Shown here: positions 1-64,000 of the stretch, piece after piece
Layout: each line of letters starts with the position of its first letter
Position numbering within the stretch: position 1 is the stretch's first letter
From: an uncultured Prevotella sp.
GTDB taxonomy: Bacteria > Bacteroidota > Bacteroidia > Bacteroidales > Bacteroidaceae
Assembly: GCA_964599665.1 (NCBI GenBank)
Contig: CAZRGO010000010.1
Span: 9,935-73,934 of the forward strand
Length of the DNA stretch: 64,000 bases
Reading direction: 5' to 3'
The notes under the pieces: generated by a model
Told to the model about the DNA's origin: nothing
Databases searched by the model: none
The model's input: the letters and a program-made list of their open reading frames with translations, nothing else
Made by a program: the position numbers and the translations under genes

Positions 1-97
1 TGACCCGACAAAGGTGATGCTTCAAGACCGTTTCACGCAATTGATAGTAACGGCATGGGTGCTAACATTCCTCATTATTATATACTTCCACTAAGGA

Positions 98-143
98 TAA
101 TAAAAATCCCTGCTTCAACGCAAACATAGCGTAAAAGCAGGGA
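98..143 (-). terminator. Intrinsic terminator downstream of clpB
   Basis: Inverted repeat TCCCTGCTT (107-115) / AAGCAGGGA (135-143). On the minus strand the hairpin is followed by TTTTTATTAT. It lies about 30 nt past the clpB stop. Confidence 0.6.
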
Positions 144-174
144 TCAAACATATTCAACTAATCAAACACAACTA

Positions 175-2283
175 TTACTCGTTACTAAATGTTATCACAC
201 CGTCTTTACTATCAACCGTAACAGGTTTCTCGTGTGTCACGGTACCTGCAAGAAGTTGTTTTGACAAGACGTTAAGCACATCTCGCTGTATTGCCCTCTT
301 AACCGGACGCGCACCAAAGTCAGGATCAAAACCCGCCTCTGCCAAAGTAGCGATGGCACTGTCTGTCACATTGAGTGTAAAGCCTTGAGTATGCAGCATA
401 TCCGCAACACGGTTCATTTGCAGACGCACAACCGATGCGATTTCGTCTTTGCTGAGCATAGAGAAATTTATAATATCATCTATACGGTTCAGGAACTCCG
501 GACGAATTGGTGGTTTCACCATTCCATTACCATCGAGAATGGGCTGTCTGCCATACAACTGGTCGTTAGTAAGGTTAGACGTCATAATGATGATGGTGTT
601 CTTGAAGTTTACAACCCTACCCTTTGAATCGGTCAGACGGCCGTCGTCAAGCACCTGCAACAGAGTGTTAAATATATCGGGATGCGCCTTTTCTATCTCG
701 TCAAACAACACAACGCTGTATGGCTTGCGACGCACAGCCTCGGTCAACTGTCCTCCCTCGTCATATCCCACATATCCCGGAGGAGCACCGATAAGACGGG
801 TAACAGAAAACTTCTCCTGATACTCCGACATATCTATACGTGTCAACAGCGACTCATCGTTAAACAGATAGTCAGCCAACGCCTTTGCAAGCTCAGTCTT
901 TCCCACTCCGGTGGTGCCGAGGAAGATAAACGATGCGATAGGACGCTTCGGGTCCTGTAACCCTGCACGGCTACGGCGCACAGCATCACTCACCGCCTGT
1001 ATAGCCTCATCCTGCCCAACCACACGCTTGTGCAGTTCTTCTTCAAGATGCAACAGCTTATCTTTCTCGCTCTGCATCATACGTGTCACAGGTATGCCCG
1101 TCCAACGGCTAACTACTTCAGCAATGTCGTCAGACGTTACCTCTTCGCATACCATTTTGCCTGCCCCCTGTGCATTTATTTGTTCCTGCACGCGGGCTAT
1201 ATCATCCTGTAGATCTTTCAGCTTGCCATAGCGTATTTCCGCCACTTTGCCATAATTACCCTCACGCTCCGCTTTCTCCGCCTCAAAGCGCAATTGTTCC
1301 ATCTGCTGCTTGTCCTGCTGTATCTTATCCACAAGGTTTTTCTCCTGTACCCACTTGGAACGCATACGCAGTTTCTCGTCTTGCAACACTGATATGGTTT
1401 TGTTTAATTCCGCAAGTTTCGCCTTGTCATTCTCACGCTTTATAGCCTCACGCTCTATCTCCAACTGTTTAAGCCGACGTTCAAGTTCATCCAGTTCCTC
1501 CGGCACGGAGTCACGCTCCATACGCAGCTTTGCCGCCGCCTCGTCCATAAGGTCTATAGCTTTATCAGGCAGGAAACGGTCAGAAATATACCGCTCGGAC
1601 AGCGTAACGGCAGCGATACAGGCATCGTCCTGAATGCGCACACGATGATGGTTCTCATAACGTTCCTTCAAGCCACGTAATATTGAGATTGCTGACAATT
1701 CGTCAGGCTCATCGACCATAACTATCTGAAAACGTCGTTCAAGTGCCTTATCCTTCTCAAAGTATTTCTGATACTCATTAAGAGTAGTAGCGCCAATAGC
1801 TCGTAATTCACCACGCGCAAGGGCCGGCTTCAGGATATTAGCGGCATCCATGGCGCCATCGCCACCACCTGCTCCCACCAGCGTATGAATTTCATCTATG
1901 AAAAGTATTATCTTGCCTTGCGATTCCATTACAGCGTTGATCACGCCTTTTAATCGCTCTTCAAACTCTCCCTTATATTTGGCTCCGGCCACAAGAGCAC
2001 CCATATCAAGAGTGTATATTTCCTTGTCTGTAAGGTTCTCCGGCACATCACCACGCACAATACGCTGTGCAAGTCCCTCGGCTATGGCTGTTTTACCGGT
2101 TCCCGGCTCACCTATTAGAATTGGATTGTTTTTAGTGCGGCGAGAGAGTATCTGCAACACACGGCGTATCTCATCATCCCTGCCGATAACAGGGTCGAGC
2201 TTACCGGCCTTTGCATCGCCCACAAGATTTTTTGCAAAACGTTGCAATGCCTCTTTGTTTGTCATTTCAGGTTGATTCATCAT
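175..2283 (-). CDS. clpB: ClpB-type AAA+ disaggregase lacking the N-terminal Clp_N domain
   Basis: 702-aa ORF with two AAA+ modules (Walker A GEPGTGKT and GTTGVGKT). It has a long coiled-coil middle domain ([24 protein letters not shown]...) and is colinear with canonical ClpB from the [14 protein letters not shown] motif onward. The ORF starts about 25 aa before that motif. Confidence 0.9.
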
Positions 2284-2456
2284 AATCTATCTCCTTTCTC
2301 TTTACATTTTATAATTACACCACTTCAATACTCAAAGCATATACCATCACAGCAATATATGCCATAATGTCAGTACCATTCTACTTGTATTATAATCCGA
2401 AAAGACAATAAACAGGTAAAGAGCACGTTTATTATACAAGTGATAATATAAATTGT

Positions 2457-3260
2457 ATGAAAAAGGAAATACTATCATTCATTACACTTTTGGCACTCAT
2501 TATGCCAACAACCGCACAGACAATGTTCACGCATCCATGGCAAGGCAAAAAGGTTGCATACTTCGGAGACTCCATAACAGACCCACGCAATAAGGCCGCC
2601 AACAAGAAATACTGGACATTACTACAGGAATGGCTCGGCATAACGCCTTATGTCTACGCTGTGAGCGGACGTCAATGGAATGACATTCCGAGACAAGCGG
2701 ACAAACTATTGGAAGAGCACAAGGACACAGTGGACGCTATAGTGATACTGATGGGAACCAATGACTACAACAACGGCGTACCCCTCGGGAAATGGTATGA
2801 CGAGAAAGAAGAAGAGGTTATGTATGGGCACAACAAGCCCAAAAGCATGGTTAAACGCAAAAGGCAATACCCGTGCATGGACAACAATACATACCGCGGC
2901 AGAATAAACATTGCGATGAAAAAGGTAAAAACGATGTTTCCTACCAAACAAATCGTTGTATTAACACCGCTGCACAGGCAGAATTTCCATGCCAATGACA
3001 AGAACTGGCAATGTTCAGAAGACTACACGAACCAATGCGGAGAATATTTACAGGCGTATGTTGACGCAACCAAAGAAGTAGCCAATATATGGGCAGTACC
3101 TGTAATTGACCTGAACGCATTATGTGGACTATATCCCATGCTTGACGAATATGCGCAATATTTCAACAATGCTGCAACAGACCGTCTGCATCCAAACAAC
3201 AAAGGGCATGAAAGAATAGCCAAAACACTGATGTATCAATTACTTACAATAGGAATGTAA
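2457..3260 (+). CDS. Secreted SGNH/GDSL-family hydrolase (esterase/acylhydrolase)
   Basis: 267 aa with a signal peptide (MKKEILSFITLLALIMPTTAQ). SGNH blocks present: FGDSITD (I), GTNDY (III), DRLHPN (V). Confidence 0.75.
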   Translation: MKKEILSFITLLALIMPTTAQTMFTHPWQGKKVAYFGDSITDPRNKAANKKYWTLLQEWLGITPYVYAVSGRQWNDIPRQADKLLEEHKDTVDAIVILMGTNDYNNGVPLGKWYDEKEEEVMYGHNKPKSMVKRKRQYPCMDNNTYRGRINIAMKKVKTMFPTKQIVVLTPLHRQNFHANDKNWQCSEDYTNQCGEYLQAYVDATKEVANIWAVPVIDLNALCGLYPMLDEYAQYFNNAATDRLHPNNKGHERIAKTLMYQLLTIGM

Positions 3261-3281
3261 CAACACAGAACAAACAAGGAC

Positions 3282-4046
3282 ATGCTTTCATTCTGCATCA
3301 TCACCTGCACTTACAACGCCGAAAAAGAGCTGCCACGCACATTGGAGAGCGTGAGAAAACAAACGTATGCAAACCTGAGACATGTAATAATGGACGGTGG
3401 GTCAACGGACGACACCATGTCTTTAGCATGCGAGTATGAGAAAGAATGCAAGGCAAGCAGTAGCCCTCATCGCATAACATTGGTGAGCAAACATGACAAG
3501 GGATTGTATGATGCTATGAACAATGCCATAAGCATGGCAGAAGAGGATTATATAGTATTCATAAACGCAGGTGACACGCTACACGATGAAACGACCTTGG
3601 AAAGTATAGCACAACAGACGGAACAGGAAACGCCATTGCCGGGAGTGATATATGGCAATACGGATATAGTGGACAGCAAAGGAAACTTTCTGAGACAACG
3701 TCGCCTGCAACCGCCGGAGGTTTTGACATGGAAATCTTTCCTTATGGGTATGCTTGTATGTCACCAGGCATTTTATGCTCGCACCGACCTTGCTAAAATG
3801 ACCCCATACAACCTTAAATATCGTCTATCGGCAGACGTTGACTGGTGCATAAGAATAATGAAGAAAGCACAGCAGGATAATTTACCTTTGCACAACACAC
3901 GAATGACATTGTGCAAATACCTTGAAGGAGGCATGTCCATAAAGAATCACCGAGCCTCTCTCATCGAGCGTTTCCGCATAATGGCAAACCACTATGGATT
4001 AATCCCAACCCTACTTGTTCATTTTTGGTTTTTAATAAGAAAATGA
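3282..4046 (+). CDS. Family 2 glycosyltransferase (GT-A fold)
   Basis: 254 aa with N-terminal GT2 signature CIITCTYNAEKELPRTLESVRKQTY...MDGGSTDDT and DKGLYDAMN. Clear paralogue of the GT2 at 21464-22225. Confidence 0.8.
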   Translation: MLSFCIITCTYNAEKELPRTLESVRKQTYANLRHVIMDGGSTDDTMSLACEYEKECKASSSPHRITLVSKHDKGLYDAMNNAISMAEEDYIVFINAGDTLHDETTLESIAQQTEQETPLPGVIYGNTDIVDSKGNFLRQRRLQPPEVLTWKSFLMGMLVCHQAFYARTDLAKMTPYNLKYRLSADVDWCIRIMKKAQQDNLPLHNTRMTLCKYLEGGMSIKNHRASLIERFRIMANHYGLIPTLLVHFWFLIRK

Positions 4047-4079
4047 ATATTAAAAGTTGGCTGTTTCATGAAAAAGATG

Positions 4080-4087
4080 TAACTTTG
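4080..4087 (+). promoter_or_regulatory. Bacteroidetes -7 promoter box TAACTTTG upstream of the TolC-family gene
   Basis: Exact match to the TAnnTTTG consensus, 26 nt before the ATG at 4113. No exact -33 TTTG was found. Confidence 0.4.
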
Positions 4088-4112
4088 CACCGATATTAAG
4101 ACACAACCAATA

Positions 4113-5657
4113 ATGAACAGATTTCTTTTAGTTCTATTATCGCTAATCACTCTGGCACAGGCTAATGCGGAGATATTGTCGCTTGACTCATGCAGGGTAC
4201 GCGCACTACGTGCCAACAAACAATTAGGCATGGCAAGAGTGAAGAAACAGATCGCGGAAAACGTGCGCAAGGCGGCAAGAGCGAAATATCTGCCACATTT
4301 TGATGTAACCGGTGGATACGCATATTCCAGCAGAGAGATTTCTATTCTCAGCGATGAACAAAAAGCCCTTTTGGGAAACGCCGGCACTACGACTACCCAA
4401 GGAATAGCGGCACAAGCGGGGCCAATATCCGGACAGATGCAACAAAACATATCTGGAACACTACAAGCAATGGCTCAACAGGGGATAATAACCCCTCAAC
4501 AGGCACAGGCATTCGGAAACATCGCCAATCAAGCCGGCATGGCATTCGGACAGATGGGTGCACAGATGTTACAACAGATAGCACAAGCCGGCGACGCTTT
4601 GGGCCAACAGATTGTTGACGCTTTCCACACCAACACCCACCATATTTTCACAGCATCTGCCATACTGACACAGCCCGTATATATGGGAGGAATAATAACA
4701 GCCAGTAACAAAATGGCCGACATAGCGGAGCAAATGGCTGACACGGGTATTGAGGCAATGGAGGACAATGTGCTATACGGCATAGACTACGCCTATTGGA
4801 CAGTAGTCTCCTTAAGACAAAAACAACGTCTCGCTGAAAGTTATCTTAAATTAGTACAGAAACTGGAAAGTGATGTACAAAAAATGATAAGGAACGGAGT
4901 AGCAACACGTGCTGACGGTCTAAAAGTAAGTGTAGCCGTAAATGAGGCCGATATGACAAAGGCAAAGGTTGACAATGGGCTAACACTGGCAAGGATGAGT
5001 CTCTGTCAGTTATGCGGAATGCCATTAGACTCTGACATACAGTTGGAAGACGAAGACTGCAAAGAGTTACAAGTTACCCCAATAGGAGAATATGACACCA
5101 CAGAGGCAATGAACAAACGTCATGAGCTTAAACTACTGACCAATGCGATCGAACTAACGAAGCAGCAGACAAAGATAGCAAAAGCGGGGCTTCTTCCACA
5201 AGTGGCACTGATGACCGGTGCTATATTCTCCAACCCAAGCACATACAATAGCTTTGAGCGCAAATTCAAAGGTGCATTAAATATCGGTGTATTGGTGAAA
5301 GTACCGGTATTTGATTGGGGTGAGACGATGTATAACATAAGGGCTGCAAAATGCGCCTCAAATCTTGCATATATGAAACTATCCGAGGCTGAAGAAATGA
5401 TAGAGCTACAGATAAGTCAATGCAGTTTTAAGGTTAGGGAAGCAAGCAAGAACCTCACTACCGCAAGAAAAAATATAGAACGTGCAGATGAAAACCTAAG
5501 ATGTGCCAACATAGGTTTTAAGGAGGGGGTAATGCAGACAACAGATGTGATGGCAGCACAAACGGCATGGCTACAGGCACAGACGCAAAAAGTTGATGCC
5601 GAGATAGAGGTAAAACTGAGCGAGACAGCACTAAGAAAGGCATTGGGAGAGCTATAA
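4113..5657 (+). CDS. TolC-family outer membrane efflux protein
   Basis: 514 aa with a signal peptide (LITLAQANA). Typical OEP N-terminus (LSLDSCRVRALRANKQL...) and C-terminal repeat (NIGFKEGVMQTTDVMAAQTAWLQAQ...). Carries a Q/A/G-rich insert at roughly aa 88-170. Confidence 0.85.
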   Translation: MNRFLLVLLSLITLAQANAEILSLDSCRVRALRANKQLGMARVKKQIAENVRKAARAKYLPHFDVTGGYAYSSREISILSDEQKALLGNAGTTTTQGIAAQAGPISGQMQQNISGTLQAMAQQGIITPQQAQAFGNIANQAGMAFGQMGAQMLQQIAQAGDALGQQIVDAFHTNTHHIFTASAILTQPVYMGGIITASNKMADIAEQMADTGIEAMEDNVLYGIDYAYWTVVSLRQKQRLAESYLKLVQKLESDVQKMIRNGVATRADGLKVSVAVNEADMTKAKVDNGLTLARMSLCQLCGMPLDSDIQLEDEDCKELQVTPIGEYDTTEAMNKRHELKLLTNAIELTKQQTKIAKAGLLPQVALMTGAIFSNPSTYNSFERKFKGALNIGVLVKVPVFDWGETMYNIRAAKCASNLAYMKLSEAEEMIELQISQCSFKVREASKNLTTARKNIERADENLRCANIGFKEGVMQTTDVMAAQTAWLQAQTQKVDAEIEVKLSETALRKALGEL

Positions 5658-5743
5658 TATAAAAGGCCTAAAAATACTTAACCACTACAATAAAGAAAGC
5701 GGTAATAATTAATAACCACAACACCCATAGACGAAGAAAACAA

Positions 5744-6730
5744 ATGGAAAACAAAGAACAAAATAAAAGTGTATTGATAGCATTGGCTGCATTCGCCAGC
5801 GTTGTTGTGATTGTAGGTATCATCGGTTTCCTCACTATTGGCAAAGACAATGAGATAATACAAGGCCAAATAGACGTTGAAGAATACCGTGTTTCAAGTA
5901 AGGTGCCGGCACGCATTCTGGAGTTTAGAGTAAAAGAAGGCGACTACGTACACGTAGGAGACACGTTGGTAATACTTGATGCTCCTGACGTGGAAGCAAA
6001 GAAGCAACAGGCGGAAAGCGCAGAGAACGCAGCGGCAGCTATGAGCGATATGGCACAGGCAGGAGCACGCAAAGAACAGGTTCAAGGTGCATACGAGCTA
6101 TGGCAACAGGCAAAAGCCGGGCTGGAGATACACAAAAAGTCATACGAGCGCATACAGCGATTGTTTGACGAGGGTGTAATGAGCGAACAGAAGCGTGATG
6201 AAGCCTATGCCGGTTACAAGGCTTTTGAAGCACAGGAAAAAGCGGCAAGAAGCCAATATGAAATGGCGAAGAACGGTGCAAGAGCTGAAGAAAAAGCTGC
6301 AGCAAAAGCACAGGTAAACCGTGCAAAGGGCGCTGTAAACGAGGTGGAATCATATATAAGAGAGACTGTTCAGACAGCACAAATGGAAGGCGAGGTCACA
6401 ACTATATATCCCAAGATAGGAGAATTGGTAGGCAGTGGTTCACCTATTATGACTATAAGTATAATGGACGATGTATGGGGAGCATTCAACATACGGGAGG
6501 ATCTGCTAAACGGCATGAAACAAGGGGACACATTCACAGCATACATACCGGCATTCAGCAAAGAAGCGATATTCAAGATAACAAGCATAAAAGACTTGGG
6601 TAGTTATGCGACATGGAAAGCGACCAAATCCAACGGGCAGTACGACATGAAGACATTTGAGGTAAAAGCACGACCAACAGAGAAATTTGAGGGACTGCGC
6701 CCCGGAATGTCGGTCATTATAAGGAAATAG
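5744..6730 (+). CDS. HlyD/YbhG-type membrane fusion (periplasmic adaptor) protein
   Basis: 328 aa. It has an N-terminal TM anchor, a lipoyl-like segment (VKEGDYVHVGDTLVILD), a long coiled-coil hairpin and a C-terminal beta-barrel (GMSVIIRK). Confidence 0.85.
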   Translation: MENKEQNKSVLIALAAFASVVVIVGIIGFLTIGKDNEIIQGQIDVEEYRVSSKVPARILEFRVKEGDYVHVGDTLVILDAPDVEAKKQQAESAENAAAAMSDMAQAGARKEQVQGAYELWQQAKAGLEIHKKSYERIQRLFDEGVMSEQKRDEAYAGYKAFEAQEKAARSQYEMAKNGARAEEKAAAKAQVNRAKGAVNEVESYIRETVQTAQMEGEVTTIYPKIGELVGSGSPIMTISIMDDVWGAFNIREDLLNGMKQGDTFTAYIPAFSKEAIFKITSIKDLGSYATWKATKSNGQYDMKTFEVKARPTEKFEGLRPGMSVIIRK

Positions 6731-6756
6731 CAATAGGTAGCATACAATAACAGGCA

Positions 6757-7926
6757 TTGAATGCAAACAATAAAATAACGGCATCATTTAGGCGTGAGAT
6801 ATTGATAATCTTGCGTCACCCCATATATATAATATGTATGGTAATATTACCGATGCTCGCCACATACTTTTTCACATCACTATTGGACAACGGTCAACCA
6901 GTGAGGATGCCGATAGGCATCGTTGATAACGACAACACAACGGTAACACGTAAGATGATACGCCTGATAGATGCATTCCAATCATCAGAGGTTGTGGCGC
7001 ACTATCCTTCTGTAGCAGAAGCCCGCAAAGCCATACAGCAAAATAATATTTATGGGTTCATATATTTCCCGGAAAACATGACACAGGAATTGCTATCCGC
7101 CCGACAACCCAAAATGTCCGTATATTTCAGCAACACATCGGTAATGGTAGGCTCACTGTTATTCAAAGAAATGAAGACACTTTGCACACTGGGTTCCGCA
7201 TCGGTAGCACTCGCCACCATGCAGGCAAAAGGTTTCACAGAGAAACAGGCCATGGCGATACTACAACCCATACAATTAGACACACACGCTATAGGCAACC
7301 CATGGATAAACTATAATATATATTTAAGCACAATGGTTGTACCGGCATGCCTGCTGTTGTTCGTTTTTTTACTCACAGCATACAGCCTCGGCACCGAAAT
7401 CAAGTTCGACACACACAAGGAATGGCTGGAGACCGCAAAAAACAATATGGCTCTCGCCCTATTCACCAAACTACTGCCCCAAACATTAATCTTCACCGTT
7501 ATGTTGACGGCATGTATGACCTATATGGCCGGACCACTACATTTTCCTGCGCCCGGAGGCATTACACACATAATACTATACAGTATATTAAGCGTACTCG
7601 CTGCACAAGGATTTGCCGTATTCATATTCGGGCTTATTCCCTCTCTGCGTATGGCAATGAGCATATGCTCGCTTTGGGGCGTACTGAGTTACTCTATGGC
7701 GGGAACGACATTTCCTATATTTGCTATGGATCCGCCACTACAGGCATTGGCTTTACTGTTCCCACTACGGCATTCTTTCATCATATACCATACCTGCATA
7801 TTCAATGATTTTCCATTAAACTATGTAACAACACATATAATAGCTTTACTAATATTCACCATACTACCAGCCTTAATCATACGACGCATGAAAAAGGCAT
7901 TCAGCCAATATAGTTATCAGCCATAA
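6757..7926 (+). CDS. ABC-2 type transporter permease (YbhS/YhhJ-like)
   Basis: 389 aa. One N-terminal TM, a ~150-aa extracytoplasmic domain, then 5 C-terminal TM segments. Follows the HlyD gene after 26 nt. Confidence 0.8.
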   Translation: MNANNKITASFRREILIILRHPIYIICMVILPMLATYFFTSLLDNGQPVRMPIGIVDNDNTTVTRKMIRLIDAFQSSEVVAHYPSVAEARKAIQQNNIYGFIYFPENMTQELLSARQPKMSVYFSNTSVMVGSLLFKEMKTLCTLGSASVALATMQAKGFTEKQAMAILQPIQLDTHAIGNPWINYNIYLSTMVVPACLLLFVFLLTAYSLGTEIKFDTHKEWLETAKNNMALALFTKLLPQTLIFTVMLTACMTYMAGPLHFPAPGGITHIILYSILSVLAAQGFAVFIFGLIPSLRMAMSICSLWGVLSYSMAGTTFPIFAMDPPLQALALLFPLRHSFIIYHTCIFNDFPLNYVTTHIIALLIFTILPALIIRRMKKAFSQYSYQP

Positions 7927-7933
7927 CACACGT

Positions 7934-9073
7934 ATGCTCACCGAACTGAAAAACATATTGAAAGACGAAGGGGTATTGTTGTTTTTCTTCTTTCTGCCGA
8001 TTGTATATCCATTACTATACTCATGGATATACAACAATGAGACTGTGCGCGATGTACCGGTAGCATTAGTAGACAATTCACATTCAACGACAAGCAGAGA
8101 GTTTTGGCAAAAGTGTGACGCTACCCCGGATGTCTGCATTGCATACCATTGTGCTGACATGGAAGAGGCAAAGAAATTAATAGGCTTGGAAAAAGTTTAT
8201 GGTATAATATATATTCCTGTTGACTTTGAGAAAAAGATTGGACGACACGAACAGGCACACATCTCTGTTTATTGCGACATGAGCTACATGCTTGCATATA
8301 AAGCTATTGCCACAACAACTGCTGCCGTATCAATGGATATGGGGGCTGAAATACAACGTAGTCTGATGAGCAACAAGACACAACGGGAAGACGAGATAGC
8401 AAGTAGACCGCTGGATTTTGACGAAGTTTCTATTTTCAACGCACCCGGTGGCTACGGCAATTTCATGTTACCCGGAGTACTGATACTAATCATACAACAG
8501 TCTATCTTACTCGGAGTTGGCATGATAGCAGGCACAGAAAGAGAACATCGATTCGCTAATTACAGGCGCACAGCAGGCTATTCGCAGCTATGGCAAGCTG
8601 TAAAAATATTATGCGGGAAATCATGGGCATATATACTCATATTCGCCGTAATGTTGGCATGGGTAACACTCGCTATACCACACATTTTCGATTTTGTTTC
8701 ATTAGTACACGGCAAAGATTTATTGCTGTTCCTTACACCATACCTGCTGGCCTGTGTACTATTCGCCATAACATTCAGCGAAATGGTACGCTACAGAGAA
8801 AGCGTAATGCTGGCAGTAGTATTCACTTCTGTAATCTTTCTATTTTTATCAGGACTCAGCTGGCCACAAGCCGAAACACCCGGCGTTTGGCAAGGAATAG
8901 CAAACATCTTGCCATCAACATTCGGGATAAGGGGATTTGTAAGAATGAGCAGTATGGGAGCATTATTGCCTGATGTGACAAAAGAATGGTGCGCACTATG
9001 GGTACAGGTTGCCTGCTATGGAATTACGGCATTATTCGTAATATGGTGTAGAGTCCACATCAGCGAAAAATAA
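7934..9073 (+). CDS. ABC-2 type transporter permease (YbhR-like), paralogue of the preceding gene
   Basis: 379 aa with the same topology as 6757-7926. Separated from it by 7 nt. Confidence 0.8.
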   Translation: MLTELKNILKDEGVLLFFFFLPIVYPLLYSWIYNNETVRDVPVALVDNSHSTTSREFWQKCDATPDVCIAYHCADMEEAKKLIGLEKVYGIIYIPVDFEKKIGRHEQAHISVYCDMSYMLAYKAIATTTAAVSMDMGAEIQRSLMSNKTQREDEIASRPLDFDEVSIFNAPGGYGNFMLPGVLILIIQQSILLGVGMIAGTEREHRFANYRRTAGYSQLWQAVKILCGKSWAYILIFAVMLAWVTLAIPHIFDFVSLVHGKDLLLFLTPYLLACVLFAITFSEMVRYRESVMLAVVFTSVIFLFLSGLSWPQAETPGVWQGIANILPSTFGIRGFVRMSSMGALLPDVTKEWCALWVQVACYGITALFVIWCRVHISEK

Positions 9074-9212
9074 AAATAAGGACACAATATAATCAAATAA
9101 ATTACGTTATTTATAGAAAACGACACGTAACAGGTCAAGTGCGAGGAATAATGCCCGCACTTATCTATTTCATTAGAAAAGCAAAAACATTTATATCTGC
9201 TAAAAAATTACG

Positions 9213-11684
9213 ATGAAGAAACTCATTATCATTGCTATTATCTTTTTAACGGGAATGGCACAGGCGATGGCACAGACATCAATGACAGACGATCAGGTGA
9301 TGCAGTTCATACTGACAGAACATAACGCCGGCACATCACAGGCACAGATACTATCAAAACTGATGAAGAAAGGCGTAGACATCAACCAAGTACGTCGTGT
9401 CAGGCAAAAATATGAGAAACAGATAAAGACACAGGGAGCCGGAGCAATAGCCGATGAAGCGGTAACAAAAGCAGACAAAGTAATGCGAACCAACAACGCA
9501 CAGGCAAAGCAGGAGCGTAACATAAAAAATATGGGGCAGACCAGTGATTTGCCCAACAGTACTGACATGCCACAAGACGAAGGTTTGCTCCCAATACCGG
9601 ACACACAGCACCCTGTAATGGAAGAAGCGTTATACAAAGGCAAAAAAGTATTTGGCCGTGACATATTCAACAATACGGAACTTACATTTGAGCCCGCCAT
9701 GAATATCGCCACTCCTCAGAATTATGTAGTAGGTCCCGGTGACAATGTCAAAGTTGATATATACGGAGCCTCACAAAAGTCGGAGGTATACACTGTCAGT
9801 CCTGATGGAGATATAACGATTGAAGGCTATGGCCCCATCAATATAGGCGGACTAACGATAAGTCAGGCTAATGCACGGTTACGCTCTACACTTGGCAGCC
9901 GCTACAGTAGCAGTAGTATAAAGATGTCTTTAGGACAGACACGAACTATAACGATTAATGTTATGGGCGAAGTAAAGACCCCCGGTACATTCACACTGTC
10001 AGCTTTTGCAAGTGTATTTCACGCACTGTATATGGCAGGTGGAATAAACGATATTGGCACATTGCGTAATATTAAAGTGTACCGTAACGGTAAACTAATA
10101 ACAGTTGTCGACGTATACGACTACATACTCAACGGTAAGTTGAAAGGAAATGTACGCCTTGCAGACAACGATGTTATTGTAGTAGGCCCATACGATAGTA
10201 TGGTCAATATCACTGGTAAAATCAAACGCCCGATGTACTACGAAATGAAAAAGAATGAGAGTGCGAACTCCCTACTTAAATACGCAGGTGGTTTTGAAAG
10301 TGACGCCTACACAAAAAACATACGCGTAGTACGCAACAACGGCACAAAGCGCTCGGTGTTCATTGTCAATGAATTCGACCTGAGTTCTTTTAAGGTCTCC
10401 GATGGCGACGAAGTTAGCGTTGACTCGATTATTGAACGTTATGAGAATATGGTGGAAATCAAAGGAGCTGTATTCCGTCCGGGGATGTATCAATTAGGAG
10501 GAGACATTACAACAGTACGAGGACTATTAGAACAGTGCGACGGTGTAACAGAGGACGCATTCACGACCCGTGGTGTAATGCACCGCATGAATCCTAACCG
10601 CACATTAAAAGTGATAAGCATTGATGTGGAGGGCATTCTCAATGGCACAACGCCTGATATAGCTTTACAAAATGAGGACGTACTGTTCATCCCGACAAAA
10701 ACCGAGCACATAACAGAACGTACCATCACTATCCACGGAGAGGTACAATACCCCGGAGTATATGCATACGCCGACGATGAAACAATTGAAGACTTCATAT
10801 TACAGGCCGGTGGTTTGAAAGAAACCGCCTCAACTGTAAAAGTGGATATTGCACGACGCATATATAACGATAAAGCTACTACAAGCGATTCGCTTATAGC
10901 CAAGATTTATAGCCTTGCATTAAAGGAAGGATTTGTCATTGACGGAGAGCCGGGATTTATCCTGCAACCGTTCGATGAGGTTTATGTACGCCGCAGTCCT
11001 GGTTATATGACACAACAAAATGTAAGCATAACAGGTGAAGTAAACTTCCCCGGATCTTATACTCTCAGCAAGCGTGGAACACGTCTGTCAGATATAATAA
11101 AGGCTGCAGGCGGCCCCAATATCACAGCGTACATAAAAGGAGCACGTCTCGAACGATATATAACGCCAGAAGAGCGCATGCGTATGCAACAGGTATTAAA
11201 GATGGCACAGCGTAACAGCGATAACAAAGACTCCATCAACACTCAGTTGCTCGACCTCGGTGACAGATATTATGTAGGTATCCAGTTAGACAAGGCATTG
11301 GCTAACCCCGGCAGTGACTATGACTTGGTATTGCGTGAGAATGACCGCATAATAGTACCGGAATACACAAATACCGTAAAAATTAGCGGTGAAGTACTAT
11401 ATCCTAACACCGTAGCATACAAAAAAGGCTCAAAGGCTAAATACTACATCAATCAAGCAGGTGGTTTCGGCCAGCGGGCAAAGAAAGGGCATACGTATAT
11501 CGTACACATGAATGGAACAGTAAACCAAATGGGCAAAGGTGACAAACCAACACCCGGTTCAGAGATTATTGTACCAACAAAGCCTAAAACTGATGCCGCA
11601 CAATTATCACAATGGCTTGCCATAGGAACTTCTACAGCATCCATTGCAACAATGATAGCGACAATAGCAAACCTGATAAAATAA
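9213..11684 (+). CDS. wza: Polysaccharide export outer-membrane protein (Wza/OPX family with multiple SLBB repeats)
   Basis: 823 aa with a signal peptide (MKKLIIIAIIFLTGMAQAMAQ). Poly_export-like segment (YVVGPGDNVKVDIYG) followed by repeated SLBB-like modules (..V.GEV..PG.Y...). Confidence 0.85.
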   Translation: MKKLIIIAIIFLTGMAQAMAQTSMTDDQVMQFILTEHNAGTSQAQILSKLMKKGVDINQVRRVRQKYEKQIKTQGAGAIADEAVTKADKVMRTNNAQAKQERNIKNMGQTSDLPNSTDMPQDEGLLPIPDTQHPVMEEALYKGKKVFGRDIFNNTELTFEPAMNIATPQNYVVGPGDNVKVDIYGASQKSEVYTVSPDGDITIEGYGPINIGGLTISQANARLRSTLGSRYSSSSIKMSLGQTRTITINVMGEVKTPGTFTLSAFASVFHALYMAGGINDIGTLRNIKVYRNGKLITVVDVYDYILNGKLKGNVRLADNDVIVVGPYDSMVNITGKIKRPMYYEMKKNESANSLLKYAGGFESDAYTKNIRVVRNNGTKRSVFIVNEFDLSSFKVSDGDEVSVDSIIERYENMVEIKGAVFRPGMYQLGGDITTVRGLLEQCDGVTEDAFTTRGVMHRMNPNRTLKVISIDVEGILNGTTPDIALQNEDVLFIPTKTEHITERTITIHGEVQYPGVYAYADDETIEDFILQAGGLKETASTVKVDIARRIYNDKATTSDSLIAKIYSLALKEGFVIDGEPGFILQPFDEVYVRRSPGYMTQQNVSITGEVNFPGSYTLSKRGTRLSDIIKAAGGPNITAYIKGARLERYITPEERMRMQQVLKMAQRNSDNKDSINTQLLDLGDRYYVGIQLDKALANPGSDYDLVLRENDRIIVPEYTNTVKISGEVLYPNTVAYKKGSKAKYYINQAGGFGQRAKKGHTYIVHMNGTVNQMGKGDKPTPGSEIIVPTKPKTDAAQLSQWLAIGTSTASIATMIATIANLIK

Positions 11685-11707
11685 TGATAACCTAAAGCAA
11701 CAGCATT

Positions 11708-13036
11708 ATGAACATAGCAGTAGCAGGAACTGGATACGTTGGTTTGAGTATGGCAACGCTCTTATCCCAATATCATAAGGTAACAGCCGTTGACATTATC
11801 CCAGAAAAGGTTGAAAAGATAAACAAGCGCATCTCGCCAATACAAGACGAATACATAGAGAAATTCTTTGCAGAAAAAGAACTCAATCTCACTGCCACCC
11901 TTGACGGTGCTGCAGCCTACAAGGATGCAGACTTCGTCATAATAGCAGCACCCACCAACTATGACCCTATAACAAACTACTTCGATACCCATAATATAGA
12001 AGACGTTATAGACCTCGTGCTCAGCACAGGCTCAAAAGCTACTATGGTGATCAAGTCTACTATTCCCGTAGGTTACACAAGATCACTGTATGTGAAATAC
12101 GCCAAGAAGTTTTATACAGATGGTCAAGATACAACACAAAAACTACGTCTTTTATTCTCGCCGGAGTTTCTGCGTGAGAGCAAGGCGTTGTATGACAATC
12201 TCTATCCTTCACGTATCATAGTAGGATATCCAAAACTAATAAATGACAATGAATACAGTGAAGAGAACAAGGCTATAAAAGCCATTGCAGGTAATCACCT
12301 TGAAGATGCCGCACACACTTTTGCACAAATGCTGCAACAGGGAGCAATAAAGGAAGATATAGACACTCTCTTCATGGGATTGAAAGAAGCGGAGGCCGTA
12401 AAACTCTTCGCAAACACTTATCTTGCCCTGCGTGTGTCTTTTTTCAATGAACTGGACACATACGCAGAAGTAAAAGGACTCGACACACAAGCTATCATTA
12501 ACGGTGTTGGACTTGACCCGAGAATCGGTACCCACTACAACAACCCCTCTTTCGGTTACGGCGGATATTGCCTGCCAAAAGACACAAAACAGCTACTTGC
12601 CAACTATCGTGATGTACCACAAAACATGATGACAGCAATAGTAGAATCTAATAGAACACGTAAAGATTATATTGCGGATGCGGTATTAAAAATGGCAGGT
12701 TACTACGCATATAGCTCAAACAACCAATTCGGAAATCCTGACAGAGAAAAAGTACCGGTCATAGGTGTATACCGTCTCACCATGAAATCTAATTCCGACA
12801 ACTTCCGACAGTCAGCCATCCAAGGTATAATGAAACGGATAAAGGCCAAAGGCGCCACTGTTATCATATACGAACCAACACTGCAAGACGGCACAACTTT
12901 CTTCGGTTCAAGCATCGTAAACGATATAAACGAATTCAAGCGGCAAAGCAATGCCATCATAGCTAACCGCTATGACAGTTGTCTCGATGACGTTTCAGAT
13001 AAAGTTTACACTCGCGACATATTCAAAAGAGACTAA
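11708..13036 (+). CDS. ugd: UDP-glucose 6-dehydrogenase (nucleotide-sugar dehydrogenase)
   Basis: 442 aa with an N-terminal Rossmann motif ([13 protein letters not shown]). Catalytic-region motif [12 protein letters not shown] and full-length colinearity with the UDPGDH family. Confidence 0.9.
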
Positions 13037-13065
13037 AAAAACATAACATACAATCCGGTAAATAA

Positions 13066-14136
13066 ATGAACGACAAAAACAATAAAGATGTAATAGACCT
13101 TGGGAAAATATTTAAAACACTCTTGGCTAAACGTAAAACCTTTTTTTATGTATGGCCAATAGTATTCGTACTCTCTTGTATTTGGATCTTACCACAACCT
13201 CGTTACTATACCAGTAGCATATCTTTAGCACCGGAGGCTGTTGGAGAAAACGTTGCAGGAGGACTGTCTTCCATAGCATCGAATTTCGGCATTAATCTCG
13301 GTAGCAACGGGGCAGATGCGTTATACCCTCTACTATACCCAGACCTTATGGAATCAAATGAGTTCATAGTAAGCCTACTTGATATAAAGATCAAGACAGA
13401 AGACGGCAATATTAATACGGACTATTATACATATCTTGTAAAATATCAAAAGAAAAATTGGCTTACACAACCTTTTATCAAACTAAAGAACAGCATAAGC
13501 GATTTATTTACCTCTGACACTAAAAGTGGTCCTTCAAAAGACAAAAAATTAAATCCTTTCATGCTGTCAGAATTCGACTACAATCTTGTAGAAGAAGTAA
13601 AAAAAACAATAACCTGTTCTGTTGACAAAAAAACAGAAGTGATAAGTATTACAGTCAAAGATCAAGACAGACTGGTTTGCGCAACCCTAACTGATTCTGT
13701 GTGCCAACATCTTCAAGATTTTATTATCAACTACCGTACAAGCAAGGCTCGCCTTGATGTTAACCATTACAGGCTTCTTGCAGACAGTGCCAAAATAGAA
13801 TATGACAAATCTGTCGCTACATACAGCGCATACTGCGATACTAATAGAGACATAATACTGCAATCTTCAGTATCAGAACGTGACAAATTAGAAAGCGACA
13901 TGCAATTGAAATACAACACATATACAGCAATGTGCACACAATTAGAGGCAATGAAAGCTAAAGTACAAGAAAAGACTCCAGCATTTACAACATTGCAAAG
14001 TGCTACAGTGCCTATAAAACCGGCGGGACCAAAACGTATGATATTTGTTATTGGTATGCTAATTTTCGCCACATTTATCACATCTCTATACATAGCGAAA
14101 GAAGATATATTCAAAAGTAACAACAACAACGACTAA
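13066..14136 (+). CDS. wzz: Chain-length determinant (Wzz/PCP-type) protein without kinase domain
   Basis: 356 aa. One TM near each end (FFYVWPIVFVLSCIWILP; IFVIGMLIFATFITSLYI) flanks a large coiled-coil-rich periplasmic region. Positioned in the polysaccharide locus. Confidence 0.75.
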   Translation: MNDKNNKDVIDLGKIFKTLLAKRKTFFYVWPIVFVLSCIWILPQPRYYTSSISLAPEAVGENVAGGLSSIASNFGINLGSNGADALYPLLYPDLMESNEFIVSLLDIKIKTEDGNINTDYYTYLVKYQKKNWLTQPFIKLKNSISDLFTSDTKSGPSKDKKLNPFMLSEFDYNLVEEVKKTITCSVDKKTEVISITVKDQDRLVCATLTDSVCQHLQDFIINYRTSKARLDVNHYRLLADSAKIEYDKSVATYSAYCDTNRDIILQSSVSERDKLESDMQLKYNTYTAMCTQLEAMKAKVQEKTPAFTTLQSATVPIKPAGPKRMIFVIGMLIFATFITSLYIAKEDIFKSNNNND

Positions 14137-14165
14137 CAGTTAATTTATAAATAAAGCCAACAACA

Positions 14166-15683
14166 ATGAATTCACAGAAGAGAGTCATTGTAAACACTAT
14201 AGCCCAGAACATACGTTCTGTAATAAATATCTGCCTATCCTTATTCTCTACCCGTATAGTATTAGAGGCTTTAGGGCAGGATGATTTCGGGATATACTCT
14301 TTGGTGGCAGGAGTTATAATGATGCTCGGATTTCTCAGCAATGCAATGCTGGTATCAACACAACGCTTCCTCTCTTTTCTCCATGGGAAAGGTGATTATG
14401 AACAGTTGAAGAAATTTTTCTCTAACAGTCTTATGCTTCATTTGGCAATAGGACTAAGCCTTCCCCTTTTATTCACCATTTTTGAACCTCTTATAATGAA
14501 CAAGCTCCTTATTATAGAGGCGGACAGGCAACAGACTGCAAAGATCGTATATTTTATTGTGTCATGCACATTGTTGATAACATTCATAACGACACCATTT
14601 CGTGCGCTTTTCATAGCACGCGAAAATATTGTATATATATCAATAGTGGATGTGTTTGACGGAGTTTTAAAGCTGGGATTAGCGTATTTTCTTTTCTATA
14701 TAAACCATGACAGACTAACAGCCTATGCCGGCATTATAATGTTAATAATGTTACTCAATCTCATAGCTTTCGCATTATACGCAAGGCTGAACTATGAAGA
14801 AACTTGCCTTATTCCAAACTTTAAAAATTGGGATAAAAATATCATAAAAGAAATCACGGGCTTTACAGGATGGACAGTTTACAGCACGGGATGTATCCTG
14901 GGACGTGTACAAGGAGTCTCTATATTATTAAACCGAGTATATGGAACATTTATAAATACCGCATACGGTATTGCTATACAAGTATCCGGAGCCATTCAGT
15001 ACATTGCAACATCGGTACAAAACGCCATGAGGCCACAAATTATAAAAGCAGAAGGAAGAAACGACAGACAAGAGATGCTATTATTCTCTGAAAGAACCTC
15101 CAAATACAGTTATCTGTTATTAGCTATCATCGTAATGCCATTGACATTCGAAATGCCAGCAATACTAAAACTATGGTTAAAAACTTTCCCTAACGAAACA
15201 GTTGATATCTGCCGTTGTATGTTGTTGACTTCATTGGTTGATCAGATAACAATAGGGTTAGGAATAGCCAATCAGGCAATAGGAAAAATACGGGATTATT
15301 CTCTATACATAAATACAATCAAGTTTCTCACATTACCTGTAGCATGGTTGCTACTTTATTGTGGTTATGGGATAACATCCGTATTATATGCATACATATC
15401 ATTAGAACTTGTATGCGCTATGATGCGTATTCCATTTCTACACTACACCGCAGGATTAAGTTATAAAAGTATAACCCAGAGAGTATTGTTAAGAATAATA
15501 TGCCCTACACTTATACTCGTATTGGCATGCACTGTAATGCAATACTTGCCTGATATGCCTTTGAGGTTCCTTATTACCGGCTGTGTGTGTGTTCTTGTAT
15601 CTATTCCTGCTGTATGGGCCTTTGGATTAGAAAGAATAGAAAAAGACTTTATCATTACAACAATAAGAAATATAAGAAAATGA
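14166..15683 (+). CDS. wzx: Wzx-type oligosaccharide flippase (MOP/polysaccharide biosynthesis protein family)
   Basis: 505 aa, polytopic (about 12-14 TM). The N-terminus (NTIAQNIRSVINICLSLFSTRIVLEALGQDDFGIYSLV) is typical of the family. Confidence 0.8.
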   Translation: MNSQKRVIVNTIAQNIRSVINICLSLFSTRIVLEALGQDDFGIYSLVAGVIMMLGFLSNAMLVSTQRFLSFLHGKGDYEQLKKFFSNSLMLHLAIGLSLPLLFTIFEPLIMNKLLIIEADRQQTAKIVYFIVSCTLLITFITTPFRALFIARENIVYISIVDVFDGVLKLGLAYFLFYINHDRLTAYAGIIMLIMLLNLIAFALYARLNYEETCLIPNFKNWDKNIIKEITGFTGWTVYSTGCILGRVQGVSILLNRVYGTFINTAYGIAIQVSGAIQYIATSVQNAMRPQIIKAEGRNDRQEMLLFSERTSKYSYLLLAIIVMPLTFEMPAILKLWLKTFPNETVDICRCMLLTSLVDQITIGLGIANQAIGKIRDYSLYINTIKFLTLPVAWLLLYCGYGITSVLYAYISLELVCAMMRIPFLHYTAGLSYKSITQRVLLRIICPTLILVLACTVMQYLPDMPLRFLITGCVCVLVSIPAVWAFGLERIEKDFIITTIRNIRK

Positions 15684-16588
15684 CGACGATAAAAAGACTT
15701 ATCTGGTCTATTATATACTGGACACTCGGAACGTTTTCGCCACAAACCTTGGTTTCATTACATTTCCGCAGAAGTCTCCATCATTCACTAAATTGGAAAA
15801 ATCCAAGAGATATAAATGAAAAGATACAATGGCTTAAATTCAATTCAGATACATCTACATGGACTGATTATGCAGATAAATACCGTGTCCGCAAGCATAT
15901 AGAAGAAACAGGACTTGGATATATGCTCATACCGCTCATTGGAATATGGGAAAAAGCAGAGGATATAAACTGGAACGTACTACCAAATAAATTCGTAATG
16001 AAAACGAACCACGGTTGTGGAGATGTACTAATATGTAATGATAAGTCCTCACTTGATATAAAAATATGGACGAAACATTTTTCCAGATTAATGAAAAAGA
16101 AATTTGGTAAGAAAATGGGAGAGCCACATTATAACAAAATTCGTCCTTGTATCATTGCCGAAGAACTATTGGATAGTACAAAACAACAGGTAAAGTCCAC
16201 ATCGCCGGTAGATTACAAAATATGGAGTTTTAATGGAAAACCTGCTTATATATGTACTTACCACAACCGTACCAAGGAATCATGTGAATTGGGTATATAC
16301 GACCTTGAATGGAATTTCCATCCCGAGTTCATAAAACCTAACGCTCATTATACAATCACAAAAAATCCGATTCCACGTCCAAAAGCATTAAAAGATATAC
16401 TCAATGCAGCATCAAAACTCAGTAAAGGATATGCAATAGTAAGGGTCGACTTTTACGTGATTGATGATAAACCATACTTTGGAGAAATGACATTCACTCC
16501 AAGTGCCGGATTTAATTGTTCCTACACACAAGAGTTCTTAAACATACTTGGTGATATATGCAACATACATGCCAACACTAAGATTTAA
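15680..16588 (+). CDS. TupA-like ATP-grasp amidoligase-family protein
   Basis: Start placed at the ATG (MTTIKRLIW...) that overlaps the wzx stop as ATGA. Motifs NWKNPRDINEKIQWLK, FVMKTNHGCGDV, DYKIWSFNGKP and VRVDFY..DDKPYFGEMTFTPSAG match the ATP-grasp TupA family. Confidence 0.7.
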   Translation: MTTIKRLIWSIIYWTLGTFSPQTLVSLHFRRSLHHSLNWKNPRDINEKIQWLKFNSDTSTWTDYADKYRVRKHIEETGLGYMLIPLIGIWEKAEDINWNVLPNKFVMKTNHGCGDVLICNDKSSLDIKIWTKHFSRLMKKKFGKKMGEPHYNKIRPCIIAEELLDSTKQQVKSTSPVDYKIWSFNGKPAYICTYHNRTKESCELGIYDLEWNFHPEFIKPNAHYTITKNPIPRPKALKDILNAASKLSKGYAIVRVDFYVIDDKPYFGEMTFTPSAGFNCSYTQEFLNILGDICNIHANTKI

Positions 16589-17768
16589 TCCCACTCAACA
16601 ATACTGGTTAGCACTACTATTTATACCTATATTGCTAACTCGTACCTGCATTACATTCGTAGTGTGGGATTCTCTTGTTAGCGTTTCCATTGCCGCTGCC
16701 GGAGCAACAATCGCAGCAGCATTAGTGATGTTAACATTATTTGCTTTCAAACCTATATTGGGACGTTTCGAGAGCCTTGTCACTACTTATATTACACTCT
16801 TACTCGTTTTTACAATAATCAATGGTACATCGTTAAAAGATTGTATATTTTACTATTCTGAGATACTGCTGCTTTGTCTTATTATAAATTATACTAAGCA
16901 AAACCGATGGAATGAAATTATCAAAATATCCACAGTTACACTATCCAGTTTCATATATTTAGGTTTCACACTCCTATTCATATATACAGACTGGATGATA
17001 TATCAGGAAGACAGCGTATCATCTTTCCTTTTAGGCGGAAACCGCAACCAAATAGGTAGCCGTGTTATACCAGGTATAGCCCTATGCATCCTAACCTGGA
17101 AATACGGTTGGCTTTGGAAAATTAACTGTATATTGATATCCTTAATAGGTTTCACTCATCTGCTTATTACAGGTAGCATGACCTCTACATCATGTACAAT
17201 ACTAATATTACTATTCTGTCTAATTCCATCTACATCCTTAAAACGTTTGGGAATAATAGGAATGTTCTTTTTCAATTTATTCTTCCAAATATTTATTTGT
17301 TTTAATGGAAAAGGCATTGAGAGCAATGATGTAGCGGTTTATATTATACAGGATCTGTTAGGAAAGGATCTGACATTTACAAATCGTACAGAGATGTGGG
17401 ACAGTGCAAGAAAAATTTTTGTACAATCCCCATTATACGGATATGGCTGGGTTGACAGAGACTGGTACGTGGAGAACATGAGTTCATTTGCAGTCGGTCC
17501 ACACAATCTATGCTGGTCTATATTAGTAACTGGAGGAATATCACTGTTCTTTATATTTATAGCATGCTGTTATATGGCTTGCATAAGAAATATTAACACA
17601 GTAAAACAATGGAGTCATATCCGCTGTTGTCTCTTATTCTGTTTTGTAATATTCCTCTTCATGCAAGCTTTCGAGGTATATGCACTATTTTTTAATTTCC
17701 TATTCCTATTTTTAATATACTATTATAAAGAAATAGAACAAACATGGCAAAAATCCGTTATATCATAA
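16548..17768 (+). CDS. wzy: Wzy-type O-antigen/capsule repeat-unit polymerase
   Basis: 406 aa with about 10-11 TM. Large loop carries a Wzy_C-like motif (MWDSARKIFVQSPLYGYGW). The start is uncertain (16548 or ATG at 16569); both overlap the preceding gene. Confidence 0.7.
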   Translation: MVIYATYMPTLRFNPTQQYWLALLFIPILLTRTCITFVVWDSLVSVSIAAAGATIAAALVMLTLFAFKPILGRFESLVTTYITLLLVFTIINGTSLKDCIFYYSEILLLCLIINYTKQNRWNEIIKISTVTLSSFIYLGFTLLFIYTDWMIYQEDSVSSFLLGGNRNQIGSRVIPGIALCILTWKYGWLWKINCILISLIGFTHLLITGSMTSTSCTILILLFCLIPSTSLKRLGIIGMFFFNLFFQIFICFNGKGIESNDVAVYIIQDLLGKDLTFTNRTEMWDSARKIFVQSPLYGYGWVDRDWYVENMSSFAVGPHNLCWSILVTGGISLFFIFIACCYMACIRNINTVKQWSHIRCCLLFCFVIFLFMQAFEVYALFFNFLFLFLIYYYKEIEQTWQKSVIS

Positions 17769-18574
17769 TTATATTATTGACAATTAGCAGCATAACATCA
17801 TGCGCTCAAAGTCCTAAGAACCGCGACAAGAACTACACACTACAGTGGAGTGACGAGTTTAATGATGACTCCATAAACTGGAACAATTGGTCGAAGATGC
17901 CAAGAGTCCACAATGTAAGATCATTTGCAAATTTTACTGATGATGCACGATGGTATGAGAAAAAGAAAGGATACCTGCGTCTGTGGGCAAGAGTAAACAA
18001 GGGTGAATATGCATTAAAAGACACCGCCCGTTTTCTGACAGCAGGAATCACTTCCCACAAGAAAAAGACTTTCCGTTACGGCAAAATCATGATACGCGCC
18101 CGAATACATGGTGCAATAGGAACATGGCCCGCAATATGGATTATGCCAGAAGACAAAAAAATCTGGGGTATAGATAATAAGAAATATGCAGAAATAGATA
18201 TCCTCGAATATGTTGATAAAAACAATTTTATTTATCAAACAGCACATAATCATTATACTTTACAGGACAAAGCTCATTGGACCAAACCACCACAACAAGC
18301 CCTTCCAAAGATAAATGTTAACAAATACAACATATATTGTATAGAAATACTACCTAATGAACTAATATTCTCAATAAATGGAAAAGAGACACTACGTTAT
18401 CCGAGAATGAAAGAATTAGAAAACCAATATAATTATGGCGTAGAATCACATTTAAGGATACACGAGCAAATCTACCCACCAAAATGGTGGTCGAAAGGCA
18501 TCGACACAACCACGTTTCCTGGATATATGGACATAGACTGGGTACGAGTATATTCCTTGAACCCACAACCATAA
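17744..18574 (+). CDS. Glycoside hydrolase family 16 lipoprotein (endo-beta-glucanase-like)
   Basis: 276 aa with a lipoprotein signal (LLTISSITSC). Contains the GH16 catalytic motif E-I-D-I-L-E (YAEIDILEY). Overlaps the 3' end of wzy by 25 nt. Confidence 0.8.
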   Translation: MAKIRYIIIILLTISSITSCAQSPKNRDKNYTLQWSDEFNDDSINWNNWSKMPRVHNVRSFANFTDDARWYEKKKGYLRLWARVNKGEYALKDTARFLTAGITSHKKKTFRYGKIMIRARIHGAIGTWPAIWIMPEDKKIWGIDNKKYAEIDILEYVDKNNFIYQTAHNHYTLQDKAHWTKPPQQALPKINVNKYNIYCIEILPNELIFSINGKETLRYPRMKELENQYNYGVESHLRIHEQIYPPKWWSKGIDTTTFPGYMDIDWVRVYSLNPQP

Positions 18575-18688
18575 AATGAATTATAATACAATTATCAGAG
18601 AGTCTACATAATATATAACAACAAAGACATTTTCCTTACACAATCACTAATTTCATCATAACTTTCTAAAATAACTACTCCCAATACT

Positions 18689-19735
18689 ATGCCATCCCCA
18701 AAGACACCATTGTTAAGCATCATCATGCCGGTCTATAATAATACTCACTATCTAAAGATTATGATAGACAGCATCTTAGTCAACACTTTCCAAAACTGGG
18801 AGTTGCTGACTATTGATGATGGTTCCAACGAAGATACACTTATGGCATTACGACAATATGAGGCCTCAGATAATCGTATTGTAGTCATTCAAAGAAAGGA
18901 ACAACCGAAAGGAGCACAGACATGCAGAAACATCGGCCTACAAAAGGCTAAAGGAGAATATATCATTTTTTTTGACTCTGATGACTATATTACCACCGAT
19001 TGCCTTCAAACACGCATAGAGGCAATACAAAAAAGATCAGATTTGGATTTCATGGTATTCCCTTCTGGAGTAATGGAGAACAATACATTCTTCAACAAAC
19101 ATAGATACCTCTACGGCTATCCTGTACTAAAAGATGACCTTGAATACTTTTGCCGTCGCATACTGCCTTTCGTTGTATGGAACAACATATACAGAACCTG
19201 TTCCCTGCGTAAGTACAACATAACATGGGATTCCAATTTGCGTTCTTTGCAAGATGCAGATTTTAATATCTCTACGCTTCTCTGCGGCATGAAATACGAC
19301 TACTGTCAATGCAAACCACATTTTGCATATCGCATAGACGCAAACGTCAGTTCCATATCGAAGAACATTACATCTGACGCACACCGCAAAAGCCATCTGT
19401 ATGCCATAGACAAATTCTATACATCTATACAAAACAGATACGGCCACAAATATGACAGCGCCCTATTCATGGGAACTACTTTCATATACAATTCAATATT
19501 CGGAACAAAAGTAGAAGTCCAATTTGCTAAGGAAATGGCCAACATAGTAAAATGCCACTCTTATGGATATGGCATTCTATTAAAAGCCATCATAATTGCT
19601 ACACAATGTCTGGGATTACTACTACCCTCAAAACTTGCCCGGCAAATTCCTATGGCTATTTTTCTAAAAAAATATTACCGTTTAGAAAACAAAAAACTAA
19701 ATAACATTTCAAAAACACACAATAAACCTAAATGA
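18689..19735 (+). CDS. Family 2 glycosyltransferase
   Basis: 348 aa. Motifs LLSIIMPVYNNTHYL...TIDDGSNEDT and the DxD motif FFDSDDY. Confidence 0.85.
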   Translation: MPSPKTPLLSIIMPVYNNTHYLKIMIDSILVNTFQNWELLTIDDGSNEDTLMALRQYEASDNRIVVIQRKEQPKGAQTCRNIGLQKAKGEYIIFFDSDDYITTDCLQTRIEAIQKRSDLDFMVFPSGVMENNTFFNKHRYLYGYPVLKDDLEYFCRRILPFVVWNNIYRTCSLRKYNITWDSNLRSLQDADFNISTLLCGMKYDYCQCKPHFAYRIDANVSSISKNITSDAHRKSHLYAIDKFYTSIQNRYGHKYDSALFMGTTFIYNSIFGTKVEVQFAKEMANIVKCHSYGYGILLKAIIIATQCLGLLLPSKLARQIPMAIFLKKYYRLENKKLNNISKTHNKPK

Positions 19736-20628
19736 AAAGAGTCTCGATAATTATAGTAACGTACAATTCTGAAAAAGATATATACGATTGCGTGGATTCT
19801 ATCAGACAACACGCAGATATACCTTTAAAAGAAATTGAGCTCATAATAGTTGACAACAACAGTCAAAAGCCTGACATCATGTTTAACAGACTGCGTCAAC
19901 AATGGGGCAATGATATTATATTGATAAATAACACTCACAATGGTGGTTACGGACAGGGCAACAACGTCGGTATAAGAAACTGTAGTGCGCCGATAATTCT
20001 TATTATGAACCCAGATGTCAGACTTGCCTCTCCTTTCTTCGCCAAACCCTTGGCAGCATTTGAGAAAAGATATAATCTCATCATGTACGGAATGAAGCAG
20101 ATGTACACAAATACTTTAGAAAGTAACAGTTCTTTCTGCTGCACATACATGATGAACGGATATATGAGAACCTTGCTCGAAGGACTCCTAAACAGACTGG
20201 AATGGTATCAGCCAAGATACCAATATTTCTCTGGTTCTTGTTTCTACGTGCGCAAATCTATGTTCGAAGTTGTAGGACTGTTTGATGAGTCTATATTTAT
20301 GTATGGAGAAGAAGATGACATACATTACAGACTCATGCAACGCTTCGGTACACATTTCATCTACGATAAAAATATCCGCTATCTTCACCTTACATCAGAG
20401 AGAAAGCCTAATGCAGACTATGAGATGAAGTTCCTTAAAGTAGCATTAGTACAGAATGCAAAAAAAGGATACTCACAAGCAAAAACTATCAGAAATTTCT
20501 ATAGAATATACCGCACATTATATTGGCGCGAATTAATAAAAGTAATGTTTGGAAAAGACAAAGAACGATTAGAGATGCTTAAAGAAATGCTTAAACGAAT
20601 AAAACAACTCAATACAAACAACCATTAA
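19732..20628 (+). CDS. Family 2 glycosyltransferase (rhamnosyltransferase-like subgroup)
   Basis: 298 aa. Motifs VSIIIVTYNSEKDI...IIVDNNS...GGYGQGNN...MNPDV. 4-nt overlap with the preceding GT2. Confidence 0.8.
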   Translation: MKRVSIIIVTYNSEKDIYDCVDSIRQHADIPLKEIELIIVDNNSQKPDIMFNRLRQQWGNDIILINNTHNGGYGQGNNVGIRNCSAPIILIMNPDVRLASPFFAKPLAAFEKRYNLIMYGMKQMYTNTLESNSSFCCTYMMNGYMRTLLEGLLNRLEWYQPRYQYFSGSCFYVRKSMFEVVGLFDESIFMYGEEDDIHYRLMQRFGTHFIYDKNIRYLHLTSERKPNADYEMKFLKVALVQNAKKGYSQAKTIRNFYRIYRTLYWRELIKVMFGKDKERLEMLKEMLKRIKQLNTNNH

Positions 20629-20639
20629 TCCAATTCCCT

Positions 20640-21443
20640 ATGACTTTTCAAATACTAATGGCGTGTATGCATCAAAATGATTTGAGTATATTCTCGTCGT
20701 CCAATATCAAATGCGATGTGCTTGCCATAAACCAATGCGATAAAAACCAAATAGACTATTCCGATGACAAATCACAATGTATGATATCAACAACCCAAAG
20801 AGGTTTGTCACGTAGCCGTAACATGGCGATAGATAATGCATGGAGTGATATTTGTCTTATCTCTGACGATGATGAGGTATTTGACAATGGCATAAAGCAA
20901 AAAATTCTTCAAGCATATAATGACTATCCGGAAGCCGATATCATAGCTTTCCTAATAGACAATGCTTCAGGTTTTGGTGACAAGATCCATGGAGACAAGA
21001 AGACATATCCCACAAAACCATTCAGATGTAGTTTTCTCCAAACACTTCATATATCAAGTTGGCAAATATCCTTCCGTAGAAAAAGTATTATGGATAAAGG
21101 ATTACATTTCGATGAGAAAATGGGGTCAGGAACCGGAAACGGCGGTCAAGAAGAAAGTAAGTTTCTAATTGACTGTTACAAAGCAGGACTACAGATATGG
21201 TATGTCCCTATTTGTATTGCAAAAATGAACGAACTCCATGAATCACAATGGTTCCAAGGGTTTGACCAAAGGTTTTTCTATAACAGAGGATGGGCAACAC
21301 GCCGTTTTTTAGGGTGGACCTTATCAACACTCTATGCCATATATTTCGCAATAAAAAAACATAAGATGTATTCAACAAACATATCATTCGCAAACGCCCT
21401 AACAGCAATGATAAAAGGCATAAACTCTCCTTTAGAGAGATAA
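20640..21443 (+). CDS. Probable GT-A fold glycosyltransferase
   Basis: 267 aa with an acidic DxD-like motif (LISDDDEVF). Sits between GT2 genes. Family assignment is weaker than for its neighbours. Confidence 0.55.
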   Translation: MTFQILMACMHQNDLSIFSSSNIKCDVLAINQCDKNQIDYSDDKSQCMISTTQRGLSRSRNMAIDNAWSDICLISDDDEVFDNGIKQKILQAYNDYPEADIIAFLIDNASGFGDKIHGDKKTYPTKPFRCSFLQTLHISSWQISFRRKSIMDKGLHFDEKMGSGTGNGGQEESKFLIDCYKAGLQIWYVPICIAKMNELHESQWFQGFDQRFFYNRGWATRRFLGWTLSTLYAIYFAIKKHKMYSTNISFANALTAMIKGINSPLER

Positions 21444-21463
21444 AAATACGGGAACATTTCATC

Positions 21464-22225
21464 ATGACAATTTCCATAATCACCACTACATACAACTCCG
21501 CAGATACCCTGCGTGACACTTTTAATTCAGTGCTCTCTCAAACGTTCACAGACATTGACTACTGGGTTATTGACGGAGGTTCTAAAGATAATACAATTGA
21601 TATAATAAAAGAATATGAACCGAAATTCAATGGTAATATGCATTGGATTTCCGAGAAAGACAGAGGACTCTACGATGCAATGAATAAAGGCATAAAGCAT
21701 GCTACTGGAGACATTATTGGGATATTAAACAGCGATGACTTCTTCACCTCCGCTGATGTTTTAGAAACCATCGTAAAAATATTCACAGAAACACAAGAAG
21801 AACAAGTTGATGCTGTATATGGAGACATACATTTCGTAAAGCCAAAGGATCTTACCAAATGCGTAAGATACTATAGTTCAAAAAAATTTCGTCCTTGGCT
21901 TATGAGATTCGGTTACATGCCAGCTCATCCGTCATTTTATGCTCGCAGAGAAATCTTTGATAAATACGGCTACTACTCTTTAGAATACAAATTAGCCGCT
22001 GATTTCGATATGATGGTACGTCTGCTGTGTATACATAAAATAAGAACTAAATACATACACAAAGATTTCGTAACTATGCGCACAGGCGGAGCCAGTACCA
22101 GTAGTTTATCACACAGACTGTTACTGACAAAAGAGGATGCGAAAGCATGCCGTGCTCACGGTATAAAAACGAACTACATGATGTGTTCCATGAAATACAT
22201 CACCAAATTGTTTGAATTCATCTAA
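21464..22225 (+). CDS. Family 2 glycosyltransferase (paralogue of 3282-4046)
   Basis: 253 aa. Motifs ISIITTTYNSADTLRDTFNSVLSQTF...IDGGSKDNT and DRGLYDAMNKGI. Confidence 0.85.
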   Translation: MTISIITTTYNSADTLRDTFNSVLSQTFTDIDYWVIDGGSKDNTIDIIKEYEPKFNGNMHWISEKDRGLYDAMNKGIKHATGDIIGILNSDDFFTSADVLETIVKIFTETQEEQVDAVYGDIHFVKPKDLTKCVRYYSSKKFRPWLMRFGYMPAHPSFYARREIFDKYGYYSLEYKLAADFDMMVRLLCIHKIRTKYIHKDFVTMRTGGASTSSLSHRLLLTKEDAKACRAHGIKTNYMMCSMKYITKLFEFI

Positions 22226-22238
22226 AATCAGAATACGG

Positions 22239-23363
22239 TCAATAATTACGACTGTACTCTACCCCCATATTTTTTTCTTTTCGAGCAATCAATCTATTAA
22301 TGACGCAATGCATCATCACGTACAATATTATATCCAATACCACAATAAGTGTCTGACTCATATATGCGGCAACAAAATAGTTAGACACTATAAACAAACA
22401 TGACAATAGCAGAATAGTAACCATTGTCTGATGTCCTGTAAGACCCGCACGCAGCAGTTTATGATGTATATGATTCTTATCAGGCAAGAATGGATTACGC
22501 CCATCACGCAAACGTGAGGCAAAGACTCGCACAACATCAAACATTGGTATTATAAGAGTACTAAGCGCCACAATACCTATATTGTGAAACCGCGGATTCC
22601 ATACCGGATCACGCTGCCAGAAGTGAAGTATCAGGAATGCTAAAGTAAAGCCCAACGTCAACGAGCCGGCATCCCCCATGAAAGTTTTGTTATTTTTGTC
22701 AATAACATTATAATAAAAAAACGAAGCTACAACACCAAAATAGGCAATAGAGAACATTGCCCACATTGTGTCACCCACCATAACATTCAATATAGTAATA
22801 ACCAACAGGGTGACACAGGACAACCCCGATGCCAGCCCGTCAATACCATCTATCAAATTCATAGCATTGGTAACATATACCACGAAAAACACCGTTACAG
22901 GCATTCCTATCCAAAACGGCACGGCATTAATCATAAACATATAGGAGAAATCAGCCACCCACAGACCACCTACACACAACAATATTGCACTAACTGTCTG
23001 TATCAAGAATTTCACTTTATACCCTACCCCATGAATATCATCATACAACCCTATGGTATAAAGCATCATCACACCCGCCAAATACGAGAAAAAGTGCTGT
23101 ATCATAGTAGAGTTCCAAAGAGTATCCTTGCAGTATATATCCAAACGCAACAACGCAACAACCATTACGGATATTGTAATAGTTACAATCGGCAAGAAAG
23201 CAATACCTCCCATACGTGGTATAGGCAACTGATGCACTTTCCTGCCATCGGGAATATCATATAAATGAAGCTCCTTTGACAGGCTAACAAGATAAGGTGT
23301 AATAAAGAAACCTAAACAGAAAGTTGTTAATAATATTATTATCAGTATTATCAAAGTGTGCAT
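22239..23363 (-). CDS. WecA/MraY-family polyprenyl-phosphate HexNAc-1-phosphate transferase (glycosyltransferase family 4)
   Basis: 374 aa with about 10-11 TM. Motifs YDDIHGV, NAMNLIDGIDGLA and FMGDAGSL are typical of the PNPT superfamily. Confidence 0.85.
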   Translation of the reverse strand: MHTLIILIIILLTTFCLGFFITPYLVSLSKELHLYDIPDGRKVHQLPIPRMGGIAFLPIVTITISVMVVALLRLDIYCKDTLWNSTMIQHFFSYLAGVMMLYTIGLYDDIHGVGYKVKFLIQTVSAILLCVGGLWVADFSYMFMINAVPFWIGMPVTVFFVVYVTNAMNLIDGIDGLASGLSCVTLLVITILNVMVGDTMWAMFSIAYFGVVASFFYYNVIDKNNKTFMGDAGSLTLGFTLAFLILHFWQRDPVWNPRFHNIGIVALSTLIIPMFDVVRVFASRLRDGRNPFLPDKNHIHHKLLRAGLTGHQTMVTILLLSCLFIVSNYFVAAYMSQTLIVVLDIILYVMMHCVINRLIARKEKNMGVEYSRNY

Positions 23364-23470
23364 TTTAGAATAATTTTATAACAAAACGTTTCTATATGTA
23401 AAATATTGTATTCTGCAATAATATTCTAATGTTAAAAAAAAACAATCACAACTGTTTTAATAGAATACAT

Positions 23471-23501
23471 TTTGCAAAAAGAGATAAAAATTGTATCTTT
23501 G
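23471..23501 (+). promoter_or_regulatory. Bacteroidetes-type promoter (-33 TTTG / -7 TATCTTTG) for the sugar transferase gene
   Basis: TTTG at 23471-23474 and TATCTTTG at 23494-23501, with a 19-nt spacer. Confidence 0.5.
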
Positions 23502-23531
23502 TACGTCAATATGATTTTTTGTTTACAAAAA

Positions 23532-24107
23532 ATGGTTAAAAGAGCTATAGACATTATATTATCTTTTATTTCTATTATAATCTTCAGCCCTTTGCTATTG
23601 GTTATTTTCATCGGGTTGAAGTTGTGCTCCAATGGTTCTGTACTGTTCAAACAAGAGCGTATAGGACGTGGTGGCAAAGCATTCTACATATTGAAGTTCC
23701 GCACCATGATAGTTGACAGTGAGAAAGACGGCATCCCTCAACTCACAGACATAGACGATGAGCGCCTTACTCCTTTCGGGCGTTGGTTGCGGTCACATCA
23801 TCTTGACGAGCTGCCACAACTGTGGAACGTACTAAAAGGCGATATGGCGTTTATAGGATACCGTCCCGAAAGGAAATTTTTCATAGACAAAATCATGCAA
23901 CATGACAGCCGCTACGAGTTGCTGTATCAGATACGTCCCGGCGTCACCAGTTACGCAACACTATACAACGGCTATACTGACACTATGGAGAAGATGCTCA
24001 GACGCCTTGAGTTGGACTTGTATTATCTTGAGCATCAGTCTCTACTATTGGACGCCAAGATACTGTTGCTAACATTCTACAAGATTATCTGGGGCAAGAG
24101 ATTTTAA
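23532..24107 (+). CDS. Small bacterial sugar transferase (WbaP C-terminal domain type, polyprenyl-phosphate hexose-1-P transferase)
   Basis: MVKRAIDIILSFISIIIFSPLLL... followed by QERIGRGGKAFYILKFRTM, DELPQLWNVLKGDMAFIGYRPE. The start at 23532 was chosen because the predicted TSS lies at about 23508. Alternative ATG at 23511; the track ORF starts at TTG 23472. Confidence 0.8.
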   Translation: MVKRAIDIILSFISIIIFSPLLLVIFIGLKLCSNGSVLFKQERIGRGGKAFYILKFRTMIVDSEKDGIPQLTDIDDERLTPFGRWLRSHHLDELPQLWNVLKGDMAFIGYRPERKFFIDKIMQHDSRYELLYQIRPGVTSYATLYNGYTDTMEKMLRRLELDLYYLEHQSLLLDAKILLLTFYKIIWGKRF

Positions 24108-24192
24108 GCCGCATCACCATACCACGGTAGAATACCAACGGATACAGCATATCAGACAATGGCTATACCTGTCTAATATACGTGCAAATAAG

Positions 24193-24228
24193 AAAACCGC
24201 ACTTGGAGCTAACTCCTAAGTGCGGTTT
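24193..24228. terminator. Bidirectional intrinsic terminator between the sugar transferase gene and mdh
   Basis: AAACCGCACTT...AAGTGCGGTTT hairpin flanked by an A-run and a T-run. It reads as stem plus U-tract on both strands (TTTATTGTT on plus, TTTTCTTATTT on minus). Confidence 0.65.
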
Positions 24229-24268
24229 ATTGTTGGTTGGGTAACGTTAGAGTTTCTATATGAAAATC

Positions 24269-25261
24269 TTAGAGGTTCGGGTTAATTTCATTCCACTTGC
24301 TGATTTCCGGAATGATGTTCAGCGTAACAAGCTCGTCACGCATCTTGCAGAGATGCTCGTAAGAAGCATCCAACTTGGCGTTCTCTTCCGCCGTACCCTG
24401 AGGTACATTATAATGACATCCGTCCTTGTCTATAGTAGTATCCATGGCCATCATGATATGGTCGTACTTGTCGGTCTTTACGTATGTACCTGCAGGCCAT
24501 GCGAAAGACTCGCCACCCATAGCGGAACGTATCATCTCTACAGAAAGATATGAAGGACTCTGGAAAGAAGAACGGCCACGGAGCTTGATGATAGCGCTAC
24601 CACCTTGAGTAACGGCAGTCTTCATATTCTCCCACTCTTCTGTCGTAAATTCATCGGTACCGATAATATCCATAAGATTGCGATCGCCAATCTTTACCTT
24701 AGAACCGAACACTGCCATCTGCTCACCGTGTCCGCCAAAGGTACGGCAACCGGTCACCTCGCTCTGCTGAACGTTGAACTTCTTGGCGAGAGCAGACTGC
24801 AAACGTGTTGAGTCAAGACCGGCAAGAGTTGTAACCTGTCCCGGTTTCAGACCGGAATAAAGCAAAGTAACCAAACCGGTAAGGTCAGCAGGGTTAAAGA
24901 TAATAACCACGTGCTTTACGTCCGGGCAGTACTTCTTGATGTTAAGACCAAGCTCCTCGGCAATCTTACAGTTACCGGCAAGAAGATCCTCACGTGTCAT
25001 ACCCTCCTTACGTGGAGCACCGCCTGATGAGATTATATATTTAGCGTTAGTGAAAGCCTCCGCAACATCTGTCGTAGCTGTAATCTTCACGTCGCCAAAT
25101 CCGCACTGACGCATTTCCTCGGCAACACCTTCCGGTGAGAAAACGTCATAGAGACATATTTCACTTGTCAAACCCATCATGAGGGCAGACTGTACCATGT
25201 TAGAACCAATCATACCGGCAGCGCCGACAATAGTAAGCTTTTCGTTTGTCAAAAATGCCAT
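24269..25261 (-). CDS. mdh: Malate dehydrogenase (LDH-like, NAD-dependent)
   Basis: 330 aa. Motif LTIVGAAGMIGSNM plus full-length similarity to the Bacteroidetes-type MDH family. Confidence 0.9.
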   Translation of the reverse strand: MAFLTNEKLTIVGAAGMIGSNMVQSALMMGLTSEICLYDVFSPEGVAEEMRQCGFGDVKITATTDVAEAFTNAKYIISSGGAPRKEGMTREDLLAGNCKIAEELGLNIKKYCPDVKHVVIIFNPADLTGLVTLLYSGLKPGQVTTLAGLDSTRLQSALAKKFNVQQSEVTGCRTFGGHGEQMAVFGSKVKIGDRNLMDIIGTDEFTTEEWENMKTAVTQGGSAIIKLRGRSSFQSPSYLSVEMIRSAMGGESFAWPAGTYVKTDKYDHIMMAMDTTIDKDGCHYNVPQGTAEENAKLDASYEHLCKMRDELVTLNIIPEISKWNEINPNL

Positions 25262-25316
25262 AATTCTAATAAATGATTAATGTTTTTATTATCCTTATTT
25301 TGTTAATTTCCATCTG

Positions 25317-25324
25317 CAAAATTA
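25317..25324 (-). promoter_or_regulatory. -7 box TAATTTTG upstream of mdh
   Basis: Reverse complement of CAAAATTA. Lies about 55 nt upstream of the mdh ATG. Confidence 0.4.
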
Positions 25325-25363
25325 ATAAAAAAATGAATATTGGCGAAATTATTTTGCATTTCT

Positions 25364-25395
25364 TTTGCCGCTATACCGAAAATAAACTAACTTTG
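25364..25395 (+). promoter_or_regulatory. Promoter (-33 TTTG / -7 TAACTTTG) for the aminopeptidase gene
   Basis: TTTG at 25364-25367 and TAACTTTG at 25388-25395, with a 20-nt spacer. Confidence 0.55.
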
Positions 25396-25421
25396 CAAAG
25401 TCCATTTTGCAAAATACATAT

Positions 25422-27182
25422 ATGACAAACACCATCACCAAACGGCTTGAAAGCCTGCGACGCGAGATGCAAGCAGAAAGCATCGACATTATAATATTCC
25501 CGTCAACAGACCCGCACAACAGCGAATATCCGGCCTCGCACTGGCAGGCCCGTCAATGGATCAGCGGCTTCACAGGATCCGCAGGCACCGTTGTCGTAAC
25601 ACGAACCGAGGCGGCACTATGGACCGACTCACGCTATTTTATACAGGCGACGCAACAGCTTGAGGGTACAGGCATAAGGCTTATGAAAGAGGGGCTACCC
25701 GACACGCCGTCCGTTATGCAGTGGATAGCGCAAAAACTGTCGGCTTACGGCGGTACATACGTGGCCGTAGACGGTATGGTAATGAGCTATGACGAGATTA
25801 CGACCATGCGGCGGGAGCTACAAAAACTTGGCGGCATAACGGTGCGCACCAATTACGATGCCATGAAGATACTGTGGAAAGACCGTCCCGAGATACCTCA
25901 CGGCACAATACGTATACACCCTATTGAATATGCTGGAGAGACAGTGGAAAGCAAGATTACAAGAATAATGACCGAGGTTAAAAAGCGCCGTTGCCATGCA
26001 CATATAACGACAGACCTCATGAGCATTGCATGGGTTACGAACCTGCGCGGATGCGATGTGACATACACTCCAATCTTCCTTTCATACCTTTACATCAGCG
26101 ATACAGAGACTTGCCTGTTCGCAAACAAAGAAAGTATGACACAAGAAGCCACGAAACAGATGGTGAAAGCCGGCATAAAGGTACTTCCTTATAACACCTT
26201 CGCCGCATTTCTGACGAAGCGCCGCAGCGAGAAAATATTGTGCGACAGCAAAACCACCTGCCATACATTATACAATATCATAGCCGACAACGCCGTGGAC
26301 GGTGAGTCACCAATCATATTGATGAAGGCAATAAAGAACGACGCCGAGATAAATGGTTTCCGACAGGCAATGTTACGCGACGGCAAAGCCATGCTGAAAT
26401 TCATACAATGGCTGAAACCCGCCGTTGAGCGTGGAGGACAGACAGAACTTTCTGTAAGCCGTAAGCTGGAGGAGATACGTGCCGAAGACCCTATGTTCGA
26501 GGAACTGTCATTTAACACCATAGCCGGATATAACGCACACGGTGCCATAGTACACTATGCCGCGACACCGGAATCTGACACGGAACTGAAACCGGAGGGA
26601 CTGATACTGATAGACAGCGGCGCACAATATAAGGACGGAACAACAGACATAACACGCACCATCGCCCTCGGCCCGTTAACCGACGAGATGCGAAAAGCAT
26701 ACACGTTGGTATTGAAGGCGCATATCGCACTGGCAACCTTACAATTTCCTGAGGGTACGACCGGCACACAGATAGACGCCATAGCACGCAGCGTAATGTG
26801 GCGTGAAGGCATGAACTATATGCACGGAACAGGGCACGGCGTAGGGGCTCACCTCGCAGTGCACGAGGGGCCGCATGCTATACGCATGAACTGGGTGCCC
26901 ACTCCGCTGCAAGCTGGCATGACCGTGACATGCGAGCCGGGACTATACGTAGAGGGGCATTTCGGCATACGCACGGAAAATACCATGCTGGTGATACAAG
27001 GCGACGAGACACCTTTCGGCAAATTCCTGCGGCTGGAGCCTCTCACATTATGCCCGATAGATACAGATCCGATAGTATGGGAGATGATGACGGATCGTGA
27101 ACGCGCATGGCTGGAAGAATACAACACAAAGGTTTTAAGACTCTTACAACCTAAAGATGAGCAAGATACAGCATCACTATGA
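25422..27182 (+). CDS. pepP: Xaa-Pro aminopeptidase (M24B, aminopeptidase P family)
   Basis: Creatinase-like N-domains plus the M24 catalytic domain (HGTGHGVGAHLAVHEGP, CEPGLY). The ATG at 25422 is preferred over the TTG at 25407 used by the track. Confidence 0.85.
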   Translation: MTNTITKRLESLRREMQAESIDIIIFPSTDPHNSEYPASHWQARQWISGFTGSAGTVVVTRTEAALWTDSRYFIQATQQLEGTGIRLMKEGLPDTPSVMQWIAQKLSAYGGTYVAVDGMVMSYDEITTMRRELQKLGGITVRTNYDAMKILWKDRPEIPHGTIRIHPIEYAGETVESKITRIMTEVKKRRCHAHITTDLMSIAWVTNLRGCDVTYTPIFLSYLYISDTETCLFANKESMTQEATKQMVKAGIKVLPYNTFAAFLTKRRSEKILCDSKTTCHTLYNIIADNAVDGESPIILMKAIKNDAEINGFRQAMLRDGKAMLKFIQWLKPAVERGGQTELSVSRKLEEIRAEDPMFEELSFNTIAGYNAHGAIVHYAATPESDTELKPEGLILIDSGAQYKDGTTDITRTIALGPLTDEMRKAYTLVLKAHIALATLQFPEGTTGTQIDAIARSVMWREGMNYMHGTGHGVGAHLAVHEGPHAIRMNWVPTPLQAGMTVTCEPGLYVEGHFGIRTENTMLVIQGDETPFGKFLRLEPLTLCPIDTDPIVWEMMTDRERAWLEEYNTKVLRLLQPKDEQDTASL

Positions 27183-27219
27183 TGTGAACGAAGAAACATA
27201 ATGACTGCATATATGCAAT

Positions 27220-27310
27220 CCCCCGCTGCAATCACGCCCCGATTACATGGTAATCGGGGCGTGATTGCAGTATAATCGTGGTGTGATTACCATGTAATCC
27301 GGGCACGATC
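27220..27310. repeat. Member of the 22-nt-period palindromic repeat family; contains a perfect 21-bp-arm hairpin
   Basis: CTGCAATCACGCCCCGATTAC (27226-27246), ATG loop, GTAATCGGGGCGTGATTGCAG (27250-27270). This is followed by a second imperfect hairpin centred on GATTACCATGTAATC and then TTTTATTT. Units start at about 27220, 27242, 27264 and 27286. Confidence 0.75.
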
Positions 27311-27314
27311 ACTT

Positions 27315-28454
27315 TTATTTCCTTCCGGCAATAACCTTCAATAATCCCGGTGCATAACGCTTTAAAGAATAAAACATAAACAAAAGTACCGTTACCGTGG
27401 TAATAACCGCCAACAGAAAAATCGAAAGCATACCCCAATCTGTGGTCGGGCGAAATACGAAAAAGAGAAGTTTTACAATATCCGAACAAAGCATGAAATG
27501 CGCTACATAAATAAAGAAACCGGAAGACGATAGAAAAGGAGTGACCTTACAAATACGACGGGTCAACAACCATGATGATGCATTATAGGCAAAGAACAAA
27601 CCCACAAAAACATTCAGCCTTTTGATCGTAGCAGAAAGATCCGGGAAACAGTGAACCGACAAAACAAATAGCAAAGCCAACAAAGGATAAAGCAACATGG
27701 ACGCTTTGAAAAAACGACTGAATTCATGCATCATATCTTTTGCGTTCACACTCATATACGCTCCCCATGAGAAGAAGAAGAACGCAGTCAACAGCTGGTT
27801 AATATGTCCTAAATCCCAATAAGCCAAAGTAAACCATAAAACGCCCAACAGCAGCACAAAATAATAGTATGTATGTTTTAATATCCAATAAAGCAGAGGG
27901 GTACATAATACCACTATCATCAAATCCCTCAAGAACCATAAAGGTAAATCAGCAGGATAAATATTGTTAACAACTATTTCATTTGCAGCAGAAGAGTTAC
28001 TGAATATACCTTTTGAATTATCCCAAAAGGTTTCCAATATTGCCGACAGACTAAAATCCAATTGTGAATCATGTATGTTTGGGAAAAAGGCGGAAAAGCA
28101 GGGAAGCCGCAGAAATAACGGTTTTAATACAGCAACTATATTCCATATCAAGTAAGGTATTAACAAAGTCTTCACTCTATTCTTTAGTTTCTGCAGATAT
28201 TTATCTCCTGTTAATTCTCCCCCAAGAAAGAATACGAAACCAGAAATAAAAAAGTATATAGGTACGCTTTGTCCTCGAAGGAAAGCGTTTATAAAGTAAT
28301 TCGTTTCCAATAAAATCGGGAAATCATCCAATGATACAGAATTCCCTTGTATAGTAAATCCATCTGTACTGAAAGTGTGAATTGTCAACACAACCACAGC
28401 CAAAGGAAAACGTAGCAAATCCAGGCTCTGCGAGCGCAAATCATTTTTTCTCAT
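27315..28454 (-). CDS. Acyltransferase family 3 membrane protein (O-acyltransferase)
   Basis: 379 aa with about 10 TM. The N-terminal LDLLRFPLAVVVLTIH motif is typical of Acyl_transf_3. Confidence 0.8.
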   Translation of the reverse strand: MRKNDLRSQSLDLLRFPLAVVVLTIHTFSTDGFTIQGNSVSLDDFPILLETNYFINAFLRGQSVPIYFFISGFVFFLGGELTGDKYLQKLKNRVKTLLIPYLIWNIVAVLKPLFLRLPCFSAFFPNIHDSQLDFSLSAILETFWDNSKGIFSNSSAANEIVVNNIYPADLPLWFLRDLMIVVLCTPLLYWILKHTYYYFVLLLGVLWFTLAYWDLGHINQLLTAFFFFSWGAYMSVNAKDMMHEFSRFFKASMLLYPLLALLFVLSVHCFPDLSATIKRLNVFVGLFFAYNASSWLLTRRICKVTPFLSSSGFFIYVAHFMLCSDIVKLLFFVFRPTTDWGMLSIFLLAVITTVTVLLFMFYSLKRYAPGLLKVIAGRK

Positions 28455-28624
28455 AAAACTTTTTATATTATATCTTTTTTATTCTATAAAGCCAACAGGC
28501 AAGTGCAATTTATTTATAAAGTTATGGCGCAGACTCAATATAGAAGTGCAAAATCATATAGCATTATCATCGGTTGCATACCGGGACTATCACATGACGC
28601 AAGGTTTATCACAATCCCCCTTTA

Positions 28625-29686
28625 TTACCGATACAATATGCGCCTCGCCGCTTCTATTATCGTGTCTATGCCCGACAGCATATCGCTTTCCGTTATGCCC
28701 ACGACTATATCGGGGGCTATCCCATGTTCGGTTGAATTCCCCTCCGCATCGTACATGGGGCAAGCGGAGAAGCGTACTCCCCAACCGTTGGGCAGTTCGG
28801 CGGAATAAGGCATTCCCGACCCGCCGCCGGTTGTATCGCCAACAATCGTGACACGCGGCATGCGATGCATGTATTTTACAAATTCATTGGCGGCACTATA
28901 CACGCTGCGATTGGTCAACACACACACTTTCTTCTGCCAGCGTATGCCTGCGGACGGTGACAGCCACTGCTCCTCCATTGCTGAAAAATCATCATGCCCA
29001 GGTCCTGTCTTGTGCTGCATATAGCCAACAAACGTATTCTCGTTACAGAAACGTGCCGCAAGTCTCTGCGCCTCGGTCAGCATTCCACCGCCATTGTTAC
29101 GCACATCGACTATAAGTCCCTGACAGGCGGAGAGATAAAGCAGTGCCTCATCTATATTGCCATCGCCCATCTCGTCTGCAAAGCTACCGACATATATATA
29201 TCCGACATTGTCATCGAGAATGCGATAGTACATGCCTGACGTTATTCGGTAGTCTGTACCAAGATAGCAACGCAGCAGAGCATCAGAGTAATTGTCGGGA
29301 TAATCCTCCTTCCACGACCAGTTACGGGCATAGTCGAACGTTGCCGTGAGATTGACATGACCGTCCCGCAACTCACCAATCATATTGCCGAGAAACTCAA
29401 AAAGCTGTGTGCGAGACATATTGTCGCTGACATTCGCAAGGTAACGGCGGCGCACATCACCCCAATCCACACCAAGCTGTTGCCGTTTTTCCGCAAAGAA
29501 GCAATAATGCTCATCCATTATCTTCCATAACGCCTCGGTGTTGTCACGGCACGTGTTACTATAGTCGTCGGCCTCAACGCACGAGACAAGCAACACCAAC
29601 GTCACGGCAACGCAAAACACTGTCAGCCCACGTACCGCACGGCAAGCCCTTAAAGCATAAACATTCAGATATAATCCACACGCCAT
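28625..29686 (-). CDS. S41-family peptidase lipoprotein
   Basis: 353 aa with a lipoprotein signal (LVLLVSC). S41 motifs VDVRNNGGG, TNRSVYSAANEF (catalytic Ser region) and GDTTGGG. Confidence 0.8.
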   Translation of the reverse strand: MACGLYLNVYALRACRAVRGLTVFCVAVTLVLLVSCVEADDYSNTCRDNTEALWKIMDEHYCFFAEKRQQLGVDWGDVRRRYLANVSDNMSRTQLFEFLGNMIGELRDGHVNLTATFDYARNWSWKEDYPDNYSDALLRCYLGTDYRITSGMYYRILDDNVGYIYVGSFADEMGDGNIDEALLYLSACQGLIVDVRNNGGGMLTEAQRLAARFCNENTFVGYMQHKTGPGHDDFSAMEEQWLSPSAGIRWQKKVCVLTNRSVYSAANEFVKYMHRMPRVTIVGDTTGGGSGMPYSAELPNGWGVRFSACPMYDAEGNSTEHGIAPDIVVGITESDMLSGIDTIIEAARRILYR

Positions 29687-29709
29687 ACTGTTTGTAACTA
29701 CATATAAGA

Positions 29710-30510
29710 CTAATTCTTTTTTATTACCAGACCTATTGTCGCAGCATTATAATACTGATGCTGCCGCAGGTTGTTTGGCTTGGCCTGACGATAGTCCCCC
29801 AAATAGCCCACGCGCAGTGCGCAACGGGTTGACAATGGCACATCTACACTAATGTGGTGCCACAATTGCGGCACGGCAATGGATGTGAACACCACATTGT
29901 GGTCATAATTGCCCTGATTGAACATCTCATAATATGACTGCCCGTAATTAGGTGAGAACATCATGCCCACGAGAGGCATACGCCCCTCCCAGTTAATCAC
30001 AAACGTTTTGCCAAGCAACGGCAACATATAACGCAGCAAGACATGGGGACCGAGGTCAAGAGACATATAACCCTGAGCGGGATTATTGGCGGAATTGCGC
30101 ATATTATACGCAAAACCGACATCGTAATGAGCCATACCGCCAACAAACAGGCGCAGACGTTCATTGCGTATCGGGAAACGACACATCATAGTATATGTAA
30201 AATCGTAGCTGCCATACAACGCATTGGCATTGCCGGCACTGTTCTCTGTAGTGGCCAGACGCCCTTCATGGGTCAGCATATATGCCACGGGGCGTTTGCG
30301 GCTATTCCTTAAAACCTCTGAAATGAAACATCCCTCAAAACCGGTGTACTGCTCCGGCGAGAGATAAGTATCGAGACAATCGCCCCGCCCTAACGCAATT
30401 TGCGTTGCTACCTCCTGTGCATCTGACTGCAAAGAAGATAACAACGCAAACAGTATTACAAGCAATGCCTTAATGAAAGACCTGCGGTTATATTGCAAGA
30501 GCATTTTCAT
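29710..30510 (-). CDS. Hypothetical secreted protein (signal peptide; possibly outer-membrane associated)
   Basis: 266 aa with signal peptide ...LLSSLQSDAQ and an aromatic/Gly-rich beta-type composition. I could not assign a confident family from memory. Confidence 0.5.
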   Translation of the reverse strand: MKMLLQYNRRSFIKALLVILFALLSSLQSDAQEVATQIALGRGDCLDTYLSPEQYTGFEGCFISEVLRNSRKRPVAYMLTHEGRLATTENSAGNANALYGSYDFTYTMMCRFPIRNERLRLFVGGMAHYDVGFAYNMRNSANNPAQGYMSLDLGPHVLLRYMLPLLGKTFVINWEGRMPLVGMMFSPNYGQSYYEMFNQGNYDHNVVFTSIAVPQLWHHISVDVPLSTRCALRVGYLGDYRQAKPNNLRQHQYYNAATIGLVIKKN

Positions 30511-30522
30511 AAATCCATATTT

Positions 30523-33261
30523 TTAGAACAGACTCAACTGCCCCGTTATCTCATCTCTCACCTGCTGCTCGCTCTTGCCGGCATCAGGGTCAAGGTTTTC
30601 CGGCTCGGTAGCACCGTCATTGGGTTCGCCCCCACCGTCATCGACAGGAGTCTCAGGGAATCGCAACGGCTCAAGTTCCTCCACCTTGGCTATATTAAAG
30701 GTGCTGATACGCTTGCCCTTGGCCTTGAAGCCTTTCACACTCACAAACTGCTCCGCATCAATTTCCATTGGCTCACGGAAAGCGTCATTGCCGCCAAACG
30801 TCACAAGCAGACGCGGATAAGGGCAATCAGTCAGCAGCAACAATTTGTTTTTGGCGTTCTCGCCCATGAAAGAGCGATGGTTCTTTATCGCCTCCATTTC
30901 AAAACGCTTGACATATCCGAATCCGTTGTTGTCGGCATCAAGAAGCACGGCCGTCCATGGCTTGTGCTCATCCCATTTCTCTATGCGCAGGATATTCTGC
31001 TCAAAATGGTTGTTTGGGTCGTGGGTGGTGATATAGAAGTCACCGTTGTCAAGCACCACGAGTATGCTGTCGTCATCATGGAATTTGCCAAGCGACACAC
31101 CGTGCGAGTCGTAGTTGAGACGGTTGACATCGGCATCCCACCATACCTCCCTGCCCCCGAGAGTGGAATGGCCGTGGCTTTTAAGGCCTATCTTGTGTAT
31201 CGGCTGCCGGGAAAGGATGTTGCCGCGGGCGGCTCGTCCTTTGACTGCAATCTCAGCGAAGTCTTTTTCAAGGAATATCTTCTTCACCTTCGGTCCCGGC
31301 TCCAATGTTATCTTTATAACCTCTGCCTCGCCGTTGGGATTAGCCGTGAAATAAAGTACCTTGCTGCCCTTAGTGCCTTGGGTAATATCATACTCGCGGT
31401 CACGTGTGCAAGAGTCTACATTGAAACGTTTTATGTAATATATACCGTCCTTACCGTCACGATATACCACGTTGTAGGTGGTACGACGGTCACTGCGTTT
31501 CCATATACCGACATGCAGAATATTCTTGCCAACATTGATTTTGTCGGCTATACGCACAACCTTGAAACGTCCGTCGCGGTAGAATATTATCACATCATCA
31601 ATGTCGGAGCAGTTGCAAACAAACTCCGCTTTTTTCAGGCCGGTGCCTATAAAGCCCTCCTGACGGTCTATGTATAGTTTCTCATTGGCCTCCACTACCT
31701 TGGTGGCCTCAATGGTATCGAAGTTGCGTATCTCAGTAAGACGGGGATGTTCAGCTCCATATTTCTCTTTAAGATGCGCATACCATTCGCAGGTAATGTC
31801 CACAAGATGGTTGAGATCATGTTCTATCTGCTCTATCTCAGCCTGTATCTTGGATATCAATTCTTCCGCCTGGTCTTTGGAGAACTTCAGGATTCGTTTC
31901 ATCTTTATCTCCATAAGGCGCAATATGTCGTCCTTGCGCACCTCACGCACCAACTGCGGATAGTATGGCGTAAGACGCTCATCAATATGCTCGCATGCCT
32001 TGTCCATGCTCTCCGCATTCTCGTATTTCTTATCTTTATAAATACGCTCCTCGATAAATATCTTCTCAAGTGAGCAGAAGAACAGTTGCTCCTGCAACTC
32101 GCTTCTGCGTATCTCAAGCTCTCGTTTCAACAGACTCTTGGTCTGCTCGGCACTTGCCCTCAACACGTCACTTATGGTAAGGAACTGCGGTTTACGGTCT
32201 TTGATCACACAACAGTTCGGGGAGATGCTTATCTCGCAGTCGGTAAAGGCATACAGGGCATCAAGAGTCTTGTCTGATGACACTCCGGGGGAGAGGTGAA
32301 CCAATATCTCTACGTTGGCAGCCGTGAGGTTCTCCACCTTCCTTACCTTTATCTTTCCTTTCTCCACAGCCTTTGTTATGCTGTCGATAAGGGTCTCGGA
32401 GGTCTTGGAATATGGTATATCCCTGATGACAAGGGTCTTCTGATCCAACTTCTCTATCTTGGCTCTAACCCGTAAAGAGCCGCCACGCTGACCGTCATTA
32501 TAACGCGACACGTCTATGGAGCCGCCCGTAGGGAAATCTGGGTAAAGGCTAAACTCCTTGCCACGAAGATAAGCCACGGCCGCATCGCATATCTCACAGA
32601 AGTTATGGGGCATGATTTTTGAATTCAATCCCACGGCGATACCTTCCACGCCCTGTGCCAGAAGCAACGGATATTTGACCGGCAAAGTGATAGGTTCCTT
32701 ATTACGGCCATCGTATGACATCTGCCATTCGGTGGTTTTCGGATTAAAGACCGTCTCCAAAGCGAATTTGGAGAGACGGGCCTCAATGTAACGTGGCGCC
32801 GCGGCAGCAGAACCTGTAAGGATATTTCCCCAATTGCCCTGAGTGTCTATGAGCAGATCTTTTTGCCCCAACTGCACCAAAGCGTCGCCAATGGAGGCAT
32901 CGCCGTGCGGATGGAACTGCATAGTATGTCCGACAATATTTGCGACTTTGTTGTATCTTCCGTCATCCATTCGCTTCATGGAATGCAGAATGCGACGCTG
33001 AACCGGTTTCAACCCATCCTCAATATATGGAACGGCACGCTCCAATATGACATAAGAGGCATAGTCAAGAAACCAGTTCTGGTACATACCGCTAAGATGA
33101 TGTACTACAGAAGCATCAAAACGATTGGCGGGACGGTAGTCAGTTGACTCCGTCTCGCCAATCGTCTCCGCCGTGTTCACATCGTCTGCAAACTCTACGG
33201 ATTGGTCTATGTTTTCATTATTCTGTTCTTCTGCTGGTGGGAAGTTTCTATCGTCGGACAT
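30523..33261 (-). CDS. parC: DNA topoisomerase IV subunit A (type IIA topoisomerase A subunit)
   Basis: 912 aa. Motifs RAVPYIEDGLKPVQRRILH and AAAPRYIEARL (catalytic Tyr region), with a C-terminal beta-pinwheel region. Assignment of ParC versus GyrA rests on the Bacteroidetes-type extended N- and C-termini, which is inference. Confidence 0.8.
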   Translation of the reverse strand: MSDDRNFPPAEEQNNENIDQSVEFADDVNTAETIGETESTDYRPANRFDASVVHHLSGMYQNWFLDYASYVILERAVPYIEDGLKPVQRRILHSMKRMDDGRYNKVANIVGHTMQFHPHGDASIGDALVQLGQKDLLIDTQGNWGNILTGSAAAAPRYIEARLSKFALETVFNPKTTEWQMSYDGRNKEPITLPVKYPLLLAQGVEGIAVGLNSKIMPHNFCEICDAAVAYLRGKEFSLYPDFPTGGSIDVSRYNDGQRGGSLRVRAKIEKLDQKTLVIRDIPYSKTSETLIDSITKAVEKGKIKVRKVENLTAANVEILVHLSPGVSSDKTLDALYAFTDCEISISPNCCVIKDRKPQFLTISDVLRASAEQTKSLLKRELEIRRSELQEQLFFCSLEKIFIEERIYKDKKYENAESMDKACEHIDERLTPYYPQLVREVRKDDILRLMEIKMKRILKFSKDQAEELISKIQAEIEQIEHDLNHLVDITCEWYAHLKEKYGAEHPRLTEIRNFDTIEATKVVEANEKLYIDRQEGFIGTGLKKAEFVCNCSDIDDVIIFYRDGRFKVVRIADKINVGKNILHVGIWKRSDRRTTYNVVYRDGKDGIYYIKRFNVDSCTRDREYDITQGTKGSKVLYFTANPNGEAEVIKITLEPGPKVKKIFLEKDFAEIAVKGRAARGNILSRQPIHKIGLKSHGHSTLGGREVWWDADVNRLNYDSHGVSLGKFHDDDSILVVLDNGDFYITTHDPNNHFEQNILRIEKWDEHKPWTAVLLDADNNGFGYVKRFEMEAIKNHRSFMGENAKNKLLLLTDCPYPRLLVTFGGNDAFREPMEIDAEQFVSVKGFKAKGKRISTFNIAKVEELEPLRFPETPVDDGGGEPNDGATEPENLDPDAGKSEQQVRDEITGQLSLF

Positions 33262-33321
33262 AGTTTAATGTGTTTATCAAAGTCTGCCAACATAAATATT
33301 GCTTATGTCATGGGCCATACT

Positions 33322-33987
33322 CTACTGGAAACTTGGCAAGCTCTGTCCCGAACGCGCAAAGGAATGCAACGTCATGTCAAATATCAGGACACTGTAAGCG
33401 GGGATGGTTGAACTGGAATTGGCATTGTATGCCAACTGATACGGGATGCACACCTCCCATCTGTCGCCTACATGCATATATTGCAAAGCCGTGGCAAAGC
33501 CGTCATTCAGTCCGCTTACGATATATGAGGACGGAACCATAGTGGCGGTATTGTACTCTCCATACCAAGAGGCATCAAACATATAGCCCTTGGCAATGAA
33601 TGACGTTGATGACACATTGTGGTTTGACGATGGTATGAGATTGCCCTGGAAATGCACCCGGATAGAGTCAGAATAATACGGAGTCTCGGCAAATGGCGGA
33701 ACGGTACATTCGTCATGCGGAGTCCTTTGTTCAAGAACATGCACTATAATATAATCGGTATGCGCTCCTTCCACAGCCTGATCCTTGGAGTATGATTTTA
33801 TGATCTTCCACGTATCGGGATGCTTTGCAATGCTGTCAAGAGCTCTTTGATATTGTTGTTCAAAGAAATCGTCATTCCTTGCCTGCCAGTTATCATACTC
33901 GGTATCGTCATTTTCCGTTTCAGAACATGAGACTACAGCAGATAATCCGACAAGGTATGCCAGCAATATGAACAGAAATCTGTGCAT
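33322..33987 (-). CDS. FKBP-type peptidyl-prolyl isomerase lipoprotein
   Basis: 221 aa with a lipoprotein signal (LSAVVSC). C-terminal FKBP-like segment: VSGLNDGFATALQYMHVGDRWEVCIPYQLAYN...IPAYSVLIFDMTL. Confidence 0.65.
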   Translation of the reverse strand: MHRFLFILLAYLVGLSAVVSCSETENDDTEYDNWQARNDDFFEQQYQRALDSIAKHPDTWKIIKSYSKDQAVEGAHTDYIIVHVLEQRTPHDECTVPPFAETPYYSDSIRVHFQGNLIPSSNHNVSSTSFIAKGYMFDASWYGEYNTATMVPSSYIVSGLNDGFATALQYMHVGDRWEVCIPYQLAYNANSSSTIPAYSVLIFDMTLHSFARSGQSLPSFQ

Positions 33988-34007
33988 CAGTTGTTCGTTT
34001 TGTGAGT

Positions 34008-35552
34008 TTATTTAAGTTTCTTCAAGAGAGAAGTAATAGACACCTGATCCTCTATAATGCCACGCAACTCGCTAACATTTACACGCTTCTGTTCCATTGT
34101 ATCACGGTAACGCAACGTAACGGTATTGTCTTCCAGAGTCTGATGATCTACGGTAACGCAGAACGGTGTGCCGATAGCGTCCTGACGACGATAGCGTTTG
34201 CCTATCTGATCCTTCTCCTCATATTTGCAGTTGAAATGGAATTTCAAATCGTTCATTATATCCATAGCCTTCTCCGGCAGCCCGTCTTTCTTGGTAAGCG
34301 GGAACACAGCCAGTTTAACCGGAGCCAAAGCGGCAGGCAAATGCAGCACCGTACGGGTCTCGCCATTTTCCAGTTTCTCTTCCTCGTAAGAGTGACACAT
34401 AATAGAAAGGAACATGCGATCCACTCCGATTGAAGTCTCAATGACATACGGAGTGTATGACTCGTTTATCTCAGGGTCAAAATATTTGATCTGTTTGCCG
34501 GAGAACTTCTCGTGTTGTGAGAGGTCAAAGTTGGTGCGGGAGTGTATGCCCTCCACCTCTTTGAAGCCGAACGGCATGTGGAACTCGATGTCAGTGGCGG
34601 CGTTGGCATAGTGAGCCAGCTTGTCATGGTCGTGGAAACGGTAGTTATCCGCACCGAAACCAAGGTTCTGATGCCACTTCATACGGGTCTCCTTCCATTT
34701 AGCGAACCAGTCAAGTTCTGTACCCGGCTTGATGAAGAACTGCATCTCCATCTGCTCAAACTCACGCATACGGAAGATAAACTGCCTTGCAACAATCTCA
34801 TTACGGAAAGCCTTACCAATCTGGGCAATACCAAACGGTATCTTCATGCGGCCGGTTTTCTGCACGTTAAGGTAGTTGACAAAGATGCCTTGCGCTGTCT
34901 CCGGACGCAGATATATCTTCATTGCATTGTCGGCAGAGGCTCCCATCTCGGTAGAGAACATCAGGTTGAACTGACGCACATCAGTCCAGTTACGTGTACC
35001 TGATATTGGACATACTATCTCTTCGTCCACGATAATCTGCTTAAGCATATCAAGGTCCATAGCATTCATGGCCTCAGCATAACGCGCATGCAAGTCGTCA
35101 AACTTCTTTTGGTTCTCCAATACACGTGGATTTGTCTGGCGGAACTGTTCCTCATCGAAGCTATCGCCAAACTTCTTTTGCGCTTTTGCTATTTCCTTTG
35201 CTATCTTTTCCTCATATTTAGCCATCTGCTCCTCAATGAGCACATCGGCACGATAACGTTTCTTTGAGTCACGATTGTCGATAAGAGGATCATTGAAAGC
35301 ATCGACATGGCCGGAAGCTTTCCATATAGTAGGATGCATAAATATTGCTGAATCAATACCTACGATATTGTCATGCAACAACACCATTGACTGCCACCAG
35401 TACTGTTTGATGTTGTTCTTCATCTCTACGCCATTCTGACCATAATCATATACGGCTCCCAATCCGTCATAAACATCACTTGACGGGAAAACGAAACCAT
35501 ACTCCTTACAGTGACTTACAATCTTCTTAAAAACGTCTTCTTGCTGTGCCAT
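34008..35552 (-). CDS. glyQS: Glycine--tRNA ligase (homodimeric class II)
   Basis: 514 aa. N-terminus FKKIVSHCKEYGFVFPSSDVYDGLGAVYDYGQNGVEMKNNIKQYWW and full-length class II GlyRS colinearity. Confidence 0.92.
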   Translation of the reverse strand: MAQQEDVFKKIVSHCKEYGFVFPSSDVYDGLGAVYDYGQNGVEMKNNIKQYWWQSMVLLHDNIVGIDSAIFMHPTIWKASGHVDAFNDPLIDNRDSKKRYRADVLIEEQMAKYEEKIAKEIAKAQKKFGDSFDEEQFRQTNPRVLENQKKFDDLHARYAEAMNAMDLDMLKQIIVDEEIVCPISGTRNWTDVRQFNLMFSTEMGASADNAMKIYLRPETAQGIFVNYLNVQKTGRMKIPFGIAQIGKAFRNEIVARQFIFRMREFEQMEMQFFIKPGTELDWFAKWKETRMKWHQNLGFGADNYRFHDHDKLAHYANAATDIEFHMPFGFKEVEGIHSRTNFDLSQHEKFSGKQIKYFDPEINESYTPYVIETSIGVDRMFLSIMCHSYEEEKLENGETRTVLHLPAALAPVKLAVFPLTKKDGLPEKAMDIMNDLKFHFNCKYEEKDQIGKRYRRQDAIGTPFCVTVDHQTLEDNTVTLRYRDTMEQKRVNVSELRGIIEDQVSITSLLKKLK

Positions 35553-35693
35553 TTTATATATCGTAATATTAATATTGTTTATATTTCAAAATGCAAATTT
35601 ACTATTTTATTTTCATATAACTGTTTTTTCATATATAACGCACTGAATATTTTATACAATATTAACGCTAACAGGAGAGCATTGCATAAAGAA

Positions 35694-35752
35694 CATAAAA
35701 ACAAAAGCACCCGTTGGCAATCTCACATACATGAAATTTGCAACGGATGCTT
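35694..35752 (-). terminator. Intrinsic terminator of the beta-barrel OMP gene
   Basis: Hairpin at 35705-35752 (GCACCCGTTGGCAA / TTTGCAACGGATGC). Its single mismatch becomes a G-U pair in the minus-sense RNA. Followed on the minus strand by TTGTTTTTATG. Confidence 0.7.
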
Positions 35753-35801
35753 AGTCTATGCAAATATAATCAGGCTGTACCTTCCTGTCTGTCCATATAT
35801 T

Positions 35802-36527
35802 TTAGAAGATATAGCCCAAAGTAATATAATGATTATTTGTAGTAAGTTTTACACCACTACCGCTGTATTCCCATTTATAATAGTTAATAAGATCCTGCTG
35901 AAAACGATAGCCAAAAGACATTTGCTTGGAAAGAATGAAATTTACACCTACATTCATGCCAACCTGAACCCTATTTGCAGTAGAACCGACATCAAAAAGT
36001 TTTTCCATATCTGTTTCATTAAACATACTAAAAGAATACTGATTGTTGAGTTCAAGTGTACCGACAGCATTTATTTTCAAGTTAAAGCCAACATACGGAG
36101 CGATAGTGAATTTATTAGATGCCGGTATATGATAGGTTACATTTACAGGTATTTGCACATTCAACATATTCACATTCACGTCCATGTATTGATCATAAGC
36201 CGCCACAACCTCACTGCCGGAAGTATAATTCAACTCACAACCAAGTTCAAGAAACAGAGGCTCCGACGATGTCAAACTGAAAGCATGAGAATAGCCTATG
36301 TTTGCACCAATCATACTAAAATAGTCCACACCACCAAAATAATAAGCGGCATCATAATTGTTCAAACGCCCAAACCCACCGACACTCGCACCACCAAAGA
36401 CGACAGAAGCATACACTTTGTCGTAATCCCCAACAGCATTTGATGGTTTAACAGATAATGATGGCTCAGCAACAGAAGTCAAAGAGGCAGACAACATCAT
36501 AGTCATCGCAATAAAAATCTTTTTCAT
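35802..36527 (-). CDS. Outer-membrane beta-barrel protein (OmpA-beta-barrel/porin-like small OMP)
   Basis: 241 aa with a signal peptide (MTMMLSASLTSVA). Alternating aromatic/Gly beta-strand pattern and a terminal ...YITLGYIF with C-terminal Phe. Confidence 0.7.
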   Translation of the reverse strand: MKKIFIAMTMMLSASLTSVAEPSLSVKPSNAVGDYDKVYASVVFGGASVGGFGRLNNYDAAYYFGGVDYFSMIGANIGYSHAFSLTSSEPLFLELGCELNYTSGSEVVAAYDQYMDVNVNMLNVQIPVNVTYHIPASNKFTIAPYVGFNLKINAVGTLELNNQYSFSMFNETDMEKLFDVGSTANRVQVGMNVGVNFILSKQMSFGYRFQQDLINYYKWEYSGSGVKLTTNNHYITLGYIF

Positions 36528-36560
36528 TGTAGAATAATTTTAATGATTAATATATGTTTA

Positions 36561-36934
36561 TATAACAAAAAGCGTGGGGAAGCTGTAACTTACTTATCCC
36601 ACTCACGAGGCTCTGGTAAACCTAAACTATAAGGATAAGCAACCAGTTAGCCCACGCCGGCAGGATATTATATAAACACCCACACATACGTATATGACAA
36701 TCTGCGTTCACAGACAACACGTATGCGAAATGATGTAGGATATAAAACCACCTACATGGACGTTCCGTTGCGTCTCTTCTTATAGTTTTTCGAGAATTTA
36801 CCAGATTTTCGAGAGTAGAAGATAAACGTTTGTAAACGTCCCAACCAATATGTCAATAGGGAATAATCCCATATTTTCACACCGCTACAACGGTGTTAGA
36901 AACCCTCTTTCCCTTTCCGAGGCTAACTGGTTTC
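36561..36934 (-). ncRNA. Candidate structured 5' leader / attenuator RNA (or independent ~370-nt ncRNA) upstream of the OMP gene
   Basis: No ORF of 60 aa or more in any frame. Promoter immediately upstream (next feature). 12-bp long-range helix 36641-36652 / 36921-36932. Nested helices 36572-78/36651-57 and 36593-99/36633-39 are followed on the minus strand by TTTTT, about 38 nt before the OMP ATG. Several internal hairpins are present. Confidence 0.35.
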
Positions 36935-36939
36935 CGCTG

Positions 36940-36971
36940 CAAATTTAGTCATAATATTTAACATTTACAAA
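36940..36971 (-). promoter_or_regulatory. Promoter (-33 TTTG / -7 TAAATTTG) driving the leader and OMP gene
   Basis: Plus-strand CAAATTTA at 36940-36947 and CAAA at 36968-36971, giving an exact consensus with a 20-nt spacer on the minus strand. The predicted TSS at about 36934 abuts the first helix strand. Confidence 0.5.
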
Positions 36972-36995
36972 TTTTACCCTCATTTTTTACAATGC

Positions 36996-37043
36996 AAAAC
37001 GGCATGAATAGCAAGATTCATACTATGCTACTCACGCCGTTTT
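36996..37043. terminator. Hairpin terminator downstream of recQ (usable on both strands)
   Basis: AAAACGGCATGA (36996-37007) pairs with TCACGCCGTTTT (37032-37043), with an inner TAGCA/TGCTA stem. U-tract TTTTCTTTTTA on plus; GCCGTTTT on minus. Confidence 0.55.
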
Positions 37044-37126
37044 CTTTTTATATTTTCAGAGCGACAAAATAAAATTGTATCATACTGTCACTATCACAAT
37101 TGCGGCAGGACAGTAAAATCCAATTA

Positions 37127-39295
37127 TCAATTCGCCATCTCCGAGATAAACATAATCCTTACAAGTCTTATATCCTCATCGGAATAATCACCGGAAAACT
37201 CGTTGAACGCTTCTTTAAGGCTATCCGTTTCCGCCTCAGAGAAGTAGTCATATATATCGTCTATCTCCTCATCGTACATCGTATCCTCGATATAATACTC
37301 TATGTTCAGTCTCGTACCACTGTACACTATGGCCTCCAATTCGTCCAACAGTTCAACGAATTTTATTCCGAGAGATTTCGCAATGTCGTCCAAGGGCATC
37401 TTACGGTCTATACACTGCACAATCTTTACCTTTCTCATTGAGTTCTTCGCCACGCTTCGCACCCTCATATCCTCAGGCCGAACGATGTCGTTTTCCTCAC
37501 AATATTTCTTTATAAGGTCGCAGAATGGCTGTCCGTATCTCTTGGCTTTGCCCTGCCCTACCCCCTGCACATTCTGCAATTCCGCCAATGTCACAGGGTA
37601 CATCGTGGCCATTTGTTCGAGCGAACCCTCCATAAACACAATATACGGCTGTACATTATGTTTACGTGCCTCACTCTTTCTTAGGTCCTTTAGCATTGCA
37701 TACAACACGGGATCCAATGCCCCGCCACTTGCCGCACCAACCTCTATGGCATCTTCGTTGAACGTATTGTCTTCTGTAACATAAAACGCCTGCGGTTCCT
37801 TCAACCATCGTTTGCCCGCCGCTGTAACTTTCAGGTTACCGTATGTTTCTATGTCCTTTCTAATAAGCCCATCCACCATGGCCTGCCTCAGTATAGGATT
37901 CCACAAGCGGTCGTTCATACCCTCACCGCATCCGAAGTCTGCATGCAGATGGTGCTTATGCGATTCGATATCATCCGTAGAACGTCCCTTAATGAAATCC
38001 AGAACATAACTGCTGCGATAATTTTCCTTCAAGGCCATGACAGCAGTCATCATCGCCTCCAATCCTTTCGTAGCATCAACCTTTATCTTCGGCTGCATAC
38101 AGTTATCACAGCTGCCACAGTTATCTTTCGGATAGTCTTCTCCAAAATATTTCAGCAACATCTTCCTTCGGCATATGGACGATTCGGCATACGCCGCAGT
38201 CTCCTGTAGCAGATGTTTTCCAATCTCTTGTTCTGCCACCTGCTTGCTATCCATAAACTTTTCCAGCTTCTGCAGATCCTTTTGCGAATAAAAGACGATA
38301 CATTTTCCCTCGCCGCCATCACGTCCGGCACGTCCTGTCTCCTGATAATATCCCTCCAGAGACTTTGGGATATCATAGTGTATAACAAACCTCACGTCCG
38401 GTTTATCAATGCCCATACCGAACGCTATCGTTGCCACTATCACATCTATCCGCTCCATAAGGAAGTCGTCCTGTGTCTGATTACGCACAGAAGTGTCCAA
38501 TCCCGCATGGTATGGCGCTGCTTTTATGTCATTAGTTTTCAACACCTCCGCAAGTTCTTCCACCTTTTTCCTCGCCAGACAATATATTATACCACTCTTT
38601 CCGACATTCTGTTTTACAAACTTTATTATCTGTTTGTCAATGTCTGCCGTCTTTGTACGCACCTCATAATACAGGCTTGGCCGATTGAAAGAACTCATAA
38701 AGTCCTTTGCATCCGTTATACCGAGATTCTTTTTAATGTCTGCCCTGACCTTCTCCGTTGCCGTTGCCGTGAGTGCAATGATTGGCGCACGGCCTATTTC
38801 CTCTACAATCGGCCTTATCCTACGGTATTCTGGTCTGAAATCATGTCCCCACTCAGATATGCAATGTGCCTCATCAACCGCATAGAAAGATATTTTCACG
38901 TCACGCAAAAAGTTTATATTTTCTTCCTTTGTCAATGATTCCGGAGCCATATACAGCAACTTTGTGACTCCTGCCTTCACATTTCTCTTCACCTGTTCTA
39001 TTGTGGTTTTATTCATAGAAGAGTTAAGGCAGTTTGCCACTCCGTCATGCTCGCTTATGCCATTGATTACATCCACCTGATTCTTCATCAGCGCAATGAG
39101 GGGCGATATGACTATAGCCGTCCCCTCCATCAGCAACGACGGCAACTGGTAGCACAAAGACTTACCTCCGCCTGTAGGCATGAGCACAAACGTGTCATTG
39201 CCTGCAAGCAGATTTCTTATCACCGCTTCCTGTTCGCCCTTGAAAGAGTCGAAGCCGAAGTATTGTTTCAGTTTTTCAGTAAGGTTAATTTGCAT
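37127..39295 (-). CDS. recQ: ATP-dependent DNA helicase RecQ
   Basis: 722 aa. Motifs FGFDSFKGEQEAVI, MPTGGGKSLCYQLP and DEAHCISEWGHDFRPEY, a Zn-binding C4 region (CRRKMLLKYFGE...CGSCDNC), RQC and C-terminal HRDC (VQPYIVFMEGSLEQMA). Confidence 0.93.
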   Translation of the reverse strand: MQINLTEKLKQYFGFDSFKGEQEAVIRNLLAGNDTFVLMPTGGGKSLCYQLPSLLMEGTAIVISPLIALMKNQVDVINGISEHDGVANCLNSSMNKTTIEQVKRNVKAGVTKLLYMAPESLTKEENINFLRDVKISFYAVDEAHCISEWGHDFRPEYRRIRPIVEEIGRAPIIALTATATEKVRADIKKNLGITDAKDFMSSFNRPSLYYEVRTKTADIDKQIIKFVKQNVGKSGIIYCLARKKVEELAEVLKTNDIKAAPYHAGLDTSVRNQTQDDFLMERIDVIVATIAFGMGIDKPDVRFVIHYDIPKSLEGYYQETGRAGRDGGEGKCIVFYSQKDLQKLEKFMDSKQVAEQEIGKHLLQETAAYAESSICRRKMLLKYFGEDYPKDNCGSCDNCMQPKIKVDATKGLEAMMTAVMALKENYRSSYVLDFIKGRSTDDIESHKHHLHADFGCGEGMNDRLWNPILRQAMVDGLIRKDIETYGNLKVTAAGKRWLKEPQAFYVTEDNTFNEDAIEVGAASGGALDPVLYAMLKDLRKSEARKHNVQPYIVFMEGSLEQMATMYPVTLAELQNVQGVGQGKAKRYGQPFCDLIKKYCEENDIVRPEDMRVRSVAKNSMRKVKIVQCIDRKMPLDDIAKSLGIKFVELLDELEAIVYSGTRLNIEYYIEDTMYDEEIDDIYDYFSEAETDSLKEAFNEFSGDYSDEDIRLVRIMFISEMAN

Positions 39296-39346
39296 AAGTA
39301 AGCGGAGTAGATTTTTAGGGTTACCTTTATTGCAACTTGGTATTTC

Positions 39347-40579
39347 TTACATCGTCATCTCCAATTGCGACTGTGCATAATCTTTGGTCACCTCAAACTG
39401 CGATATTCCTTTGGACGGAGCCTCAAACATCGCATTAGTCATAATATTCTCCACGATAGAGCGTAATCCTCTTGCGCCAAGTTTATATTCCACAGCCTTA
39501 TCCACAATATAGTCCAGAGCCTCAGTTGTGAATGTCAGTTCAATATTGTCCATCTTAAACAACTTGATATACTGTCTCACTATACTGTTCTTAGGCTCCA
39601 CCAATATTCGTCTCAAGGCATCATGATCCAACGGGTTGAGATGTGTCAGCACCGGCAGTCGGCCTATTATCTCCGGTATCAGACCGAACGACTTCAAGTC
39701 TTGTGGCGCAACGTAGCGCATCATCTCCTTTTGGTCTATCTTACGCGTATTCTGAACACTGTTATATCCCACGGTGTGCGTATTCATCCTCTGCGCTATT
39801 TTCCGTTCTATACCGTCAAATGCGCCCCCGCATATAAAGAGAATATTGCGCGTATCCACATGTATATAATCCTGATCGGGGTGCTTTCGGCCGCCCTTTG
39901 GCGGAACATTTACTATCGTTCCCTCAAGTAGCTTAAGCAGTCCTTGCTGCACTCCCTCTCCGCTCACATCACGCGTTATACTCGGATTATCCGCCTTACG
40001 GGCAATTTTGTCTATCTCGTCAATGAACACGATACCTCTCTGTGCCGCTTCCAAATCGTAGTCTGACACCTGCAGCAACCTTGAAAGGATACTCTCCACG
40101 TCCTCGCCCACATACCCGGCTTCGGTAAACACCGTAGCATCCACAATAGTGAACGGCACATTAAGCAGCTTTGCTATCGTACGTGCCATGAGAGTCTTGC
40201 CCGTACCCGTAGAGCCAACCATTATAATATTACTCTTCTCTATCTCTACACCGTCCTCGTCGTCAGGCTGCGAGAGCCTTTTATAATGGTTATATACCGC
40301 CACCGAAAGATAGCGTTTGGCGTCATCCTGACCTATTATGTATTGATCGAGATATTCCTTTATCTCCGTTGGCTTTGGAACATCCTTCATCTGTGGTGCG
40401 TCATTCTCTTCTCCCACACTCTTTTTCCTGACGCCTATGCCCAGTGCAGACTCCGCAATATGCCAGGCCTGCTCCGCGCAATCATTACATATAAAGCCAT
40501 TCATGCCCGTAATGAGCATCCTAACATCCTCTTCACCCCTACCACAGAAGCTGCATACATTCGATTTTCTCTTTACCAT
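39347..40579 (-). CDS. clpX: ATP-dependent Clp protease ATP-binding subunit ClpX
   Basis: 410 aa. N-terminal Zn-finger (CSFCGR...CNDC), Walker [18 protein letters not shown]. Confidence 0.95.
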
Positions 40580-40585
40580 CGTGTA

Positions 40586-41257
40586 TTATTTCTTTACCAA
40601 AACCCGGTCTATCATACCATATTCCTTTGCCTCTTCAGCCGTCATCCAATAGTTTCGGTCAGAATCCGCCCACACTTTTTCATACGGTGTATGCGAGTGA
40701 GTACTTATTATAGTATAGAGTTCCTTCTTAAATTTCTGTATTTCCTTCGCCTCTATCTCTATGTCGCTGGCCTGTCCCTGCACGCCTCCGAGCGGCTGAT
40801 GGATCATTACCCTACTGTGTGGCAATGCAGAGCGCTTTCCCTCTGCACCCGCAACAAGCAGTACCGCGCCCATTGATGCCGCCATTCCCGTGCAGATGGT
40901 AGCCACGTCACTTGATATGAACTGCATAGTATCATATATACCCAATCCCGCCGTAACGCTTCCGCCAGGAGAATTGATATATATTGAAATATCTTTTTCC
41001 GGATCTGTAGAGTCCAAATACAACAGTTGCGCCTGTATCGTGTTTGCGGTATAGTCGTTAATTTCCGTTCCGAGGAATATAATGCGATCCATCATCAGTC
41101 GTGAGAACACATCCATCTGCGTCACGTTCAGCTGCCTTTCCTCTAATATATAAGGGTTAAGATACTGAGCCTGTGCCGCCATAACATCGTCAAGCGCCAT
41201 ACCGTTCATTCCCAAATGGCGCGTAGCATATTTTCTGAAATCACTTATCAAATTCAT
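40586..41257 (-). CDS. clpP: ATP-dependent Clp protease proteolytic subunit ClpP
   Basis: 223 aa. Catalytic-region motifs GMAASMGAVLL and RVMIHQPLGG. Lies 6 nt upstream of clpX. Confidence 0.95.
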   Translation of the reverse strand: MNLISDFRKYATRHLGMNGMALDDVMAAQAQYLNPYILEERQLNVTQMDVFSRLMMDRIIFLGTEINDYTANTIQAQLLYLDSTDPEKDISIYINSPGGSVTAGLGIYDTMQFISSDVATICTGMAASMGAVLLVAGAEGKRSALPHSRVMIHQPLGGVQGQASDIEIEAKEIQKFKKELYTIISTHSHTPYEKVWADSDRNYWMTAEEAKEYGMIDRVLVKK

Positions 41258-41546
41258 AATTCTTCACAAGAATAAAAATAAAGTACAAATAATAAATATA
41301 ATTCACATTAGCAATCGCCTCCACACGATCAACGCAACCGATACGATTGTTCCCCTACAACCGCCCGCATGCAAGCGGACACGCCCACCGTTCTATGCGT
41401 TAATCGCCCGCAACACAATGCTTATTCTCCCGTTTGGGAAGAGTTCAGCGCATTACGCAACGATAGAACAAAATTAATTGTTTTTTTTCTAATATCCAAA
41501 TTTTTCTCGGACTTTTTTTTGAAAGTGGCATCTTATTTCACACGAA

Positions 41547-41575
41547 AATGTCCAAATTACAATGGTTTGGACATT
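41547..41575 (-). terminator. Hairpin terminator after the small lipoprotein gene
   Basis: AATGTCCAAA (41547-56) / TTTGGACATT (41566-75), a 10-bp perfect stem with T residues at the 3' end on the minus strand. Lies about 17 nt past the stop at 41592. Confidence 0.5.
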
Positions 41576-41591
41576 TGTTTCCATTCAAACA

Positions 41592-41984
41592 TCACTTCAG
41601 ATACCACACGCCATCTCTCTCCATCATCGGCACAACAATCTCTTCCTGCACGCTGTCGGCATATATAATGGCGAGAAAAGCGTTAACACTGTTAGTAGAA
41701 CTATCCACCACAGCACGCAATGGCGTCACCGTGCTGATGCCACCATGTTCCCTCTCCTGTCTCTCCATAAACATCTGCATATTAAGCACCAGCTGCTGAC
41801 GATAAGCCGGCGGCACGCTGTCGCCATGCAGCGTGCCGTCCACGTATGCGTCATAGTCACCCTGCAGCAAGCGGTCATAGTAAACCTTGGCCGTTTGCAG
41901 GGCTATTTCCTCCCGTTTCACGCCGTTATCCCCACACGAGACAAGCAACATGAAAGCCATGACGCAGAATGCTATTCCCCTCAT
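41592..41984 (-). CDS. Small lipoprotein of unknown function
   Basis: About 130 aa with a lipobox (FMLLVSC). Immediately downstream of der: the der stop is at 41987-41989 and the ATG at 41984. No catalytic motifs recognised. Confidence 0.55.
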   Translation of the reverse strand: MRGIAFCVMAFMLLVSCGDNGVKREEIALQTAKVYYDRLLQGDYDAYVDGTLHGDSVPPAYRQQLVLNMQMFMERQEREHGGISTVTPLRAVVDSSTNSVNAFLAIIYADSVQEEIVVPMMERDGVWYLK

Positions 41985-41986
41985 CA

Positions 41987-43300
41987 CTACTTCTGTCTGA
42001 TAAAGACGTTTATTGGCGTACCCGTCAACTGCCAGTGGGCACGTATCTGATTCTCCAAAAAGCGACGGTATTGCTCTTTCACATACTGTGGCAGGTTAGC
42101 ATAAAACACAAATGTGGGAATCTGCGTATCGGGCACCTGCGTACAATATTTTATCTTTATATATTTACCTTTAACCGACTGCGGCGGCGTAGCCTCTATG
42201 ATAGGCAACATCACCTCATTGAGTTTACTGGTACCTATGCGCGCCTTACGGTTCAGATACACCTGCTTTGCAGTCTCCAACACCTTATATATTCTCTGCT
42301 TTGTCACTGCAGAGGCAAAGACAATGGGAAAATCCGTAAACGGAGCCATGCGCTCACGTATAGCGTTCTCAAACGTAGAGATAACCGCCTGCGACTTCTC
42401 TGTAACCAAATCCCATTTGTTCACCACCACAACCAGCGATTTATTGTTCTTCTGTATCAACTGGAATATATTCATATCCTGCGCCTCTATGCCTCGTGTG
42501 GCATCTATCATGAGTATGCAGACATCCGAATTTTCTATAGCCCGTATTGAGCGCATAACGCTATAGAACTCCAGATCCTCGCTAACCTTGTTCTTACGGC
42601 GTATACCTGCAGTATCAACCAAATAGAAGTCAAAACCGAATTTGTCGTAACGTGTATAGATAGAGTCACGTGTAGTACCGGCTATCTCGGTCACAATATT
42701 ACGTTCCTCACCTATGAAAGCGTTGATAATGCTCGACTTTCCGGCGTTAGGCCTGCCCACTACCGCAAAACGCGGTATGCCGTCTGCCACGCCGTCTTCT
42801 GCAGTCTCCGGCAATTCCTCCAGCACCTTGTCCAGCAAGTCACCGGTACCGAACCCCGATACAGCACTGACACAGAATGGGTCACCAAGTCCCAACCTAT
42901 AAAAATCGGCTGCATAATACTGCTGCTCGTTATTATCCGTCTTGTTGCTAACCAATATCACCGGCAGTTTTGTCTTACGCAAGATCTGCGCCACATCGGC
43001 ATCCAGATCCGTTACGCCCGTCTGCACATCAACAAGAAACAGCACCAAATCCGCTTCCTCGGTGGCAATGGTCACCTGACGCCTTATAGCATCCTCAAAA
43101 ATGTCGTCACTGTTCACGACCCATCCGCCGGTATCGACTACGGAAAATTCCCTTCCGGCCCATTCACACTTGCCATATTGCCTGTCACGTGTGGTGCCGG
43201 CAACATCGCTTACTATAGCCTGACGTGTCTTCGTCAGCCTGTTAAACAGTGTAGACTTACCCACATTGGGGCGGCCTACTATCGCTACTAAATTTCCCAT
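41987..43300 (-). CDS. der: Ribosome-biogenesis GTPase Der (EngA), tandem G-domains
   Basis: 437 aa with two G1 motifs (GRPNVGKST and GRPNAGKSS) and a C-terminal KH-like domain. Confidence 0.93.
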
Positions 43301-43425
43301 TTTTCATTTCCCGTCCTTTTCGGGTTCTCTAAATTTTTGCTCAGTAACACAACTGGGTTTATATTACTCTGGGATGTCAATTATTATTTATGCACAAAGC
43401 AACTTCACGGCACAAAGCCGCTAAT

Positions 43426-43743
43426 CTATGCGGGCGTGTCCGACTTATAGAACAGTTTGCCAACACGTCTCACATGCTCACCTATCGGAGTGTCCTCATA
43501 TCTCTTATAGTCAAGCAAGTCAACCTTATAGAGCAACGCCAAGTCGTCTATACGGACATACATATCCATCATCTCGACGTAAGGGATGTCCCCATCATAC
43601 ACAACGGCTAAATCTATGTCAGAGCCTTCGGTATAATTGCCTTTCGCCCTTGAGCCAAAAATCCGCACTTCATGCACCTTTGGAAACTGCCGGAATACCC
43701 CTTGCAATTCAGATACGACATTATCACTCAATCCAAATCTCAT
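43426..43743 (-). CDS. mntA: MNT-type nucleotidyltransferase (HI0073/MntA-like antitoxin)
   Basis: NTase motif FGSRAKGNYTEGSDIDLAV. Start set at the ATG (MRFGLSDN...) that overlaps the upstream HEPN stop as ATGA. The track ORF extends 8 codons further. Confidence 0.8.
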   Translation of the reverse strand: MRFGLSDNVVSELQGVFRQFPKVHEVRIFGSRAKGNYTEGSDIDLAVVYDGDIPYVEMMDMYVRIDDLALLYKVDLLDYKRYEDTPIGEHVRRVGKLFYKSDTPA

Positions 43744-44171
43744 ACTCCGGCAGCATTTATCGTCCATTCCTTACCAAGTATATCGTCCAATTCTTTCAGT
43801 AACGGGGCGTACGTAGTGTAAATATCACGCACAACCTCCATCAACTCCGCCTCGTTATAGGTATGTGATGTCGCCACCCTCGCTATAGCCATACGCCGCC
43901 ACGCATCATGAGAGGCTATCAAGCCATCCTCAACCGCCTGTCGTAACGTACCATTCGGCCCTTGCATAAACTTATAGCCCTTATACTTCAGCAGGTCTTG
44001 CATTACTTTCCAAGCCAATTCAAACGTATATTCAAAACGTTGCACAAGCCCCTCACGTTCAAGTTCCGACAAGTCCTCGGGTGCCTTGCCGGACTCTACC
44101 ACTTCCAAAACACGCCCGCAAGCGCGGTGGTAGTTGCTATATCTCTGTAGCCAACGTATGTCCTGTGTCAT
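43740..44171 (-). CDS. hepT: HI0074-family HEPN-domain protein (HepT-like toxin; nucleotidyltransferase substrate-binding protein)
   Basis: 143 aa. Motifs RWLQRYSNY...EREGLVQRFEYTFELAWKVMQD and the Rx4H HEPN motif RVATSH (ARVATSHTY). Confidence 0.8.
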   Translation of the reverse strand: MTQDIRWLQRYSNYHRACGRVLEVVESGKAPEDLSELEREGLVQRFEYTFELAWKVMQDLLKYKGYKFMQGPNGTLRQAVEDGLIASHDAWRRMAIARVATSHTYNEAELMEVVRDIYTTYAPLLKELDDILGKEWTINAAGV

Positions 44172-44186
44172 TTTTCGTCTGTTATC

Positions 44187-45068
44187 TTATTCTGGGTTAT
44201 ATCCGAAAGCGTTAAGCTCACGGTCGTTGCTGCGCCAATCCTTATCCACCTTCACATAGGTCTCAAGGTATATATTCTTGCCGAAGAACCTTTCAAGCGC
44301 CTTACGGGCCTCAATATTCACTTTCTTTATCGCCACACCCTGATGTCCTATGATTATACCCTTCTGCGAATCACGTTCCACATAGATAGTGGCCATGATA
44401 TGAATGCTGCGTTCTTTCTCCTTGAACGACTCGCAACGCACCTCCACCGCATACGGTATCTCCTTGTCATAATAAAGCAGTATCTTCTCCCTTATTATCT
44501 CAGTAACAAAGAAACGAGCGGGTTTATCGGTCAACTGTTCCTTGTCAAAGTAAGGCGGAGAGTCCGGCAGCAGATCCTTTATGCGGTTCAGCAACATATC
44601 CACGCCAAACTTGTTCTTGGCGGATATTGGCAGAATCTCGGCATTGGGCAGCAACGAATGCCACTTCTCCACAATATTACCGAGCGCCGCCTGATCCGAC
44701 ATGTCAATCTTATTGATAAGCAGTATGACCGGAATGGTCTGCCGCGCCACCTTGTCGAGGAACTCACGGTTCTTCTCCGGGTTCTCAACCACATCCGTAA
44801 CATACAGCAACACATCGGCATCGGTAAGCGCCGACTCCGAGAATGCGAGCATAGACTCCTGCAACTTGTAGTTGGGTTTAAGGACACCAGGGGTGTCTGA
44901 GAATACTATTTGCATCTCAGGAGTGTTCACTATGCCCATGATGCGATGCCTTGTGGTCTGCGCTTTGAAAGTCGCAATAGAAATACGCTCACCAACCAAT
45001 TGGTTCATGAGCGTACTCTTACCTACGTTGGGATTGCCAACGATATTTACAAATCCTGCTTTATGCAT
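44187..45068 (-). CDS. era: GTPase Era
   Basis: 293 aa with G1 GNPNVGKST, G3 DTPG, NKID and a C-terminal KH domain. Confidence 0.93.
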   Translation of the reverse strand: MHKAGFVNIVGNPNVGKSTLMNQLVGERISIATFKAQTTRHRIMGIVNTPEMQIVFSDTPGVLKPNYKLQESMLAFSESALTDADVLLYVTDVVENPEKNREFLDKVARQTIPVILLINKIDMSDQAALGNIVEKWHSLLPNAEILPISAKNKFGVDMLLNRIKDLLPDSPPYFDKEQLTDKPARFFVTEIIREKILLYYDKEIPYAVEVRCESFKEKERSIHIMATIYVERDSQKGIIIGHQGVAIKKVNIEARKALERFFGKNIYLETYVKVDKDWRSNDRELNAFGYNPE

Positions 45069-46081
45069 TATTTTCCTACTTTATCACCGTCATATCCCCA
45101 CTTGATATAAGACGCTCCGTGAACGAAACCGGCACCGAAAGCGGTAAAGATGACATTGTCACCCTTCTTGAGTTTCTGTTCAAAGTCCCACAGGGCGAGT
45201 GCTATAGAGGCTGCGCTGGTATTGCCGTAGTGCTCGATATTTATCATCACCTTATCCATAGACAAATCCAGCCTCTTTGTCACGGCCTCAATAATACGCA
45301 TATTTGCCTCATGAGGTATAACCCAATTCACATCGTCTTTGGTCAGGTTGTTACGCCTCATCACCTCTTCCACATCGTCTGCCATGCTGGTAACGGCATA
45401 GCGGAAGACGGTACGTCCCTCCTGATAGATGTAGTGCATGCGGTGATCTACGGTGTAGTGCGAAGACGGACATACAGAGCCGCCGGCTTTCATGTGCAGG
45501 AAAGGCAGTCCCAATCCATCGGTACGCAAGAAAGAATCCTGCAAGCCAACGCCCTCCTCCGTTGTTGCCTCCACCAATACGGCAGCGGCACCGTCGCCGA
45601 AGAGCACACATGTCTGACGGTCGGTATAGTCAGTAATAGATGACATCTTCTCGGCCGCTACAACAATGATTTTCTTATAGCGTCCGCTTTGTATCATGGA
45701 CGACGCAAGATCTACGGTATAAAGGAAACCGCAACAAGCGCAAGACACATCGAAACCGTGAGCGTTTTTCAAGCCCAGCTTACCTATTACTATTGCAGCA
45801 TTTGAAGGAAAGCGATAGTCCGATGTCGTGGTACAACAGATAACACAGTCTATTGTCTGCGGATCAACAGCCGTTTTGTGCAACAGTTGACGACACGCCT
45901 TGCGGGCAAGGTATGCGGATCCGAGACCCTCTTCATCAAGGATGCGGCGTTCCTTAATACCTACACGCGTAAGAATCCACTCATCACTGGTATCAACCAT
46001 GCGCGAAAGCTCCTCATTAGTGAGGATATACTCCGGCACATAGCCACCGACACCAGTGATAACAGCATTGATTTTCTCCAT
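45068..46081 (-). CDS. fabH: 3-oxoacyl-ACP synthase III
   Basis: 337 aa with active-site Cys context (DVSCACCGF) and the C-terminal HEANMRI...GNTSAASI...GAGF. Confidence 0.92.
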   Translation of the reverse strand: MEKINAVITGVGGYVPEYILTNEELSRMVDTSDEWILTRVGIKERRILDEEGLGSAYLARKACRQLLHKTAVDPQTIDCVICCTTTSDYRFPSNAAIVIGKLGLKNAHGFDVSCACCGFLYTVDLASSMIQSGRYKKIIVVAAEKMSSITDYTDRQTCVLFGDGAAAVLVEATTEEGVGLQDSFLRTDGLGLPFLHMKAGGSVCPSSHYTVDHRMHYIYQEGRTVFRYAVTSMADDVEEVMRRNNLTKDDVNWVIPHEANMRIIEAVTKRLDLSMDKVMINIEHYGNTSAASIALALWDFEQKLKKGDNVIFTAFGAGFVHGASYIKWGYDGDKVGK

Positions 46082-46100
46082 TTAACAAGATAGGATTATG

Positions 46101-46289
46101 TTACTCTGCAGCCTCTTCCATTACGATAGCCTGCTTGCCACGATACTGACCGCAAGTAGGACATACCGTATGATATACGTAGTATGCACCGCAGTTAGGG
46201 CATATAGCGAGTGTTGGAGCTACTGCCTTGTCATGAGTACGACGCTTGAGAGTACGAGTCTTTGACTGTCTTCTTTTAGGATGTGCCAT
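46101..46289 (-). CDS. rpmF: 50S ribosomal protein L32
   Basis: 62 aa. MAHPKRRQSKTRTLKRRTHD... with the CxxC...CxxC zinc ribbon. Confidence 0.92.
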   Translation of the reverse strand: MAHPKRRQSKTRTLKRRTHDKAVAPTLAICPNCGAYYVYHTVCPTCGQYRGKQAIVMEEAAE

Positions 46290-46312
46290 TTTTTCTTTTT
46301 AATTTTTTGTTG

Positions 46313-46834
46313 TTAATTCTTTAGTTTTTCCAAATCGGCCCAACGAGGATCCACCGCGTCACCCATATCATCACCACTTCGGGTGGCTGACAACTCTTCG
46401 AGTTTCCGTGTCATCGCATCATTGCATTTTCCAGGTGCATGAACGTGCTTGATGGGTATGGCCAACGCTATAGTCTCATATATCAGCCATGACAAAGGTA
46501 GGATACCGTCTTTTTCGTCAACCACTATCACATCGTCATCAACGGCTGAATCATTGCCGAGCCGTATAGTGTAGGTGCTGTCACCGGTTATATGCTGTTC
46601 CATGTCGTCAAGACAACGGTCACACTGCACAGTCACGGTACCGGCAACCTTCAGAGACAGCATATACTCCGAAGAGGCAGCTTTGGTTAAAGCCACCTCC
46701 GCGCGGACATCGCCGCTCTTTACTGTTGCTTCATCAATGGAATTGAAATATTCCTCACGAAGAACATAGGTTGCCTCGAAAGAGTCTTCCTGTAATATCA
46801 AAAGGTCGATATCAAGTGTATCCATACTAAGCAT
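46313..46834 (-). CDS. yceD: YceD/DUF177 family protein (large-subunit rRNA accumulation protein)
   Basis: 173 aa with conserved CDRCLD motif. Canonical position upstream of rpmF. Confidence 0.8.
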   Translation of the reverse strand: MLSMDTLDIDLLILQEDSFEATYVLREEYFNSIDEATVKSGDVRAEVALTKAASSEYMLSLKVAGTVTVQCDRCLDDMEQHITGDSTYTIRLGNDSAVDDDVIVVDEKDGILPLSWLIYETIALAIPIKHVHAPGKCNDAMTRKLEELSATRSGDDMGDAVDPRWADLEKLKN

Positions 46835-46841
46835 TTGGGTG

Positions 46842-46873
46842 CAAAGTTAGTAATATTTTCCGAACCGACCAAA
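46842..46873 (-). promoter_or_regulatory. Promoter (-33 TTTG / -7 TAACTTTG) of the yceD-rpmF-fabH-era operon
   Basis: Plus-strand CAAAGTTA at 46842-46849 and CAAA at 46870-46873, with a 20-nt spacer. The leader to the ATG at 46834 is very short. Confidence 0.55.
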
Positions 46874-46972
46874 TTTTTCCTGTATTTTTTCTGTTGCAAA
46901 ACAAGCAAAAAGTTCCTTTCCTACCATCGTGCGCACAGAACAGAGATAACACCGTTTTGCAAAGGCAATACC

Positions 46973-47082
46973 CTTACATTGTAATCGCAGTGCCTTTACC
47001 ATGTAATCGCTATGCTTTTACACTGCAATCGCAGTGCTTTTACAACACAATCGCAGTGCGATTACGACGGCATGCAATACGA
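46973..47082. repeat. Tandem array of four to five 22-nt units (consensus about TTTACAnTGTAATCGCAGTGCn)
   Basis: Units start at 46973, 46995, 47017, 47039 and (degenerate) 47061. Internal palindromes are TTACATTGTAA and AATCGCAGTGCGATT. The array lies in the divergent yceD / rsfS promoter region. Confidence 0.8.
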
Positions 47083-47176
47083 GCCTTTTCAAAAGCATTA
47101 TCACACCGCTCTTACGAAAAAACACAAAAAAAGCAAAAAAAAGGCATTGGCATGCTTTTAATAAATAAATAATGTG

Positions 47177-47184
47177 TAACTTTG
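47177..47184 (+). promoter_or_regulatory. -7 box TAACTTTG upstream of rsfS
   Basis: Exact TAnnTTTG match 36 nt before the rsfS ATG. Confidence 0.45.
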
Positions 47185-47219
47185 CAACTCGAATTTTATA
47201 ACTATCATATAAAACAACA

Positions 47220-47582
47220 ATGACAGAAAACGTAAAGAAATTAGTAGATACTGCCATAAGAGGCATACAGGAAAAGAAAGGCAAGAGCATAGACGTAGTC
47301 GACATGGAAGGCATGGAGAGCGTCATCTGTCAGGCATTCGTGGTATGCGAGGGCGGCTCCCCGTCACAAGTATCAGCCATAGCCGACTCCGTGGAGGAGT
47401 TCATGCGCAAGGAGCATAAAGAAAAGCCGGTACGCATAGCGGGAATGGAGAACGCCATCTGGGTGGCAATGGACTATGTAGACGTTATGGTTCACATATT
47501 CCTGCCGGAGGCACGCGACTTCTATGACTTGGAGACGCTGTGGCAGGACGCTGAGATAACAAAGTTGCCGGACCTTGACTAA
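47220..47582 (+). CDS. rsfS: Ribosome silencing factor RsfS (iojap family)
   Basis: 120 aa. Motifs KKGKSIDVVDM...FVVCEGGSPSQVSAIADSV...WVAMDYVDVMVHIF. Confidence 0.9.
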   Translation: MTENVKKLVDTAIRGIQEKKGKSIDVVDMEGMESVICQAFVVCEGGSPSQVSAIADSVEEFMRKEHKEKPVRIAGMENAIWVAMDYVDVMVHIFLPEARDFYDLETLWQDAEITKLPDLD

Positions 47583-47735
47583 ATCCGGCTGAGCCACAAC
47601 CACAAACGGTTCAATAACAAACAGAACAGGACGGCAAGGCCCGTCAAGCGCCTGCCCCATCCGAAAAGGAACCGTAACAACATACAAAATGCAGCCGGCA
47701 ATCCGGCATGTAAGTAAAAAACAGGACGACAAACA

Positions 47736-49778
47736 GTGGATACATCACCTAACAACAACGACAAGGGGAACAACACCCCAAAGATGCCCCGGTTCAACAT
47801 GAACTGGATTTACCTTATCATACTACTCATCCTCGGCATTGTCTTCTTCACCGACGGGGGCGGTACCATAAGCCAAGGGGTATCGAAAGAGGTATCATAC
47901 GACACATTCAAGACATACATGGCCAAGGGCTACGCCTCAAAGGTGGTAGTAAACAAATCCGACTCAAAACTGAAAATGTATGTAAACTCCGCCAATGTGC
48001 GCGATGTCTTCCACAAAAGCAAGGAGCAAACGGGCAACGACCCTTGTGTAGAGGTGACATACGGCAGCATAGACAAGGTGGAACAGTTTGTTGACACCGA
48101 GCGCGAGGCGGGGCGTTTCAAGGGCGAGCTGCGCTACGAGGCAGACAAGCCAAGCGGTCTGATGAGCCTGCTGATGACTTTCGCGCCGATAATCTTTTTC
48201 GTATTCCTGTGGGTATTCGTCATGAAACGTTTCAGCGGCGGTGGCAGTGGCATGAGCGGTATGTTCAATGTCGGACGCTCCAAGGCTCGCATGTACGAGA
48301 AGGACAACGCTATCGGCGTAACGTTCAAAGACGTTGCGGGACAAGTGGGAGCAAAACAGGAGGTACAGGAGATTGTGGATTTTCTGAAAAACCCGAAGCG
48401 ATATACCGACCTTGGCGGCAAGATACCGAAAGGAGCGCTGCTCATCGGCCCTCCGGGAACAGGTAAGACACTGCTGGCAAAAGCCGTGGCCGGAGAAGCG
48501 GGAGTGCCATTCTTCTCCATGTCCGGTTCTGATTTCGTTGAGATGTTTGTGGGTGTCGGGGCATCACGTGTACGAGACACATTCAGACAGGCAAAGGAAA
48601 AGGCGCCTGCCATATTGTTCATTGACGAGATAGACGCAATAGGCCGGGCACGCAGCCATAACCCCGGATACGGTGGCAACGATGAGCGTGAGAACACTCT
48701 CAATGCCCTGCTGACGGAGATGGACGGCTTCGGCACCAACTCAGGCGTTATAATCCTTGCGGCAACGAACCGTGTTGACATGCTGGACAAGGCGTTGTTG
48801 CGCGCCGGACGCTTTGACAGGCAGATACACGTAGACCTGCCGGATCTTCCGGAGCGTAAGGAAATATTCCAGGTTCACCTGCGCCCTATCAAGGTAGACG
48901 AATCACTGGACATAGACCTGCTGGCACGACAGACCCCCGGTTTCTCAGGAGCCGACATCGCAAATGTGTGCAACGAGGCCGCCCTAATAGCGGCACGCCA
49001 CAACAGTGACAAGGTTACGAAGCAGGATTTTCTCGATGCCGTGGACAGGATTGTTGGCGGACTGGAGAAGAAGACAAAGGTTATGACCGCCGATGAGAAG
49101 CGTTCCATAGCGCTACATGAGGCGGGGCATGCCACGATATCATGGTTCTGCCGCTACGCCAACCCCTTGGTAAAGGTAACGATAGTACCAAGAGGCAGGG
49201 CATTGGGCGCCGCATGGTATATGCCTGAGGAGCGACAGCTGACGACAAAGGAGCAGTTGCTCGATGAAATGTGCTCATTGCTGGGCGGAAGAGCGGCAGA
49301 GGAATTGTGCACGGGACAAATATCAACGGGCGCAATGAACGACTTGGAGCGCACAACGAAAATGGCTCACAGTATGATAGCATACTACGGCATGAGCGAT
49401 GTGCTGCCAAACGTGTGCTATTATGATAACAACGAATACGGTTTCCAGAAACCTTACTCAAATCAGACGGCAAAGACCATAGACGACGAGGTTATAAAAA
49501 TGATTGCGGAGCAATACGAAAGGGCCAAGGCTATACTGACAGAGCACCGCGAGGGGCATAACGCACTGGCAGAAATGCTGATACGCCGTGAGGTAATCTT
49601 TGCAGAAGACCTGGAGAAGATATTCGGCAAACGCCCGTGGATAAGCCGCTCACAAGAGATAATGGGAACACAGCAGCAGGAGGAGACAGCCGACACGCCT
49701 GCCGTGGGAGAACCGGAAGCCGACGGCAATGCCCCTGAGCGACAAAATGATAACGAAGCGAACGAACCCACAAAGTAA
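47736..49778 (+). CDS. ftsH: ATP-dependent zinc metalloprotease FtsH
   Basis: 680 aa with Walker A GPPGTGKT, SRH region and the HEAGHA zinc motif. The start is uncertain: GTG at 47736 (track) or ATG at 47784. Confidence 0.93.
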   Translation: MDTSPNNNDKGNNTPKMPRFNMNWIYLIILLILGIVFFTDGGGTISQGVSKEVSYDTFKTYMAKGYASKVVVNKSDSKLKMYVNSANVRDVFHKSKEQTGNDPCVEVTYGSIDKVEQFVDTEREAGRFKGELRYEADKPSGLMSLLMTFAPIIFFVFLWVFVMKRFSGGGSGMSGMFNVGRSKARMYEKDNAIGVTFKDVAGQVGAKQEVQEIVDFLKNPKRYTDLGGKIPKGALLIGPPGTGKTLLAKAVAGEAGVPFFSMSGSDFVEMFVGVGASRVRDTFRQAKEKAPAILFIDEIDAIGRARSHNPGYGGNDERENTLNALLTEMDGFGTNSGVIILAATNRVDMLDKALLRAGRFDRQIHVDLPDLPERKEIFQVHLRPIKVDESLDIDLLARQTPGFSGADIANVCNEAALIAARHNSDKVTKQDFLDAVDRIVGGLEKKTKVMTADEKRSIALHEAGHATISWFCRYANPLVKVTIVPRGRALGAAWYMPEERQLTTKEQLLDEMCSLLGGRAAEELCTGQISTGAMNDLERTTKMAHSMIAYYGMSDVLPNVCYYDNNEYGFQKPYSNQTAKTIDDEVIKMIAEQYERAKAILTEHREGHNALAEMLIRREVIFAEDLEKIFGKRPWISRSQEIMGTQQQEETADTPAVGEPEADGNAPERQNDNEANEPTK

Positions 49779-49789
49779 AGCCTCAGCCA

Positions 49790-50656
49790 ATGAAAAATTT
49801 TATTACAAGAGCGATAACAGGCATAATTTTCGTTGTATTGCTTGCCGGAAGTTTCTTTGACCCGTTGCTGATGATAGTGCTGTTTGCACTCATAACAGGT
49901 ATGACAATATGGGAATTTACGAAACTTGTGAACCTTCGCGAAGGCATACAGGTAAACCGTTTCCTCTGTACGGCAGCAGGAGTGTTTCTGTTTTTCGCTG
50001 TTACGGCGTTCTGTGCGCAGTTCACACCGTCAAGCGTATTTATCCCTTACCTTATTACTATAATATATATCTTCGTCAGCGGACTGTTCACGCGCAACGA
50101 GGACCCGGTCAACGACTGGGCGTATTCCATGATGTCGCAGATGTATATCGCACTGCCTTTGTCATGTATCTCTGTAATAGCATTCAGGGAAATGCCGGGA
50201 ATAGGAGTGGAATACAACGCATTGTTGCCGCTGAGCATTTTCATTTTCCTGTGGGCTAACGACACTGGAGCATACATAACGGGGTCGCTGATAGGCCGCC
50301 ACAAGCTGTTCCCAAGGGTAAGCCCCGGCAAATCATGGGAAGGAAGCATAGGAGGTGCCGTGATAGTACTGTGCGTAGCGCTACTGATAGCATGGGCAGA
50401 TCATTCGCATCTGCTTGAGGATATGGAGGTATTGGAAACGGGACTGACAACAGAGGAATGGATGGGCCTTGGCATTGTCGTAGTCGTGGCAGGCACATTG
50501 GGCGACCTTGTCGAGAGTCTATTGAAACGAACCCTCAACATAAAGGACAGCGGAACAATTCTGCCGGGACACGGCGGTATGCTCGACAGGTTTGACTCGT
50601 CGCTGATGGCCATACCTGCCGCGGTGGTATATCTGTACACCTGTTCATTGATTTAA
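49790..50656 (+). CDS. cdsA: Phosphatidate cytidylyltransferase
   Basis: 288 aa, polytopic. CTP_transf_1 signature region SPGKSWEGSIGG...KRTLNIKDSGTILPGHGGMLDRFDS. Confidence 0.88.
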   Translation: MKNFITRAITGIIFVVLLAGSFFDPLLMIVLFALITGMTIWEFTKLVNLREGIQVNRFLCTAAGVFLFFAVTAFCAQFTPSSVFIPYLITIIYIFVSGLFTRNEDPVNDWAYSMMSQMYIALPLSCISVIAFREMPGIGVEYNALLPLSIFIFLWANDTGAYITGSLIGRHKLFPRVSPGKSWEGSIGGAVIVLCVALLIAWADHSHLLEDMEVLETGLTTEEWMGLGIVVVVAGTLGDLVESLLKRTLNIKDSGTILPGHGGMLDRFDSSLMAIPAAVVYLYTCSLI

Positions 50657-50739
50657 GCCAAACGACACAAAAAGACACATACAAACCGGACAGGAAACCG
50701 GCGAAACCTAATAACCATAACAACAAGACTATATTGACA

Positions 50740-52779
50740 ATGAAACGCTTAACCGGTATATTGCTTATGTTTATGGCGGCGCTTAACCATGCGTCAGCCC
50801 AGTATCCCATAACTCCGGTACCGTTCACGGCGGTAAAAGTGGCTGACAACTTCTGGAGCCCGAGACTGAAAGCAAGCCGGGAGGTGACAATACCGTTAGC
50901 CTTCAGCAAATGTGAGGAGACAGGACGATACCGCAACTTTGAAATTGCGGCAAGGCAATTGGCGGGCGAAGATACCCGCAACGTTAAGGTAGAGGGGTTC
51001 TCTTTTGATGACACCGATGTTTACAAGACCATTGAAGGCGCAAGCTATCTGTTACAGACGTATCCCGACAGGAAACTGGAAGCATACATAGACTCGGTAC
51101 TTGACATCGTGGCAAAGGGACAAGAGCCGGACGGTTACTTATACACCGCACGTACAATGAACCCGGAACATCCTCACAGTTGGGCGGGAAAAGAACGCTG
51201 GGAGCAAGTGGAACTGCTAAGCCATGAGTTCTATAACCTCGGCCACATGCTCGAAGCGGCATGCGCACACTATCAGGCCACAGGCAAACGGAAGTTCCTT
51301 GACATCGCAATACGATATGCCGACTGCGTATGCAAGGCCATAGGACCGGCGGAAAACCAACTGCATCTGGTGCCGGGGCATCAGATAGCGGAGATGGGAC
51401 TGTGTAAACTATACATCATAACAGGTGACAAAAAGTATTTGGAACAGGCGAAATACTTTCTCGACATGAGAGGGAAGACGGCACGAAAAGACATGTATAG
51501 TCAGGCGCACAAGCCCGTAACAGAGCAGGAGGAGGCCGTAGGACACGCCGTAAGAGCCGAATATATGTACAGCGGCATGGCCGATGTGGCGGCGCTGACA
51601 GGCGACACGGCATACATTAAGGCCATAGACAAGATATGGGAGAATATCGTACAGAAGAAATATTACATCACCGGAGGCGTAGGAGCGAGACACAACGGCG
51701 AGGCTTTTGGTGACAATTATGAGCTGCCAAACGCCTCGGCATACTGCGAGACATGTGCGCAGATTGGCAATGTATATACCAACTACCGTCTGTTTCTGTT
51801 GCATGGGGAGTCGGCATATTATGATGTACTGGAACGCACACTGTACAATGCGCTAATATCCGGAATATCAATACAGGGCGACGGCTTCTTCTATCCGAAC
51901 CCATTATCATGCCGTGAGGAATCGAAATACGCCCGACAGCCGTGGTTTGGCTGTGCGTGTTGCCCAAGCAACATCTGCAGATTCATTCCGTCTTTGCCCG
52001 GATACATCTATGCCACACACAATAATACATTATATGTAAACCTCTTTATGGGTAACACCGCAACAATGAAAGTGAACGGAAAGAGCATCACTCTCAGGCA
52101 GGAGACGCAATATCCGCTGGACGGAGACATAAAGATTGCGATACAAAAAGGCTCAGGACAGTTTGCAATGATGGTGCGTGTACCGGGATGGGTGAAAGGC
52201 AATCCGGTGCCGGGAAACCTGTATCACTATGCCGACAACAAGCAACTCGGCTATAATATTAAGGTAAACGGACAGGAAATAACATCGACAGGTGGTGAAA
52301 CGGTAGACGGATATGTCTGCATTGACCGTAAATGGAAGAAAGGAGACGTGGTGGAAATACACTTCGACATGGAGCCGCGCCTCGTAAAAGCAGATGATAA
52401 AGTAACGGCAGACCAAGGCCGGGCAGCCATAGAAAGAGGACCATTGGTGTACTGTGCGGAATGGCCTGACAACGAAGCAGACATAAGTACCTATCTGCTG
52501 AACCAGCAACCGGTGCTCTATATGGGTGCGACCCCGATAGAGATAGTGAAAGGTCACAAGGTATTGCCAATAACAACACAGGCGCAGACATTGTCATACG
52601 GCTCTGACGGCAAACTGAAAACAACGGACAAGACGCTGACACTGATACCATATTACGCATGGGACCACCGCGGACAGAACGGAGGCATGGACGTATGGCT
52701 GCCGATAACAGTGCAAGCGGCATCCGCAACGCATACCAAAACAGAGAAACAGGCAGACAACGGTTTCTTCAATCATTAA
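50740..52779 (+). CDS. Glycoside hydrolase family 127 (beta-L-arabinofuranosidase-like, DUF1680)
   Basis: Signal peptide ([21 protein letters not shown]). Cys-rich catalytic/zinc motifs YCETCAQ and FGCACCPSN are typical of GH127. The ATG at 50740 is preferred over the TTG at 50734. Confidence 0.85.
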
Positions 52780-52802
52780 ACAAGAATATCTTCAACCACC
52801 GC

Positions 52803-53573
52803 ATGATAGAGGTAAAAAACATAACAAAGGCATTCGGAAAGCTACAGGTTCTCAAAGGAATCGACCTGCAGATAAACAAGGGAGAGATTGTCAGTATAGT
52901 GGGACCAAGCGGCGCAGGCAAAACAACACTGCTGCAGATAATGGGAACATTGGACAAGGCTGATAGCGGAACAGTGGAGATTGACGGCGTTAAAGTAAGC
53001 CGGCTGTCCGGCAACAAGTTGGCGGATTACCGCAATCGCCACATCGGTTTTGTGTTCCAGTTCCACCAATTGCTGCCGGAATTTACCGCAGAGGAGAACA
53101 TATTAATCCCGGCTCTCATAGCAGGAACGAAACGAAGCGTGGCTAAAGCCAAAGCTAAGGAGCTACTTACATTCCTCGGTATGCAGGAACGCGCCTCGCA
53201 TAAGCCGGCAGAACTGTCGGGAGGCGAGAAGCAACGCATTGCAGTGGCAAGGGCTTTGATAAACAATCCGGATGTGGTATTTGCCGACGAGCCGTCCGGT
53301 GCTCTCGACACTAAGAACAAACGAGAGTTGCATCAGTTGTTCTTTGACCTGAGAGATAAACTCGGACAGACATTCGTGATAGTAACCCACGATGAGGAAC
53401 TGGCTACCATCACCGACCGTACCATACACATAGTGGACGGACTGATAGCGGATAAGGATGCGACAGCAACGTCACAGGACGATAACAACGCCATGACAGA
53501 AGACGAAGACAACATAAATATGGTGGAGAACCATTGCGACAACGAAAAGGAGGAAACAATCAATGAACAATAA
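52803..53573 (+). CDS. lolD: ABC transporter ATP-binding protein (LolD/FtsE-like) with acidic C-terminal tail
   Basis: Start at [11 protein letters not shown]. Walker [10 protein letters not shown], signature LSGGEKQR, Walker [13 protein letters not shown]. No permease gene is adjacent. The lolD assignment is by family resemblance only. Confidence 0.75.
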
Positions 53574-54441
53574 AAAGAAACTGGAGTTAGGCCGCATGAA
53601 TGTATTGAGAGCGGCATGGAAAGTGGATTTCGGCATGTATCTGGAAGGTGGCGGATACGAAGAGAAGATATTGCTGCCGCAACGCTATGTGCCGGAAGAC
53701 CTGAAAGTGGGCGATGAGATAGAGGTTTTCCTATATCTGGACAACGAAGAACGCCTGATAGCAACCACACTGGAGCCGAAAGCCATGGTTGGCGACTTCG
53801 CTTTTCTTGAGGTTGCGTGGGTAAATGAATATGGAGCTTTTCTGAACTGGGGTCTGATGAAGGATCTTTTCTGTCCGTTCCGCGAACAGAAGAGACGCAT
53901 GGAACAGGGACGTTCCTACATAGTACACGTACATATAGACGAGGACAGCTACCGTATCATGGCATCAGCCAAGGTCGAGAAATTCCTGATACGAACCACA
54001 CCCGACAAGGACGGCAATCCCGGAGCGCCGGTACCGTATAGGGTTGGGGACGAGGTCAACCTGCTTGTGTGGCAAAAAACAGACCTCGGCTTCAAGGTTA
54101 TAATTGACAACACCTATGCGGGACTGCTGTATGACACCCAGATTTTCCGCTCACTGCACACCGGAGACCGTGTGAAAGGCTACATATCCAATATACGCAA
54201 GGACGGAAAGATTGACGTAAAGTTACAGAAAAGCGGTCATGAGCATACCACAGACTTCTCCAACACCTTGTTGAGATACCTGCAAACACAGGGGGGACGT
54301 TGCCGCTTAGGTGACAAAAGCGATGCCGAAGAGATAAAGGAACAGTTCGGTGTGAGCAAAAGAACCTATAAGCAAGCAATCGGAGACCTGTATAAAAAGC
54401 GTCTGATTGTTATAACAGACAAAGGAATAGAGTTGGTTTAG
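53563..54441 (+). CDS. cvfB: S1-like RNA-binding protein (CvfB/YitL family)
   Basis: 292 aa with repeated S1-like modules ([21 protein letters not shown]..., [21 protein letters not shown]...) and a C-terminal winged-helix-like tail. Confidence 0.75.
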
Positions 54442-56429
54442 AGGTCATAACTGCCTCCAACCATCAGATTGACGCCTAACGTTACCGGCGAATTGAAATA
54501 ATATGTGCGCGGCGAATAGTTAAAGATATTATCCACGGCGACATTCAATCTGAACCGTTCTTTTATTCTGTTGCTCAGCTGTATCTTCCATATTGTATAT
54601 GCAGGGTTGCTGACTTCATACTCGTTAAAGGGCGCATCCATCTCCATCGAGGTGTAACTGACGGCAGACATCACCCTACCCGTCAGCGCAATGTTCGTAC
54701 TGTACGATGCAGTCCAGTTCTTATCCCAATCCAATCGCACATTAACTGTATGCGGACGCGCCGGACAATATTGGTTAATACTGTTTCCTTTCGCATTCTC
54801 ATGAGTGTAACAGTACGCCAACCGCGCCCCAAACATAGAACCGTCTCCAAGTACCCACCTCGACATAGCAGTGGTTTCCAACCCGAATACCCTCACGTTC
54901 TCTATGTTAATATACTCCACATAGTGGTATGTTGGGGCATCTGCCGCTGTGATTGGGGTGGAAGTGGAAATCTTATTCCTTACGATACTGTGGTTAGCAG
55001 ACAGCACAAAATTATATTTGCCTACGGTATACTCCACGCCGGCATTGAAATTATGCGAGTATTCTGAGTTGAGTCTATCATTACCGTGTATCCAAAAGAT
55101 ACCTGACATGTCATAACGCATATACTTTTCCTTTAATGTAGGAGCGCGAAAGCCACCCGCATAGCCTGTTCTTACGGCCAGTCCACCCATACGATAGCAC
55201 AAAGCAAGCTTGCCGGTCAGGTTCAGCTCATTGCCATCGGAGAAATAATCCATGCGCCCTCCGGTCACAAGTTCCCAATGACTGTTGAAATTATGGTCAT
55301 ACTGCGCAAAGACATCACTATTGTATTGACGATGGGCACCATCATTAAACTGATAACTATCCAACCAGTCACGCATATAATCGCCTCCCAAGGTCAGTAT
55401 ATCCCCATTGTCAAAGGCATGCGAATACAGCAGTTTCATATTGTGCTGCACATTACTGTAGTCCCTTATATCAATGTCACGCAACACCTGATAGTCTGAC
55501 TTATCATATTGATCAAAGTTATATCCGATCTCAATATTGTCCTTCTTACCTGCGGCCAACACCGCATTTACACCACCCGTGAAGCCACGATAGCGGTCGG
55601 GGCAGTCGATATTGTATGGTCTCTCTTTGAAATAATACCCCAAATGCGCCGAGACCTTAACGTTATCCCACGGCCTATAGGTCAGACGGTCGTTTACATT
55701 CCATGTCCTACCGCCGTAAACAGTACGAAAATCACAGTCATCACGGGTGTTATAACACACATTATAGGTATCTATCGTAGTGTGGACAACATCCAATATA
55801 TTGCCAATCCTGCCCTTTCGCAGTCCCAACGTACCACCATAACGCTGCTCCTTATGGTCGGCAAGGCGTGCGTTGAGATTCAAAGACAATGGTTTGTCAG
55901 CCTCTTTCGTAATAATATTTATCACACCGCCGACGGCATTGGAACCATATAGGGCAGACGCTGCTCCCTTTATTATCTCTATTCTTGCCACATTCTGCAT
56001 CGTAAGGCGTGAGAAATCCGTATTCTCCATAGTCTCGCCCGCCGGACGCTCGCCATCTATCAGAATAAGGACATTACGTCCCGCGAATCCTGCAAGGTTC
56101 ATATTCACTTGCTGATTCATGGCATATGAGAACTCTACACCGGGCATTTCCTGCTGCAACAGATCCAGAATATTCGTCGCATCCGACATCTTTATATCCT
56201 TCTCCGTTATCAGTCTCGTAAGTATAGGAGTGTCTTTCAGGAGCTTGGGCGTCTTGGTTCCGGTCACAACGACATTGTCCAGATTATACAATTTGTCCGC
56301 CTCACCGTCGTATAGCGTCACCTCATCAGCCATTAAATTATCCGTCTCTACCTCCGAAGCCATTGTTCCGGTAGCAGCAGGCAATGCCGTCATCACGGCA
56401 ATCATACAGTATATAAAATTCTTTTCCAT
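54438..56429 (-). CDS. TonB-dependent receptor (small, HmuR-like by context)
   Basis: 663 aa with a signal peptide and a plug domain (NVVVTGTKTPKLLKDTPI...). The 22-strand-barrel-type C-terminus ends ...VGGSYDL. It sits directly downstream of an HmuY-like gene. Confidence 0.85.
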   Translation of the reverse strand: MEKNFIYCMIAVMTALPAATGTMASEVETDNLMADEVTLYDGEADKLYNLDNVVVTGTKTPKLLKDTPILTRLITEKDIKMSDATNILDLLQQEMPGVEFSYAMNQQVNMNLAGFAGRNVLILIDGERPAGETMENTDFSRLTMQNVARIEIIKGAASALYGSNAVGGVINIITKEADKPLSLNLNARLADHKEQRYGGTLGLRKGRIGNILDVVHTTIDTYNVCYNTRDDCDFRTVYGGRTWNVNDRLTYRPWDNVKVSAHLGYYFKERPYNIDCPDRYRGFTGGVNAVLAAGKKDNIEIGYNFDQYDKSDYQVLRDIDIRDYSNVQHNMKLLYSHAFDNGDILTLGGDYMRDWLDSYQFNDGAHRQYNSDVFAQYDHNFNSHWELVTGGRMDYFSDGNELNLTGKLALCYRMGGLAVRTGYAGGFRAPTLKEKYMRYDMSGIFWIHGNDRLNSEYSHNFNAGVEYTVGKYNFVLSANHSIVRNKISTSTPITAADAPTYHYVEYINIENVRVFGLETTAMSRWVLGDGSMFGARLAYCYTHENAKGNSINQYCPARPHTVNVRLDWDKNWTASYSTNIALTGRVMSAVSYTSMEMDAPFNEYEVSNPAYTIWKIQLSNRIKERFRLNVAVDNIFNYSPRTYYFNSPVTLGVNLMVGGSYDL

Positions 56430-56443
56430 AGCAATAAAACATC

Positions 56444-57193
56444 TTAACAGCCCAATTTCTTTACCTCCACAGTGAGATAGCCCTTCGTACCCCTGTCACT
56501 CATATAGCTGACGAGGCGTATTGCTACATAACTTCCGTTCTGCTTTCGCATCACATAGACCTTACCCGATGCGGTGTATACCGGCGGTGGTGTGGAAAAG
56601 TCCATCCTTATCCAACGGCTCATCACCTTGTTCACCATGCTGCCGGTGTACCATACATTATAAGACATCATTGTCGAGAGGTCTACAATGCACTGGTTAT
56701 CACACCATTCATCGGGGGTAAACACAACATCATCAAACATTTTTATATCCTCCGGTACCTGTTCCATAGTGGTATATGGCGTTTCCCACACTGCCCCATT
56801 ATTGGTTTTCACATCGAAATGGTGTATCGCAACATCCCATTTGTCAGGCTCCCGCTGCGCATCCACATTCACAGTCTGCAACTTTGTGTAATTAGTACCT
56901 TGCACATTATAATATACCAATTGCGATTTACCGTCCCATTCACCCGTCAATGCGTGCGCAACCTCAATGGTATCTATTGTCTTCTCCTCCAAATCAATAT
57001 AGTACCAGTGCATATAACTGCGTGCATCGAGAGTGAAAGTAAAACTCTTTGCGCCTTCCGTGGCGTCAGAAAAGCCCTCCTTAACGGCATCATCGGCAAC
57101 GGCATCATCATATATCCCGTCAAGAACTCCATTGCATGCCGTCAGCGACAACATCATTGCCATAAATGCAATAATATCATATATTCTCCTCAT
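56444..57193 (-). CDS. hmuY: HmuY-family lipoprotein (putative hemophore)
   Basis: Start at MRRIYDIIAFMAMMLSLTAC (lipobox). Segments WDVAIHHFDVKTNNGAV and YTASGKVYVMRKQNGSYVAIRLVSY resemble P. gingivalis HmuY (WDMALHRYDVRLN..., YKLSKRVFFVRGADGNIAKVQF). This comparison is from memory, not an alignment. Confidence 0.6.
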   Translation of the reverse strand: MRRIYDIIAFMAMMLSLTACNGVLDGIYDDAVADDAVKEGFSDATEGAKSFTFTLDARSYMHWYYIDLEEKTIDTIEVAHALTGEWDGKSQLVYYNVQGTNYTKLQTVNVDAQREPDKWDVAIHHFDVKTNNGAVWETPYTTMEQVPEDIKMFDDVVFTPDEWCDNQCIVDLSTMMSYNVWYTGSMVNKVMSRWIRMDFSTPPPVYTASGKVYVMRKQNGSYVAIRLVSYMSDRGTKGYLTVEVKKLGC

Positions 57194-57197
57194 GGCA

Positions 57198-57755
57198 CTA
57201 CTGTCTTTTACAAGTTCCGCTGAACTCACTGTGACACATAAACGGCATACTGCCGGGTTTGTAATCCATTATCAGTTCTATGCTACCGTCCGCACCGAAT
57301 GTTCCGGACAAAGAGCCGCGCGTGTCGTAACTACCCGCCATCGTTTGGAAATCATCTTTGAAGAACATCCCATTGCCATTAGGATACACGGCATACTGAA
57401 CATTGTCTATTATCATCTCGCCCATGTGGATACACATTCCCATTGCCGCCACATTTATATCAAACGCCCCCAGCACAAGGGTGGCATAACCGGACGTCTT
57501 GTCTGTCATATCCCTCAATGTCAGCACGTCAGCAGACGTAACAGGAGCCATTAATGCCGACATACTGGGCACCTCGGATGTCAGTTGTCCTTCATAAACG
57601 AAGGTGTTCTGAAACTCTTCCTTAGCAGGTTCATCCGTTTCCTTCTCCACTATTATTATTTCCGGCTCCGGGGCGTGAACATTATCCTGCGTACAAGCAG
57701 GCAACATTAATGTCGCAAGTGCCGCGATTGCAGCGTCAAGTATTTTCTTCATCAT
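57198..57755 (-). CDS. Small lipoprotein of unknown function (first gene of the HmuY/TonB-receptor operon)
   Basis: Start at MMKKILDAAIAALATLMLPAC (lipobox). About 185 aa. Its stop lies 4 nt before the hmuY-like start. The 72-codon N-terminal extension in the track has no signal-peptide logic. Confidence 0.55.
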   Translation of the reverse strand: MMKKILDAAIAALATLMLPACTQDNVHAPEPEIIIVEKETDEPAKEEFQNTFVYEGQLTSEVPSMSALMAPVTSADVLTLRDMTDKTSGYATLVLGAFDINVAAMGMCIHMGEMIIDNVQYAVYPNGNGMFFKDDFQTMAGSYDTRGSLSGTFGADGSIELIMDYKPGSMPFMCHSEFSGTCKRQ

Positions 57756-57779
57756 GCCTATTGTTTTAATTTCCGGATG

Positions 57780-57787
57780 CAAAGTTA
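57780..57787 (-). promoter_or_regulatory. -7 box TAACTTTG upstream of the lipoprotein-hmuY-receptor operon
   Basis: Plus-strand CAAAGTTA at 57780-57787, 25 nt upstream of the ATG at 57755. Confidence 0.45.
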
Positions 57788-58030
57788 CGGTTTTTTCCAT
57801 TACACCGCAATACTCATTTATAAGGATTTTATAACAAGCAACAGCTGAGGGCCATTGCGACAGAAGGAGCTGTGATGTAGAAGCGCTCCACCCCAAAATA
57901 CACCATGACCTCCAGTATGGTACAGACAGCGGCGAAGATATTCTCAACCGCGATCTCACAACCCTAAACAACAGCTTCTATCAGGTGTACGACCGTTTCC
58001 TACGCCTATGGATAATTGAAAAGGAAAAAG

Positions 58031-58100
58031 TGTGATTACCTGACAAACCACTTACGCAGAAGCCACAAACAAACTGCCCAAGCTACAAAACGTAATCACA
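58031..58100 (-). repeat. 10-bp inverted repeat GTGTGATTAC / GTAATCACAC (possible terminator of the T9SS cargo gene)
   Basis: Arms at 58031-58040 and 58091-58100 with a 50-nt spacer. On the minus strand it is followed by CTTTTTCCTTTTC. It shares the GTGTGATTAC word with the repeat at 27281-27290. Confidence 0.4.
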
Positions 58101-58137
58101 CTTCTTCCTTCTTACTTTGTATTTTAACCTCTTACAT

Positions 58138-59307
58138 TTACTTCTTCAAAAACTTCCTGCCATTCTGAATATAGACATTCCCACCTTTAACATTAAGGAC
58201 TCTCTTGCCGGCAATATCATAAACATGCCGTTTCTCTACGTCCTGTCCAACGGCGGAGACGGACGTTCCAGCCTTTAGCACGCGGTGCTCGCCCTCACTG
58301 TCTATGACAAAGACTGTCATGTTGCCATCAAACAACAAGCCGTCCTCGAAATACAGATCTACATAATGAGCCTCCTGACTGTCCACTTCCGGCTCAATCA
58401 CAACTTTCTCAAATGCAAACTGGCAAACATCTGGGGCAGGCTGCCGGCCTACAAGATACAGATACTGATTAGGACTGCAACTTGTCCACATCGTCCCATA
58501 TACATGCAGCATATTGTCGCCAGTCAACTCATACTTCAGGTCATCACGCACATACTGCCCCTCTGGCACGGTACCATGCGGTGCATCCTCGTCCACCGTC
58601 AGTTGGCACCCCTTAACCCATGTACAATCAATAGGGACAGGAATATAGGTATAGTCCGCATACGTTATATATGCAACACAAGTAACTCCCCCGTCTAATA
58701 CCAGTTCATTATCTACCGCAGGCTGACACACCGGAATATCTCCACCAATACATTCCGTCCATCTTGTCCTGACGGGCTCCTCATCATCGTATGCACCGGA
58801 ATATCTGGAGGTAAAGAGAATACTTTTAAGCCTTTGGCCATTATATTCTACATACGACACTTCCTCCACCTTGCACTGATATGTCCCGCTCCCATTCAGG
58901 CGTTCCAACTCAAACTCATCGCCCTCATTAAGAGTGAAGTCATACAGAAGCACCTCACGGTCATTGTCCGGATTATATTGATACACCCTACCATTGTCCT
59001 CACGCAATATAGCGACAATCCCACCATCCTCAAACAAGGCAGTAAAATTCTCAGACTTCACGTTCTTATACGTCAGCCTTTGATACTTAACGCCATTAAA
59101 CGTCACATCGCAATCATCGGTGAATACGCAGTCATAGTCAGCATCCGGCCCGTTAAGTATTATATTCCCCATCTCCATGGAATAGAGAGAGTAGAACCGC
59201 AGATGCCAAGATTTCCCTTTCTCTATAAAAGGCGTTACCTGCGCAAAGGCGTTGCCTGCCATTACCATACATAAGGCAAACAGCATTGTTGTAAGATAGT
59301 TAGTCAT
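58138..59307 (-). CDS. Secreted protein of unknown function with T9SS C-terminal sorting domain
   Basis: Start at MTNYLTTMLFALCMVMAGNAFAQ (signal peptide). Cys-rich mature region. The C-terminus ...VYDIAGKRVLNVKGGNVYIQNGRKFLKK matches the Por secretion tail pattern. Confidence 0.7.
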   Translation of the reverse strand: MTNYLTTMLFALCMVMAGNAFAQVTPFIEKGKSWHLRFYSLYSMEMGNIILNGPDADYDCVFTDDCDVTFNGVKYQRLTYKNVKSENFTALFEDGGIVAILREDNGRVYQYNPDNDREVLLYDFTLNEGDEFELERLNGSGTYQCKVEEVSYVEYNGQRLKSILFTSRYSGAYDDEEPVRTRWTECIGGDIPVCQPAVDNELVLDGGVTCVAYITYADYTYIPVPIDCTWVKGCQLTVDEDAPHGTVPEGQYVRDDLKYELTGDNMLHVYGTMWTSCSPNQYLYLVGRQPAPDVCQFAFEKVVIEPEVDSQEAHYVDLYFEDGLLFDGNMTVFVIDSEGEHRVLKAGTSVSAVGQDVEKRHVYDIAGKRVLNVKGGNVYIQNGRKFLKK

Positions 59308-59308
59308 G

Positions 59309-59324
59309 ATATATATATATATAT
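59309..59324. repeat. (AT)8 dinucleotide microsatellite in the 5' leader of the T9SS cargo gene
   Basis: ATATATATATATATAT directly adjacent (1 nt) to the start codon at 59307. Confidence 0.9.
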
Positions 59325-59370
59325 TATTGTTGAATATTAGGTCAATAAGTTGTAAATATTGGTATTTTTG

Positions 59371-59378
59371 CAAAAATA
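59371..59378 (-). promoter_or_regulatory. -7 box TATTTTTG upstream of the T9SS cargo gene
   Basis: Plus-strand CAAAAATA at 59371-59378. It is part of the palindrome TATTTTTGCAAAAATA, so a -7-like box exists on both strands. Confidence 0.4.
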
Positions 59379-59493
59379 TAAAAAACACTTATTTTTTACA
59401 AGGAAACGCCCATTATTTTTACAAACATTAACACAAACAAACCATGCAATGATTGTTTAATAAATCATAGTATGCATCTTAGTATGCTTTAAT

Positions 59494-59531
59494 TAAAAAA
59501 GTCGGAAAAGCGAATCAGGCTTCTCCGACTT
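59494..59531 (-). terminator. Intrinsic terminator of xylA
   Basis: Hairpin AGTCGGAAAAGC...GCTTCTCCGACT (59500-59530), followed on the minus strand by TTTTTTAATT. Lies about 30 nt after the xylA stop. Confidence 0.7.
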
Positions 59532-59562
59532 AAAAAGAATCTTAATAATTTTATTTTGACAT

Positions 59563-60879
59563 TTACTTCGCATAGAGAGCTACGATGGCCTCGTAGAGTT
59601 CTTGCTTGCCTGAAGTCTGCTTAGGCTCGCCAACCTTCTTGCCATACTCGTATGCCTGCTCCAAAGTGAGTTTGCCATCCTCGAAGTCTTTGCCTATGCC
59701 GCTGTCAAAAGAAGCGTAACGCTCCTTGAGCATTGCAGGGATAGGAGAGTTCTCCATAATCTCAACAGCGTTGAGAAGAGCACGTGCACAAGCGTCCATA
59801 CCGCTGATGTGTGCGATGAAGATGTCCTCAAGGTCGGTAGAGTTGCGGCGTGTCTTTGAGTCGAAGTTAGTGCCACCGGTGCCAAGGCCACCGTTACGTA
59901 CTATCTGCATCCATGCCTGTGTCAGCTCATAGTTGTCTATAGGGAACTGGTCTGTGTCCCAACCGTTCTGATAGTCACCGCGGTTAGCGTCGATAGAGCC
60001 AAGCATACCGGCATCAACGGCACAAGCCAACTCATGCTCGAAGGTATGGCCTGCGAGTGTAGCGTGGTTCACCTCGATGTTAACCTTAAAGTCTTTGTCC
60101 AGACCGTGAGCCTTGAGGAAACCGATAACGGTCTCGGTGTCTACGTCATACTGGTGCTTTGACGGCTCCATTGGCTTTGGCTCTATAAGGAAAGTACCCT
60201 GGAATCCCTTGCTGCGTGCATAGTCACGCGCCATGCGCAACATTGTAGCCATGTGCTCCTTCTCACGCTTCTGGTCGGTATTGAGAAGAGACATATATCC
60301 CTCACGGCCTCCCCAGAACACGTAATTCTCCGCGCCTAACTTAATACCTGCGTCGATAGCGTTCTTAATCTGCACGATAGCACGAGCCACAACGTCAAAG
60401 TCCGGGTTGGTGGAAGCACCGTTCATGTAGCGGCCGTTGCCGAAGACATTGGCGGTAGACCACAACAGTTTGATGCCTGTCTCGTCCATTTTCTGCTTCA
60501 GATAGTCTGTGATAGCGGCGAGATTAGCCTCATACTCCTCTACAGAAGAACCCTCACTAACGAGGTCTACATCGTGGAAGCAATAGTAAGGCATGCCGAG
60601 CTTCTGCATGATCTCGAAACCAGCGTCAGCCTTCTGCTTTGCTATCTCAACGGCATCAGTACCCTGATTCCAAGGGAACGACTTGGTAGCACCGCCAAAC
60701 TGGTCGCCGCCCTCCGCACACAGTGTATGCCACCATGCCATAGCGAAACGCATCCAGTCCTTCATCTTCTTGCCTGCCACTACACGCTCTGCGTCATAGT
60801 AATGGAATGCCATTGGGTTCTTTGACTCAGGTCCCTCATACTGAACCTTCTTAATCTCTGGAAAATACTCTTTTGCCAT
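59563..60879 (-). CDS. xylA: Xylose isomerase
   Basis: 438 aa. N-terminus KEYFPEIKKVQYEGPESKNPMAFHYYD, motifs FHDVD and EPKPMEP, full-length colinearity. Confidence 0.95.
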   Translation of the reverse strand: MAKEYFPEIKKVQYEGPESKNPMAFHYYDAERVVAGKKMKDWMRFAMAWWHTLCAEGGDQFGGATKSFPWNQGTDAVEIAKQKADAGFEIMQKLGMPYYCFHDVDLVSEGSSVEEYEANLAAITDYLKQKMDETGIKLLWSTANVFGNGRYMNGASTNPDFDVVARAIVQIKNAIDAGIKLGAENYVFWGGREGYMSLLNTDQKREKEHMATMLRMARDYARSKGFQGTFLIEPKPMEPSKHQYDVDTETVIGFLKAHGLDKDFKVNIEVNHATLAGHTFEHELACAVDAGMLGSIDANRGDYQNGWDTDQFPIDNYELTQAWMQIVRNGGLGTGGTNFDSKTRRNSTDLEDIFIAHISGMDACARALLNAVEIMENSPIPAMLKERYASFDSGIGKDFEDGKLTLEQAYEYGKKVGEPKQTSGKQELYEAIVALYAK

Positions 60880-60958
60880 AGTTTTTGTTGATTTAAGTAA
60901 TGAATATTTTTGTTCTTTTGTAATGTTTTTGTTGCCTTATGCGGCATGCCGCCTCATA

Positions 60959-62440
60959 TTACTGCAGTCTTTTCTTCCACAGTTCGTATGCCTCTCTGTA
61001 AGCCTCAGTGTCACTTACCGGAGCCTCGGTAGATATTTTCTTAAGCGTCTTGAAGGCATCATCGGAATCCTTGTATATGCCTGCGCCTATGCCCGCACCA
61101 TACGCGGCACCTACAGAGCCGTCAGTCTCGTAGAGTTCTATGGTGGCTCCGGTAACAGCCGCAAGCGTGCGACGGAACAACGGCGACAGGAACAGATTGG
61201 CATGCCCCGCCTTTATAGTCTTTATCTCCATGCCCATCTGCAGCATTATCTCTATGCCGTAGGCGAAAGAGAACGCTATACCCTCCTGAGCGGCTCTGAG
61301 CATGTGTGCCTTGGTGTGTATGTTGAAGTTTATGCCATGCACGGAAGCACCGGGATTCTCATTCTGCAGCACACGCTCGGCACCATTGCCAAACGGTATT
61401 ACTGACAGTCCCTCAGCCCCAACAGGTACCGACTCGGCCAGTTCGTTCATCTCTGCGTATGATATATTCTCCGGAGCCACGGTGCGTTTCATCCATGCGT
61501 TGAGTATGCCCGTACCGTTAATGCACAGCAACACGCCAAGACGTGTATCGGGTTGCAGATGGTTTACGTGGGCAAATGTATTCACACGGCTCAGCTTGTC
61601 ATAGTTCACCTCGCCCAAAACGCCATACACTACACCCGATGTACCGCCCGTAGCGGCTATCTCGCCGGGTTTCATAACGTTCAATGACAATGCGTTATTG
61701 GGCTGATCGCCACCACGGTAGCTTATAGGCGTACCCTCTTTCAGTCCCAACTCCTCGGCCACCGCTCCGCATACACGTGACTGCACGGAGAACGTCGGCA
61801 CAATGTCGGCAATCATGTCGTCGCCGAAACCATAGAAGTCCATGATGTCCTTGCTCACCTCGTTGTTCTTGAAATCCCAGAACATGCCCTCTGACAGGCC
61901 GGAAACGGTCGTCTGCTTGGCACCACCGCTAAGGCGCATGGCTATATAGTCGCCCGGAAGCATTATCTTATCTATCTTTGCAAACAACTCCGGCTCGTTC
62001 TCCTTCACCCAAGCCAGCTTGGCAGCGGTAAAGTTGCCTGGAGAGTTGAGCAGATGACTCAGGCACTTGTCGTGGCCTATACCGTCAAAAGCGCTGTTGC
62101 CATAAGGCACGGCACGGCCGTCACACCATATAATGGAGGGGCGGAGAGCATTGCCATCTTTGTCCACACACACCAGACCGTGCATCTGATAAGAGATGCC
62201 TATTGCCGCAACATCGTGCAATGAGCCGCCGGCTTTCTCCGCCACACGGGCGGTAGCCTGTTTCAGTTCGTCCCACCACATCTGCGGTTCCTGCTCGGCC
62301 CATCCAGCCTGCAATGTTTTTATGGGAGCCTCGCTGTCGGGATATTGAGCGGAAGCCACCGTCTGTCCTGTCTGTGCATCTACCAGCGACGCCTTCACTG
62401 AAGATGTACCGATGTCATAGCCTAAAAGTATCTTTCTCAT
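60959..62440 (-). CDS. xylB: Xylulokinase (FGGY carbohydrate kinase)
   Basis: 493 aa with FGGY N-terminal motif LGYDIGTSSVKASL. Directly upstream of xylA. Confidence 0.9.
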   Translation of the reverse strand: MRKILLGYDIGTSSVKASLVDAQTGQTVASAQYPDSEAPIKTLQAGWAEQEPQMWWDELKQATARVAEKAGGSLHDVAAIGISYQMHGLVCVDKDGNALRPSIIWCDGRAVPYGNSAFDGIGHDKCLSHLLNSPGNFTAAKLAWVKENEPELFAKIDKIMLPGDYIAMRLSGGAKQTTVSGLSEGMFWDFKNNEVSKDIMDFYGFGDDMIADIVPTFSVQSRVCGAVAEELGLKEGTPISYRGGDQPNNALSLNVMKPGEIAATGGTSGVVYGVLGEVNYDKLSRVNTFAHVNHLQPDTRLGVLLCINGTGILNAWMKRTVAPENISYAEMNELAESVPVGAEGLSVIPFGNGAERVLQNENPGASVHGINFNIHTKAHMLRAAQEGIAFSFAYGIEIMLQMGMEIKTIKAGHANLFLSPLFRRTLAAVTGATIELYETDGSVGAAYGAGIGAGIYKDSDDAFKTLKKISTEAPVSDTEAYREAYELWKKRLQ

Positions 62441-62549
62441 AATTTACTATTGTTTGTTTTTTATCACATAGACGCCTGAAAGCAATCGGCATATACAGGC
62501 ACCGTTATTTTCGAGACATTTTATCCGCACTGCAACAGCACTCTTTTTC

Positions 62550-62637
62550 AGTACGTTATAATCGCAATGCGATTACGACACGATTGCAGTGCGATTACCA
62601 TGTAATGTCAATGCCTTTACAGCAGCATGGCTCCGCA
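62550..62637. repeat. Tandem 22-nt units of the same repeat family, between the NrtR-like regulator and xylB
   Basis: Units at 62550, 62572 (ATTACGACACGATTGCAGTGCG, 18/22 identical to the unit at 47039), 62594 (ATTACCATGTAATGTCAATGCC, 17/22 to the unit at 46995) and 62616. Perfect palindrome TAATCGCAaTGCGATTA at 62559-62575. Confidence 0.75.
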
Positions 62638-62649
62638 CCCGTCACACGA

Positions 62650-63405
62650 CTACTCATAGCCCTTGACTTTCTTGAACTTATAGTAGCGCGCGGCACGGTG
62701 GTTAACCCCCTTCTCTTTCTCGTCTAGAGCAACGACATAGGGCATTTGTGCCAGTTTCTTGTGGAAATTCTTAATGTCGGTATTCATGCCGGCCACATTC
62801 TGCATGACAAGGCGCAACTGCATGGCTGTGAACTTTCGCGGAAGCAGGTCGAACAATATCGTTGGCGTAAGGCGGGCCATGCGCCCCACCTCCTTAACGG
62901 CAGTGCGAACGATTTCCTCATGGTCAAAAGCCAAATGGGGCAGATTGCCGATAGCCACCCACTGCGCCTCGTAGCCGCCCTGCAACTTCTCCATGCGCCG
63001 GTCGATGCGAAGCAGAGAGAGATAGGCTATGGTGACGATACGCTCCAACTGCTTGTCCAACTTGTGGAAACGCTGAAGCCATATAGCATCGCCGCCAAAG
63101 GCAAGACGGTCGGCACCGCCAAAGGCACGAAACTGCGTCATATTGACCTGCGACAGCCCCGTGAGCTGTTTCAGCACACGCCGCGCCGCATCGTCAAGAT
63201 CCTCATCCATATTTATAAGGCTACCGGGAAGTTTATAGGCTCCCGTGCTATCCATACCGTCCTCGCCGCTCTGTCTGACAAGCAAGACATTAAGTTGCTC
63301 GCCGTCAAAGCCCAAAAGGACACAATCGACCGAAACGTATGGATTCACCATCTTTAATTTAGGATTTAAGGTTAGAAGACTATCTGTCTGTTGAATGGTC
63401 TGCAT
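62650..63405 (-). CDS. NrtR-family (Nudix-like domain + winged helix) transcriptional regulator, probable xylose-utilisation regulator
   Basis: 251 aa with a degenerate Nudix box (GSLINMDEDLDDAARRVLKQLTGL, catalytic Glu residues replaced). C-terminal wHTH-like segment (FTAMQLRLVMQNVAGMNTDIKNFHKKL). Adjacent to xylBA. Confidence 0.75.
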   Translation of the reverse strand: MQTIQQTDSLLTLNPKLKMVNPYVSVDCVLLGFDGEQLNVLLVRQSGEDGMDSTGAYKLPGSLINMDEDLDDAARRVLKQLTGLSQVNMTQFRAFGGADRLAFGGDAIWLQRFHKLDKQLERIVTIAYLSLLRIDRRMEKLQGGYEAQWVAIGNLPHLAFDHEEIVRTAVKEVGRMARLTPTILFDLLPRKFTAMQLRLVMQNVAGMNTDIKNFHKKLAQMPYVVALDEKEKGVNHRAARYYKFKKVKGYE

Positions 63406-63418
63406 TCAATCTCTGTTG

Positions 63419-63450
63419 CAAAAGTAACAATTTTCCATGAGCCACACAAA
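63419..63450 (-). promoter_or_regulatory. Promoter (-33 TTTG / -7 TACTTTTG) of the NrtR-like regulator
   Basis: Plus-strand CAAAAGTA at 63419-63426 and CAAA at 63447-63450, with a 20-nt spacer. This implies a leader of only about 7 nt to the ATG at 63405. Confidence 0.5.
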
Positions 63451-63530
63451 CAAAAAGCAAATTATTTTCGCAAAAACAACTTTTTTAACATCAAAGCATT
63501 ACATTTCGTAGGTTTTACGATATAAAACAA

Positions 63531-63565
63531 GCCTCTGTTATCGTAAGATATACGATAACGGAGGC
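63531..63565 (-). terminator. Intrinsic terminator downstream of the choloylglycine-hydrolase-family gene
   Basis: 15-bp stem GCCTCTGTTATCGTA / TACGATAACGGAGGC (one G-U pair) with loop AGATA. Followed on the minus strand by TTGTTTTATA. Confidence 0.65.
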
Positions 63566-63722
63566 CACGAAAATGACTTACATCATATTATAATATAACC
63601 AAAAGTAAGGCAATCGACATTACCCTTAACCCTTTATAGTTTCAGATTGCTATATCCTGACATGACAGTTTCAATCATGATGCAGTCAGTCCTTTGCCTT
63701 GTTTACGCTTGTATGCGTTTAA

Positions 63723-64000
63723 TCACTTAACTTTCATCATTTCCACCGGTTGCACTTTCACCTCATCCAACGGCGCCGACTGATGCTTTACCTTGCCGAA
63801 GTCTATAGTATTCAGGTCGAAACAGCGTATGGAACTGTTATACATGGTGCGGTAGTAGATGCAACGGTTAACAAGATCTGTTGCCACCGTCCACTGTGTT
63901 GCACTCGGAATGTCGGGCACTGGCTGTCCCTCCGTAAACTGTATGCCCGTCGGTATGTCAAAGTTGTTGAGGATATGAAAGGCCTGCTCAACGGTCTTCC
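63723..64000 (-). CDS. C-terminal part of a choloylglycine hydrolase / linear amide C-N hydrolase family protein (gene continues beyond the window)
   Basis: The frame is open to the window edge. Translation: ...KTVEQAFHILNNFDIPTGIQFTEGQPVPDIPSATQWTVATDLVNRCIYYRTMYNSSIRCFDLNTIDF..., a typical C-terminal signature of the Ntn-hydrolase BSH/PVA family. Confidence 0.7.
   Translation of the reverse strand, partial: KTVEQAFHILNNFDIPTGIQFTEGQPVPDIPSATQWTVATDLVNRCIYYRTMYNSSIRCFDLNTIDFGKVKHQSAPLDEVKVQPVEMMKVK

Follow-up and report, generated by a model that had tools for sequence, protein, structure and literature searches.

Terminator/antiterminator leaders, among them riboswitch platforms, T-boxes and the targets of TRAP, PyrR and BglG/SacY, are long leaders directly after a promoter that end, before the coding sequence, in a hairpin and U run whose 5' half can also pair with upstream RNA. 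The region described here has the same arrangement, is likewise more conserved than the gene that it would regulate, and carries a tandem short repeat (two copies of UCUCGAAAA) on the strand that would decide between the folds. It differs in that neither a known aptamer or protein-binding motif nor an Rfam match is present, in that its antiterminator would be a helix of ~76 bp and not a short stem, in that read-through is strongly favoured at equilibrium, and in that it is found in a few close Prevotella lineages only.

Three other systems invite comparison. The 5' UTR of E. coli ompA is ~133 nt long and has two hairpins and no terminator. It is, like our region, a structured 5' UTR before a small beta-barrel outer-membrane protein (OMP) gene, and by analogy a role of our leader in mRNA stability or translation is conceivable, although the two have no sequence similarity and ours, at three times the length, also has a terminator-like element. 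6S RNA is similarly rod-like, largely double-stranded and a few hundred nucleotides long, with its own promoter; however, we obtained no Rfam match to 6S, the rod predicted here has small internal loops only and not the large central bubble that mimics an open promoter, and the element is not universal and lies in line with a gene. Bacteroidales invertons also have short inverted repeats around ~270 bp, 5' of a surface-protein gene, but here the promoter is outside the repeats, the assemblies show one orientation, no recombinase is adjacent, and the repeats degrade as DNA while staying compatible with RNA pairing in relatives. Regulatory RNA is poorly charted in Bacteroidota, which lack Hfq, make no classical use of Shine-Dalgarno sequences and typically have 5' UTRs of ~30 nt, with a median of 32 nt in B. 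thetaiotaomicron (PMC7366714). Against such short 5' UTRs, a leader of 400 nt whose core exceeds the surrounding housekeeping genes in conservation is unusual, and we did not find an equivalent element described in the literature.

The element comes from an uncultured rumen or gut Prevotella and was analysed within a stretch of 64,000 nucleotides, which we call the window. Its preliminary description as an ORF-free, structured and conserved RNA region 5' of a beta-barrel gene, driven by a promoter recognized at motif level, was borne out. Our preferred reading, which we hold tentatively and at somewhat less than an even chance, is that the OMP mRNA carries a new structured 5' leader, which is lineage-specific and acts in cis. 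The OMP label is based on precomputed Pfam PF13505 matches and on homologues; our own hmmscan returned no match. Feature coordinates are given in the table.

Table. Features of the recQ-OMP locus in the window (MFE, minimum free energy)
Feature	Position	Strand	Remarks
recQ	37127-39295	-	flanks the gap
Intrinsic-terminator-like hairpin, recQ transcript end	36996..37043	-	18-nt arms, 89% complementary, then U run
Bacteroidota sigma-A type promoter, TTTG-N20-TAAATTTG	36940..36971	-	motif match; predicted start near 36935
Predicted 5' leader or ncRNA, ~408 nt, no conserved ORF	36528..36935	-	from sequence and fold
5' hairpin 1 (GAAACC...GGUUUC)	36899..36934	-	holds most of the 5' arm of the 12-bp helix
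5' arm of 12-bp helix (AACCAGUUAGCC)	36921..36932	-	exact complement of 36641-36652
Hairpin 2 (CACCG/CGGUG)	36879..36896	-	100% of cells paired
Rod-like imperfect hairpin, ~76 bp, ~225 nt	36597..36820	-	MFE fold
Two UCUCGAAAA copies, 19 nt spacing	36787..36814	-	5' strand of lower rod
3' arm of 12-bp helix (GGCUAACUGGUU)	36641..36652	-	invariant in 5/5 sequences; inside rod 3' strand
Terminator-like element, GCGUGGG/CCCACGC outer, CUUAUCC/GGAUAAG inner, U5 36571-36567	36567..36657	-	from fold
Predicted outer-membrane beta-barrel gene, 241 aa	35802..36527	-	signal peptide, C-terminal Phe
Terminator-like hairpin and U run 3' of OMP gene	35697..35750	-	read from sequence; 20-nt loop

The genes around the element are clpP, clpX, recQ, the OMP gene, glyS, an FKBP gene and parC/gyrA. 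Between recQ and the OMP gene lies a gap of 599 nt which, as had been noted, contains no ORF of at least 60 aa, the longest being 42 aa. The hairpin at the end of the recQ transcript divides recQ from the promoter-leader-OMP unit, the hairpin downstream of the OMP gene is the boundary where the inserted unit stops, and glyS has a separate -7 box at 35601-35594. Promoter, leader, OMP gene and terminator together make up a single lineage-specific insertion of ~1.57 kb, positioned after the recQ terminator and before the glyS promoter; recQ and glyS are spaced by 41-150 nt in relatives without the unit (L016, L018, L019, L021, L023-L025 and L027), and 80 related Prevotella recQ loci are without it.

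The promoter was recognized by comparison with the published Bacteroidota consensus (PMC7366714). It has the sole perfect TAnnTTTG box on either strand of 36450-37130, in agreement with the earlier claims of a textbook promoter at this place and of none closer to the OMP ATG, and the motif scan placed no promoter-like box between the terminator and the ATG, so that at motif level there is a promoter upstream of the element and none between element and gene. In the window, where 1.7 occurrences of the full motif are expected, there are six; among the five apart from the present one, the distance from the motif's end to a gene start is 8-27 nt in four and 212 nt in the fifth. Both boxes are intact in the two relatives L007 and L106. 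We infer that the region is transcribed from near 36935, and the single perfect -7 box, together with the joint insertion of promoter, leader, OMP gene and terminator, supports one transcription unit.

Nowhere in the locus is conservation as high as in the leader core (36843-36590), which shares 95% identity with L007, against 80-85% for the coding genes of that relative. Measured over 60 nt at a time, identity to L007 is 85-100% in the core, 80-85% in coding sequence and 42-60% in other intergenic DNA, and 160 nt are unchanged (36843-36776 plus 36682-36590). This pattern of sequence identity supports the view that selection acts on the core at the nucleotide level. The 9-nt direct repeat pointed out earlier, UCUCGAAAA, is present in two copies that extend to 12 nt with one mismatch, and both are identical in L007 and L106. 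We found no conserved sequestration of the OMP translation start by the leader, as the best pairing partners differ between the window and L007.

The full leader folds to a minimum free energy of -122.5 kcal/mol (z = -5.8 in the window and -6.6 in L007), compared with -97 kcal/mol for the plus strand, and most of this fold consists of the rod, which in isolation reaches -85.4 kcal/mol, against -60.9 kcal/mol for its plus-strand counterpart. The rod is the MFE structure in all three lineages folded (window, L007 and L106). Its upper part (~36761-36655) is retained in folds of L007 and L106 in which P1 or the terminator was forced, and the terminator and a 12-bp long-range helix are competing alternatives to its lower part (36820-36765 with 36645-36597). 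In L106 one long-range rod pair, 36783:36629, has G-C in place of A-U, and several G-U-compatible changes in relatives also back the rod. In the covariation check suggested in the preliminary description, 95.9% of cells are paired and there are four double compensatory changes, including 36783:36629, but 28 of 500 shuffles match or exceed that number of double changes. The signal is weak because the comparison covers five sequences of one narrow clade, three of them full-length and two partial. When varying pairs are tallied by fold, the rod-specific helices have six kept and one broken, and the helices specific to the alternative fold four kept and four broken.

In the terminator-like element the outer stem pairs GCGUGGG (36657-36651) with CCCACGC (36578-36572), and folded alone the hairpin has about -30 to -32 kcal/mol in the three lineages (-32 kcal/mol in the window). 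Stem and U5 are kept in all five sequences, the closing pair being G-C in the window, G-U in L007, L014 and L107, and A-U in L106; a GC-rich hairpin with a U run is thus conserved close to the coding sequence. The U5 ends 39 nt before the OMP ATG, and not 38 nt as first reported for a hairpin that is otherwise confirmed. Its shape is atypical, a 7-bp stem enclosing a 72-nt interior. In silico, the rod and the 12-bp helix each exclude the terminator, the 3' arm of the 12-bp helix overlapping its 5' arm by 2 nt. The antiterminator/terminator switch proposed earlier is supported insofar as predicted, mutually exclusive pairings sequester the 5' half of the terminator, but the terminator state is never the MFE structure and the 12-bp helix has a minor part. 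Since equilibrium favours the rod over the terminator state by 8.5-15 kcal/mol, conditional termination would require an additional factor, and we infer both the conditional termination and the existence of such a factor.

On our preferred reading of a cis-acting leader, a canonical Bacteroidota promoter would set the transcript start near 36935, and three small hairpins would form in the initial ~90 nt, followed over the next ~225 nt by the rod, a long imperfect hairpin. The lower rod is predicted to sequester both halves of the terminator-like hairpin (36657-36572, then U5), which would make the rod the main antiterminator and read-through into the OMP gene the default. Should the segment 36820-36765, which forms the lower rod's 5' strand and bears the two UCUCGAAAA repeats, be held elsewhere, either by an alternative local fold of its own or by a putative trans-acting factor, the terminator could form 39 nt before the ATG. 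The 12-bp helix would be a third, transient alternative, favoured while the transcript end lies at ~36641 to 36620. In Prevotella, a genus dominant in rumen and gut, three competing folds around a terminator-like hairpin would offer a tractable case of a surface protein controlled by long-range RNA interactions; the value of the case is limited by the very narrow distribution. It counts against the cis-acting leader that conservation is far higher in the RNA core than in the OMP protein, and that OMP homologues at ~40% identity, which occur in DUF4595-PD40-OMP operons or other contexts, have a matching leader in none of these.

The 12-bp helix, which the preliminary description had placed at the centre of the switch, is real as an exact complement, a 12-nt perfect inverted repeat being reached in 0 of 300 dinucleotide shuffles of the region, but it is not the dominant fold. 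Given the helix, one could propose a riboswitch-like element in which it (36932-36921/36652-36641) closes a ligand domain and, as antiterminator, prevents the nested terminator from forming, and its invariant 3' arm, its 2-nt overlap with the 5' arm of the terminator, and 5'-arm changes that are all A-to-G opposite U (36931 and 36928 in L007, 36928 and 36924 in L106, three positions altogether) would agree with that. The helix is also part of the MFE structure of transcripts ending between ~36641 and 36620, although only of these; once the leader is complete, the rod is favoured over the helix by 7-15 kcal/mol in all three lineages, and the 3' arm of the helix pairs with 36770-36753 within the rod. 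Hairpin 1 competes for the 5' arm of the helix and shows a true compensatory change (pair 36931:36902, A-U to G-C in L007). The domain that the helix would enclose would be a multiloop of ~8 hairpins. Among the internal helices proposed earlier, 36879-84/36891-96 (hairpin 2) is kept, with all cells paired and one compensatory pair (36892:36883, C-G to U-A in L106), and 36733-39/36751-57, one of the ~8, is broken in L007 by a change from A-U to G-A. With no known aptamer matched in Rfam and all known riboswitch classes distributed far more widely, we consider a riboswitch-like element improbable.

Rfam 15 at gathering thresholds, which covers riboswitches, 6S, RNase P, tmRNA, SRP, Bacteroidales and Bacteroides motifs and others, returned no family for the whole window or for L007, L106 and L107, in agreement with the earlier failure to match the region to RNase P, tmRNA, SRP, TPP or cobalamin motifs; in E-value mode there were sub-threshold matches only (15-22 bits, against gathering scores of 47-249), the best of them to unrelated eukaryotic miRNA and snoRNA models. 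Neither blastn nor nhmmer --max detected the element at 80 recQ-anchored Prevotella/Segatella loci from GTDB, a negative that applies to the recQ loci of those genomes. It was not found by blastn in plasmid and phage collections or by a pattern scan of IMG/VR, and all five matches in a pattern scan of JGI metagenomes had similarity limited to the 26-nt pattern. Contigs with the FKBP cluster all end inside glyS, none extending to the element. The neighbouring genes include no adjacent reverse transcriptase, as a retron msr-msd would have, and we found no conserved aptamer, covariation across diverse taxa or coherent gene set of the kind that marks a riboswitch. The element is known in about four closely related lineages, always at the same locus. 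Because it is conserved and structured but present in few close relatives only, we regard it as a genuine but narrowly distributed candidate regulatory RNA.

The main rival to the cis-acting leader is a stand-alone, rod-shaped ncRNA gene of ~365 nt that acts in trans, for instance by binding a protein or another RNA, with the OMP gene as a mere neighbour that is reached by read-through or is unlinked. We think this unlikely, while giving it real weight. In its favour, the region has a promoter and, at 36567, a terminator-like 3' end, and its core is much more conserved than the adjacent, fast-evolving OMP, which has 69% amino-acid identity in L007. However, the equilibrium fold leaves the terminator unformed and hence predicts no defined 3' end at 36567, and the motif scan reveals no separate promoter for the OMP gene. 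A further case is L106, in which a deletion of ~506 bp removes the OMP translation start and codons 1-162 while promoter, entire RNA and terminator are still present. The RNA of this lineage evolves faster in sequence, with 11 changes on a short branch in the two blocks where the window and L007 do not differ, and mostly retains its pairing: of the new substitutions in rod pairs, eight are one-sided and kept, two are compensatory and two break a pair. Persistence and pair-keeping substitutions fit an RNA with a function of its own, whereas the drop in constraint on the ultra-conserved blocks is what would be expected if constraint depends on the downstream OMP gene, and the deletion itself may be recent or an artefact of assembly, as it is on a single 1.6-kb contig. 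The restriction to one narrow clade and one locus also speaks against an independent gene. That the element founds a new class of autonomous rod-shaped ncRNAs of ~365 nt in rumen Prevotella, with a long double-stranded stem of invariant sequence recognised in trans, seems to us doubtful; if true, it could be, for example, a protein-sequestering or dsRNA-like regulator that survives the loss of the adjacent gene, as L106 suggests.

Two further explanations were considered. The perfect 12-bp inverted repeats, 268 bp apart in a segment that belongs to a lineage-specific insertion, could bound an invertible segment or a MITE, as the preliminary description had offered as an alternative, or be part of a long DNA palindrome, but we consider a DNA element of any of these kinds very improbable. 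The segment has the same orientation in the assemblies of nine independent contigs (L001-L006, L105, L007 and L106), the repeats match at 10 of 12 positions as DNA in L007 and L106 with each change leaving a G-U pair when read as minus-strand RNA, the interval 36641-36932 does not include the promoter (36971-36940), and the element adjoins housekeeping genes with no recombinase among its immediate neighbours. A MITE is further contradicted by a single copy in the 64-kb window and by no other copy in ~0.95 Mb of Prevotella sequence or in the plasmid, phage, viral and JGI searches, and a palindrome would show no strand bias, whereas one strand folds better than the other by 25 kcal/mol. The other explanation is that a small ORF of 24 codons (36872-36798, MGLFPIDILVGTFTNVYLLLSKIW) acts as an attenuating leader peptide or as a hydrophobic, type I toxin-like product. 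The ORF exists in the window and its peptide is hydrophobic, and hok-type mRNAs have long-range 5'-3' pairing that is reminiscent of this leader. Nonetheless, the start ATG is CGG in L007 and ATA in L106, the two relatives that cover the ORF, L106 has an in-frame TAG at codon 9, and substitutions show no preference for synonymous sites, so that the leader peptide put forward earlier was rejected and a coding function is scarcely credible.

A minor observation concerns gene calling elsewhere in the window, where two apparent gaps that result from allowing ATG starts only (15684-16568 and 52780-53332) hold ordinary genes with non-ATG starts.

We regard the ~408-nt minus-strand element that lies between its own promoter and the gene for a 241-aa outer-membrane protein (OMP) as a real, new candidate RNA, with comparative support that is thin. 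Minus-strand genes in this region run clpP, clpX, recQ, the gap that holds the element, the 241-aa gene, a class II aminoacyl-tRNA synthetase gene (glycine-tRNA ligase, glyS, by cluster names), an FKBP isomerase gene and parC/gyrA. The features listed in the preliminary description were all found, apart from minor corrections, including the exact 12-nt complement, the nested terminator-like hairpin with its U5 tract and the direct repeat. The gap is 599 nt long and ORF-poor as claimed, its longest ORF being 42 aa. RecQ shares no more than 90% identity with its counterparts in uncultured Prevotella MAGs of ruminant gut origin, which places the window in a Prevotella species not yet sampled. The 241-aa protein carries a signal peptide and has Phe as its last residue; its assignment to OMP_b-brl (PF13505/PF13568) comes from homologues and from precomputed annotation, in which PF13505 is listed for an identical sequence, and hmmscan against current Pfam gave no family for it, even at E = 1.

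The proposed promoter (Bacteroidota consensus: PMC7366714) contains the sole perfect TAnnTTTG box that 36450-37130 holds on its two strands. The window has six copies of the full motif where 1.7 would be expected; of the five others, four end 8-27 nt ahead of a gene start and the fifth 212 nt ahead. Because it is enriched and placed ahead of gene starts, we take the motif to act as a genuine promoter signal here. In B. thetaiotaomicron the median 5' UTR measures 32 nt (PMC7366714), and a ~408-nt leader is exceptional by that standard. The fifth copy lies upstream of the clpP start (window 41258-41500), and at that distance clpP too would have an unusually long leader, the second in the window.

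Features of the recQ-OMP region and related sites, in window positions
Feature	Position	Strand	Detail
clpP promoter motif	41500-41469	minus	TTTG-N20-TAATTTTG
recQ	37127-39295	minus	
recQ terminator-like hairpin	37043-36996	minus	
Promoter	36971-36940	minus	TTTG-N20-TAAATTTG
12-bp helix	36932-36921 with 36652-36641	minus	
Rod	36820-36597	minus	~225 nt, ~76 bp, MFE
5' strand of lower rod			carries two UCUCGAAAA repeats
Terminator-like hairpin	36657-36572	minus	U5 at 36571-36567
241-aa gene	35802-36527	minus	
Double change	36931:36902		5' hairpin 1
Double change	36892:36883		hairpin 2
Double change	36783:36629		lower rod, partners 154 nt apart
Double change	36715:36696		apical stem

Related contigs were obtained through OMP proteins and their clusters. 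Among 5.8 billion sequences the OMP has very few relatives: the window's own 90% cluster, a single further one at 69% identity (P0002), and others that do not exceed 42%. Seven contigs of the window's own species (L001-L006, L105) carry an identical element, and it is full-length both in L007, whose OMP is 69% identical, and in L106, where a truncated OMP gene adjoins it. Two contigs with OMPs 93% identical cover its 3' 186 nt (L107) and 3' 128 nt (L014). Homologues at ~40% identity lie in other operons without a matching leader, and searches of plasmids, phages and IMG/VR, with one JGI pattern scan, returned nothing related. The element was absent from 80 GTDB Prevotella and Segatella recQ loci searched at locus level with blastn and nhmmer --max; in at least 8 of the 80, glyS follows recQ after 41-150 nt, and in the alignment glyS keeps its own promoter box. 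Because related recQ loci lack the element and glyS has its own box, we infer that the unit from 36971 to ~35697, which runs from the promoter through the leader and the OMP gene to a terminator-like hairpin, is a lineage-specific insertion of ~1.57 kb.

The region downstream of recQ is also a synteny breakpoint in Prevotella (L015, L017 and L028, about 5670-9160 per locus): recQ is followed directly by glyS in some species and by unrelated convergent genes in the closest MAGs (RecQ 89-90% identical). In a sister lineage, at least five independent Logan assemblies (L108, L110, L111, L113, L115) end at one identical point in glyS, position 1 of each contig, 776 nt upstream of the FKBP gene (~window 34764), which suggests strain heterogeneity or an upstream repeat halting assembly.

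In a 5.7-kb alignment with L007, identity is 80-85% in coding sequence and 42-60% in the remaining intergenic DNA, while 36843-36605 reaches 98, 93, 85 and 100% in successive 60-nt windows. There are zero changes in 36843-36776 and 36682-36590 (160 nt together), and the promoter is likewise conserved. By this comparison, the core of the element is under purifying selection at the nucleotide level and not in pseudogene decay. The suggested leader peptide was rejected, since its ATG is replaced by CGG in L007 and by ATA in L106, with an in-frame TAG as well in L106.

Folding energies are -122.5 kcal/mol (z = -5.8) for the minus-strand RNA 36934-36566, -97 kcal/mol (z = -4.0) for the plus strand, and -138.9 kcal/mol (z = -6.6) for L007. 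The window, L007 and L106 share one MFE architecture, three small 5' hairpins and then a ~225-nt imperfect hairpin, the rod. Folded alone, the rod reaches -85.4 kcal/mol on the minus strand versus -60.9 on the plus strand because it contains many G-U pairs, and this difference favours a structured RNA over a palindrome at the DNA level. The idea of an invertible or MITE-like segment was dropped: 9/9 contigs have one orientation, at the DNA level the inverted repeats of relatives have mismatches, the promoter is not enclosed by them, no recombinase gene adjoins, and a second copy was not found in any sequence searched. The preliminary description had matched the element to none of several known RNA families, and neither window nor relatives had any Rfam family at gathering score, with only far sub-threshold matches in E-value mode; across all 64 kb of the window there are no tRNA genes or Rfam families at gathering score.

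In our alignment of three full and two partial sequences, 95.9% of cells are paired under the rod model, and four pairs have double-sided changes with pairing kept. Varying pairs in rod-specific helices are kept in six cases and broken in one, against four kept and four broken in helices specific to an alternative multi-hairpin fold; the proposed internal helix 36733-39/36751-57 is broken by a G-A in L007. The terminator stem is preserved in 5/5 sequences, though its 3' arm is shifted 1 nt in register, and it is closed by a G-C, G-U or A-U pair. A shuffle control, in which 28/500 shuffles reached the observed number of double changes, is no more than suggestive with so few sequences, one of which also supplied the structure.

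Our preferred reading, held tentatively and at somewhat under even chances, is that the element is a cis-acting structured leader whose rod masks the terminator-like hairpin, so that read-through would be the default; the terminator could be exposed if a local fold of its own, or some factor, were to hold the lower rod's 5' strand. Folds forced to contain the terminator stem lose 8.5, 15.4 and 10.7 kcal/mol in the three lineages, and the stem is absent from the MFE at every prefix length folded, with the rod dominant from 36610 onward. The preliminary description centred instead on the 12-bp helix, which we consider an improbable, minor variant. A 12-nt perfect inverted repeat was reached in 0/300 dinucleotide shuffles of the region, and the 3' arm is invariant; the 5'-arm changes, at three positions and all A-to-G opposite U, are pairing-compatible, yet these positions also lie in or next to the local 5' hairpin. 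Forcing this helix costs 7.3, 15.5 and 14.8 kcal/mol (window, L007, L106), and it is within the MFE only for transcripts ending at ~36641 to ~36620.

The main rival, a stand-alone ncRNA of ~365 nt, seems to us somewhat less likely, and L106 (Logan SRR28754688, a single 1.6-kb contig) bears on it in both directions. L106 is close to the window (glyS 96% identical in nucleotides), but a ~506-bp deletion (L106:575-832, ~window 36545-36042) has removed the OMP translation start and codons 1-162, leaving a 74-aa remnant ORF and retaining the promoter, whole RNA and terminator. The blocks invariant against the far more distant L007 have 11 changes in L106, so sequence constraint fell in the lineage whose OMP gene is no longer functional, and this ties the function of the RNA to that gene. 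At rod pairs, however, eight one-sided changes keep pairing, two are compensatory and two break it, and the MFE is still the rod; this mostly kept pairing leaves room for an autonomous role. The candidate leader would work like terminator/antiterminator leaders but belongs to no described family, and it is unusual in the length and sequence invariance of its antiterminator helix and in its very narrow distribution.

Sequestration of the OMP translation start by the leader was rejected, the best partners differing between the window and L007. Just before the L007 OMP ATG, AAAACCAGUUAGAAAUG (L007:3985-4003, window 36546-36528) repeats the sequence of the 12-bp helix's 5' arm, a copy absent from the window, and can pair with the 3' arm over 10 bp (-15.5 kcal/mol).
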